Shown here: in pieces, positions 1 to 64,000 of the stretch
How the letters are laid out: each line of letters opens with the position of its first letter
How positions within the stretch are numbered: the stretch's first letter is position 1
Origin: Trichosphaerium sp. ATCC 40318
Lineage: Eukaryota; Protista; Tubulinea
Assembly (NCBI GenBank): GCA_038496445.1
Contig: JALMLS010000057.1
Location: 113,281 to 177,280 of the forward strand
DNA: 64,000 nt
Direction: 5' to 3'
Program-made: the position numbers and the translations under genes
Notes under the pieces: generated by a model
What the model saw: only the letters and a program-made list of their open reading frames with translations
Told to the model about the DNA's origin: nothing
Databases searched by the model: none

Positions 1-2262
1 TTGCGGTAATTGTGGCAAGGTACGTTGCGTAGAGTTATGTTTCAAGGTTTAACGCGTTTAGTGCTGTTATACTGTTTGCGTTGTATTGGCAACATTGGTG
101 ATAACCTTACTTGCTCTCATTGCGTTGGTTCTTATTGTACGCACGAAAAATCAGAAAACTATTCCATTTGTATACCCTTATTCGATTACAGGTCGCTCGT
201 TACGGCGTCGGTAATACTCTAGCGAAGAATTCTCTAGGCTCTTCTTGTACGCAATTGTTTTTCCAAAAAATCGCTCTAATTCTTTCGCAGCTATCAATAT
301 AGGCCAAATGACCATTTCTAATCCAAGAGACGACCAAGTAACAATCACTCACACGTTGATAATCTCTAACGCTGGGTCGTTTGAATCTTACCTTGAGGCT
401 GTGCGTTACAAAATTGAATGTCAGTTCTTGTATTTACACGTTTTTTGTAGAGCACCGTAAAATTATCGTATAACGGTAAAGAGTTTGGTGATCTATCCCT
501 TCCTGAGCTTAAAATTGTGGCGTATGTATTAATTTGACATCCATGATCTAAAAAAAATTCCAGATTCTTTTTTTTTCTCACGTTTTTGTTATCTTAGCTT
601 CACACCAACCACTGTAAGAGTAGAGGCAAACTTAAAAGTAACAAATAAGGCCGTATTTCGTAATACCTCGACGGCTCTCGCTGCTGGTAAACCTGTTGTA
701 TGGCACATGGAGGTTCGTTGTTTACAAATTTTTTGAAAAGGGTAAATAGTATCGCTGATTATTTGTGTACAGGGCGATGTTGGTGTTAGGGTTTCCTTCC
801 TTAGCTTCGGCGTGGAACTCTCTAAAGATGTTATAGTCAGCAATGAGCGTCTTGTGGATATTGTAGCCGATGACGTGAAGGTCTTAGAAGCTAGCGAAGG
901 TACGTAAAGTATCTATTAGTTTGGCAACTAATATTTGTAACCATAGATGAATTACTCGCCCAAATGACATTGTCCTTTAACAATCCTGGCATTTTAGCGT
1001 TAACAGACATTGGAAATGTCACTTTTGATATTTTCTACAAAGGACTAAAACTTGGTTCGTTAAATTAGCCGTTAGGCGTCTGGCTTACTCGAGCAGGTGT
1101 TGCTACAGTCAACAATTTTACTGTAAGTGCAGGATTAAATTCTGGAATTAAAACGCTGTCACGTATCGTGCAAACGAATGAAACAAAGTCTGTTGTGGAC
1201 GATTTCTTTTCTCAATGGATTGTACGTGTTCACTAATGTACCAAACCTATTTGCTAAATACTGTTTCTAGATCGGTGCAGATATCCCAATATCTATGGTT
1301 GGCCCTACGACAGGTGTTCCTGAGTATCTAAATGATATAGTATCTTCAAACGCTACCGTGAAGGGATACAGTGGCATACCTATAGTCGGATTGACACTTT
1401 TTAACAACACAATGCGTGCGTAGAATTTAGATTGTAACTTTTTGTTAAATATCTTATTTAGCGCCTGAACTCTACCAAACGATACATAATCCATTGGGAG
1501 CTACCATTACAATGTCTGAAGTTTTACTGGAAGTAAATCTAGAGGATCGCTATGTAGCATCTGGTGCGGATAGCAATAACACAATGTATTTATCTGGTAG
1601 CCGATTACGAGATATCACAACCGCAAGTGCTCATAAAACCGAGGAAACGTATGGCACAAATCCACTTGGAGATCCTGTTACTTTGGGTCCTTACGTGCGT
1701 TAAGAATCTAAAAGGAAAACGATTTGCTCACAGTAGCACAGGTGACTAAGGACATCCTTGTGATACCATATGCTTCTGGTAATTCAGCTCAAAGGGACCT
1801 AATTACCAATCAAAGAACACTCGGTCTCATGTGCTTGATTGCAGGAGCCAATAACAATACTTTACCAAAAGACAAGTACTTGTATGTTTCAGCATCTGGT
1901 AGTTTCGAGACGTCCATTAAAGGCGTTTTTAATGTCAGTATACAATACTCTCAAGTACGTCAAAACTTATTCAGCTCCCCTTTAACAATAATAGGCACAT
2001 ATTCCATTGTCCATTCAAATCCCAAGCTTTATTCTCAACATTTTTTGCGAGCAAGCCACTTTCGTGAGTAACAGAGGATTGTATCCTCTGTGTTGGACAC
2101 CTGAACCAAGTACCTTTTTTGTTTTTTGCTACCTTGTGCTTATGTCTGTACCTAGATCAAACTTGCAACATCCAACGTAAAATGACTTCTTTCTGTAAAG
2201 AAGGAGGAGATGGATACGATTGCACTTGGCAGACTCCTTTGATTATTGAAAAGCATCATTAA
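1..2262 (+). CDS. Type II membrane protein with DUF3712/Tag1 (LEA_2-like) repeats; 5' partial, about 13 introns
   Basis: Spliced frame gives a TM segment (CCYTVCVVLATLVITLLALIALVLI) followed by beta-rich repeats such as NPGILALTDIGNVTFDIFYKGLKLGVATVNNFTV; GT-AG introns; stop TAA at 2260-2262. Confidence 0.6.
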
Positions 2263-2297
2263 CTTGTACTACAACATGGTTTTTACTTTAAAATACA

Positions 2298-2959
2298 CTA
2301 TTTGTTACTATTAAGGAATTGTTGTGGATTATATATTGTGCTTTGACCAGGATTTGCGGTAATACCCTGAGCGTTTGTTTGAAGTCGTTGCTAAGCAGAG
2401 TCGTTAGTGACGATTTGAAATGTACATCTGAGTGAGAAAAAATGCCAATGTATTTGTTGGCTGTCATCCATGATGTAAAAATACACGCACCCTTTTAGAA
2501 CGTGGTACCACCTGATAGCTGGGTGTTGTAAGCGTATTTTCACGTGGGATAGATAGGCCAGGTTCCTTAGGTGGCATAGGTATAGGTTTTTTGTTGACAC
2601 GTTGTGCCAAGTCGCGTAACGAATGACGGTGGACTGGTTGAATAAATGTTTTGCCCATTTCTGCACGAACTGCCAAACGCATGTCCGCTGGTTGAATTAC
2701 ATTACGTGATGCATGCTTTGCAAAATACTCGCAATTAACTAGCAATGACGACGTGTACCCTTTAAAGCAATAATTACGATATTTCCACGCATGTGTGACC
2801 ATTAAGAGCGTCGCTTGACGTACTGTGCATTACTTCCATGAGTTGGCTTATAACTTGAGGCTCATAGTGCTCAATACCCATTGAAGCAAGTAAATCTTCA
2901 ACAATTTTGGCTTGCATTGGCATACTATCTGCATTTGCGTTCGCCCTTCGCGATGCCAT
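2298..2959 (-). CDS. TAF9: TFIID subunit 9 (histone fold), 2 introns
   Basis: MPMQAKIVEDLLASMGIEHYEPQVISQLMEVMHRYTSSLL...AKHA...DMRLAV...LAQRVNKKPIP...LTTPSY matches the TAF9 pattern. Confidence 0.9.
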
Positions 2960-3188
2960 TGTTTTTGTTCTAACCTTGTATCTTGTTCGTTGGCGTTGTA
3001 AATGAGGTAATTCAGGCGGGTTTTTAAAATAACTAAATAAAATATGTTTGACTGATTTTGAATGCTCTGTCAACTGTAATCATCAATCTACAATTACACG
3101 ATCTCCACGCTACGCGCGTATTGCGGCAAAACAGTTGGTGGCTTTGTGCAAGAGTGAAATGATTCAACGTTAAACGCAATACCAGCAA

Positions 3189-5805
3189 ATGGATTGGTTA
3201 AGGAAACATAGCTCAATATTGGAGTCGTGGGTTAAGCTCAATGTAAAACACTCAAAAGACAATACAGTTAGCCTTACAAACCTCGTACGTCTCATGAGAG
3301 AACAGATTCCGAAGGTTTGTAGCGTTGTACGTCGTTTTTGGAGTTGGCACTTGTATTCAAACTTTGTAGAATGATGTGGACGCTCCGACTTTACGAGGAT
3401 ATGCGGCTGAGCACCTTTTTAAAGTTTTCAAGTCAAAAATATTTAGTGGGGACGTTATTTACGATGTAGAGGTGGTTTCTAAGAAGTCAGTACGTTTATA
3501 CCAACTGTCAAGCTGTTTTCGTACCAACATACTAAATCATTGACAAGAAAAAAAACGCAACACAACCTGTCGTGTTGGTAATTTCTGATGAAGACTCAGA
3601 CGTAACGTCAACGCCAAGGCAGCATACAGCGGGAACAAATGTGACACCAAAACGACCAACATGTGCTATTGTGCAGCCGTTGAATACTCAATTGCCTGCC
3701 TCTGCGGTACCAAAGACAACGCCGTCAGAGAACTACTTGGGATTGCTTGGGGCAGCCAAAAATAATTTTTCCGTTTTGGGTAAAGGCAAGAAGAACTATT
3801 TTGTACCAGCACCTGGTGTGGCTAAAAGTAAGTTTTCTGGTTTGGGTAAACGTATAGGTGTTGTTCATTTGCCCGCCAACCGCCCTAAATCACCGCCGTA
3901 CCCAACCTCTCAGTGGGCGCCACCTGCATTTTTGAGCGCAGAGCAGGTTCAACGTGTTTACACCGCAACAAAATCGCCACAGAGGAGTACACAAACGCCC
4001 AAACTACCATTGCGGACAGGTGTAAGAATCAATGGTAGTTTGGCTCTAAGCGAAAGCACATCAACAACGAAGAAGAGTCCAGTGAAGTTATCATCTTCTG
4101 TTCCTCCTAAAAAAGCAACACGTGCACCAGTTTCGAGTACCTCAAGTACATCTATAGAACCTAAGACGAGCTCTAAGAGCAAATCAAAGAGATCAACAAA
4201 GCTTGCGCGTACACAAACCAATGGTCCTCCTAAACACACCGCAAGTTCACTAAGCAAGACCACAAGGCAAACAGTACCAACAAAGAAGTCCACGATGTCG
4301 AAATTCAATAGGCTCACTGCACCATCTAAGGGGAAAAGCAAGGCTAGTGGGAAGGTGACCACGACACCTCTATTCCCTGCATCTTCCAAAGCGACCCTTA
4401 CTGCATCATCGCCACTAAGTAGATCAGCAAAGAAGACAGCCAGAACAATGAGTAAGAAACAAAGCTCCAAACATCTTTCCAAAAAAACTGGTAAAAGCCT
4501 TCCAAAAGCAAGCTTGAAAGGACCAGCCTATAATTCATTTATATCCTCTACGGGACTGGGGCGTCCACTACATACTGCTCAAAGATATATACCGCCTAGT
4601 AAACTGGTTAAGAAGACCACCATAACACCTACTGTCCCAAAGAAAAAAATTTGGGCAAACTTTACAAAGTATGATTGTTGCTCTACGTTATTCTAACTTA
4701 TCCTGTAGACGTGCTTCTCCAACTAAGGCGCCTCTTCGATTTATAGGGCAGACAAGTAATGTAGGCACCAGCGGTAGTACTTGCAGTGCCCACCAAAGTG
4801 TAAATTTGGTAAGTGTTAAACTTTGATACTGTATCTTCACTTGCAAACAACTTTTTTAACGTAGCAGGCTCAAGCACGAAGCAGTATTGTTCGGGGATAC
4901 ACAGGGCCTCCTATGCCTAAAAGATCAACTACAAACCAACAGTCACCAACAGAAATGTCATCAATACGTAATCTTGTGAAGGGTTTTTATTTTTATTTAT
5001 TTCTGTGTAGGAAGAAGAGATGATCAAATAATGACAGATGCTTCATCTAGGGGATCAGGAACTAATATTACAGTACCTATACAGGCTCGTACTAATAAAC
5101 GAAAGAGAGTGCCAAATACAGCAGACGAGTCAACAGCAAAGAGACAGCAAGTCATTCGTAGCTCCTTGGGACATCATTTAGATTCTGTCAATACACCAGA
5201 ACTTGGTATAACTCTAACAAGCGTTGAGAGCCAAACCACAACACCAGTGGTTAATAGCAGTGCTTTGAAGAAAGTCACAAAGAAGAACGAAGAGCTTGAA
5301 AAGGACAACGATAAGTTAAGAAAAGAAAACAAGGCATTGGAAGCAAAGCTGAGACAATTACAAGCAGAGTCAAGAGAAAGAGAAGCAAAAATGAATGAAA
5401 AAGAGAAAGAATATCAACAAGCTCTTGAAGCAAGTCGTCTAGACAAGGTTTCGTTACTTCAAAAATCTGCAGAAGAAAAAGGAAGTTTGGAGCGTGAGTT
5501 TACAAGGAGGATTGAAGAGTCTCAGAGTGAGCTTAATGAGGAGAAAACAAATCATTTATCATTCAAGAATGCTATTTTTTCTAAATTAAGTTTGGAACCA
5601 TCAAACGAAATACTCAATAGTGATGAGGTACGCAATGACGCCAGTTTCTTTTTTTTTTCTTGTTTTCAACAACCGTCTAAACTCTCTTTACTAGGCTTCG
5701 TTGAATTTGATTAAAGAATCATTTGAAGGATTGATGCCTGTTGAAAATGATGCGGAACGTAACCAGGGTGTGGACGCTGATTTACCGGATTATACGTGGT
5801 TTTAG
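3189..5805 (+). CDS. Hypothetical protein: small N-terminal domain, long S/T/K/P low-complexity region, C-terminal coiled coil
   Basis: ORFs 3189, 3572-4696 and 5031-5714 can be joined through GT-AG introns; heptad-rich E/K segment at 5270-5560. Confidence 0.65.
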
Positions 5806-6519
5806 ATTATACTAATGTACATAATAAACAAAAAGTTGTAAAGTAACTACTGTACTGCCTTTGACAGAAATTCATTTTTTCCATTGGTTAAGCCGTGTTG
5901 TTGATGGTAAACTGTGTAGATGTCTAGTTAGGAGGAAACAACGGTTCGATTGCCAGTAGCTTGTGTTGTTGTTGGTATGTTGATACTTTTATGAGAATGG
6001 TGAAAACAGTATCAATGCTGTCTGTCACGAAATATCATTGCAAATAAGCGTTTAAATTGAGAGCTCTGGGACAGAGAGTGCAGGCGAATATAATCGCAAC
6101 CAAAATAGTCTTATTGTGGTGAAACTGATGAAGAGGGACATACATTTGTTATTGTCCTTTTGTTGTGTAGTTAGTGGTCTTTGAACTATTATTTTCTTTC
6201 TCCATTTTGGCTTAAAGCGAAATGAATGGATAGAGCAATTTACATTGGTAATAGAATTGTGTAATCAAGCAACCTCACGCCAAACTAACAAATAAACTAC
6301 ACAATGCTTGACGCTGAGATTGTTCTCTAACCAAATTTTGCCACAATAATTCCCTGAATTTGTTTCGCGTCTTCACGTGGCTCCAAAAAAAGCAACCATA
6401 CGTAATATTATGTAAGGTTTGATTTGACCAAAAACGGAAAGCTGTTCGTAAAATGTTCCACATTCTTTACTTTCTTATAATACAATTTTACAGTGCACGT
6501 ATTTTTCTTCACTTCTTTT

Positions 6520-8056
6520 TCATGTTCTTTTTGTTTTGCGTTTCTTGGGTGAAGACCTTCTTTTTGGGCTGCTAGCCTTTCTTTTCTTGGTCGATTTTCC
6601 TGGACTTCCACTCCGCTTGTTTACTACTCTGGGACTCTTTCGTTTACTAGGTGTCTTCTTTGCCTGAAAATAAATTAAACCACTATTAACCAAAAAAACA
6701 AAAAAACAAAAAAAAATACAAACGTGCAAGTGCACGTGCTCGTTAAATTATAGCATGCTATAAATATGTAAAAATATGAATGCAATTTTTTGCAAGCTGT
6801 AATCATGTATCAACGTACTGGTTTACTAGGTGTCATGCCTGCAACAAAAAAATGAGTAGGTATTAATTAATTATTTTTTTAATTGTATTTTACGTACTCT
6901 TTCGTCGCTTTTCTAGTTGATCTTTTCGCTTCTTTAACAACTTTGTAAATTCTTGTCTAAAAGTATCTCTGTCCTCTTTTGGCACCTTAGCAAGTTGCTC
7001 CTACAAGAAAAAAAATTGGCTACAGAGTACAAAAAATCAAACAAAAAAAAAAAAGAGCACGTGATAGCAATAGGTTTATAGACACCGTACGCTGAAGGCT
7101 TGCTTATAAGCCGCTCTTTTGACATCCTTATTTGGAGTCATAACAGTGGATTCAATGCGAGCTAGGGCAGCTTGTTGATATCTCTGCATTAGCGTTAGTC
7201 TTGTCATTGAAATAACAAAAAATTTTGAAATGAAATGTCATTGTTACCTCCGCCTTTCCCGGCGTTATTGTCTGCCATTTTGAAGTGCTGGTGCTTTCAG
7301 ATACACTCTCGTCCTTCTCAGGCGTTCTGTATCGGCTGTTACGTGGTGTGGAACGGGAACCCCTTCTTGGGACCTTAGATTGCCTATTCGGCGGTGTTCT
7401 AGGCGTCTTTGGCGTTTTGGGTGTTCGTGGTGACTTTGAAACGCTTTGGCGCCTTTTTGACGCTTTTTTTTTGGGTGGCGATGGCTCTGAAAGATTGTCA
7501 AAATCAATTTCACGATCTTCATTGCCTTTTAGCTCAAACTCCTCGTCTGAGTGGACTTGTTGGCTCAATTTTTCCAGTAATTCTTTTCCTTTCTTTGTTT
7601 CGGACTGTAATAACGCGTGAGTAACTAAAAAAGTGCATAGAATGAATGTTAAAAAAGGCGTTGGTACAAAAAAAACCAAAAAAAAAAAAACGATTAAAAA
7701 ATATCTGTTGAGTGATCAGTATGCTATAATTATACTGCTTTAACGCGCGTGTGCACGAATTTAACGGTATTAAAACAAAATATAATTTTACATACTGGTA
7801 AGCTTTTCCTTCGTTTTTTCTTTTGCTGTGATCCTTCTGGCGACTCTACAGAGTCTAATTTTGTTTTTGCTGGTTTGCTTGGTGTTTTGGCGGGGGTATT
7901 GTTCGAACGTCTTCTAGACGCGCGTCGCTTCTGCTTAGGAGTGCTTTCCTTTGGTGTACGTTTATAAGAAACAGAAACCCTTCTACTCTTGATAACTACA
8001 TCTTCGTCTGGGAATAGAGGCTGTTGGCTGTCATAGTCGTCGCTCATATCAGACAT
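6520..8056 (-). CDS. Basic low-complexity protein rich in S/T-P-x-K/R motifs (probably nuclear)
   Basis: ORFs 7730-8056, 7152-7679 and 6520-6735 join through GT-AG introns, including a 20-nt microexon at 6819-6838; many TPK/SPR/SPK motifs. Confidence 0.65.
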
Positions 8057-8252
8057 TTTGTCAGCGTAACGGTCGGAGAAACAGACTGGTAATTTGAATC
8101 AAAATAACAGCTTTGACTGGCTTATCTCGCCCGTGTATAATTCCGAAAGTAGTGTCTCCTGAAAAGTGGCGCTGTGGTTGGTTGGCACCACATAGTTTAC
8201 ATTTACAATTCGCTCAGCACAGAAATTCGACGCGCACCTAAAAAGCCCTCAT

Positions 8253-10625
8253 ATGGACCCTACGGCTTTGAGTGCAGGCTCTCACACAAATAGTATTGCT
8301 CCAAAAATCCAAAGAGACCCTATTGGATTGGCGAATAGCTGTGGTACCATTACTCGTGAGCGTACTTCGCCTGTGACTGCTTTGAGTCATAGTGCCAAGG
8401 TGTACCCAACTTATAAAAGAGACCACTCCAGAAACGCACGATTACCGCTGCAACTACTCAAGCAGATAGAAAACGACAATATTGCAAAAGAAGATAATTC
8501 CCAACGTTCTATGGAAACACTGCAACTCGAGGTTGAAATGGAGTGGTTTGACAAAACTCTAAAAAGAAAAGATTCTGAAGATACAAATGAAGAAGAAACA
8601 CAAAACACGCCCCCAAAGCGCCTTTCTCAAACCAAGTCACTTATAGAGGTACCAAATATGGGACACTTTGCCTGAATTGCGTAAGCACTATGCTAATGTC
8701 GGTTTGCAGCTTATATTTATGGACGGGTATCTCCTTATTTGTTTGTTTTGTGACACACTCCCAATGACGGAGTGTGCGCGTTTAAGCCTTGCTATTCTAA
8801 AGGTATTTCAATACTACAACAAGCCTATGGAGCTATTAACTTCTTTGATCCATTTTGAAGTACAAAAAACGCGTATGTGTCTCTCTTTAGCTTTACTATC
8901 TGTTTTATTTACTTGTCATCTTAATGTAGGGTTCGCTGCGACATTGTTCCGCAATAATACAGTAACTACAAATGTGATGACAAAGTTTTGTGTAAATAAT
9001 GGTCGACAGTACTTGCAACGCGTTGTTGGAAGCATAATTAAAAAGCTTGGAAGCACTGATTTACTATGCTATGAGGTACATTCTATTATTTATTTAGTGT
9101 TTCTTGGTTGCATTGGACAAATGGTGCTTACAAGACTCGTTAGGTTGAACCTTCAAGGCTAAAGGCAGGACAGTTTTTGGCTAAAAATGTAAAGAATTTA
9201 ATCAAATTGACGAAAACTTTTCTTGATAGTATTGTGGGATCCTTACAGTCTCTCCCAATGTACGTATTCTCATATATATTACTGAATATGTATTGATATA
9301 TAATAGGCCAATTCGTCGGTTGTGTATACTACTAAGTCAAAAAGCTATCGAACGATTTCCTGAAAGTGGCACTACGGTATGTTTTCTTTTTCCCTCACTT
9401 CTACTGAGGTACTTGACGTTAATGTTATTTAGGCTATTGGTGGTCTATATTTCTTAAGGTTTGTGTGTCCTGCAATTGTATCACCAGAAGGTTTTGGTAT
9501 TGATACAGGTGCGTCACAGTCGTTTAACTAAAGGTTTTTTACTATCTAGTAAAAGCTAACTGTTTTTTTTGAATGAACATTTCTCAATTATCCTGTAGGC
9601 GGACCAATAGCCAGAGAAACGCGACGTGGTTTAATACTAGTATCTAAAGTATTAATGACAATGGCTAGTGAGCATCATCTAGTTAAAGAAGAATATATGT
9701 TACCTCTAAAGGACTTAGTCCTTGAATACTCAGATTCTATTAAAGTATTTTTTACAGCACTGGCGGTACTATCTAGGTATTTTAATCCAATACTCATGTC
9801 ATATATTTAGACACCAGCTGACCCAAGACATGATCAAATATTTGAATCTTGGCATGTCACTAAGGCTGAATTTCTTGGTTCAATGCTTTCTATAAAACGA
9901 GAGATTCACAAGCAATTAAATAAAGGCAAATTAGAAGAAGCGTTGAAGAAGGATTCAAATAAAGAGGTACGAGACAATAGTAATAATTCTTGACTTGTTT
10001 ACTTATAATATCAAATAGGAAGGTCCACAGATCCTACGCGCTTTACGTACAAAAGCAGGGGAACAAATATGTGAAGTTCCAGAAAAAGCAATGTTCCACA
10101 GAGCAATACCAAATTACTCGTAAGTCGCTCTTTCATTTTTTTTTCAGCAGCTTGCTTTATGTTGTATATTTACTGTTCACATAGACGCGTAAGGCCAGTG
10201 ACTACATCACGTGAGAGAAGAAAGAGCTCTCCTAAGCCTCGTAGAAAAGGATGGGTGCCTGCTAAAAAGCACGGAAGTGCAAAGTCCTATGATTTCGATA
10301 ATCTATGGGCTGCAGCGAAGCCAATAAAGGTACCTTCAGTGGTTCAGCTGCTTGAATTTTTTTTTTCACAAACGTGCCGAATTTGACCCTTCTTTTTCAG
10401 GCAAAATCTTCTCCTTCGTCACCAACGAATTCTCGACAAGAGCGCACAACACCTACATCACTTACACCCAAAGGTCATGTTAGGAATAGAAGTAATTGTA
10501 TTGCTCCATTAATTCCTGACATGACTTACTTGGAAAGAAGTGCCGATAGCAATTTGCTTATCCCAATACCTTCTGTTACTGTAGAAGATAAGACTCCCAC
10601 CCATGACTTTTCAAAATGGGTGTGA
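8253..10625 (+). CDS. Ras GTPase-activating protein (RasGAP domain)
   Basis: Arginine finger TLFRNN, AIGGLYFLRFVCPAIVSPE and RRGLILVSKVL after splicing about 10 introns. Confidence 0.9.
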
Positions 10626-10882
10626 TTATTATTACGCATCACGTGATGTAGTTTTTACTTCACAAGCAGCATTTATCGCGTGCTGTCAAAACAAAAAAAA
10701 ACCGCGAAATTTTTCTGATTTGTGTACACTATTATACAAAGCTAAATACATTCTCTTATAACTACATATTGGTTTTTTACTTGGTTTGTGGTGGGAAGAA
10801 TTGTAGCTATTTTTTTCTCATTTTAGTCAGTTTTTTTTGCCTTTAATCACTGAAGGATGTGTAAACAGTTACAAATAACAAC

Positions 10883-11620
10883 ATGGCTTCTGAAAGGTAC
10901 GTATAATGATTAACGTGTAGTACTGAGTTGATTGGCTGTTGAAACAGCATAGTTTGTAGTATTAATTCGCGGCTGTAGCAAGCAATATCAATCAAAATCC
11001 GCTCTTATACTGTTAGACTTGCCTTATGAGCTTATATTAGCTCTATCGGATTACGATATTGTAGTACGCATAAAATATCCTCTCTTATGCCTTCACACAG
11101 TAAGGACATGCTTTAACGAGTCATTAAACAAACATGGCAAATTTTTCAAAACAAGCAACGGAAAATTAGTTGCCAGTTGTTACTTCTCTGACAACAAACC
11201 AGAAGGGTTGTACAAGCGCTGGAATACAAATGGCCAATTGATGGAACTGCGAAACTATGTTGAAGGCAAACTTGATGGCAGTCGCAGTAGGTGGTATGCA
11301 TGTGGCTCGCTAGGCATGAGATGCCAGTATTCTGCAGGAGTATTACACGGCAAGTACGAGAAGTGGCACATCAATGGCAAAAAATGGGTACTACAGCATT
11401 ACAAATATGGTAAGAAGCATGGCAAAACACAAAAGTGGTTCAGGTATCTCGGTTTCTTGCTCGTATAGCCTACTCATGACTTCTTTAAAGTAACGGAAAA
11501 CTGTGGGAAGATTGTTGGTTTGACTGTGGCACTCTTCATGGAGAATACAAGAGATGGACGAGGGAAGGTAAGATATTATCCGCCACTACGTACATAGACG
11601 GATCGAAAGTGTATGGCTAA
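10883..11620 (+). CDS. MORN-variant (MORN_2/YwqK-like) repeat protein with an F-box-like start
   Basis: Repeats such as EGLYKRWNTNGQL, DGSRSRWYACGSL and HGKYEKWHINGKK; LLDLPYELIL near the N-terminus; 2 introns. Confidence 0.75.
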
Positions 11621-11927
11621 TAAAAATAAATTGTATTCCGACCCGCCTGCTTTTTATGTTGTCCGCGTGGAGTTTCCAAAATGCGTAAATTTATGCGTAA
11701 ATTATAACCACGTAGCGTTTTCTTTCATGGCATTGTCCACGAAAAGGAGTTATCAGGGGAGTGATTAAAAGGAGGCCGCGGAGCTCATATACTAGTTCAT
11801 ACTACGCAGGAACCAAGTACGCCAACTGACGTGCCCGCCAGACAATTTTTTGTGCGTTTTAATCACCGCGACTTTGCTTTTACCGCAGAAAAAACTTCAA
11901 GATTACTCCCAACGCACCTTACTAACA

Positions 11928-12207
11928 ATGGCTTCATCCGGAACTCAACTAAAGCGTCTACAGAACGAGAAAACCGCCCTAACAGCGGAGGTAGAGTTTA
12001 CTGGCAAACTCACCCGAGTGTCCGAAGCCTGCGCAGAGTGAGTGCAAATAATCCATTTTGCTAATCGGAGCTTATTACGCTAATTTTGAAATAACGATTT
12101 TTAGGCTTGCAGCTTACATACAAAAGACAGACGAGCCATTTGGCCCTAATCCTACTAGCGAAAATCCTTTCACAGTGCGAAAATCGAGTACTTGCTCTCT
12201 TGTATAA
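11928..12207 (+). CDS. Heterotrimeric G-protein gamma subunit
   Basis: Spliced product MASSGTQLKRLQNEKTALTAEVEFTGKLTRVSEACAELAAYIQKTDEPFGPNPTSENPFTVRKSSTCSLV*, with the RVSEA..L..Y motif, DEPF/NPF and a CaaX box (CSLV). Confidence 0.92.
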
Positions 12208-12577
12208 AGCACGCCAACCCCCTCCTCTAATTGTATGTAAATCAAGTAAAACAATTGTAGATTGCTATAATATGCGTTCGGCAAACTCTTATTTTTGTTT
12301 TTGTTCGAACACCGAAACACAACACCAAACCAATTGCAAACGCATGATCATCATACAACCTTTGCATTTATCTTTTTATTTATTTGGGGCATTTTGCGTT
12401 TTTTTTTTATTTTTACATCACTGTCCGTTTGGCGTTTGCAAGGCACTAAGAGCACAACGTATCAAACGCTGTCCTTCGTTTAAAATTTTTTGAAGCTAAA
12501 CTATCACTTTCAGCTTTTTTTGTTTTCAGGCCGTAACCCATCAGGATTGCTTGGATACCATACTTGGGAAGAGGACG

Positions 12578-14660
12578 TTATAGCGCGAGCCCAATTAAGT
12601 TTTTTCCAAAAACCCGAACATTCAGCAATAAATTGCTCCGCTTCGACCTAGTAAAAGTAAGTTTTTGATAGAATGTCCTTTTTTCTTCTAGTTGAGCTTT
12701 TGTTCGTACCTGTTCTAGCACCCTGCCGTCCATTGTTGCCATCTCTTCAAATGGTTTCAACAATTTTTTCTTTTTCCTTCTTTTTGGACTCTCTTCTGGG
12801 TTGTGACGTTCTTCTATGAGGCTGTCTATGAATTCCTCCAATTGGCTTCGTATGTCTTCACTATCAAGCTGACCAATTAAGTTCCGCATACGATCCTCGT
12901 TTTCTGAGCCGCTTTAGTTGCAAACCTTTTGTGTACACATTTTATACGTACCATAGTTCACTTCTTCAAACTGCGTAATGATTTCCTTCACTTTGCTCGC
13001 CTCTTCCGCATCTATTTCTGCCTGCGTTTTCCCACTCTCCTCGCTTACTGATTTATCTGTCGCAGGCTGTTGCGGTGTTTGTTGAGCTGACTCTCCTGTC
13101 GTGTCTTGTGGAGTGACAGCTTCTGTGCTTGTTGATTCTCCCGTTGGTTCTGGAGTGGTAGTTGTCTCAAGGTCCGTTCCAACCAAATCATCTTGTGCTT
13201 CTACTGTACCTGCCACCTCAGCTGGTGTGTCATCTTGTTTATCAACAGTTTGTTGTTTACTAGGTTCCGTTTCATTTTCCTCAACAGTCTCTGCAACGTC
13301 TGAAGCAGCTGTATCGCCTTCTTGTGTATCGCCTGATTCAGCTGCCATTCTTTCTTTAGCCTTCTCTGCTGCTTCTTCTGCCTCTTTTGCTTCCGCTGCC
13401 TCCTTGGCTTCAAATTCTGCTCTTTCCTCTTTAGCCATTAATCTTTTCCTCAACATATCAGGTCCGCTTTTTGGTAGCGGAACCTTGCGCCTTGCAGCTC
13501 TAGGTGGTGGTATACGAGATACTAAGCGTGTAGCAGTAACTTTTTCTCTAACCAAATCGTCCTTTGTCTTCATGGATGGGATGTATGCTCTTTCAACAGC
13601 ATCTTCAGGAACTGCAGAGTCGAATACTTTGAGGTATTTGTATATTCTCTTCAAAATGTCTGGGTTCTGTACTTCGTAATCCGAAAGTGCTACAAACAAT
13701 TAACATCATGATATTAATGCTACTATTGCCTGTACTTACAATTAATGGAGTATGCTTTAGGATCCTTAACGTTTAATCCTATAACCCAGTATGCCGCTTC
13801 GTTATCGTCTGTTGCAAGAGGTAAAACACCCAAAGCCTTTTAAAGATGGTCAGTATGCTACTTGTTGCAAAAACTTTGGCCTACTTTAATGCGAATAATC
13901 TCTCCAACTTCTGCTGTAGGTTTTCCAAGTTCAACAACATTAATAGGTAACCCATTACCTTGTAGAATGCGCTTAGGTGGATGAATCTTGTGTATCCGCT
14001 CAGGATCAGCCCAAGTTTGAGGAATGAATCCAACATTGACAGGTGATGTTGATTTACGGTCAAGTGAATGAAACTGTATAGGATTATGTGGCTCTCTGAG
14101 TTTGAGTTCTGAAACATCAGGTGACCTGCCATTGTAATTATATGACATTGCATTGTCTCAAGTAACTGCCAACGTACCCTTTTGGAATCAAATTCACGTA
14201 GTTGTAGTACTTGACTCCGTTCTCTTCAACAGCTATTGTTGGTATACTGTGCCATGGCGATTTATAGCTGCAGTGTTATTAAATGTTTGTACTACCTTTT
14301 CATTGTGTTAATTGTGCGTACGTTTTGTCAGCCGCGAAAAAAATACGCTTCGATGTTTCTGAGTCAACAACTTGCTTTTTGTGCTGTAGCAGGTCAATAT
14401 ACGCGTAGAGATTGTATTTTAGCGTACAAATGCGACAATAGGTTTTTCTAGAAAAATAAAACTGCGTTCTTGTATTCTATGGTGCCCATGACGCGTAGGG
14501 AATCCCTAAACAATGCTTAATATTTGAAACGAGCGCTGTACTTTGTAGTAAACTCAGGTATCGTTTGTAGCCTCTAAACAAGCGGAGTATGGCCAAATAA
14601 CGCAAATGTAGTACTTACCGTAGAGTTTCTCAGGTTACAACTCGCAAATCGGGTAAGCAT
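12578..14660 (-). CDS. Family I inorganic pyrophosphatase homologue, catalytically degenerate, with a probable mitochondrial presequence and a long acidic C-terminal extension
   Basis: SPWHSIP, LIPKG, EPHNPI, GFIPQTWADP, GNGLPINVVELG and GEIIRIKALGVL follow the PPase scaffold; N-terminus MLTRFASCNLRNST (first exon model less certain). Confidence 0.75.
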
Positions 14661-14853
14661 TATGCCACGCTAAGCGTCATTCAATGGGGTAAGCACAATC
14701 CTTTTTTTTTCAACTACCCAAGTTGACTGCGCAACAATTACAGATTTCTGTCAACTATTACATAAACGTGAACCACTAACGTCAATTAGAGCGTATAGTA
14801 CCAAAGACGTGGACAAAAACATTGGAGAAGTGTTTTATTATTTTGACATGTTG

Positions 14854-16270
14854 TTACACAATTAGAAGTTTTGACTCTTTTATAACTTCTAGAAGCATCT
14901 CATTCTGATGAGGTTTCAATAAATCTTGAATTTCACTATGTGCTTGTATGACTTCTTGTTCCTTCTTTTCAGCAAAGCAATTCACTAGATGCTTCAAAAC
15001 CTCAAAAAAATATTCTGAAGTGTGAAAAACATCAACTCGCCAGTTTGTCTTGTGTTCTCCAATCGGTTCAGCGCCATCACCATGTTCTCTTTGTAAATGC
15101 TTTATCATAACGTGAGCTTGTGTAAGGTCATTCTATTTGTTGATTAGTAGCACTCGTGTATGCCAAGGTGAGATTGAGGTACCTGTAAGATAAGAACAAA
15201 AATTAAGCTTATAGTAGCTTCTATTTTGACATCGATATAAAAAGCGTCATTATTCAAGGTAGATTGCTCTGTAGCAATCTTAATTATGAATTGTAGCATC
15301 TCCAAAGCATGATCATAGTTTCCTTAGTGCATGTCAAAAAAAAGAAACAAAAAAAATCATGTGCTAGAAAGGAACATACGAAAGGCATAGTCACACTTGA
15401 ATGACCGTTTTAATGAATCTATTGCACCTAATGGATTTTCTTGCTGTTGTAAGTCAGCAGCATGTTCGTAATAAGCACTAGCTTCTTTTAATCTATCAAT
15501 GAACTACGTTGCAATTAGCGTGGTAAAAAGGCACGTGATATCATAAAGTTTAACTAGCATACCTGTAAGCTGTTTGCCATTTCATAATACAGTGATGCAG
15601 CCATTGCGTCTTTTCCTTGCTCTAAGTATATCTGCAGAAAGTTAAAACGCTAAAATAGTTTTAACTACCTTTGTAGCAAGGAGGTAACAATCTATGGCTT
15701 GTTCTGCATTCTCCTATCAATAAACATTAGCCTTGCATTGACATCACAATAGCCTGTAAAAGACGTTACTTGAAAGTCGTCAAACTGGCCATCCTTGAGC
15801 GTTGCAACCTCAAGATCTGCTGCCCAAAATGTAGAACCTTGAATTGGCGTTAGCGACGCTTTGCTTCTGGACGCTGCGTGCCTGCTTGTTGAAAGTGTAT
15901 AGCAGCCATTGTAGAGTTTCTTAATGCTTGTTGACATCTAAGTGACAGTTTGTACCAGCTAAAACGACTCAAATATTTTGTAGCATACCTTGCCGCTCCT
16001 AAGAGCGCCAGAGCTGTGTATCTTGAGTAACCTTCCTGTTTGAGCGCTTTCGCTAATGTTGTGTAATATTCAAGCGCTTCTGGGTAGTTTGGTCTACGTA
16101 GCAAACGTCTAGCGAATTATAAGCAATTTCTAGTAGAGAAATATGTAAATTACCGCTTGCTTAGCTTTTTAGTGATCTCTACGCGCAATTAATAGATACA
16201 CAGGTGATATTGACATACCTTTGAACGAATTTATGTAATCACGCGTTGCGATTGTGTCAAGAGGGTTCAT
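14854..16270 (-). CDS. F8A1: 40-kDa huntingtin-associated protein (HAP40) homologue
   Basis: KKLSKRRLLRRPNYPEALEYYTTLAKAL...ALALLGAARCQQAL resembles the HAP40 N-terminus; multi-exon, with one GC-AG intron. Confidence 0.75.
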
Positions 16271-16472
16271 TGTTCCCACGACGTACTCTTGATAACGACA
16301 ATTCAAATACGTTGATCTGGACTGGTGCTGACTGTCAAAATAAAGTGTTGTTTTTCAACAATTTTATAACTTTTTTATTGGGTGGTACATTTAAATTACT
16401 GCTTTGAAACGCATATTTCTAGTCTAGGGTATTTGCATCTTTGTTTGTAAGAATACAAATACAATAATTACT

Positions 16473-17735
16473 TTAAAAGTTTCGGGATTTATCACGTTCT
16501 GCTAGGGCGGAGATGAGTTCACTCAATGGTGCCATTTCGCGTCTATCCATAAGCTTGAAGCTCTAATAAAGTGTTAATTAGTTATTCTGGAATGTAAACG
16601 GAAGTACCTCGACGAAGTAAATAAAGTGCTTGAAACCTAGCATCGAAAAAGTCAGAAACAACCAATCAAATAAAAAAAGTTTTGTTTTTGAGGATCAAAT
16701 TCGTACTGGTGTTGAGATGAGCTTCTTCGTTTAGTGAGCGAATAGTAGAAAAGTGAGCATGGTAAATGTGAGCATATACCCGGAATAGCCGTTTGAACAT
16801 TGTTTTTACAATGACGCCAAAGTTTTTAGGGAAAGGAACTCCTAATTGGATTTGTTAGGATTTCGCAGTTTTTTTTTCAATAGCAATCACGTGATTTTAT
16901 TTATTGAAAAAAAATTAAAATGGAAAGACCCGCTGGTCGCTGAAAAAATAGGATCTAACCGATTTGGGAGGGGAAGATGGCTTCGTCGTCTACAAAGAAA
17001 TAAGCCAATGGTAATATTACGAGAATAAAGAAGGAGAGGTGCGCACCAAGTAACTTTTGGATCCAGGTCATCAAGAAATCGACATACTCTGGTGCACTCA
17101 CACGCTTTGCTTTTTTTGAGTCCTTGGTCTGCCACAAGTACTCATACCTAGGAGCTAATAAGAAAAAAGCCTTTCGGAAGGTTTGTTGGCGCTATAAAAA
17201 AAACTTACTTTGGTCCAGCGTTCATACATGGGCAGTCCTTTGGAGTACACCAATCTGTGATTGTACCGTAAAGCATGTTGATCTGGTTGAAGAAATCGAC
17301 AGCTAAATTCGTTAATAATTATCCTATTGGTGCAGGCTGGATTTATTCACTTGGCCCGTTTTTATTATTTTTTTTTTGTTTAAAATTAGTGTTGTGGCAA
17401 ACAACTAATATTGGTTGTGTAGTTTTTTACAAAACAAGAGCATGCCGGCAATTAAGATTAATAAAGAAAAACAGAAACGCCTACAAGCTCTGGAGTATTA
17501 CGTACTGTTTACAGCAAGCCATTCATTCAAATCCTCGCCCGCAGGGAGTTTCACTGCGTCCCTGTGAACCCAAAATTAACAACACGTTTTTTTTTTCAGA
17601 TCACGTTTTGCTTATTTACCTTAAATTGCCACTTCCAAGGGTTGTATCGGCATACTTTCGTAACTCCTCCATTTTTTTACCTCTTGGGACATGCTTCCGT
17701 GGTTTAAAAGTACCAGAGCGTTTAGAAAACTTCAT
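16473..17735 (-). CDS. MOB1: MOB kinase activator 1 family
   Basis: [39 protein letters not shown]...[12 protein letters not shown]...[16 protein letters not shown]...HLNTSFKHF; 7 introns. Confidence 0.95.
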
Positions 17736-18011
17736 TTTTTGCATTTCAAATACTTAGTAATTGAAGGGTGGAGGTGATTGTTTTGATTTGTGTTTGGAAG
17801 AAACTAAGAGGTAGCAAACAGACTTAAACTCCCCAGCAAAAACAAAATTATTTCTATTTTCACTTGTGTTGTACAAATGTGTACGCTGTTTGGTTTTTTT
17901 TATTACGTTTGCTTGTTTTACCCTCTTTTTCCGTACACTGTGGGCAACTAATTTACACACGCCTACTCGAATAATTTGCGTAGCTAAGCTCGTTTACTTG
18001 TCCCTTTGTTT

Positions 18012-21000
18012 TTAGTTCAGTATTGTAACTAATGTTGGCAGGGATTGAATTTTGGCAAATTCATCTTCGGCACCTTCAAAGTCGTTGTGGCGGAGGTCTA
18101 GGACCTTAAGAGTTGCATTCTTAGATGCCAATGTTCCCCAATCTTGTAAGGATGTAGCATTCAAGCCTGTTTCTTGTAGGCTTAAACATTGTAGGCTTGT
18201 GTTAACCTCCAGAGCGCGGCTTAACTATCAAAAAGTTATGACTTGTTTGTGTTTACCTTTACGTACTGCTTGCGCGCCTTTGGGTCCGACTTCATTTCTG
18301 TCTAGTGTGAGTCTACAAAAAGGTGTTAAGAGACATACTCAGAGGGTTTTACGTACGATAATAATGTAGTGTTTACTTTCAATACATTTGCAACGTATGA
18401 CATGCAATCATCTGTGATTTTGTTCGCTTCCAAATCAATGCTAGTCAACGATTGATTTTTACTCAAGGCCTCAGATACCGAGAGCATATCTTTTTTCTTT
18501 GAAGAGTAAGAAACAAAGGTGAACTTATTGTCCATTAACGTACTCCAAGAGAATTTGCGGCAAGAACAAGACTGCGTAGTGTTTCGTCCATGCCAATGTG
18601 GTTCATCAGCGTAGATAACGTGCTCTAACGCAAATTTAGTGAACTGTGATGTGTTAAGTTTGGCAAGAATGACGTACTCCAGCTAGGTTATTGTTGGTGA
18701 GATTTAGGTGGGTTAAGACATAGTTGTCTGATAAATAAGTGCACAAGTGTGGTAAAGAGGACTTGTCTATGCCTCCACCTGTTATATCAAGTGTGCATAG
18801 AGCAGAGCTTCCAGAGAGTTTTGTAAATAACTGGAGTGTATGTTAACAAACATTGAAAAAACAGAATAAAACAAAATACCTCCTTCCATCCTTTCTTCCC
18901 AAAACTGTTACGACCAAGTTGAATACTATTCATAGTATGATTAGTCTCTAAAGCTTGGCCTAATGCAGAGGCTGCAGATGCAGCTAGGCTGTTACCGCCA
19001 AGTCTGAGACTATAATAGAGTTAAGTTGGATCTGTATCTCTTTTTCTTACTCTTTCACTGTGCTAGACTCAGATGTGTGATGTAGGACGTAATCACAAAT
19101 AGTGTAAATCGATTTTGTGCTAAAGTTATTGAAGCTCAAGTCTATAACGTTAATAATGCTAGAAAGAAAGTTAGTGTCGTTTTAGTTAAAGTAGAGCATT
19201 GTACCAATCGAACTTCTTTAGGGAATTAAATATGGCAATAACACCAGAGTCTGGAATCTAATAGCAGTTAGAACAGTATGAAGGGAATACTGTTACCTTA
19301 TTGTGTGACAAATCGATCAAGTCAAACGTATTAGGCTGTATTGTATCAAGGTACGTTGCTAGAGCGGTACAACTACTACCCTTTATGGAGTTGTATGCAA
19401 CGTTGAAAACACAAAGGTTTTTAAGCATCTAGACATAAATAAGGAAGTTATTGCATGTTATGTTGACGTACAGCAGCTGCCGTAATTACACTAGCGACAA
19501 CCTTATCAGAGAGATTCATGCGCTCAATATGGATCTCCCTCAAACCAGAAACAAAGCTTAAACTTGAAGCAAGTTTCTAAACAGGTATAAGGTTGAAACT
19601 GGGGCTGCAATATTCATACATCAACATCCTTTGAGCCAAATATGTTACCACTGAAGTTCAAGTATGTCAGATTAGGTGTATGTTCTAGCATAGTGGCACT
19701 ACAGGTTATGAGTTACGGCATGCTCCGCTTTGTAAATATGTTACTTACAAGAGTACGCTAATATTATTATCGCGGATATCGATACTCTTAAGATTAAGGT
19801 TGTTACGTTTTGGAGCTGCCAGATCGCAAACATATTGCGTATTAAATTTCAGAGCTTGTGCAATATGTTGGCTACTGTATCTATCAATGCCTGATGATGC
19901 CAAATCCTACATTGATCCATGTAAGCTAAACATAGCATAAACCGTCGCTGTACCAAATTTTCCAAAGTTAAGCCATTGTCAAAACAGTAATGAACGAGAC
20001 TGAATAGTCCTTCGTCAACAGTTGTAGATGCATTTCTACAGATGTTTCTATAACCAGCCATAAAGTGAGCCAATTTAGAGCCATATATCTCCAGAGGCGC
20101 TGAGCATTGTTAAATTGGAAAGCATTCTGGGGCGTACATCGTTTAGCTTGTGGTTTGTAGTGAAAATGTCCCGTGAATGGCACGTGACCGATACCAAGCT
20201 TGTCTTGAGCGGTACCCTTCATTATCGTGTCTATAATACAATTAACTAAATGACATATTTACAACCACGCACCCAGTTTCCTAAACGCTTGTTTTCGGAG
20301 TTCGATGTGGTTAAGAGGAGGCAAGTTTGCGTTAGATAAGAGCCAGTAACCGCTTAGATGGTCTATGATTGATATGGCAACGTGTGGCGGTGCCTTGAAG
20401 TTCACGCGCACTTCGCAGTTATCTGCCGCTCTGGTGCTAACGCTCGATTTTCGAGGGGTTTCGTGATTAAGATAGAAACCTCCTTTCTCGAATTTATATT
20501 CCTTCAGTTTTGTGTATGAAACAAATTCGATATCAGTTGGAAATCCTTCCTATCTCTTCGTTAGATACCAGCAAAACTTTGCGTGCAGTGATATATCTAA
20601 CCTTGTAATAATAGACACCATCTTCTACTATGAGCAACAGCATTGCGGTTCCATCTCCACCTTGACCAACGCGGTAAACTGTTGCACCGTATGTTGCGCA
20701 TTGAGATGCTACAGCAAGGTATCCGTGCTTGGCTTCTTCTGGTGATATACCGCACAGGCGTTCCCATAATTGAATGATGAGTGTTTGCCAATCTAGTGGA
20801 TCATCCATTTTACCAATAAACGTTGAAGGATACATCCCTTTAATAACTTCCGCTCTGCGAAAGTGTTAAAGATTGTTTAATCGAAAAATTATCTTGACAT
20901 ACGTTAGAAGATCTCTTGCTTTGCCAGAGCTCTCGTAGTTTCCAAATTGGATTTGGCAATCATAAGCAGCGAGTCGCACTACAATAGGATCTGTGAGTAG

Positions 21001-21975
21001 GTAGTCATCTGATACTACGCTTCGTTTTACCTTGTGAAAAAAAAGTGGATGTTAATCACGTGAATCGATTGTAAGCTGTGACGTACTTGAAGGTAGAATA
21101 ATGTCAATGATGCCTTATCGAGCATAAACCGCGGTTCTTTAAAGTACTTCACTTTAAAAACGAGGGAGAAATCTGCATCAGGAGTTATTTTTTGTGGTGA
21201 AACCATCAAATCGTTTTGTTGCTTCAAAGTCAAGCCCATGTCCAGCCAGCATTCTATGCCAAGTTATTCTAATGCTCCCAGTGTTGATGTAATGTACCTG
21301 TTCCGTTGTCGAACACTTGAGCTATGGAGAAGTAGCCTGGCACTTCGAGATTAAGCTTTTTTCCAACTAACGTTACCAACTCCTTTTAAAAATGGTTAAA
21401 ACAGTAATAGGCAATAAATTTACGCACAGCTCCAGTCGTAGATGGTGCAGCAGCTACTTTTACAGCTTTTCCACTGACAAGACATATTTCTAGTGCAAGA
21501 GTATCTTCTGTTGGCTCATCTACGCTTGGAGTAATTGCTCGCATGCTTTTAGGAACCTATTTACCAATTTACAAATTAATACAAGCGGTATAATATCTAA
21601 TTCGGCACCTTTGTCAGTGGTTTGAATACTTCTACGCCCAATACGCTGTGTACAAGCTGATCTTCGTATTCTGCTTCATAACTCTCGTTACCATCCCACT
21701 ACAGTAGTTGGTACAAATTCGCTTTAAGGGATATATCGTACGTCTGCGAACGTTGAAAGCGGTGGCGCCATTAACTGTGGGTCCTCCACTCCATCGAAAT
21801 GAGTGTTGTTTATCTCTTTAAATACTTGCTCTAGCTCTAGTTTTATCTTTGGTAGAGGTTTTACATCGCCATTTACGGATATTTCTTTCAAAAGAGCATT
21901 TAGCGAGTCATCGTAGCTGAGCGCAAGGTCTTCAAGCTCATCTCGAGCACCTCCGATTTCTATATCCATTTGCAT
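18012..21975 (-). CDS. FERM-domain plus RI-type leucine-rich-repeat protein (Dictyostelium FrmC-like architecture)
   Basis: FERM-like FKVKYF...LFYLQV and EEAKHGYLAVASQCATYGATVY, then many LRRs (NQSLTSIDLEANKI, NTTL). Confidence 0.75.
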
Positions 21976-22233
21976 GTTGCCACAACAAAAACAGCAAGTG
22001 GTAGCTGAACTATAACTTAACTTACTTGTTAAGATGACATCTCGCGAGAAAATTTACAGGGTTCTTACACGTGTTGCAAGCAATTCCAGTGCAGGCTACT
22101 AATAAAGCGCTATTCAAGTACCTAACCTAAAGAAACTTGGATGGAAATGCATACCAAGTTGCATACTTAAACAATAGCCAGTATCTACAGTTGCCATTTT
22201 ACATTTATTGGGTTCATTAACCCATTGTCTACA

Positions 22234-25191
22234 TTACACACCAGTACCATTCTCAATGCTTGGTCCTTTTGTTTTACGCCGCTTTTGTATGCGAATGCAC
22301 TTGGGGCAGCACCCTCGATAGCAGGCCTTGTGATAGATTGCCTTGCATTTTTCGCACGATTTCGCGAGCTTAAGTTGGAAAGAATAGATTACATCGTTTC
22401 CTTTACATATCTCGCAAAAAGCACCTCTCTGCTTACATATATCACAGCTGAATACGTGTTTTGCCCATTTCGAGGTGACATCCCTTAAAAAGTGTACAAG
22501 CTTTCGTCTTCGAATATCAAACAAATCTTGCATCGAAACAAAACACGTCTCTATCGCAACATTAAGAACTTTTTTAATCACAATTTGTGCGAACCTGCCA
22601 AATGCCTTCGACCTTCTATTAATTTTAACAACTCGTTAGAGTGTTTGCACGTGTATACGTAATCTTTTAGTGCTTTAATTTGATTTAACAGTTGCTACGT
22701 GAAAAGTATGAGACCAAGTAAAAAAAACCCAATTGTTGCTGTTTTGAGAAACCGTACCCTAACTTGTGCTAGTTCCTGATGTCGAGCAAATAATTCTGGC
22801 TTTATCACAGCTAAGAAATTAAAAAGAGGCTCATCCATGATTGTTTTGAGGAACTCCTTGTAAAAATGTGAAACAGGGTATGGTGTAAAATCCCAATTAA
22901 ATAAAATTCTTGCTGGGATCATTGATCGTTCTTTACGATGACAAGAAGTGCAGAAATTACGTCTACTATACTCACAGAACAAGATTGTTGTAAAAAACCC
23001 TAAAAAAAACAATGTGTTAGAAGAAGCAGAATGCACGTGATTACTGCTTGGATTACCTGCTTTTAGGGTGCGTCCACATCCAGCGCATAGTCTATGTTGC
23101 ATTTCGACTGTATGCTCTGGTGGGGGCATAATATACAGTTGCCTTCGCAGAGCCGTCCACGTTTGTTTTACAGCTTGCGGACGGGCATATTTGCTTCCAA
23201 GTGCTAGTGTTGCACGCTTATTTACTGCCTTTGGTTTTGGAATTGATCTTCCCTAATAAATAAATTAGCCATTGAACGAGGTGAACAGTTATCCCACGTA
23301 CAAGATTGATTGTGTTTCTTTTGTTCACCTTAGTTTTCTTGCCTTTACTTTCATTGAGTAGCGCCAATATTTCTGGTTCAGCATCATATATTATATCTTC
23401 AGAGTCTTCGTCTTCTTCTTCTGTATCTTCCTCATTGGGAATATCTAAAGGAAACTCGTTGATATCAGTAATTGAAGAGGTAAGCATTTCGAAGGAATCA
23501 CTGCTTTTCATTGAATTCCCAGAATGTAATGAAAGAGTGGAGGACGTGGATGCTAAAGATTGTGTTGGTGTTGCAACGGGTGATGCAGGTGGCTCAGGTT
23601 CAGGTTCAGGTTCTTGAATAGAGTTTGATTTTAAGGAGCTGCTTTGTATCAGTTCAAGCTTTTCCTGCTCAGCCATTAATTGTTGCTTGACTGCTTCAAT
23701 TTCTCGTTGAATTTTTGCACGCTCCTCCTTCAGCGCTTCAGTATTTTTCTCCTCCCTAACAAATTTCTCCACAGCGTCGTCAATGTCATCTTGCTTCACA
23801 AATTCGTTCACAACCTCAGGTTCGTATTTTATGGAATCATTATAATTCGTGTTTTTGTTTGGCGTCTCAACTGTTTGTGAATCTACTTGAATTATAGCTG
23901 GTTTTGGCAAATACTGTGTTTCTAACACTGGCTCAGGTAACGTGTAATCATTTGTAATGGTGTCTTCTATTCCTGGTGAAACATAATCTAATTGTATAGG
24001 TTGAAATAGACAATCAATTTGTTGCAGTTCTTGTTTTAAGAGTAATAGGTCATTACGCTCATTGCTGTCTTCTTCTTCATCTTGGAATGGGTTTGGAGAA
24101 TCAGGTGGCATATCTAAATCTTCAGTGTCGCTATTTGTGGATGGAGCCACGTTTTCTGGTTCTGGAACAGCGGGTATTGGTTGTGGGTCAGTGAGAATTG
24201 GTTGAGGCTCTGGACTGACACTTGGAGACTCTGTACTTCCACTTTGAGGTTCAGGAATTACAATATCTAGTTTGGGCGTTTCTTCAACTTCAACAGGAGG
24301 CGTTGGATTCCTTGGAGACTTTGTTGGAGAACTGAAAATGGATGGTTGTATAGTTTCTTTCTCTGTGGAACCGATTTCCATAATACGCCGTACTCTACGC
24401 CTTTGTTTCTTTTTCTTCTTTGTTCCTGATCCGCCTTGAGGTGTCGTATGTGGCAACTCCTCGTTCATTGAGAAAGAGAGAGCGTCGATTGTTTCCAGCA
24501 CAGATAACAGTATTGTGACGTCTTCAGGTGAAAGGAGAAAGGCATGTTCTTTATACCACTGGTTTATAAGAGCAGTGTTGAAGACAACGCCTCGTACACG
24601 TGCAGCAATCCTGGCTTGTGTAAGCGATTACTCTTGGGGTTTTTTTTTGATTCGAAGTTGCGATTTTACACGTACTCGCTTTTGTTGAGACCATTAACTA
24701 TCCATTTATAAACGAGCTCTTCTGCAGTACCGGTTTGAATACCACTGGACAAGTTTGTATGGCGTGTATGTTCTTGTAGTAAATTCCATATCGCTGTGGT
24801 TGTCTTTTGAACCTTCCCATTGCGGAATAAGTTAATTCTATTACCCTGTTTAAAATGTTACACTTGAAAATGTCTAAAACAAATTCGTGTACCAGTATAT
24901 TGGTGATACATTGGGGTATAGGATTATTGTGGGTAATTTGAGCTGAATCGGTTGCGTTCTATTACATTAACACGCGTATTTATGCTAACACCTTACGTAC
25001 CATTACAATCGCTTTAACTTCATTCTTTAACGCGCTGCCAAGCTTTTTACGCTCTTCCTGTGCTGTTACACGTTGAATAACTAAAATGATGAGCCAGGAG
25101 AACCAGCGCCTTGGTGCTGTTTCGTACAATCATTATCTTTCCCTTCAGCGTACAAATAGTGATGGGATCGGCTGTTAGCCCTCTGTAACAT
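22234..25191 (-). CDS. RUN plus Rubicon-homology (zf-RING_9) protein, PLEKHM1/DEF8/Rubicon family
   Basis: CAGCG...FCEYSRRNFCTSCH...IPARILFNWDFTPYPVS and HVFSCDICKQRGAFCEIC...CEKCKAIYHKAC...CPKC; RUN-like N-terminal exons and an acidic linker. Confidence 0.88.
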
Positions 25192-25362
25192 GTATACACC
25201 CGGGCACTCACACAGCTCTCAGCGTACACGAATACGTATTATACGACTTAAATAAATGTCATAAAAAGGGTACGACATTTTTCCGGAGATACAATAACGC
25301 GATTGGTCGGCAGTAAACGTCAACAAAATTTAGAGCTACAATTTTTTTTTTTCAGTGGAACT

Positions 25363-28094
25363 CTATTCATCTGAGTCTTCTTCATCGGATTCGTCCTCGT
25401 CACTCTCTTCTTCTGCTTCCATAATCCACTCGATGAATTGCGTACACTGTATCCATGTCAGCTACAGCTTGGTGCCTACAGCAACTTACCTTTTTCAAGT
25501 ACTTTTTGTCTTCTTCGGTCTCGGCATTGTCAACTTCTTCCTTCCACTTTAGAACAGCATCCTATCACTGTCACGCTTTGTTTTAATACGCTACTTTACC
25601 TCTTCGATTATATCATGATCGTATAACCCATTGAGTACGAATTGGAACAAAGGTGCATACCTGTCACATTATTAAAAAACAAGTAAAAACACATTTCACT
25701 CACAAAGCACCAACTGGAGTATCACATATCTCTTGCCTAGAACACGCGACAGTCAGCACAGTTATGTTTTTGTTTAATTAGTACCATTGGAAAATGAAGT
25801 CAACTTGATCCTCAACAGTCAAACTAAAGCGAACAAAAAGTTCTCCCCATCGTTCAAGCAATTCACCAATCTTAGCTTAAGAAAACATTAACAAGCTATA
25901 TTTTTCCAAGGGAACATACCAACACGCTCTGTAGGTGTTGCTGAAGAAGGAACAGAGTTCATAAGAGCAGTGAATGATGTGGCAGCTACCTCCACCCATG
26001 TCGTGAGAGGGAAAGCTGTTTTCAGACCATTTATCTCCACACGCAAGTTTTCAATCGAGTGGTTTTCTTCCAAAGCTCTAGCGATTGTTTCTTGCACTTC
26101 AACACGGAACCCTTTTGAAAGTACTCAACAACACGCAATGTGACAAAATGATGGATTTCCTATTTGACGTACTTTCATCCTCAGACACATATACTGTTTC
26201 AGCTGTTGCAGCTTGCTCCTCTTCCATGTCCCACTCTTCGGCGTATTCTCTCGGTACTAACTTAAGTCAGATTTAGTTGCTTTTGGAACAATGTACCGAG
26301 TTCTGTGAGTTTGGGCGTATGCACGCGCCACAAGTATCCATTAGAATTAGGACTGATTGTTTGCTCGGTTGTGTCTTCACTTTTAATTGTAGTTATCTTA
26401 TCAAATGGTTGTAGAACGTCGCCAACATCTTCTGAAAGCTCAACGCCAAATGATATAACACATCCCTAAGTGTAGATTGTTAGTGGGAGTTTTCTCATCA
26501 ATGCACATGCCTTTGGTATAGTAATGCCTTGTCCCAGGCTAGCCCTTGAACAGATGAGTGCATCTTTGATTTTCACACCATCAGCAATAGTGACTTTATC
26601 CCAAATATAACAGTTTTCAATACTGACATTTTCACCAATGCTACAATCTCTTCCAATTGTTGAAGAATTAACGATAGAATTTGAACCAATCGATGTTCCC
26701 TTGCCAATAACACACTCATCACCAATTTTACAGGATCTTACAATAGATTAGAAGCAAGAAGTCATACCATTTAGCTACCTGGCAAGTTTAACGTCTTTTT
26801 CGAAATACTTGAGAGGCCTGTACATTTTATAGCTCGTGTCAGCTAAGAAATTAGAGTCAGGTGTCATTGGGTATGTCCATCGGTGAATAATATCCTATTC
26901 TGTGGTTATTGCGAGTTCTCTAACAAATACAAAACAATCTTACCTTAGTAACAGAGGTATAAGTCTTGAACGTATGTGCACGTGCAGCATAGCCACTTTC
27001 GATGATGTGGGCGAAAATTTTTGCGTTTAGGAACTCTAGTTCTGAGCCAAGAACACCACGAACAAAAGAGTTGATATCAGAGTAATCAAAATTGTCCTCG
27101 AGCTGGTACAATAATTCTGGCGCACAAATAGCAATTTTACAATCGTATACGTCGTGCCTATGAACCTATTGTGAATACACTTAAAATTTTACACTTTTGA
27201 ATACCTGAACTCCATTGTTGCAGATGCTTTAATGGTAAATTTGTCAACATTATATTTTTGTTTGTCTGTACTGTCCTCATACAATAGAAGCTGACTGGTG
27301 TCTTTATTGATAGCAATGACCAAGTCTTCATGTTCAGAGCGCGTGCGATGTCCAGGGCCCGCAGACTGTAGTAACGTAAGTTGTGGTGAGACAATAAAAA
27401 ATACTTACCTTGAAAACCATTGTTAAAAGCGTAGATTTGTCCTTTCTGCGTCTTTCTCTTGAAATCAAGTTAGCCACGCAAGTTGTGTGATAGACCAACG
27501 CACTTGTGAGCTTTCAAAATGTCGTCAAGTTTAACATTCGCAACGACATCTGATCGCATCAGAATAAACTCAGACTGTATCAGGGACTTTTTGTACATCT
27601 TTAACGAGGTGTTAGCGCATGATTAATTAATAACACTGTTGTACCTCGCGTAGAACGTCTCCAACGCTCTCAACACGCTTGTTAGTAAACGCTGTAACCT
27701 TCATACCGCCATTGTCACTGTATCGTTCCCTAACATAAATGTGTCAGTACAATGGCTTCAATAGTAAGTCTCTCGCATACTTTAAATGTTCTTGTATCAT
27801 AGCTGCGTGAGAGTTGCAAAGAACGAAAACTTCTTTTACGCCTGCGGCAGACAAGAAATCGATACTGTAGTCGATCATAGGGATATTGACGAGTGGCAAT
27901 AAAGCCTGTAGGAGGAATATTAGCGTTTGCTGATTAGATTACAATAATTATACCCTAGGAAGCTCTAACGTTATAGGTTTATAATATTCATCAAAGCTAT
28001 CAGCAATCAAAAGCGCCTGAAGCTTAGTATCATCACTAGCTTTAAATGAGGATTTATTTCCCTTTCCCTTACCACCCTTACGCCGCTTAGACAT
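25363..28094 (-). CDS. EIF2B5: Translation initiation factor eIF2B subunit epsilon
   Basis: LQALLIADSF...KPITLELPRALLPLVNIPMIDY, YAARAHTFKTY..V..DIIHRWTYPMTPD, hexapeptide LbH repeats and a W2 domain with an acidic tail. Confidence 0.93.
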
Positions 28095-28294
28095 GGTACA
28101 GTGGGTAACTTTGTTTGGTGTCAACGCTGGCTGGTTTTTTTTCCACTTTGGTCAAACGGAGACTTTTATCTGTGGCATTTTTTCTTAGCGCCACTGGTCA
28201 TACTACGTAATCTTATCTTGTGTAAGGCCAAAAGCCTTGTACATTTGCAGTTTGACACTCAAAATACAGTATAATTTTATTTACATTTATGTAA

Positions 28295-29492
28295 CTAGTT
28301 AAGAATTTTGGTTGCATGTTTACGCAAAACATTTTGCAACTCTGCTAGTACACTAGTAGCTACAGCTGATGTGGGTATATCTTTAACCTTATTTTCTGCT
28401 ATTACGTGCACCCTGTTGATTGGCAGTAGAAGCCGTGATGTGCTAGATAAGAATGCGCCCTCCCACGTGTCAAGTGTATCAATTGTTGGAAGGCGTAATT
28501 CAACAGGTACTCCCAAACTCCTAGTAGCTGTTAGTTCTTCACTATTACGTTTTCACGCACTCGCAAACTTCCAAAATGAGCCCTCTCATAGTACCAGCAA
28601 GCACCTGTTTGATATAAGGTTATGACGAGAAATAGACATTTGGATTTACCTTGTTGTCAGGAGCTGTAATTACTTTACCACCTTCAACTGTATAAAAATT
28701 ACTGCTAAGACCTTCTGCAATGGCTCCTGTATCATCGACCATTATAACTTCGTTTGCATCTGGCGCTTTTGCCTTTTCTAGCTTCGTTCTAGTTCTAAAG
28801 AAAAGGTCACACAAAAACCACAAGTGTGTATCACGCACGAAGCCCAACTCAGGTGCTTTATCTCAGGGTTGTCCCTTACGAATTTACGAACCTCAACTTT
28901 CATTGTGTCTCCCAAATGTTGGGTGAGTGGGGTTACAACTACATACATGGAGTATTTATCAAGCAACTTGAACGTATTAGTAACGTACAAATTATGCGGT
29001 TAGTACCTTGCCGCCTTCGGAAGGTATCATAAGCATGGTAACTTGCCCTTCGTTAGCACGTGATTTATTTTTATTCCAAAAAGTGTCCAAAGCTGCGCTA
29101 ACGCTGGGTGTCACGAAATCCCTAAAAGTAACTAAGTACTAGCAACAAGCATTAGTAGCTAGTCGTACTTTACTAATTTAAAGTCCAAATCTGAAGCGTT
29201 TTTCTCAACAATTTGTGGAACATTGCCTGTTCTGACATTAGCTAGCGTAATAAACACTCGCACGTACATAGCCTGGCTATTTGCTTGTCGTAAAAAAGAA
29301 GTGAATGTTTTTCGTAAGTTCTTGCGCTTGTATAAACGCCTGTTGGCGTTAGTACGGGTAGCAATACGCGTCAGTACCTCTCTTATGGTGTCTTAATAAT
29401 TCTTTAACACTTTTAAACCCATGGTCTTTTACAAATTCTCCGTCGTATGCAAATACCATCTGGGGTGCACTAGGAGGAGTGATAATGCTCAT
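28295..29492 (-). CDS. Class IV (D-amino-acid/BCAT-like) PLP-dependent aminotransferase family protein
   Basis: GVYTSART, RDNPEIKH (candidate PLP Lys), EVIMVDDTGAIAEGLSSNFY, VLAGTMR and WEGAFLSSTSRLLLPI. Confidence 0.85.
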
Positions 29493-29607
29493 GTAAGTTC
29501 GCTGACCACTGAATGGTACTGATCTACGCTGTCGATACTGTAGTAAGCCTCTCGTTTTGAATAGCTCTCGGAGGAAAAAACTACCGTCAACGAACACCGA
29601 CGTTGAA

Positions 29608-31669
29608 ATGGCGGTCAGCGAGATTCTTTTTCAAAAATTGGTTCTGTAATTAATGACGGCGAACTTGTATGCCAACCCTTCCACAAGTTCTCTCGTAGAG
29701 CCTTTTGATGCTTGCGTACCACTACAAAGCTCTTAACCGACTGGCCTGCAAGCTAAATGTTAAGGCGCACGATGAATGGCTAAATGTCCCTAAAAAAGCG
29801 TTTAAAGACAGAGGGGTGCATTTTCTAGAGCGGGTGTACGACCCTAAATAAGAATTGCTGAAATTTGTTATTTACAGACCTAGCTACCACTCTTCGATAG
29901 AAACTATGTTAAAAGCGGTGTATCCAACGTTTGACTGTCAATTGGCTTGTAGGAGTGTTGATACTTTTAATGGCACTAAAACAACCAATTTACGCATTGA
30001 TACGCGCACCAGAGCTAATAAAAGGTACTTAGAATTATTAATTGAAGCATAACTTTTCCTACGTTTAACTGACAACAAATAGAAAAAATGGATACTGGAG
30101 CGATATTAAAAACCAAAGAGAATGGTTTAACAACATAAGCGAGAAACTTGAAATTAAAACAGCCAATGAATGGTACAGTGTTTCGAGAACCGATGTCTGT
30201 GCTTTTGGGAGAGGTTTGATGGACAGGCACGTGATAAACCTGTTATTCTAACCTTACCTTTTGACAAAGGTACAATGATTCAGTAGTTTCCGCCTTGAAA
30301 AACATTTATCCAGAGTATTTGTGGGAAGATTGGAGGTTTGGGTATGTAAAACTGGCATCTAGAAGTTCTGACTAATGTCACTCTAGTCGCATGCCCCAAG
30401 ATGCTGCTTCTGGCTCGCTGTCGTTGAACACTCTGGGCAAAAGATTGTGTATCATGACAATGAGTGATTGGTACAACGTCCAGTCGAAACAAATGACTTT
30501 GGTTGGTGGCGCCACCTTAATCCAAAAGTACTCTCTTATCACTTTGAGCGCTGTAACTCAATCTACTATAGATACGATAGTTCTATGTTTCTAATGTTGA
30601 AGGCAATAGTACCATATTATAACTGGGATGCTAGCAAATTTCAGTAAGAATCAAAGAGGATCTCGTCGATGGCAGTTGCTAAGCTTTAAGTAGAAATGCA
30701 CAACGGGGATATTGGAATGAAAATAGTAACTTACAACGACTATGCGATCGCATAGCGATCAAGCTTGGTGTCTTGGTACTACAAGATTGGTATAATGTTA
30801 GCTGGTCCGATTTTGTAAAACACGGAGGTATTTTACACAAGTACGTATTCTGTTCTCAACAGTAGTTAATGACCTGCAAGGAAAAATCGTTCTCTTTCAG
30901 ATACCTTAAAGACAGCATTTCCAGATTACTCGTGGAAGCTACACAAATTCGCGTGCGTGTAAGACAAGTAACACTAGCCAATAATATCTAGGAAAGCGCC
31001 TCAAGGATTTTGGCATGATAGCAACCTCCAACGAGACAAGTTTGAGTTTATTGCTGCCCAATTGGACACAAAATTAGTGGATGACTGGCGTCATATAACT
31101 ACTAAGCAGGTTAGTGCTTTGGGTGGTAAATCTCTTCTTCATAAGTAAGCTGCGGTTTTTCTTTTACTTTTTGATGTTCTGCAGGCATGGTGGTTCAGTA
31201 CACAATGCTGTAAGATCTTTTTATCCTACGTACAAGCCACTCAAACGACAAAGGTTTGCAATAGCGCTTACTTTATTTCTATCTTATCTCCTTTTTAGGA
31301 AGCGAACAGAAGCAGAGCCACGTGGTTACTGGAAAAATAGACTCAATGTTTTGAGATTTTTGAAAGGTGTACAAAAAAAACTAAACATTCAGAAACCTGA
31401 ACAATGGTATGACGAAAATTCCAGATGCTGTACTCAATTTGCTTTAGGTCTCGAGTATCACGGCCTCAAATTGCTAGTTTAGGCGGTGGGGGTGTCCTGA
31501 ACTGGTATCCTCAAGTACTGGAAGTGTTATATCCCAATCTAGACTGGGACTGGCAGGGAGTGACAAATGACAACAAGAAGGCACGCCAAAGGTACACGAA
31601 AAGAGTGATATGACGATTGTGCTAATGAGTATTAGGTGGCTTGTAGAATGTGTAAATTCTACATTCTAG
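29608..31669 (+). CDS. Uncharacterised tandem-repeat protein (W-x-x-V...GG...YP...W repeats of about 65-70 aa)
   Basis: Repeated motifs such as PQGFWHDSNLQR, PRGYWKNRLN, DWYNV..GG and LKNIYPEYLWEDWRF across many short exons; start approximate. Confidence 0.65.
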
Positions 31670-31836
31670 TCGTGTGGTTATAAATGCGCCGACAGCTACA
31701 CATCGGATTCCACCTTTGTACTATTTGTAAATAAATCTCTAAAATATGCAACAGGTCAACTAAAAAACACTACAAGGACTGTCGTTTCAAAAAAAAAACC
31801 TACTTCGCTAGGCTAAAATTTGCAAAAGTCGACGAA

Positions 31837-31907
31837 TCGAACACACTGGGATTCGAGCCCAGGGCTCCCGCGTGGACGGCGGACGTGTTACTACACCAAA
31901 TGAACGA
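31837..31907 (-). pseudogene. Degenerate tRNA-like sequence (Asp/Gly-like) or tRNA-derived SINE head
   Basis: The minus strand has a T-arm CTGGG-CTCGAAT-CCCAG, an anticodon arm TCCGC-CGTCCAC-GCGGG and a D-stem GTGT/ACAC. The D-loop lacks GG, the acceptor stem pairs poorly and position 33 is not U. A TTTT run follows. Confidence 0.6.
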
Positions 31908-31993
31908 TCGCCGGATATTAAAGCCTATTGGTCCCTTTTAGTTACAACACAGCAATCTTGTTCATAGAACAGAATTCGTGACTTTGTAACAGC

Positions 31994-32393
31994 GGAGATG
32001 TACAGAATGAAATGAATTGATTCCGAAAAAACACGAAATATTCCGTGTTTTTACTGGTAAGTAGATTGCCCTGGACAACCACATCTTAACACAGTTGAAG
32101 CAAGAACTTTTGGTTGGTTTCCAAGAGCATTGCAGTGAGCAGCTGTTCTTGTTCCAAAAAGTGACATAGAAAGAATGAGAAGTGTCACTGAGACATAGTA
32201 CAATCAGTTTAGCGTTGTATACACAACTTTCGTAGTTTCTGTGTGTGGAAACTACCTACTAAAGACCTTGCTTCAACTATATGAGATATGGTTTGGAGAT
32301 GGTAAAAACACGGAATGTTTCAGAATATTTCGTGTTTTTTTCGGAACGTTTCATGTTTTTTCGGAATCAATTCATTTCATTCTGTACATCTCC
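31994..32393. mobile_element. Non-autonomous DNA transposon (MITE/foldback), 400 bp, 3-bp TSD AGC
   Basis: The terminus GGAGATGTACAGAATGAAATGAATTGATTCCGAAAAAA has its reverse complement ending at 32393; AGC lies at 31991-31993 and 32394-32396; further inner inverted arms; no convincing ORF. Confidence 0.85.
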
Positions 32394-32523
32394 AGCAAAA
32401 AAAGATTTAGCGCATTTTTGCAAGTTGCTTTGTATTAAATGGAGTTAGATGTACGCAAAGATAAAAAAAAAACTAAGAACTTGACTTGTTTACAATTTAG
32501 TTATTTTACATTTTTTAGTTAAT

Positions 32524-33630
32524 TTACATTTGTTTTTGTTGTTTCTTTTGCTTTTTTAGCAATTTACGTCTACGACGTTTAAGAAATTTGGCGTGACTGG
32601 TGTGTAGAGTCCAGCTCATACGGGCACTGTCTTTGAATTCTGCCGTATCGAGAGCTTGTGACATGAATGGATGCTTCAGCAACTCCGACGCAGTCGATGG
32701 AATATCAAGGTCTAGGCATCGCTTGACAAAGTCTTTGAATACCAAATCACACTCATAGTCATATTTCGCACAGAATCTATCGAGGGCTGTGTTGGTGTTT
32801 GTTTCACTTCCATTAAAATGGTCTGGATCGTTCCTCATCGAAGGTGAAGGAAAGATTTGACGAGCAGGCATAGCGAGTTGTATAGCCAGCATCCCAATTG
32901 CATAAATGTCGCTTTCTTCGTTGTATCCATCGTTCTTTACATTAGGTGATACAAAGCCGATTGTGCCAACAAAGTCTTTTGAATCTTCCAAGTCGGTTTT
33001 ATATCCGGCGAGTCCAAAGTCAGCCAGTTTAGGGACAAAGTCTGGTGTAACCACAATGTTTTCTGCTTTGATATCGCGGTGAATGATACCAGAATCGTGC
33101 AGTTTGGAGACAGCGGTGAGGGTTGCCTTGATAACAGTTGCTATCTGAGGGCGGGTCACACACTTCAATTCTGCAGCATCGCATATTGCCCTTGGCATGA
33201 CCAAGGCTACATCTTTCCCGTCATCGACATACGCCACCGGTTCGAGAATATTGGTGCATTGTACGGCTCGAGATAGCTCGTATTCGGTTTTCTAAACGAT
33301 TATAAGACAACAAACTCAAAACAACAAAAAAATCGAGATAAAAAAAAACACCCAAAAAACTCATGACAAAAAATACAATGTAAAAAAGGGACGTACCAGG
33401 GTTTCTGCCAGGTAATCGATCTCCTCTTGGCTCTTGTTCGTTTTGTCCAGCACTTTAACTGCGAGTTTAGCGCCAGTTATCTTGTCCTGTGCCTTGAACA
33501 CAGCGCCAAAGCCACCGTTGCCAAGAGGTTTTGTCGAAGTGAGTTTGAAGCTCGTTTTCGGTGTCCTGCCAGTTAATCGGTAGAAAGCGGAAGTTGCACA
33601 GTTCGAGATAGCGTTTACAATTTTAGACAT
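32524..33630 (-). CDS. Ser/Thr protein kinase (STE-like), one intron
   Basis: LGNGGFGAV, LAVK, HRDIKAEN, DFG, GTIGFVSPN and SDIYAIG. Confidence 0.9.
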
Positions 33631-34480
33631 GTTGCTCCGTTGTTGTGTGGTTGAATAATTGAGAAAAGGCGGATTAAATAGTATGGAAAACTCGCTTTTT
33701 TTCAACAATGATAACAACCATACACCAGAATATGAGAATCCGAAATGTATCTGGTTGGGTGCCAAAACAACATTGGAGGCAGTTCCGGAAGTACCGGTTC
33801 AAAATGAGAAAATGAAATTGCAAATGTTAACCACAATCGACCAACGTTCGAGAATTCCCTACATAATTCACGACCACTATCTAACCTGGATAATGGCATT
33901 ACGCATTATCATTACCAAAGCATTCTACGGAGAAAACCAGAGGCAAGCAAACATTTTACTGTGTAGCTTTTTACATTCCTTTTTTTAGTACATTTTGCAG
34001 ACAGTAATAGGTACAAAGTATTGTTGTACCCTTTACAAAACACTGCGACGCTATTATATAGCGTAGAAGGCATGAACTTGTTGTTTCATAACCCTGAAAC
34101 CGATCTCGGTTAAATCACGTTTCCTCAACCGAAATACGCCTGAATAAGCCGGAAACGCTGTGACAATGAATTAGGAACTGTATTCAACGTATCTAAGTGT
34201 TTGTTGAGTGAGTAACGGTTCGTAAAATAATGCTCTGGACTTTGTTTCTCCCTTTTTCCCCAAAGATGGAAATAAACTAAAAATGCAAATCAATTCGATT
34301 CTAACCACGCTGTTACGCCGACCACCAAGGATATATGTCTTCGAAAAGGATTTGTTCAGCGCGTTACAATGTTTCTCCGAGTACTCTACTTTCTTGGTTA
34401 TCGGCCCGCAAACTGCGCAGTATATGCGTACGCACCAATAATATATACAACAAACACAACACGCAACTCTTCTGCTCAAA

Positions 34481-34981
34481 ATGCCTATCCGATCATCCCT
34501 CAACAACAAGACGAAACAACCTACCTCCCAAACCCTCGAGCAATTTGCGCGTAAAGGATTAAAGCATAAAACAGTTCTCATGGTTCTAAAATCTACGGTA
34601 ATACAGCTTGGCGCGTTACATCAAGCAGGATACGCTTACACGCACATTGATGGACAAAACATAAAAGTCCACCGAAAAGAACACTGCCTAATGCTCACTG
34701 GTTCGCTCAACGACGACAAGAACACTGGCTATAGCCCTCTGGGACTTGAAGAGCAACAAAGAAACGATATTCACCAACTCGGATGCTTGGCTACCTGGCT
34801 CACCCTTGGAGGCGAATTTGATTGCGTAAAAACACTGGACAGGCACCAACAACTTCTTGCTTTGAAAAAAACTCGAGCATCGGCCACACTCCTCAACTTT
34901 GTATCTGCATGCTTTGACGAATCCACAACGCGAACCCTTTCTAGCGCACTCGAAACTGTACATGTAAAAAAGATAAAATAA
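34481..34981 (+). CDS. Kinase C-lobe-like pseudokinase fragment, intronless
   Basis: VLKSTVIQLGALHQAGYAYTHIDGQNIKV...NDIHQLGCLA...LLNFVSACF follows alphaE, catalytic loop, alphaF and alphaH, without HRD, DFG or an N-lobe. Confidence 0.6.
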   Translation: MPIRSSLNNKTKQPTSQTLEQFARKGLKHKTVLMVLKSTVIQLGALHQAGYAYTHIDGQNIKVHRKEHCLMLTGSLNDDKNTGYSPLGLEEQQRNDIHQLGCLATWLTLGGEFDCVKTLDRHQQLLALKKTRASATLLNFVSACFDESTTRTLSSALETVHVKKIK

Positions 34982-35088
34982 AAACAAATATTATGTAAAA
35001 CAACTTTTACATTATACCAATAGTTATTCAACAAGTTTTGTGATTGTTGTGATGGGTTTTTTATTTTTGTACAATTGAGCGTTGCTCT

Positions 35089-36856
35089 TCATTCATCTAC
35101 CTTATGTTTACATATAGGACATACATCATGATCACTGAGCCAAGGATCAATACATTTCTCGTGGAACTTGTGCAAGCAAGGTACAATTTTTAGCTGTTGA
35201 CCAAGTTCGAAGTTTTGCAAACAGATACAACACCTACATCCACTTAGCACATTAAACAAGTAGAATAAAACATACGTTGTGTCTTCACCGTTAGCTGAAC
35301 CATGCCCCTTGTACTCAAATACAGGGAGTGTATCCTTATTACTGGCGCCTTTGGGTATCTTGTTGAGTATATTATGAAGTGTGCTAAATATTGCAGGTGT
35401 TTCACGTGCATCTTGGTTTAAAATCGCTTTGTACATATGTTAACTAGCAAACCGCATTTACACTTTTTAAAGAACGTACTGCTTGCCAGCTGTAATCTAT
35501 TCAAAAATTGCACTACTTCTTGGCGTGTCACCTGAGAGCTTTCATCATCATCTGAGTCAGAAGCGAGTTCAAACTCGTTTGAGGATTCTAATAATTCAGG
35601 ACTCGGCAGTTGTGGAGAAGAATCAGAAGAAGAAATGCCTACAGCTTCGCCAAGGCCAAGAGACTCCTTACTTTATAGTTAATATCTCTATACTAAGTAA
35701 AGGTAATTGTACCATAACTTGTAGTTCCCGTGCGTAAGCTTCATCACTAGCTATTTGATCATTATTGACTTGCTATAGTTCCATTAAAATGCCACTCTAG
35801 TTTGTATAAAAACCACAATACGTACTGCTGTGTAATGTGGCTGTAATGTTGCCAGTGATGTGTAGTCTTCTTCAAAAGGATTGATACCATCATCACTTGA
35901 TCTCAATGCTGTATGATATATGAGTACGTAGAAATACAAAAAGTTCAGCATACCAACGCGTAGGCGATGTTGATTTGGATTTCGTGCTCGCCTGAGATCC
36001 TGTGCTGTGGCAGAACTTGAGGAGCGCCGCTGCTCTCGAGCCTAGCGCACGATTTAAACTATTATATGCTGAAATAAAGACCTGGTACCTCTTTTGTTGC
36101 TCTCCGTGCGCGATCTCTTGTGCTACTACGGTTGCGTCTGGATCTATGTGGCCTCCTAGTTTCGCTTTCTCCGCGGTCTCTGTCTGATCGCCTATCTGAA
36201 CGCTTGGTCCTTTTTCTTGCCTTCTTTTCGCGACGTGATGCGCTTTGCGAACTACTCGATGACATAGAGTGCGAACGATGTACTGACGTGGTGCGACTCT
36301 GGCTCATGGGAGCGGAGATGGACGAGGATGGTTCTGGATTGACACCACGTATATTATTAATTACATCCTGAGACGCTTCTATTTCACCCTTTTATAATAC
36401 GTAAGACTGCTTAGTATTGGACATAAAAAGATTGGTATATTCTAATAATGCAGAAACCGAAAATAAAGGAAAAAACAATTTATCGTACTTACACTTTCTA
36501 TCAGTTGTAAAATGTACTTCATTGACAAATCCTCTTCTTCTTGCTTCCCTAATGGAGCTGACGGCTTTGCTTGTGTAGCATGTTTCGATTTTTTCTTTAC
36601 ACGCCTGGGAGAGAAGCTTATAAACTCCTCTGACGCCGATGACGAGGAACAGGAATCTTCTGAGGTGTCATCAGTTGTACTCCAAGCCGTAACTAAATAA
36701 GGGTTAAAATTTTAGTTGGGGAGGTCAAATAGACCCCTACAATGAAGAAACAACGACCTGTACACGTATTAGGATTAACGTACGTTTTTGCTCGTTTTTG
36801 TGGCTCGATGATCTTTTTCGAGGCACTCGCGGTTTCCTTACGCGTCGCTCAGCCAT
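35089..36856 (-). CDS. RING-H2 E3 ubiquitin ligase with an R/S-rich N-terminal region
   Basis: C-terminal CCICLQNFELGQQLKIVPCLHKFHEKCIDPWLSDHDVCPICK; start MAERRVRK inferred by splicing. Confidence 0.85.
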
Positions 36857-37241
36857 TTGAGCCACAATTGATCAATGTAACCCGGGCAATGCTACACGGA
36901 AATTCAAGCCGAAACACAGTTGTAGATTACGACGACTTGATACTCGCTGCAAACAGTGATAATATGTGTATTTGGTAGGTAACTCACTTAACGCGCTTTT
37001 AAGTCTGTCATTTGCGGTACGTTTTAGTATGTCGACCAATGATTGGTAGGTAACGATGGTTGGTATACAACTTGGCACGTGATCAGTTCTTTTCAAAGGC
37101 GGTAAACAATTCTAATTCTATTCCACTATTCTTTTGTAGCGGAAAACAAAAAAATATACATCCTAATATGTAGCGTAACCCTCTGCGATTGCCCAAATAA
37201 ACAATGTGACACATAGTGCAATTATTTTACATTTATTTTGT

Positions 37242-40200
37242 TTAACCTTCAAATTCAAAAGGTTCAGGAGGACTTGGTTCATTCTCTTCGTCATCACCAC
37301 CGGCTGATCCAGAGGATGCCTCAGGTTCTATAATCTCTTCTTCTTTGTCAGGCTGTCCGTCCTTCAGTACGACTATGCCAAGAACGTTCTATTTACAGCG
37401 GTTAGTATTTAATCATGATTTACATTTTTTGAACCATACCTCTGATATTGGAGTGTATCGCTCATCAACGTCAAAACTGATGTGTTGAAGTTGCTCCCAA
37501 GTAACACGAGCAGGATTTTCGAGAATTTCTTCGGTAGGCTCAGGTTCGGCAGGTTTCTTTTCAGCCTCCTTCTTTTCGCCATCCTTCTCAACTTCCATAG
37601 CATCACCATCCTTTTTGTCTTCTTCTTTAACCTCTTCTTTCTTGTCAGCGTCTTTTTTGTCAGCATCTCCTTCCTTTTCATCATCTTTTTGTTTCTCAGC
37701 TTCACGCTTTTTGTTCTTCTTGGTAGTAGACAATTGATAGGTAGGAAGTTTTTCTAGCTTTTCTTCTTTTGGAGCTTCAATTTTTTCTGGGTACGCAAAG
37801 AGTGATGGGCGAGCGTTAGATTTAAATTGGAACTTTGGCATCTAGAAGAAAAGGTAAGTTTAACTGTGCTACATAAGAAATTATTTACCTTTAGGTCTTT
37901 ATTCAATGCAACAATTGCAGTTGGTGTAAACGACAATGAAATGAAGTGGATCAAAGGATACCAATACCAGTATTGAGTGAACAAAGCCATACCAACTAAA
38001 GCAATATAAGCAACTTAAACCATGACTTTTAAAAAAAAACCAAACACGTACCTATGGCAGTCATGTTATTGTGTCCAGAACGACTACGCAATGCGACTGT
38101 TACGTTACGGCCACCTGCGTCGAGGATACCAGCAGCTAAAATAGCACCAAATTTGGCCATAACAGCTTCATGTTTGTCTTCAATGCGTTCTTTGAGTAAT
38201 GCACGGACTTCTTTGACCTTTGGGTTTTGGGCAGCGGATACTTGCATCAATACCATAGCCAAGGACATGAAAGCACCCTGACGAACAAAGTCGGTACTAT
38301 CCTTAGTGAGAGGCATCAATAGACGTATAGCTTCATTAAGACCAGTTCCAGCGCAGGCAATACCTTTCAAAAAAATAAGAATCGCATTACTAGAAAGGTA
38401 TTGTATGCAAGCACGTACCAACGCAAAGACAAGCGCCATACCGCACGTGTGGATTGTAAGATTCAGCCAATAGACTGACAAGTTTTGGAACTACCTCAGG
38501 CCTCTTAAACAAGATGAAGCCAAGGTTGATTACAGCAGCACGGCGGACATCATCTGCAACATCGGAAACTGCAACGTGGAGAAGTCTGCGGATAGCAGAG
38601 TTGTTGGCAGTACCACAGTAGGCAAGACCAATCATGTACATGGCACCGTAACGCAGGATAGGATCTTTAGACAACATCATTTGACTAATAAGTGTTTCTG
38701 CACCTTCCTCTTGACCGTACTAAACGACATGATTAATTACAACCATCAGCACGTGAGCTTAAGAACATACCATCATAAGCGCTAAGCCCAAAGAAAGACC
38801 ACGAATAATTTTTTCGTGTTGTGTATCGCGAGCAAAGTTAAGCATTTCTGTCATTAAAGATTCGGATCCTGCAGAGCCCAACATTACCTGGATTAAAAAA
38901 AAAACAGTTAGTTTACCGTTCATACTAACTACGAATGAAATAGTGCCATACCAGACCAATTGCAATACCAGCACTTTCTCCAGCTACGGCGAAATCTTCA
39001 TACACGACTTGCATGAGTGCTTCTGCCAAGTTTTCGTCTCTGGAGGCCATACCAGCAACACCCAAACCGAGGCAAGCACCATGTTGAATAATTTCGTTAC
39101 TGCCAGCATCTGATAGTGCTTTGCGCAAAAATGGCATGATTTTTTTACCGTGATTGGCGTGGATAAGACCCAAGGCATACAGAGAGCCACCCTCGTAGTA
39201 GGCACTTGCTGATACACCTAAATAGCGTGTTAAAAACTACTATTAACACAACCAAAGATAAAACATACCTGGTTTTGGGAGGTATGAGCTAAGAACTTTA
39301 AGAGCCTCTTTTACTTGGCCCTTATGTATTACACCCAAACCAGCTGTTGTTGAAAACTTACTCCAGTTTGTTGCTCTAAAACACAGTCGTTAATAAATAG
39401 TAACAAAAGGTTGTTGTTTCGCGTACTTGCTGAGCCACTTAAGGTTGGATCTAAGGAATTTATCGCTAGCTGTACCACAGTGGATTAAGGCATTTGCGAA
39501 AATTGTGGCTTTGTGTAAAATAGAGTTGCGAGGCTCAAAAGCTGCCTAGAAAGGAAATCAGGGGATGGTTTCAATAATAAAAAAACAACAAAAAAGTTAG
39601 ACGGACCTTGATGTTATTGAGGATTGTCATGTCAACATCTTTGTGAGCACGCATAAACTGCAAGTAACTTGAAATGCTGGCTTCTCCAGACAAAATCTCG
39701 TGCAACTTAGCAAGGCTTGAGTTATCTTCTTTTTCATCGATTTCCATGGCCTTCAGACTCGTTAGTGAAAAACAACCACACTTCTGAGGGCAGCATCACG
39801 TACGTCGCCTTCAGCAGGTTTATCAACACCTTTTAGGTCAGGTTTAGGGAGATCATCCTTTTTCTTCTCTTCTGGCTTGCTTAGTTCAGGGAGACCAGAA
39901 ATGACATTTTGTAAAAATCGTTGGGTGGCGTTTTCGCACAACTCAAAAGCAATTTGGTACGCCAGCAATTGATCATCCTTAAAAACCATCAGTACTCGCA
40001 CTTGTGTTAAAAAGACGTACTTGATTATCTGATTTAAGGAGCAAATTAAAAATTTCCGCTGTTCTGACATCATCATCAAGGAATACCAAACATCGCACAA
40101 CGTTCATATAATCAGGTACTTGCATTTCACGATATAATTTTACCTAGCAAAGGATGTCAGTACTAGCTCTGCGAAGGATTAAAGAGTTCAATCATACCAA

Positions 40201-41185
40201 AGTACTCAAAACTGTTTGTCTAAATTTCTTGGAGTCTACATGTTTCATGGCTACTGTGAATGTGTATCTCAACATATTTTTTACATCACCGCTTTCTTTT
40301 ATAGCGTTTTCAAGTTTATCTAAACGTCTTGATTCTAATGCAACGCCTAAAACAAAAAAATTAATTGGCTGGCTAAGAAAATAACAAAACTCAAAGCTTG
40401 GTAGTACAATCACGTGTTTACGTACCGATTGCTTGTTTGTATTGTCTATCTTCGAAGCATCTAGCGAACATACGCTCTACAATAGCTTCGAGGCGTGGAT
40501 CTACAGCCTTAATATCATTTTTGTTTATGGTTTCAGCGTTTTCAACGCGAACTTTGATGTATTCGTCAATGCACTGACCTACAAAAAGGGCCCAACGATT
40601 AGTTCATTACGCTTGCTGACACATTCAAAAAAAAAAAAAAACAATGAACGGTTTAGTTTAAAAAATTACTTTCGTAGCGTCGTTAAACAAAAAAAGAGGC
40701 GTACCGACGATTGTATCTATAAATTCAGTCTTTTTCGTTATGTCGAATAGGTCCTCCGCGCCCAACGCGTATTTCATCGAATCGGAGAACGCGTTGAGAT
40801 GGTAGTACACCTAGAGCGTATTTTATTAACAAGGTGAAAGTGATTGCTAAACTTTTGTCGCTGTCGCGATTCTTGCTCGCGTAGAGCCACAGACACTTGA
40901 TCAGCCACTAAAAGCAAAAACGTGCCTTTGAAGCGACTAACGCTGCTAATTTACGCGCAGCAAACTTCTCGTCCTCGTGCAATACTTCTCTAAACAACTT
41001 TAGATATTTTGCTTCACTACAAAGCCCGTCTCGCACATCTTCTGCAAATAGTTGTTGTCGGCAATCTCCATCCAGAACTGATCCACCAACAAATTAATTC
41101 TTCCCAACGCATGAGCTTTGACTTGATCAGGCTCCACTTCATCTAATAGTGCGAGGAAACCTCCAACTGATGCTAGGCTTGCCAT
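37242..41185 (-). CDS. PSMD1: 26S proteasome regulatory subunit Rpn2
   Basis: [23 protein letters not shown] repeats ([23 protein letters not shown]), [10 protein letters not shown] and C-terminal PPEPFEF. Confidence 0.97.
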
Positions 41186-41429
41186 TTGTTAACACTAACT
41201 TTGGCGCTGACAAAATATTTTTATGCTGTTTTTTGAACGGCGCAAAAAAAAGTCTACACGTCAAGCACAGTCTCAATATTGTTTTTTCTATTGTACTGGC
41301 GCTTACGGTCGCGTGGTTCTACTCATACAATAACTTCATGCGTTGTTAACTGTATTCAAGAAACAAAAAAAAACAGAAAAAAAGCTACAAAAACAAAGGT
41401 GTCGAGTCTGTAGTACAAGTAATCGCGCA

Positions 41430-43892
41430 ATGGCACTCTCCGGCAGAGACTTGTTAAGTCCTAGATCACCAGAAGCGAAAAAGCTCTCACAGACATCCTA
41501 TCATGCTGTTGTGGCTAAAAAAAAATCTTTTAAACGCAAAAATACAACTTTAACTCAAAGTGGCGCAAGCGAGCCAAAAAACGCGTCATTTTCATCGTTG
41601 TCATTGCAAATGGTGGCTGATTCTGGAAATTTGGAAGTTTCAGCTGCTTTTGAGTACAACTTCGCTTTAGCTCCGGTAAGCTACCTACGGCGAGCTTGTT
41701 TAATCTTTTAAAGGGCGTAAAGCTAATCTCCGAAAGTAAATCGCTACAGCAAGTTGAATGCGTAATTCTTCATGGCACTTGCTTTGGTATTGGGAGGAAA
41801 ACACGAGGATTGAGGTAACAGCTGGTATTGTATGGCGTTTTAGACTGTTAACGGTCTGATTTGTAGTCTGTTCAACGATAGAAAACAGCTTGAAACTGAT
41901 GTACAAAAACATATCTGTGAATATTTTCACGGTTATCAGCCGCTTGGTAGTTGCTTTTTAAAGAGCATAAAACATACTATGGAAGGCGCAAAATTAAAGT
42001 CCTTTGTGCACATGGCCTCTGGTACGAAATACGACCGTTAGCTTCACAAACATAATGTCAATTTTTGCAATTTCAAAAAAAACTCGTCAAAATCTTGGTG
42101 CCTTCGTAACTTAACCTCACTTAGTTTCTGATGATCAAGCAAATATGGTTGCAGACACGTACCAAGGCTTTTGGAATGCGTTGTTAGAGATAAGGCATTG
42201 GAACTTGGCACCTGCCAACAAAAACAATCAAATCATGACTGTTGGTATATTTCCTCCTAAACTATCAGAAGAGTGGTACGTTATTTTTTGTTTCTAGGTG
42301 AGGTCATAGAATTCAACATGTTGTTAGTGTAGAAACAGAGTACTTTACAAGCTGGGATTTGATGGCAAAAAAGATGGCACTGGCTTGGAAGCACTTTAGC
42401 ACTCCACCAGCTGTAATTACAAAAGGTAGTACTATACTATCGGTATTTTTTAAGACGATAATGTAGGCTTTGTGGGTGTGCGATTGAACGAGCTGCAAAA
42501 TCTATATAAACACTCCAAGAAGGATGATACACATATTAAAAAGCACTTTTTAGACCGACTTGCCAAAGGTAAACTTGACGACTGTAAGTTCATGTCAGAG
42601 TGGCAGTTGAATTTATTAATGAAACTGGTCGAACTGGGAGGAACTAGTAGTCAAGAATTTGGTGAGGAAGCAAACTTATGGTCAACAGCAGGTGCTAAAC
42701 GATACAATAAAAAAGTGCTAATAATTCCATTAGCAAAAGTACTTGGTGTGCAGCGTAGCAATCCAAATTTACGTAAATATATAAACAAGAAGCTACTTGA
42801 GAATAGTGTAGTTCTTGGACGGTTCATAGATTTATGTGAGGATGCCGTTGTTAATGTTCACACTGCAGTTGATAAATCACAGCTTGTCATAGACAAGAAA
42901 CCTATAGCTATCGGTGCCAGTGGTGTAGTCCATCGTGGTACCGTGACTGGAATGGAAGTACGTCTTTATTTATTTGACTGTGCTTGTCAGGTATTAATAT
43001 ACTTGTAGGGCGTAGATGTCGCTGTAAAATTTTTGAATGAAAGCAATATATCTTTCGATTGGGGTGACTTTAGACGTGAGATCGCAGCAACGTCACTACT
43101 TCGTCATGAGAATATTGTTGTAACATTAGGTGCTTCAATTGTAGGTGACTCATTATTCATAGTACAAGAACTTGTACACAAGGTGCGCTGCACATTTTGA
43201 TTTCTGGGCTTACGAAGTGGTCAGGGTTCTTTAAGAAATCTCATTCACAAAGACAAATGGGAAATACCTCAAGAGCTTCTGGTGTCAATAATAAGAGATA
43301 TAGCTAGTGGCATTGCTTTCTTACATAGCGTAAACATTGTCCATCGTGACATAAAGACTGACAGTATCCAACTATTGTGTAAATACAATTTTCGATTTAA
43401 ATTAATTATCCTTAACTATGAGACATTCTTATCAATAATAACAACACAGCCAAAATAACAGACTTTGGAACAGCTAGGACTATTTATGACGGCTTTCTCT
43501 ATGAACCTATAGGGACACCTCAGTACATGGTAAAATGATGCTAGCAAGTATTTTCATTGCTCACTCACCACTAGGCGCCAGAGTTATTGACAAGAGCAGG
43601 ATACGATACATCCGCAGACATCTACAGTTTTGGTGTAATCCTTTGGGGTACGAATTGTTTGTAAATAATTATAATCTCCTCACCACTCATAGAACTATGG
43701 GTTAAGAAAGTACCTTGGCATCATGTGAATAGTATTTATATTATAGATCGTCTTGGGAAGGGCGAGAGGCCAATACCTAAACCTAAGAAGTGCCCTGACT
43801 TTTACTCTTCGCTTATCAAGTCGTCGTGGCACCAAAAACCAGCAAAAAGAATGGCTGCTCAAGCTATATTTGAATTATTGCGTGACATGTAA
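41430..43892 (+). CDS. TKL-group protein kinase with a degenerate N-terminal macrodomain-like region
   Basis: Kinase: IAIGASGVVHRG, VDVAVK, FRREI, HRDIKTDNILI, ITDFG, GTPQYMAPE, DIYSFGVILWEL. N-terminus: VQKHICEYFHGYQPLGSCF...YQGFWNALLEIRHWN...MALAWKHF. Confidence 0.9.
43364..43422 (+). other. Probable U12-type (minor spliceosome) GT-AG intron, 59 nt
   Basis: 5' site GTATCCAA, branch-like TCCTTAAC ending 6 nt before the exon, no pyrimidine tract, ends in GAG. Removal restores HRDIKTD-N-ILI. Confidence 0.8.
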
Positions 43893-44052
43893 ATAAAAAA
43901 TCGTAGTATGCAAATTGACCCCTCTCGTTTGGCAAATACAGAGTTAGAATATGAGTGTTAATATTATATTATTTACAAGATGTACATCTTGGTACAAGGC
44001 GGTATTAGAATAAAAATTGGTGTCTCTTTGTTGAAACGATAGAAATAGCCTA

Positions 44053-45533
44053 TCAATAGCTCTCTATGAGCCTTGCTCTCCCTCTTGTTGGTTCAGGGGA
44101 GAGTGTGCCAGTAGGTTCCTTTTCCCAATCAAAGTCTGACTCAACATTGCTTCCATAGTACATGTCACTTGTGCAAAGTGGAGCCTTCTCGCCTTGATAG
44201 TTGATGGCTTCCACCAGAGATTGTGTTTTTTTACCATGAAAGAAATCCCACAGAAACGTAAAATACATGAGTGGTGCAAACAGCGAGTAGTATGAGAATA
44301 AATGCATGTCAATAAAGCTGGTGTAATAAGTTAGCACTGAAATAATCGTAACAAACTAGTAAGGCAAGGCGGTACGTACCAAAAGCCCCAAGCAGTTAAG
44401 CAGAATACTAAAACTGTACCCAGCATTTGCATACCGTTGATAATCAGCAGGAACATTATATATCTATAAAACGCTGGCCGTACTAATAGAAAGGATTAGA
44501 ACATTTTGTTTGCTTTACTACAAAGGTACCTGGCATATCGTACAGTTTCAAGAATGGGAGTGACAAAATGACAGCATAAACAATCACAAACAAAGCGCAA
44601 AATGGTACCCAATAGAATACGGATTCGCGAGGGTAATTAAAGATTGCAATGCCAAATTTATAAATGATTACCATCTGCAAGAGAAAATCAGTACTAAAGT
44701 GCAAAACAAAGAATTGCTCGGTTTTTTTTGTTGTTTCTGTGCGTACTTGAGCAGCCATGTTTACCAATACAACGCCAAATCCAATACTTAGCGTGCGTGC
44801 CACTATTGTCCAGTAGTTTTTTGATTTGCCTTGGAACAGGTACACCAAGACTGATATTTCAAGTAGAAGCGCAACGTTGGATGAGGCAACCCAAAACGGC
44901 CTGAAAAAAACGTTACAAAACAACTAAGGACTGTGCCGAAATTTCTTCAGAAAACGCGCCAGCGCGGAAACGAAACAGAGTGTGGGCGTAGTTTGAGCGA
45001 TTATGAGTAGTTTTGACAGTATTTTAGTTGGAAAAAAAGCAAGAAACGTTTTTTGCAACTCTAGGGTAAGGAAATGCGCGCGTACCTCGCCACCTTGGAC
45101 TTCAGATCGAACGCATACGTCAATACGCACCGTATAATTGTTAACATTGCCACAAGCCAAACAAAGATATAATACACTGCTCGCATGCAGTACTTACGCC
45201 CGCGAAGTCGCATGAATGCTTTTGGGGAGTATACAAGTAAGAATACCAAAAACAGAAGGCTGCCAATGCTATTTATCAAGTCTATGGCAGGAATTCGGCC
45301 AAGGATATCATTTGTGAAGTAAAGTCGCTCGCAAAACTGCAATGAAACGGAAAAAAGTTAGTGTACACCCACCGAGTTTATCTACTTGTTGTTTTTACGT
45401 ACATTAGTAAAGTTTTTGGGTATTATTGGTGTCAGTGGAAGGGGAGGAAGACTTGAGTTACCAGCATCTTTGAAAAACGTGAACACTGCGTAATATTACG
45501 TGTGAACGTACGGTGCGCGTAGGAGTGCTCCAT
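44053..45533 (-). CDS. TPRA1/GPR175 (Tmemb_40, plant Cand2-like) multi-TM protein
   Basis: Several hydrophobic segments, YYIFVWLVAMLTIIRC, LLLEISVLVYLF, PVRPAFYRY and YYSLFAPLMYFTFLWDFF; first exon inferred. Confidence 0.78.
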
Positions 45534-45766
45534 TGTCTGTTTTTAAAGCACTTCGCGAATTGCCAGTGTTGCAAGCCCTTTATTCTACAATTGTGCCTAT
45601 CACCATAACACTTCTAAGCTGCTTTGTGACGAGGGTGTTGTTTTATTGCCTTCCTAATCAGTTCAACTTAAAACCAAAAAAAAACACTCCCGCAATTACA
45701 ATTTGTAGGTCAACGGGTTTTCTTATAACGCGTGATTGCTGTCCTCTAAAGCGTTAACGAGCACTT

Positions 45767-48482
45767 ATGGAAAAAGAACAACAAACAACCACTACTGCTG
45801 CACCAGTTAAACAAGAAGATGTTGCCTCAAAACTAGCTGTTGTGCGTAATTATGTGTTCATACAATAAAACTAACAATGTAGGAGCCTTGTGGCGACACA
45901 GCACCAACAGAGTCTTCACCCATGATATTTAACCATGTACCAGAAGATAAATTGGACGGTTTAATCCAGGTAAACGTTCCTAGGCAATTCATAACGCTAA
46001 CAAAACTATAAAGGCCATTGGTACTATCAAAAACCTTACCACGTTGTCGATTGGTCCAATGCAAGGTGGGTTATAGCCCGTAATCAGCTTCGGGCCTAAT
46101 TACTTTAAGCCGTTATTTTCAACCTAACAATCAAGCCTAAGGTGACTTTGAAGAACTTGATGAAGAGGATGTAGAATGTTTGAAGCAAACTCTGGCTGAT
46201 AATTCCTTTGTGACGTTAGTTTTATTTATTTTTACTCATTTTTTGTGAAACGTTTTATGTCTCATGTGGCTTTCCTAGTACGCTAACTGTCAACTCGCGT
46301 GTAACGGCTCGGCATGTAGAGCAGATTTGCGACATGATCGTGCAGGAGGTACTTTAAACATTGATGCCTGTCTATGTGTTGCTTATTTATTTACACAATC
46401 AGGGAAGTTTGGATGATTTAAACACTCTCAAATTTCCAAATTGCAACACTGGAATTGCAATCGCCACTCCAATCACGCGTTTGATGCACCACGCTGCCAC
46501 TAAAAAACCAAACTCCAAACCTGAGGAATCTGATGATGAGGATGAGGTGCGTCAATACACCGTACTACCGATCCTATTAACAGTACTGTGTTACAGGAGT
46601 TAGTCCCACAAGCTGATGCTCAGCCCCAGAAAGAACAAAGCACGCCTGCTTCAACACCAGTTCCTGCAACTGATAGTACATCCGCTCTCGAAAAACCTGA
46701 CACTACTGCGGAAAAACCAGCTAAACCAACTGATTCAGACTCAAAACCAGATACCCCAACAGTTGAGCAAAAACCGATTCTTTCTTTGGATCTCACGTGC
46801 GTTATTATGTACCTGGCTGTTTACTAAAGTATTCGAAAGTGGAAACGGACTAGGGCCAGAAGGTGCTGCAAAACTTACAGAAGCTGCAACTAAAGCTGAC
46901 AATGTTGATGTGTTGTTGTTGCGTGACAATAAGTGCGTTGTTATTATTAGCGGTGAAAGCACTGACGCACGAAATAGTATTGGTAAAAATGGTTGGCTAG
47001 CTGTTGCAGAATACTTATCTAGCACTCAAGAGTTGGAAACTCTGGATATCAGTCGTATCATGACAGCACCTAGCGTGCATTGCAGTTTTCCAGTGTCCAC
47101 AGCTGCTGTTGCAGATGCTCTAACTAAAAATCAATCTCTTACTCACCTTGACTTATCGTGCGTAACTAAACTACAATTTATCTAATTCTTTACAGCTTTT
47201 CCAACCTTGGAACGAATGGATGGGAAGCCCTAGCAAAGGCTCTCAAACAAAACAGTACTCTAAAATCTATTAAGTTGGGCAATTGCTTTGCTGGCCCCGC
47301 TGGGGGTGATGCTATCGCTGGAGGTAATTCCTTTCTTATTTACCATGTAAAAATTTAGCAGAATCCTGACACCATCTAGCACTCGCGGAGAATAAGTCTT
47401 TAACTTCCATTAATCTCAGCTTGAACAGACTTGGAAAAGAAGGTGGACTAGCTGTCATGAAGGCTTTGAAAACGAATGGTACGTATTGGATTAGTACAGT
47501 AAGCAATTGACATGGTTATCAACAGATACTTTGGAAAGTTTGAATATATCTCATAATAGCATACCAGAAGAAGTGTTTGTAGAACTTGTTCGGGTGCTTA
47601 AGGAGGACAACCAAACTATTAACACTATCAATTTTCTTGATTTAAAGCGACCTCCAGCACTAGCAATAGATCCTGAACTAGCAAACAAGTGCAGCCCATC
47701 TGTTGCTAATCTCATTCGAAATGAGCTGTGCCAAAATCTTACACGTCTCACGTTGTCTAACTTCCCGCCTTCAACGGGTCAGTTTGCGTTACCTAGAATG
47801 CCTCGCCAACAATTATCCATTCAACCAAGTGAACGGTTTCTGGTTAGTATAATATCAGTATTTTCTTTTTCTGATGGCCGCAATGTAGATCAGTCAGCAA
47901 TCCGCCAGACAACAAGCACAACAAGGTCGTACGCCACAACACCAGCCAGTCCCTGCTGCTGGCGCAGTAGCTCCGCAACAGAGGCGCACTACTAACATGC
48001 GAAATGCTAACGGTAGACCTCCTGTACCATCCACTATGCCATCAGGTACCACTGTCTTCATTACATGAGCTTTGCTAAACTGTTTTGTTAGCTTCTGTTG
48101 TACCCATGAATCGCCGTGTTATTCCACCTATGGTGGGCCCTGGCGGGTTCACAAACGCTGAAATGGAGGTGCAACGGTTAAAGTCTGAGATTGCAAAATT
48201 CAAGCGAGATACTGCGCAGCTGTTGGAAGACCCATCAAGCGACTTCTCGTGGAGTTCGTTCTTGAGGTCTTGTGGTATCCCTGATAACTATGCGGAGACG
48301 TATGAAGTATTATTTTTGGATGAACAAATTGAAGAGGACCAAATAAGAGATTTGACAATGGAAATACTAGGTGCTATTGGTATCAAATTGGTATGGCTTT
48401 ATGTAAGGTTTTAATTTACATTTTTTTCTAGATGGGTCACAAAATGAAGATAATGAAAGTTGTAAACCGTGGTGGGTATTAA
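45767..48482 (+). CDS. RI-type LRR protein with a C-terminal SAM domain
   Basis: LRRs (LDLTGNGLGPEGA, NQSLTHLDLS, NSTLKSIKLGNC) and a SAM-like WSSFLRSCGIPDNYAETY..F..EQI...LTMEILGAIGI..MGHKMKIM. Confidence 0.8.
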
Positions 48483-48689
48483 ACATGAAATAAAAACCTA
48501 TGTCAATATAAGCAATTGTTACTCTTGGGTTGATTGAGCACTTATGTGTAATGCTTTGGTTCAGCGTTAAAATGGTTGTGTGGTAGTTTGAACCCTACAT
48601 CAAACTGGGTGTTGCAGCACGAACAATAGTTCAACTAATTTTGACCAACTTTGTTGAATCTACAGCAACTTTATTGGAACCCGTTATGC

Positions 48690-50270
48690 ATGTTGGCGTT
48701 TAGGGCTTCTCGCTGTTGCCGACAACGGCGTGTCTACCATAGTGTGCCTCGTAAGCGACAGGTGAGGCATGTAGCCACTATGGGCTTAGAAGTACGTATG
48801 GTGTCACTTTCAGTACAACAAAATGCTGACTTCAGCTTTTGTAGAGGTTTGTAGACAAAACTACTCATTCAGCTCTTAAAAGTGCCTGGGAGTTAGATTT
48901 GAGCGAAATTAAGGTAAGTTTTACGTTTTGAACCACCTTCGAATCAAACATTAAAAAGGGCTTGCCTTTCGCGCCAAAATCTAGCGCGTGAGCTGCTGTA
49001 ACGTCAATTTGCTCGCTTTTACAAACGGTTTTTTTAAAATAGGGATCAACTGATGCAATCGCTAACTTGGCAATCCCAACTGCGCTGACGAATACAATTG
49101 TAACATATAAGGCTCCTAAAGTACTATTGCAAGACGAACTTGAGTTTCAGTACCAGAATAGCACGCACACTCTTCCCAAACCTCACCTTAGCTCCACGAC
49201 TCGCGCAGAGCTTGAAACTATCTCCTCAGAGTTGTTGGGGGTCTATCAAAGCGGTATAGATGTCAGTGATGACATGCTCGAAGACACCGTTCAGCAACGT
49301 GCAGCCGTGCGTTCGATTTTAGATCGCGTTAAAACGGACCTGGGTGTGGCGTTGGAGTCGTATGGCGTGACATTAGATGAACTTACTTACACAATGCCCA
49401 TGCCAGTAGTAACGGTAGGTGTTGTCTGGATAATCCAAAGTAGATGTTTGTTTTTCCAGCAAAATAATAATTGTTTGTTGCTAGGAATTTGCGTCATCAG
49501 AGGATTTTCTTTGCTTCTTCAATGGCAGCGTTAATACTTCAATATTATCTACAGATCCAATACATTTGTTTGATTATCAAGGCACTTTTGCGACAAATGC
49601 AACCAGCGAACAAGTGGATGAACTAAATCTCAATTACGAAACTCTATTTCGAGACTTTAGCAATTACGGACAGCGTGTGGTCGCACACGATAAAAGGCAT
49701 TTTATGTTCAACAAGATTCCAATGGAATGTGCTATTCCAGAAGCTTTATTTGATATAGACAGTGACCAAATGCGTCCATCATTTCCTGCGTTTAATGTGC
49801 TTATTGATGACAAAACAGAAACTGACAATTTTAATATTGGGTAACCTAGCAATATTGCTTAGGCTCTGATTAACTTTGTTTCTCTAGGCGAATGATAGCT
49901 TTCCTTTATGGTTCGTTAGCATCCTATGCACGACACACGCATGTAAACACACCATTATCATCTATTGGTATGATATCTGACGGCATTGACTTTCAGCTTG
50001 TTGTACGTTACTTGCCTAATTTTATTGTTTTTTTCAGTCAACATTTTAACAATCTCGATTGACACCACAAAGGGTTATCAATTGAATACTCTCGATTCAA
50101 CGAAACGTGAAGGAAATGTAGTTAGAAATACTGCGTTTGTGATGAACTCCGACGCTATTGTCGAATTAGAAGGTGGCCAACCTAAAGCCAATGTCAAAGT
50201 GTACAACAGTATCTACCGTGCACTCTCTCTATTATATCTCGCTGGCATAGCACCACAACATGTAAATTAA
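48690..50270 (+). CDS. mL37/mL65 (MRPL37/MRPS30, PDCD9 family)-like mitochondrial protein; 3' end uncertain (a last exon may lie at about 50310-50420)
   Basis: Arg-rich presequence MLAFRASRCCRQRRVYH; C-terminal GRMIAFLYGSLASYAR...PLSSIGMISDGIDFQLVGYQLNTLD..VRN. Confidence 0.6.
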
Positions 50271-50452
50271 TTATGTATCACCACGTTAATCGAGTTTCCG
50301 CTTTTATAGACCACTCGATGTGCCACCCAGTTTGGCAAATTTGTGAAGGAGAGCGTTAAATTAAGTCGGACTTTTCAATTCAGTGTATTTTGCTATCTTT
50401 CTGAAACTACTGATTGAACAGTTTACCTCAAAAGCATTACCTTTTGGTGGCG

Positions 50453-52578
50453 ATGGCAACCAAATATAGTTTGGTATGCTCTCAAACTGCTATAGAAGTG
50501 ACAACAGCAAAAACTATTCTAGGCAGAAACAAGTTCGTAATTGTGACCCGACATACGCGTATATAACCGAAATTGTAGTTTACCACCGACTTTAGCTGGC
50601 AATTGTATTTCTAGACGCCAATGCGTGATATGGGTAGAAGACGGATCTCTTCACGTAAAACAAGTGCGTAAACTACTTTAAAAAATCACTGGGTTCTAAT
50701 TCTGTAAAGTTAGGTGTGAATGCGTCTGCAATACACAGAAAGCGCGGAACTATGGTCGTACTGCCTTCAGTACGTGACTGCTACACTTTAAACTGTTTTG
50801 TGTCTGTTTCTCCAAGAAAAAGCGTTTGGTTCAAAGAAAAAGAGACTTTTTTTTTTTGATTTGCCAGCTAGGCGATGGTGATAATCAGGCTACGTTCGCA
50901 ATTGACTTTTAAGTAGGGAAAGGAAGCCACAATGATACTTGGAGATAGATTGTGTTTGCTAGAGCAAATGAAGGAGGATGACCCGCTAGCACTGTGTTTT
51001 ACCTCCGATGAGGAACAAAAAAGGGACGCCGTGCCTGTAAAATCAATTAACAGAAAAGAATCGGCTCTAAGTTTGGAGTCACAACCGTCTGTTGTGTGGG
51101 ATGTTTCAAAAAGAAAAAAGCAATCATTGACAAACAGTCCCGATATTTCTGGTGAGGTGCTGTCTGGACCCGCGAGTGACAATCGCAGCCAAATGGATAT
51201 AGCTGATGCCAACCAAGAAGAAGCACCGGCAAGTGAAATCAAGAGCGAAATCAAGAGTGAAGTTCAGCACCAGAGCAATGATGTGGTGAATGACCAAGAG
51301 GACTCTCAAAACAGTGATTCTGATGAAAGCAGTAATGATGTCCATAGTGGATCTCTTGTGTTTGATGACACAAACATCAAGTCATTGGAACCTAGTGCGT
51401 ACATAGATGAAGATTCTGAAATGAACCCGCCCTCTCAACCAGTGGAACCCAGGAGGTATGCTAATTCTCGATGGCTTTTGTTCTTAGGCTCAGAATAGGT
51501 CACCCAGGAAAAGGAAGCCTCCAAAGACGTATGTGCCCGCACCTACTCGCCAAAAGAAACGTAATCGAACACCACAGAAGCCTCAAACAAGTTCGTTTTC
51601 CTGAGTACAAATTAGCAATTTATCAAGTGTTTAGAGAGTATTCCTAACAGATATAAAGCTGTTATTCTTGAATTTCTGAGTGTAACAAATACCGAGGATG
51701 TAGCTGAAGCTAAAGGATTTTTGCAAGCTGAAAAATGGGATCTGCAGCTGGCTTTGGATTCTTTTTATCGTTCTGGCATTGATTCAGAAAGTGTAGAAGA
51801 GTCTGAATCTGAGGATAGTAGTTCTGAGAAAGTTGCTGAAGACATTATCCCAAATGTAGAACAACAAAATGATAATAATGGTGAAAGTGATACCAATTCT
51901 AAGCCTGATGCGTTGGAGGGTGAAAGCTTAGGCGATGTTCAAATTGATAACATTGACAATGACACGGGTGTAGACGATGTTGAAGAAGTCAATGGCTCTG
52001 GGAACGACGAAGCTGAACTGAAGGGACCTGATAACGATGATAGCGAAGAGCACGATCAGGTATGGTATATATAAATGGTGTGTTCTCATCGCTCTATGCA
52101 GCAAAGCAACAACAAGCAATCGGAGGATTCTTTTTCACATGGACTGTCAAAGCATGAGAAATTTTTAAGAACGTCAAATAACGATTATCATGTGACTAAC
52201 CCTAACTTTAGATGAACTCAAAGAATCAACAATTGATGAACCACTAGCTCAAGCCGTATGGTTTTATTTTTTTTACAGTATTAGTGCGTAGCTCATGTTC
52301 TTACTTAGAAAGCAGAAAGCGCAATGTGGAAGAAAAAGTATGAGGAAATGAAAATTAAATATGATCTAAGCAAACAGCGCATATCAATGTTGCAGCGACA
52401 ACTCGACACTACTACTGCTTCGGAGTCACCTAAAAAACGTAAAAGTCAAAGTTATCCATACGATAGTCCTCCAGAAAAGAGATCACGCCGAATGCCGCTT
52501 CTCGCAGACCCCTTCGACAGCGATAGGTAAGTGTACATACACTTGATGTTTAGCATTCTAAATTTTTGTAGTGATTGA
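50453..52578 (+). CDS. PNKP/aprataxin-type FHA domain, acidic linker, UBA-like domain and short coiled coil
   Basis: Spliced N-terminus ILGRNN..CISRRQC..LHVKQLGVNASAI..GDRLCLL; UBA-like ILEFLSVTNTEDVAEAKGFLQAEKWDLQLALDSFY. Confidence 0.75.
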
Positions 52579-52845
52579 GCAGCGATCTTGAATTAGTCCG
52601 TAAAACCCACTGTACTTGTAGCACAAAATAATTGTCTTTTAATAATAAAGTAACATTAATGATCAAAACACCAGCTTATTGATCAATAAATCACCGTACA
52701 TTGACATTATAAGAGAAGCTAAATATAGTGCATCTTCCTACGACAAACGTGGCTTATAATGGCAAAATGACGCTGGCATAGTTGCCAGTTTAAAAATTAT
52801 AACAACAGCACCGGTGTAAGGTTACAAGGTCGAATATGCGTATTT

Positions 52846-55733
52846 TTAATGGTCTGTACAGTCTGATAAACGCAGTTCTTTTTTCTTCAAGGAGTTACTT
52901 GTTTTGAAGCCTTTTGGTATGTTCTTCAAATAAGACGGCCATTCTGAAGTATTTGATTCACGACCGCTCCCACTATGGCTGCTTGCAAGCTCTTGTCCTG
53001 AAAGGGAGTCTCGATCACCGCCCCGAGGCATGCTACTCTCCTAACATTTCACTAAATCAATTGGGATACGATTCTGTACTTACCTTTTTGGAGTTTTCGT
53101 GCAGGTGAAGCAAAAATGAGTGTCTCATCCGTTGTCGCGAATCTCGGAATCCCATAGCACGATACGCGGATCGCTCGGAGTTTATAACTACACAGAAAAC
53201 GTGAGAATTAGCAAGGTAGAATACGAAACTTCTTACTTTTGGCAAGGAGTAACTTTCGGAACTCTGGCGTTTTCTCAAAAGTTTGACCAGCAGGTATTTT
53301 GGGTTTCACCGCGTCAACGCCTATAAGTTAACGAACTTAGTATTGGATCTATGAGTTGAAAATAGTATCATTACCTTGCTTGTATGCTACGGTGACTCTG
53401 TACAAAGTTCGTCTATCAGACGTAGCCGGAATGCGCGTTACAGCAATAAACACGTGGTTGAATTGTGAGGTCATTGAATCGGGGTTAAACGCAGCTTTGC
53501 CGTCGTTGAAAATTATTACAACAATATCGTTTCCTATGTGTATTTTTTTCGTGATCTAGTCAGTTAACCATTTAGTACACAGACTGCTTTCCGGTTTTTT
53601 TTTTTTTTTTTTTGCTTATGTAATGCTAGATATTAGAACGTACAACGTCTGCAATGCTAGGTTTCTTTGATTTTCCATTGTAGTAACTTTCGTTTGGTAT
53701 GAGAGTTGACACGTGACTATAACCTTGCGTCAAAAAAAAGTTGTATAAACACATGTAATTAAAAAACGCACAACATGATTTCTGCCTCCCCATTTAGCTC
53801 TGTGTGATACGAATATTCCCCATCATTGTTTTCTAGAAACAATTAGTCCAGGGACGACAAAGCATAGAAAAAAAAAAAAGTATTGCGCGTACTAGTTACA
53901 TCTAATCCGCCGCTATATTTAGGCCAATTTTTTAAAGGTATCTTCTTTCCGTTTGCCATGAACTCCATAAATTCCGTAAACGCTTTGCTGCCCTAAACAC
54001 AACACGTTTGCTTTTTTTGTTGGAAATATCAATAATATACCTTTGTATTAGCAAACATCTCTTCTTCTCGTTTTTGTTTCGATTTGATGTAGATAACACC
54101 AACTTTAAAGTCTGTTTGTACCAGTTTCCGCTCGTACGTCACTAATTCTTGTACAAACTGTGGATTTTTGACTCGCTTAAATTTTACAGCAGCAAGTGAC
54201 TCCAATCTTTTATCTGTTTTACATACGCGCATCAAGTGATGTAACAATTTTTTGGCCTTAGTTATTGTGTTCTTTGCTTTGGCGTCTCCTGAGCAAAGAG
54301 TAAACCCACTGTACAAACAACCCAAAACAAAAAAAAACAAAAAAAAAAAAAGATCGTATAATCAGCATCTCTGGTAAAGCCACCGTACCTATCGCATTCG
54401 CTCTAATAAATAAACGTTTATCACCGTCAGGCGTTCTCAGCTTATTACTGTTAGTTTTTGGATCCCATAGCCTCTAAAAAAAGTCGTTACGTACCAAAAC
54501 GCGGAATCTATTAGTCTGGTCTGTTATAGTCATTATTGATAAAACACACGGTCCAAGCATTGCGTCTATTCCTGTCCACGTCACGTGTTCTAGTACGGTA
54601 GTGAGTAAATAATGCGTTTCAAAAAAACCAAGCTGTAAAGTACCTTTGCCTGTGAAGAACTTTTGGTAATCGGCGAAGCTGTCCGAGTCGAGTAGCTCTA
54701 CGTAGCACATTATCAATACTTGTGATTCATATTGTTAAAGCAATCACTCCAAAAAAGCAAAAGAGTCTTAAAACGGATATATGTTTTCGCGAAGTGAGAA
54801 CGTACCGAGATTTTCGTCTGCGTACATATCAAAGAAGTTTAACTTTTTACCTGCCTCCATTACAAATAATTTGGATGTAATCATAACTATAGGTTGCTTC
54901 TTGTGGTCCACCTGAGTGCCGAGTGAGATTCTCGGTTTTAAAAATTGTTTTACGAGGTTTTGGGTATATTCATTCAATTACAAAGTAAATTTAAAAAAAC
55001 ACAACGTAAAGAAGTTGAGTCACGTGCGCATTTTACATAAACAGCCTCAACAAAAAATAATTGCGCAAGTAGGTTTGTAAAATATTTTACGATATCGTTT
55101 GTTGGGCTCTTATTTTCAACTCCGACGCATTTTCGGCGTTTGGAGCAACTACGAATACTGTTTGTGATATCCATTTGGAAGCGAAATATAAACAATCAAA
55201 AAAACAAAACTATTGGCGACAAACAAGCGTTGCTTTTGACGGATTTGTTAGTGACAACTTAAATTTATTAGGTAGACGACGAAAAAAAGATAAATCAAAA
55301 AAAAAGCGATCGACAAAAAAAAAACGTGCGGCGAAACGGCGCAGAAGCCTTTTGGGGGTTTTTTTCGTATATTGTTGGGCAAATTAAGATCAAGGAAGAG
55401 AAAACAAAACTAAACTATTGACGTTGTTTGGTATTAACCCCTTTCTTTTTTTTTCGTTCGTACCACAGGTATCCATTGCAGTTTGGTTCCTTTACTTCCA
55501 GTTCTACTAAGGCGCTTTCTAATATTCTGCGTAGCATGATTCTCTCCATCAGATTGGCTACCTTCATACGGTCGTCTAAGCCCTGGCGGATGCTCGGAGG
55601 AATAAATTGGCATGTCGCGGTCCGTTGGGTACACCCCTATACCTTGGCCGTCTTTTAACAGCATTGGGTGGTCCGATTCGGCAGAATTGGCACGTTTTAA
55701 CGGGGATCGGAACTGCGGGCCTGGTTCTGACAT
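52846..55733 (-). CDS. Rap/Ran-GAP domain protein
   Basis: FKVGVIY...EEEMFAN, YSGGLD, EIMFHVSTLIP, KKIHIGNDIVVIIF, SQFNHVFIAV and LLAKVINSERSAY. Confidence 0.92.
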
Positions 55734-56742
55734 TTCTAAACGGCGTCTGGCAGTTGAAGTCACTTTGTAGCGTCCGAAATTTGTACGTTGCGTTGCTCCT
55801 ACCTCCAATTTTTTTTTTGTGTTAAAATAGCGCACACTTTGGTCCAGAAAGTACAGCAAAAGTTGTGATTGTAAGCGCGTTGCACCTTAATTTTTTTAGT
55901 TTTTTGGCTTTCTGTTTTGATGTATTTTACCAATTAAAAACATCAAAAATCACGTTTTTTTTTTTTTTTTTTTTTTTTTTTTTGGTGTTGTTGTGATAAG
56001 AGGATAGAGCAAAAAAAAAAACCAAAGGATTCATGATCTCACTGCTCGCTTCTGGATTAATGCATGCTACATTATCATGTGTTGACAATTAGTTTACTTT
56101 TAACGTTGGCAGTCCAGCAATGAAGTTGGGTACTAGCTCCTTTTGCAACCCAAACTGCAATTGTGACGTAGGAAAGCAACACGGCACGTGATGCATTGTG
56201 GTTTCCTATTTAATTAAATGTGTGGCATTGAGTGATTTCCTTCTTTGAGCCAACTATCTTTTACACAGAAAAAGTAACAAACAACAAAATCGTGGCCTTG
56301 TTTACGTAAAGTTACTTTCAAAGTGCAGTGGGGCAAATTCTCGATAATGTATCAATCTGGGCTTAAACAAAGCTGCTTATTTGAAAAATTCTAGGCTAGC
56401 ACCATTACAACGGCTAGTTTTTCGTATGCTGGTCGTATAAAAGAAGGCAAAACCAAACAGATACTTAATAGACGTACGTACACGCATGACGTTTGCACAG
56501 CTCGAATCTTTCCACGTAGTACTGCAATGAAACATCACGTAACATTGAATACACTTAGCTGGGTCGTTCTTGCTTTTCGTTTTTTTTTTCCCGTAAACCT
56601 TTTGAGGTGCTTTCTTTTCGCGTGTGCTACCGGAATTAACGGCCAAAGCACATATATATATTTTTTTGAACTGTATTTTAAAAAAAACTAGTCGCTTAGT
56701 ACTTATTTCAGCCCTCAGCAAGTCATTTAACGCTATTTGACC

Positions 56743-59700
56743 ATGGAAAAATGCCTCGTTGACACCATTGATGAGTTGATTGGTCAGTTTCTGTCACGAG
56801 TACCCTTTGAGCATGACGATTTGAAAAGAGGCGAAAGCGCGTATAGAGCTGCCGTTAGCAACGTTTTGCGAAACAGTTCGTACGCAACCGCCGAGATAGA
56901 GGCAGCGCACATGCTGGTTGTAGCTTTGATGTTGTTACGTAACGTTAGCGAAACAGATTTTGGTAGCGTAGAAGGTCGCTGGAAAAATGTCAATTGGGGT
57001 ATAAAACTTGCCTTTTTTTGCAGTGATTGCGCGGAATTGCGATTAAAAACTATTTTACAAGAAGTGCGTACTCAGGCTTTTTTTTTTTTTTTTCGAAAAA
57101 CTCAAAATAAAAAAACCTTTCGCGGTATCTTATCTTGTTCTCTTATGTTTTTGGTGACTTCTCAACCGAATATTCGATTTTTAGGTTGACGGAAATACAG
57201 ACTTTGGGTTTGGTAAGGATGAAGATACTTCAAGCGGGACTGAACTCTTTAATGGTGATGACGAAGAGAGTGAAGGAGAACGAGAATATAATGGGAACTC
57301 GTATACAGTCAATGAAAGCAGCGACACAGGATTGATCGCCGTGACATCAAAGAAACCTGCAAAGGTTACCAAACAACGAAGGAAGGAGGTGGTAACGACA
57401 CCACCAAAATCTTCGAAGCGGCGGAGGAAAGCAACTAAGGCGTTGACAAGGTCTTCAAAACGTCAAAAAAAAAAGAAGACTGAAATGTTAGCCTTGGAAC
57501 CTGTGACTAAGGAAAATACAAAACCTGAATCGATCTTGAAAAAGCAATTGAATGATGCAGATGCGCCAACACAAAATAGACCTTTGCCATATCCTAATAG
57601 TAGCAAAAAACGTACTCGCAAAAGAGCTAATTCTTACTCGCCCCCAGCAAAGAGACCACGACTCACAGCCTCTGGAACGTTCTTACAAGCAGGTACGTAC
57701 CCCCCCCCCCCCCCCCTCAACCCCCCTTTACCAATTATTTTTTTGACAAAACACTAATTTGTGATATACTAACTATCGGGGTTTCTCTGTAGTTGGCTCG
57801 AGTATCTCCTCCATATTATCTGGGAGCAGCGATTTTGTATCTAGATTGTTTAACAGTTCAGACGCAGTACAACCAATAAAGGGTGGCGCATATGAGGAGC
57901 AAACCTTTGCAGAATTCTCTGAGTCAGAGCAACATACTTATAGTGAAAATCTGAGAAAGACTCCAGCAAGTATTCCTCGACCGTCTGCACCTTCATCATT
58001 GGTACCAAAGAAAAAAAAATTAATGATGATTTTACCTGTTGATTGATTTAACTAAAAGCATCTATTGCGCAGGAAAAGTTGATACCCAAAGTACAAGCAA
58101 GCCCATCATGGCGACATTCAGTTGATTATACACAAAGAGCTGACTTTGGCAAACACAACATTCGGGAACAAAAGTAGGCTTTTGTTATTGACTGTCTTCT
58201 TTACAGTAATAATTTAACCCTTTTTTTTTGTAGTGTAAAGCGTTTTGGGCATTGGACTCCAAGTGCAAGTGTGGGTGATTCGTCGCCGGTGAATATGCTT
58301 CGCGGGCCGTTTGCGGATACACCAAGGCCATCTAGACCTCTGCAGCTATATGTACAGCCTTTAGGTACTGGTCTCAGATCTATCCCAGCAGAATCGTCAC
58401 CTATGCCGCCTCCAGCTGGTATAAAACCACCAGATCACAGTCCTCAAAAATTAGACAATACAACACAGCTAAAGAAGGCACACTCACTACCTTTGCCTAG
58501 CACTAGTTCAGCTCGTACTCATGGATTTCGGTTACCCATACTACCTCCACCTCGCACTCGCAATAGTGATCGACCAACCTCACCAGCTATGGCAAAGTCC
58601 CAACGCAAAACACTTGATGTATCACCTCCCTGCCAAGCGCCTACAGGTCCAATTTACCCACCGCAAACACAACCTGCTGTTGCGTCGCTCTTTCCGATTG
58701 CAGGACTCCCACAACTACCCGCCGCTACACCACTCTTTCCAATTGCAGGACTTCCACAGCAACCCGCCTCACAAAAGCAACCTGCTGCTACGTCACTCTT
58801 TCCAATTGCAGGACTTCCACAGCAACCCGCTTCACAAAAGCAACCTGCTGCTACGCCACTCTTTCCAATTGCGGCGCTTCCACAAACACAAACCGCCCAC
58901 ACTTCACCGGCTGTGGCACCTACCGCATCTAGTTTACCACCTGCAGCACCAACGCAACCCACCCACGCTGCACCTACTTCACCACCTGTAGCGCCTCCTG
59001 TGTCTAGTTTACCACCTGCGACACCTCCACAAACACAACCCACCCACACTTCGCCACCTGTAGCGCCTCCCGCTACTACATTACCACCTGTGGCACCTCC
59101 ACAAACGCAACCCAGCAACAGTACCACACCAAAATTACCGACACCTGTAGCAGCTTCTGAATGGGGTGCAATTGTTAAAAAGCATGACAAAGAAATTTCT
59201 AAGGTACACAAGGAAAAAAACAATGGTTAGTTAATTTTTGCTGTTCCTCACTTTGTTTGTTCTGCAGACTGTAGATCCTAAGACTGAAAAGCAAAAATTG
59301 GCAGAACTTTTGGCTGTGTACTATTGCCGTGAAGAACAAACTGCAGGGTACGTTTATTGTATGAGCAATCTTGTGGTTTTAGTTGCTGAATCCTTATGAT
59401 TTTTTTTACAGGGATGGTAACTGTTTATTCCGTGCAGTTAGGTATGTTGTAGTGACTAAGAAACGGTTCCTTAGTGGTTTCTTATGTTATATGTAGTTTG
59501 CAGCTGTATGGTACTGAAGCTCGCCATTCAGAGCTACGTCAAAAGCTTGTGAAACACATTTTGGCAAACAAAGTAAAATATGCTTGTAAGTTATTTTGAA
59601 CTAATAATGTAAACTTACTATCCTTAGTTCAGTTCTCGGTTCCTGAAGACATTTATATGCAGTCTGCTGAAACGTATGCAGAATATATGAAGATTGATGG

Positions 59701-59908
59701 AAATTGGGGAGAGCATCTTGCATTGGTTGGATTAGCTGATGTAAGTCAATTGTATTTGATTTTGTAGTAACAAGTTGTGTAGCTTTTTAAGTTTAATATA
59801 ACAATATTTTCTCTGAGTGGCCTGTATAGTTTTGGAGCAGGAACAGGAACTTGGCTTTTGTGTTATTATGGAAATAATCACTATGCATCTGTAAGAAAGA
59901 TAAAGTAA
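56743..59908 (+). CDS. OTU-family deubiquitinase with a long Pro-rich, repeat-containing N-terminal region
   Basis: The exons splice in frame. C-terminus AGDGNCLFRAVSLQLYG..HSELRQ..GNWGEHLAL..NNHYASV (Cys and His present). Confidence 0.85.
58670..58890 (+). repeat. Coding tandem repeat (LFPIAGLPQQPASQKQPAAT, about 63-bp unit)
   Basis: CTCTTTCCRATTGC occurs four times; two near-identical full units. Confidence 0.85.
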
Positions 59909-60185
59909 TAATTGTATTTTAATTGTACAATATAAAATGTTTTATTTGTATTTAATTACAACTGACACAATATAAGCCATGTTAACAAATTTGTAAATTC
60001 TATAACCTTAAACAATAAATTGAAATAAGTTAAAATTAGGTAAGTATGAAACCAACATACAATTAAAAAACATTATAAAATTGATTAAGTCCAAATCTGC
60101 TTATTTTATAATTGTATCCTTAAATCAACATAAAGGTACTAATATATTTTTATAATCTAAATTTCTACTGTAACACAAGCCTTTA

Positions 60186-60403
60186 CCCTAATTCTATTTA
60201 GGGTTGTAAACCTAACCCTAGCCCTAGTCAATATTCATTAGGGTTGTAAACCTAACCCTAGCCCTAGTCAATATTCATTAGGGTTGTAAACCTAACCCTA
60301 GCCCTAAAGCAAATTTGCAATTACCAGCCATAACCCTAGCCCTAAAAATGTAAAATAACGATTAGGGTATACCCTAGAAGCCAATTAGAGGTTAGGGTTA
60401 GGG
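60186..60403. repeat. Telomere-motif cluster 1, including a 40-bp tandem unit (about 2.7 copies, 60198-60306)
   Basis: Unit TTAGGGTTGTAAACCTAACCCTAGCCCTAGTCAATATTCA; flanking CCCTAA/CCCTAG and TTAGGG motifs. Confidence 0.9.
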
Positions 60404-60539
60404 ATCTATGCTGTTGCTAAACAGCATGTAGGCAACGTATGTTGCCGATACTTATACATATAGTATTATGTAACAGTGCAAAGCACTGTGTAGAAATATA
60501 TTGCAAAGCGATATATTATAGGGTCACAACGACAACATT

Positions 60540-61205
60540 CTGTAGCGAAGCGGCAAAAAAGCGAAAAACTCATAGAATCCAACAATTTGTAGCGAAGCGG
60601 CACGCATGCGGGACCTAAAGTGGAATGCATTATGTAGCGAAGCAGTAGGCATGCAGAGATTATGGTGGAATGCATTCTGAAGCGAAGCGCCATATTACAA
60701 AACCTAATGCGAAAAAAAAATTAAAAGAATCTAAGATACTGTAGCGAAGCGGTGCGCATGTGACACCTAATATCGGATGCATTATTCAGCGAAGCGGCAT
60801 ATATGCGGTGCCTAAAGTGGAATGCATTCTGAAGCGAAGCGCTTCATGCGAAAAAAATGAAGAAATCCAAGATATTGTAGTGAAACAACAATATGATACC
60901 TAAAGTGGAATGCATTATTTAACGAAGCGGTACATGCATAAACCTCAAAGTGGAATGCATTTTGAAGCGAAGTGCTTTATGCAAAAAAATGAGAAAATCC
61001 AAAATATTGTATGAAACAAAAATTGTAACATTTAAAAGTGAAATGCATTATTTAGCGAAGCGGTACATATACAAACCTCACAGTGGAATGCATTCTGAAG
61101 CGAAGCGCTTCATGTTGAAAAATGAGGAAATCCAAAATATTATAATGAAACAAAACAAATTGCAACTATTAAAGTGGAATGCATTATTCAGCGAAGCGGT
61201 ATGAT
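60540..61205. repeat. Degenerate satellite: about 45-bp monomers (AGCGAAGCG / GTGGAATGCATT) in a 133-151-bp higher-order unit
   Basis: AGCGAAGCG-like motifs recur about every 45 bp; an AATCCAA(G/A)ATATTGTA-like marker recurs near 60576, 60727, 60862, 60996 and 61128. Confidence 0.85.
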
Positions 61206-61462
61206 AGTGGATAAGATTATGTAGCAAAGCTACATATTGAAATATGTAATATAATAATACCAATAATAGTGTAACCATAAAAAATACAATAATATAATAT
61301 AAATGGTTGTGTAATATTAAAGTAAAAAAGTACAAATATATTAAAAAGTATAAATGTAAGTAAAATAATGTCAAGTATAACGTTACAATAACATAGAGTA
61401 TAAATATAAAACCTTAAAGGAGTTTTATGTGTGTAAAAGTCAAATCAAAACAGAATTTCGTG

Positions 61463-61585
61463 TAACCCAACCCTAACCCTAATCACAATTAGGGCAAAGC
61501 CCTAATGTAAACTAACCCAAACCCTAAAATCGATGTTCAATTGCTAGGGTTAGGGCTAGGGAAAAACGTAGGGTTAGGGTTTAGG
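61463..61585. repeat. Telomere-motif cluster 2 (CCCTAA-rich, then TTAGGG-rich)
   Basis: CCCAACCCTAACCCTAA ... CTAGGGTTAGGGCTAGGG ... TAGGGTTAGGGTTTAGG. Confidence 0.85.
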
Positions 61586-61806
61586 AGTCTGCTACTATTT
61601 TTTTTTTCAAACCTTACATTTGCTTGTTAGTAACGTTTCGAGCTAATTTTGCCACATGCTATTGCATGTAGGAATTTTCGTATGTTACAAGGGTCATAAA
61701 GATTAGTTCTTGTCATAATTTTGCATTTTTCTCATTATTTTCTTACTATTGTCCACATACACAATTGTCATCAACAATGTCAATTGCATGTTTGAAATTG
61801 TGCATG

Positions 61807-61949
61807 AAACTAAAGTGTTTGTTTGAATTACAAAGACTTTAAGCAGATTCAGTGAAATAGCCTTGATAAAACTAAAGTGTATGTTTGAATTATAAAAACT
61901 TTGAAGAGATTCAATGAAATTGACATAATAAAACTAAAGTGCATGTTTA
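61807..61949. repeat. 62-bp tandem repeat, about 2.3 copies
   Basis: AAACTAAAGTG starts at 61807, 61869 and 61931. Confidence 0.85.
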
Positions 61950-62225
61950 TTTATTATTTGATAAATAACAATGTATGTACACTTTTTTTTTTTTTTATAA
62001 TTATTAATCAATTTCAAAGAACGTAGGTGTTCTCTGGTATTGACATACATATGCATGTGTGATTCAATCGCCGTCACGTGATATTGTCTTAGTTTGACTT
62101 TATCAAAACACAGGATGAGCAACAACACAGAAGACTCTCCTACATCTAAGGGCTCTGAAAAGCCTATAAATGCTAGGAGAATACCCAAGCAGAAAAAAGG
62201 TACCAACTTCCTCCTTTTTTTTTTT

Positions 62226-62276
62226 AACCCCTTCCATTAGGCTTTATTAATTAAATAAAGCCTAATGAAAGGGGTT
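62226..62276. repeat. 23-bp inverted repeat (hairpin) flanked by T runs
   Basis: AACCCCTTCCATTAGGCTTTATT / AATAAAGCCTAATGAAAGGGGTT, one mismatch, 5-nt loop. Confidence 0.9.
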
Positions 62277-62701
62277 TTTTTGATTTTAAAGGGTTTTTTT
62301 AAATCCCTAATTTTTCTTTGAAAGTTTTTCGTTGAACCTCGTCGCACATGTATACGCATGTCACGATAGGTCGCCATAGCAAAGCATTTGAGGACATATT
62401 CTATGTGTATCAATGCTAGCTATTGCTTTATCGTGTACAGGCATATATGTGTTTTTGATGGGTTTATTTTTGCTTTAATAATACAACAAGTCAATGTATG
62501 CAGTGGTAAAATGAAAACGGGATTTTGGATATAAATCCCACTAAATTCCTTTGTTTTAGGGATTTTTAAGGTAATTTGTGAAGAATTCTTATTTTTATTT
62601 TTTTTTATGGCAGGATTTTTGATAGAATTACCATAATATTCCCTTAAATATGGAATTTTCAGAATTATTGTACAAAATCCACCAAATAATGTACTAATTT
62701 A

Positions 62702-62770
62702 GTTAGGGTTAGGGTTAGGGCTAGGGTTGAGGTTTATGAAAGTACAAATTAAGTTAGGGTTAGGGTTTAG
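62702..62770 (+). repeat. Telomere-motif cluster 3 (TTAGGG-rich)
   Basis: GTTAGGGTTAGGGTTAGGGCTAGGGTTGAGG...GTTAGGGTTAGGGTTTAG; another GGTTAGGGTTAGGG at 63961-63974. Confidence 0.85.
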
Positions 62771-63540
62771 TTTTATATTTGCAAAAAACCATCGACACCT
62801 TAGGTACATAGGTTTTTCTAGCGAACAATATCCACATGCTATTATTAAAGGTGAAAAAACCAATGGTACAGGTTAAAGTGCGTTAATCCAAAAAGTAACG
62901 GAGAACGCGTTTTAGGTGGTTTGGAAAATCACTTAAACATAAATATCTCTTACTTATCTGTTTTAGGATGATTAAAGCATTGCAACAGCCTTATTACATC
63001 ATTAAAGAATGTATTTAAAGCATTAACTCCAAGTACATTGTTTTTAAAGCTTATTTCCACTTAATTTATCAAAAAACCCTACGCGTTCTTAATTTAGCGT
63101 TTACAAATGCATTAATTATTGTTCAGGCTCTCAAAACCAAATGCGATCAAATTACTTCTTTCGTTTATGAAGACACGATGTATTTAACTTGTACGTATTA
63201 TTTAGGATGTTTGTATTTTGTAATGATCAATAAATAAAATGACTTTGCATTAAATCTGAACCAAAGTATCGAATAATATTTTGTGTAATTTATAAAGTAT
63301 TTTTTATTGAAATCTACAAAAAATACATTAAGAAATGCTATAAAGAATACATAGAGAATTCTATATAAAATACATACGCAATTCCAAAAGTAATACTCTA
63401 AGAATTCTATGAGTAATACTTACGGAATTTCATATAAATTCAATGGGAATTAAGGAAGAGTTTTTCCGTCTACTTTTCCCATAGGAAAACAGGGTGGATT
63501 ACTTAAAAATTCCCATTTCTATTTTACTACTGTGTACGCA

Positions 63541-63819
63541 TACGTTCCGAGGTCGGAACTCATGTTTACATACATTGACTTTTTTGGATTACGTTCCGAG
63601 CTCGAAACGTACGTTTACATACGTTGACTTGTTTGGATATGTTCCGAGCTCGGAACGTATGTTTACATATGTTGACCTGTTCGGTTTACATTCCTAGCTC
63701 GGAATGTACGTTTACATACGTTGACTTGTTTGGATATGTTCCGAGCGCGGAACGTACGTTTACATATGTTGACTTGTTTGGATATGTTTCGAACTCGGAA
63801 CGTACGTTTACATACATTG
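63541..63819. repeat. Tandem array of six 48-49-bp units, each with a palindromic core GTTCCGAGCTCGGAAC
   Basis: Cores start at 63544, 63593, 63641, 63690, 63738 and 63786. Confidence 0.92.
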
Positions 63820-64000
63820 TTTTTATATTTAGTTGATATTTCTATTTTAACTTGTTTATTGTTGACTATGACTAACTTTTACACTAGTTCCAGAGCCCAA
63901 AGGTATTGGCTGGTTTATATTGGCAAATATAAATTCACACTTGAATTGGAAGAAAGCTATGGTTAGGGTTAGGGATTTAATTTGAACCATGCATTACCAC

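Follow-up and report, generated by a model that had tools for sequence, protein, structure and literature searches.

A U12-type intron in the catalytic loop of a Trichosphaerium TKL-like kinase, at the position of the animal Raf U12 intron

The window studied here is a stretch of 64,000 nt from the genome of the marine amoeba Trichosphaerium sp. ATCC 40318. On the forward strand it harbors the gene of a TKL-like protein kinase (41979-43892), in which 11 or more exons were recognized. Its kinase domain is encoded from about position 42900 and the stop codon resides at 43890-43892. Exons were identified by exact matches to P0001, a peptide of 456 amino acids from the public MMETSP0405 transcriptome (taxid 498012, Trichosphaerium sp. 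ATCC 40318); they were searched singly, and full-length analyses were performed on P0001 without a joined exon model. Matches without any deviation were obtained for the exon 43009-43182 (aa 248-305), the translations of 43225-43362 (aa 306-351) and 43425-43529 (aa 353-387), the exon 43575-43646 (aa 388-411) and the sequence from 43695 onwards (aa 413-456). P0001 also revealed five further upstream exons and a GT-AG intron of 42 nt at 42692-42733 (+). This short intron is in frame, contains no stop codons and is absent from P0001; its retention would add 14 residues to the protein.

A kinase domain (aa 228-454) is the sole Pfam domain of P0001 and scored 165.9 bits with PF07714 and 165.2 bits with PF00069. 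The best relatives of the exons among solved structures were mixed, comprising MAP3K12 (DLK), CTR1, KSR, LIMK1 and B-Raf, and the domain is closest to members of the TKL group. The Raf N-terminal domains RBD and C1 were not found by Pfam in P0001, and judged by domain architecture, the gene encodes a generic TKL-like kinase and not a Raf orthologue. A close paralogue was not found in the Trichosphaerium genome. The N-terminal part (41979-42900, +; aa 1-227) exhibits no Pfam domain, and among 1.84 billion representative proteins residues 100-247 of P0001 had no relative but the gene's own transcript peptide. Word searches with exon-sized pieces of this N-terminus, of a CDK11-like and of a PAK-like gene, the length window of which leaves out full-length proteins, disclosed no relatives either.

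The intron of interest is located at 43364-43422 (+). It comprises 59 nt, has GT-AG borders and interrupts the catalytic loop of the kinase in phase 1. The upstream exon (43225-43363), which encodes GSLRNL...VHRDIKTD, ends with ...CAT CGT GAC ATA AAG ACT GAC A, the last nucleotide being the first base of an asparagine codon. The intron opens with GTATCCAACT at 43364, and the downstream exon (43423-43529), encoding (N)ILINNNNTAKITDFG...GTPQYM, continues with AC ATT CTT ATC. Thus, the Asn codon (A/AC; here and below the slash denotes the splice site) directly following HRDIKTD is split, as the earlier note had read it from the DNA. Within the intron, the donor GTATCCAA (43364-43371) contains the core GTATCC, which fits the U12 consensus, followed by AA at +7/+8. 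The exact 8-mer TCCTTAAC, a branch-site motif, was detected at 43409-43416 and offers two candidate branch adenosines, at 43414 (-9) and 43415 (-8) counted from the intron 3' end. The acceptor AG (43421-43422) follows the motif at a distance of 6 nt. Since only TATG lies between TCCTTAAC and AG, the intron, which ends with TATGAG at 43422, is devoid of a pyrimidine tract.

The borders of this intron were corroborated by the transcript peptide. P0001 reads KTD-N-ILI across the junction, with the split codon represented by Asn352, and matches both flanking exons residue for residue, so that the junction 43363/43423 is used in the mRNA. An exon-by-exon Pfam scan gave the same picture: the upstream exon ends at position 130 of PF07714 and 126 of PF00069 with its second-to-last residue, and the downstream exon begins at positions 133 and 129, respectively, leaving only Asp and the split Asn in the gap. 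The profile coordinates are therefore continuous across the intron. We found no evidence favoring an artefact of the gene model, be it the absence of an intron or an intron with other borders; the exact exon matches of the peptide spanning the junction refute this reading, the continuous profile speaks against it as well, and we regard it as practically eliminated.

We then asked to which class the intron belongs. The combination of GTATCC and TCCTTAAC at a spacing of 20 to 50 nt occurs once in the 64,000-nt window and did not appear in 100 shuffles. Genome-wide counts were made on the 70.3-Mb Trichosphaerium assembly, with the reversed pattern as control (the genome of Trichosphaerium sp. has been reported to comprise 70.87 Mb with a mean intron length of 75 nt; PMC10521059). 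At a spacing of 25 to 55 nt, GTATCC was followed by TCCTTAAC in 53 cases compared to 3 in the control, but for GTAMGT, the common donor, the corresponding numbers were 43 and 37. The branch motif hence goes with GTATCC donors, whereas GTAMGT shows no such association. A strict set of 36 non-redundant U12 introns of this genome was used to judge the remaining features. In these introns, which are 53 to 79 nt long, the first AG is situated 5 to 13 nt past the motif, most often 6 to 8 nt and in six of the 36 at exactly 6 nt. Only GTATCC is well kept in their donors: T was found at +7 in 22 and at +8 in 17 of the 36, and 14 have A at +8. The earlier note had pointed to the length of 59 nt, the AA at +7/+8 and the very short distance between branch site and AG as peculiar. 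All three features are present, but they are ordinary for U12 introns of the Trichosphaerium genome.

The genome was also inspected for the machinery needed to remove such introns. Sequences scoring above the Rfam gathering score were obtained for U11 (66 bits) and U6atac (52 bits). A U12 candidate reached 39 bits, which is below the gathering score, yet its branch-pairing box UGAGUAAGGAAAAUAA is intact. Two proteins exceeded the Pfam cut-offs, namely PDCD7, the U11/U12 59K protein (42.5 bits), and CCDC84/CENATAC (60.9 bits). U4atac gave no match in the genome, neither with the Rfam model nor with a hand-made pattern composed of the U6atac pairing region and the Sm site. Components of a minor spliceosome are thus encoded in the Trichosphaerium genome, in line with the proposal that this organism has kept it, though of the RNAs that the earlier note wanted to see, U4atac was not recovered and U12 is represented by the sub-gathering candidate. 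The U6atac candidate (307774-307894 on the forward strand of contig C20 of assembly G000; L002:1501-1621) reads GAGCCGAGAGAUGG where the Rfam consensus has GAAAGGAGAGAAGG. GCCGA thus replaces AAGGA in the box whose usual partners are donor positions +4 to +8, a deviation in keeping with the poor conservation of +7/+8 among the Trichosphaerium U12 donors.

Taken as a whole, these data indicate that the intron 43364-43422 is very probably real and of the U12 class, as had been proposed on the basis of its GTATCC donor, its branch motif and the missing pyrimidine tract. We also considered an ordinary U2-type intron with a fortuitous likeness to U12, or a former U12 intron that has been converted to U2. 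The AA at +7/+8 in place of TT, the sequence TTAAC, which could also act as a U2 branch site, and the failure to detect U4atac by either approach in the genome would be compatible with this. Nevertheless, GTATCC is followed by TCCTTAAC about 18 times more often than in the control, an enrichment that the common donor GTAMGT lacks altogether, the distance of 6 nt between motif and AG is that of other strict U12 introns, a pyrimidine tract is absent, and U11, U12, U6atac, PDCD7 and CENATAC are present; a U2-type intron or relic is accordingly very improbable. For the U12-type intron we infer removal by the minor spliceosome. The GTATCC donor would be recognized by U11 and its proteins; it speaks against this reading that, because of the AA at +7/+8, the donor pairs with U11 at only about three positions. 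The conserved GUAAGGAA box of U12 would pair with TCCTTAAC, bulging the A at -8 or -9, and the nearby AG may be picked by its distance and not by means of a pyrimidine tract.

Other Amoebozoa (Physarum, Protostelium, Pelomyxa and Acanthamoeba) have likewise kept the minor spliceosome and possess, like Trichosphaerium, short introns with strong branch motifs (PMC10639083); Trichosphaerium is not among the U12-bearing Amoebozoa named in the accessible part of that work.

The position of the intron was compared with that of the U12 intron which, according to the earlier note, resides at the equivalent Asn of animal Raf genes. In a metagenome scan, HRDxKxx-A/GTATCCTT was encountered at 28 loci, about 22 of which are animal Raf genes; the remainder is either noise or a Ser codon in coding sequence (PAK4-type HRDIKSDSILL). 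The Raf loci read ...YLHAK[SN]IIHRD[LM]KSN, followed by the intron and (N)IFL...DFGLATVK..., and resume with AY. Their introns at the Asn codon comprise 113 to 1494 nt, and a branch site of the TTCCTTRAY type lies close to the 3' end. Among the animal genes in the scan, Raf alone had a U12-type intron at this codon. Four contigs with vertebrate-type RAF1 or BRAF peptides (L071, L084, L092 and L094) were left out after the first pattern parse, as L084 and L092 match a general vertebrate BRAF peptide. The four were not taken as human, since those of the RAF1 type read GSI at a site where human RAF1 presumably reads GSV. A search of viral contigs yielded two chance matches only. The mouse primer 'Braf_U12_intron' encodes HAKSIIHR, which belongs to the exon just upstream of the intron (PMC12332006).

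The Raf intron named in the earlier note was thereby confirmed and proved to occupy the same place as that of the host gene. In animal BRAF/RAF1/ARAF (HRDLKSN/(N)IFLHEDL) as in the host, a GT-AG intron of the U12 class splits the same catalytic-loop Asn codon in phase 1, and the Pfam coordinates agree: the downstream Raf exon starts at position 133 of PF07714 and covers positions 129-164 of PF00069, which are exactly those of the exon 43423-43529. Moreover, the next intron of the host gene, a U2-type intron of 45 nt (43530-43574, +) inserted in phase 0 between M and APE, is found at the same position in animal Raf. The introns differ in that the one of the host is only 59 nt long compared to 113-1494 nt in the Raf loci, has the donor GTATCCAA instead of GTATCCTT and a branch site nearer to the AG. 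Unlike the animal Raf proteins, the host protein also lacks RBD and C1, and its N-terminus is an orphan. Another intron of the two genes lies in near-coincidence. In the Raf loci L073 and L080, the Gly codon preceding DVAVK is interrupted in phase 1 by a G-loop intron, which is absent from some Raf loci, and in the host gene a phase-0 intron (42958-43008) is located one base earlier (GME/GVDVAVK). It was not counted as shared with Raf.

The common M/APE intron strengthens the view that the intron at the Asn codon was inherited from an old ancestor, and we think it likely that the host intron and the Raf intron descend from the same ancestral intron. The overall reading of the locus, in which we place high confidence, is that of a genuine minor-spliceosome intron (U12-type, GT-AG) in a TKL-like kinase gene, removed exactly at 43363/43423 and situated at the same place as the Raf U12 intron; its inheritance most likely dates back to an ancestor that preceded the separation of amoebae and animals. 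The intron itself is ordinary and adds one more well-documented, RNA-supported U12 position that is conserved between Amoebozoa and animals.

We also examined the same codon in other kinase genes of Trichosphaerium. HRDxKxx-A/GTATCC gave 18 matches in the genome and none in the control. When any donor starting with GT was allowed, 26 matches, again with no control hit, were obtained, of which 17 had GTATCC, two GTATCT and seven other donors. Thus, 19 of the 26 introns at the Asn codon of HRDxK kinases possess a U12-like donor, even though U12 introns constitute a small minority genome-wide. The uninterrupted motif HRDxKxxN was encountered 147 times (control, 1). A wider pattern, D-x-K-x-x-A/GTATCY, resulted in 31 matches compared to six in the control and added valid cases, namely kinases reading YRDLKPE, FRDVKPE and HCDIKSP. 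After removal of likely allelic copies, about 21 kinase genes with a U12-like intron at the Asn codon were counted. The introns are 59 to 176 nt long and show U12-like branch sites; a common sequence was not found in their cores. The genes fall into the groups TKL, CDK (CMGC), STE, CAMK, AGC and NAK. Their best solved relatives include CDK11, PAK/MAP4K, MAP3K2, STK16, CaMK1 and PDK1/AKT-like kinases; the MAP2K, PKA-like and S6K-like members were assigned by motif alone, a 31-aa piece of the MAP2K-like gene having found no match in the search of solved structures. The Asn-codon U12-like site is therefore not specific for TKL kinases in Trichosphaerium. Hence, of the claim that the host gene keeps an ancient TKL intron, the old inheritance was strengthened by the M/APE intron but the restriction to TKL did not hold.

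Some further observations were made on these genes. All six AATATCC matches in HRDxK kinases turned out to be plain coding Asn-Ile-Leu, and an AT-AC subtype at the Asn codon was rejected. In two loci, L065 (contig C231, after HRDIKPD) and L116 (contig C180, after HRDIKPE), the U12-like introns of 71 and 76 nt, respectively, apparently end with AT and not with AG, as judged from the reading frame only. The STE-like kinases L053, L059 and L060 have a second intron in common, which closely precedes the DFG motif (following ...VKL/IKI G, where the slash separates two residue variants).

The many non-TKL kinases with a U12-like intron at this site allow the Raf match to be explained by a site-specific tendency of intron gain as well. 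The Asn codon would then be a hot spot at which U12-type introns repeatedly arise or settle, and the introns of the amoeba and of Raf would not go back to one and the same ancestral intron. Apart from the occurrence in about 21 genes of at least six groups within one genome, such a convergence is favored by the facts that Raf was the only animal gene with the site in the metagenome scan and that the host gene is, by its domain architecture, not a Raf orthologue. Against it, no mechanism is known by which a particular codon would acquire U12 introns, the cores of the introns show no sequence relationship and thus nothing that points to a recent spread by mobility, the second, ordinary intron position (M/APE) is common to Raf and the host as well, and U12 intron positions are conserved across kingdoms (PMC2426677). 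We consider convergence rather unlikely and retain common descent of the amoeba and Raf introns as the preferred reading.

The kinase groups to which the approximately 21 genes belong split from one another prior to LECA, the last common ancestor of eukaryotes. Common descent may reach further back: tentatively, and with somewhat less than even confidence, we suggest that a single U12-type intron in phase 1 of the catalytic-loop Asn codon already existed, before LECA and before the kinase groups diverged, in the gene from which the eukaryotic protein kinases descend, and that it was kept as U12-type in about 21 Trichosphaerium kinases (TKL, CMGC, STE, CAMK, AGC and NAK) but in animals only in Raf. 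Pairs of U12 introns in pre-LECA paralogues have been described by Vosseberg et al. 2022 (PMC9120149, Supplementary Note 3), who, as here, encountered one U12 position in deeply diverged paralogues. Such pairs were few, whereas here a single genome shows one site in about 21 kinase genes; a term search of the accessible part of that work found no protein-kinase example among the pairs. Our literature search did not find any paper on a kinase-wide U12 position. The kinase-wide pattern is the new element and deserves attention above the single intron. If the site is ancestral, a U12 intron would be dated before the kinase radiation, with implications for the time and mode of origin of the two intron classes. 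If the pre-LECA reading is true, no larger set of paralogues with a common U12 position would be known, and the age of U12 introns could be gauged directly against early gene duplications. If the codon is a hot spot of gain instead, it would point to an unknown mode of U12 intron origin.

Finally, some features of the window outside the host gene were recorded. Another kinase gene, on the reverse strand, contains the uninterrupted motif HRDIKAEN (33056-33081). An identical 26-mer lies about 59 kb off on the same contig (C128:87588-87613 of assembly G000), so that this gene may be duplicated. Towards the end of the window (60001-64000) the GC content falls to 32%, and at 63640-63785 (-) copies of the unit cggaacATATCCAAACAA lie about 48 and 97 nt apart, in the manner of a short tandem repeat array.
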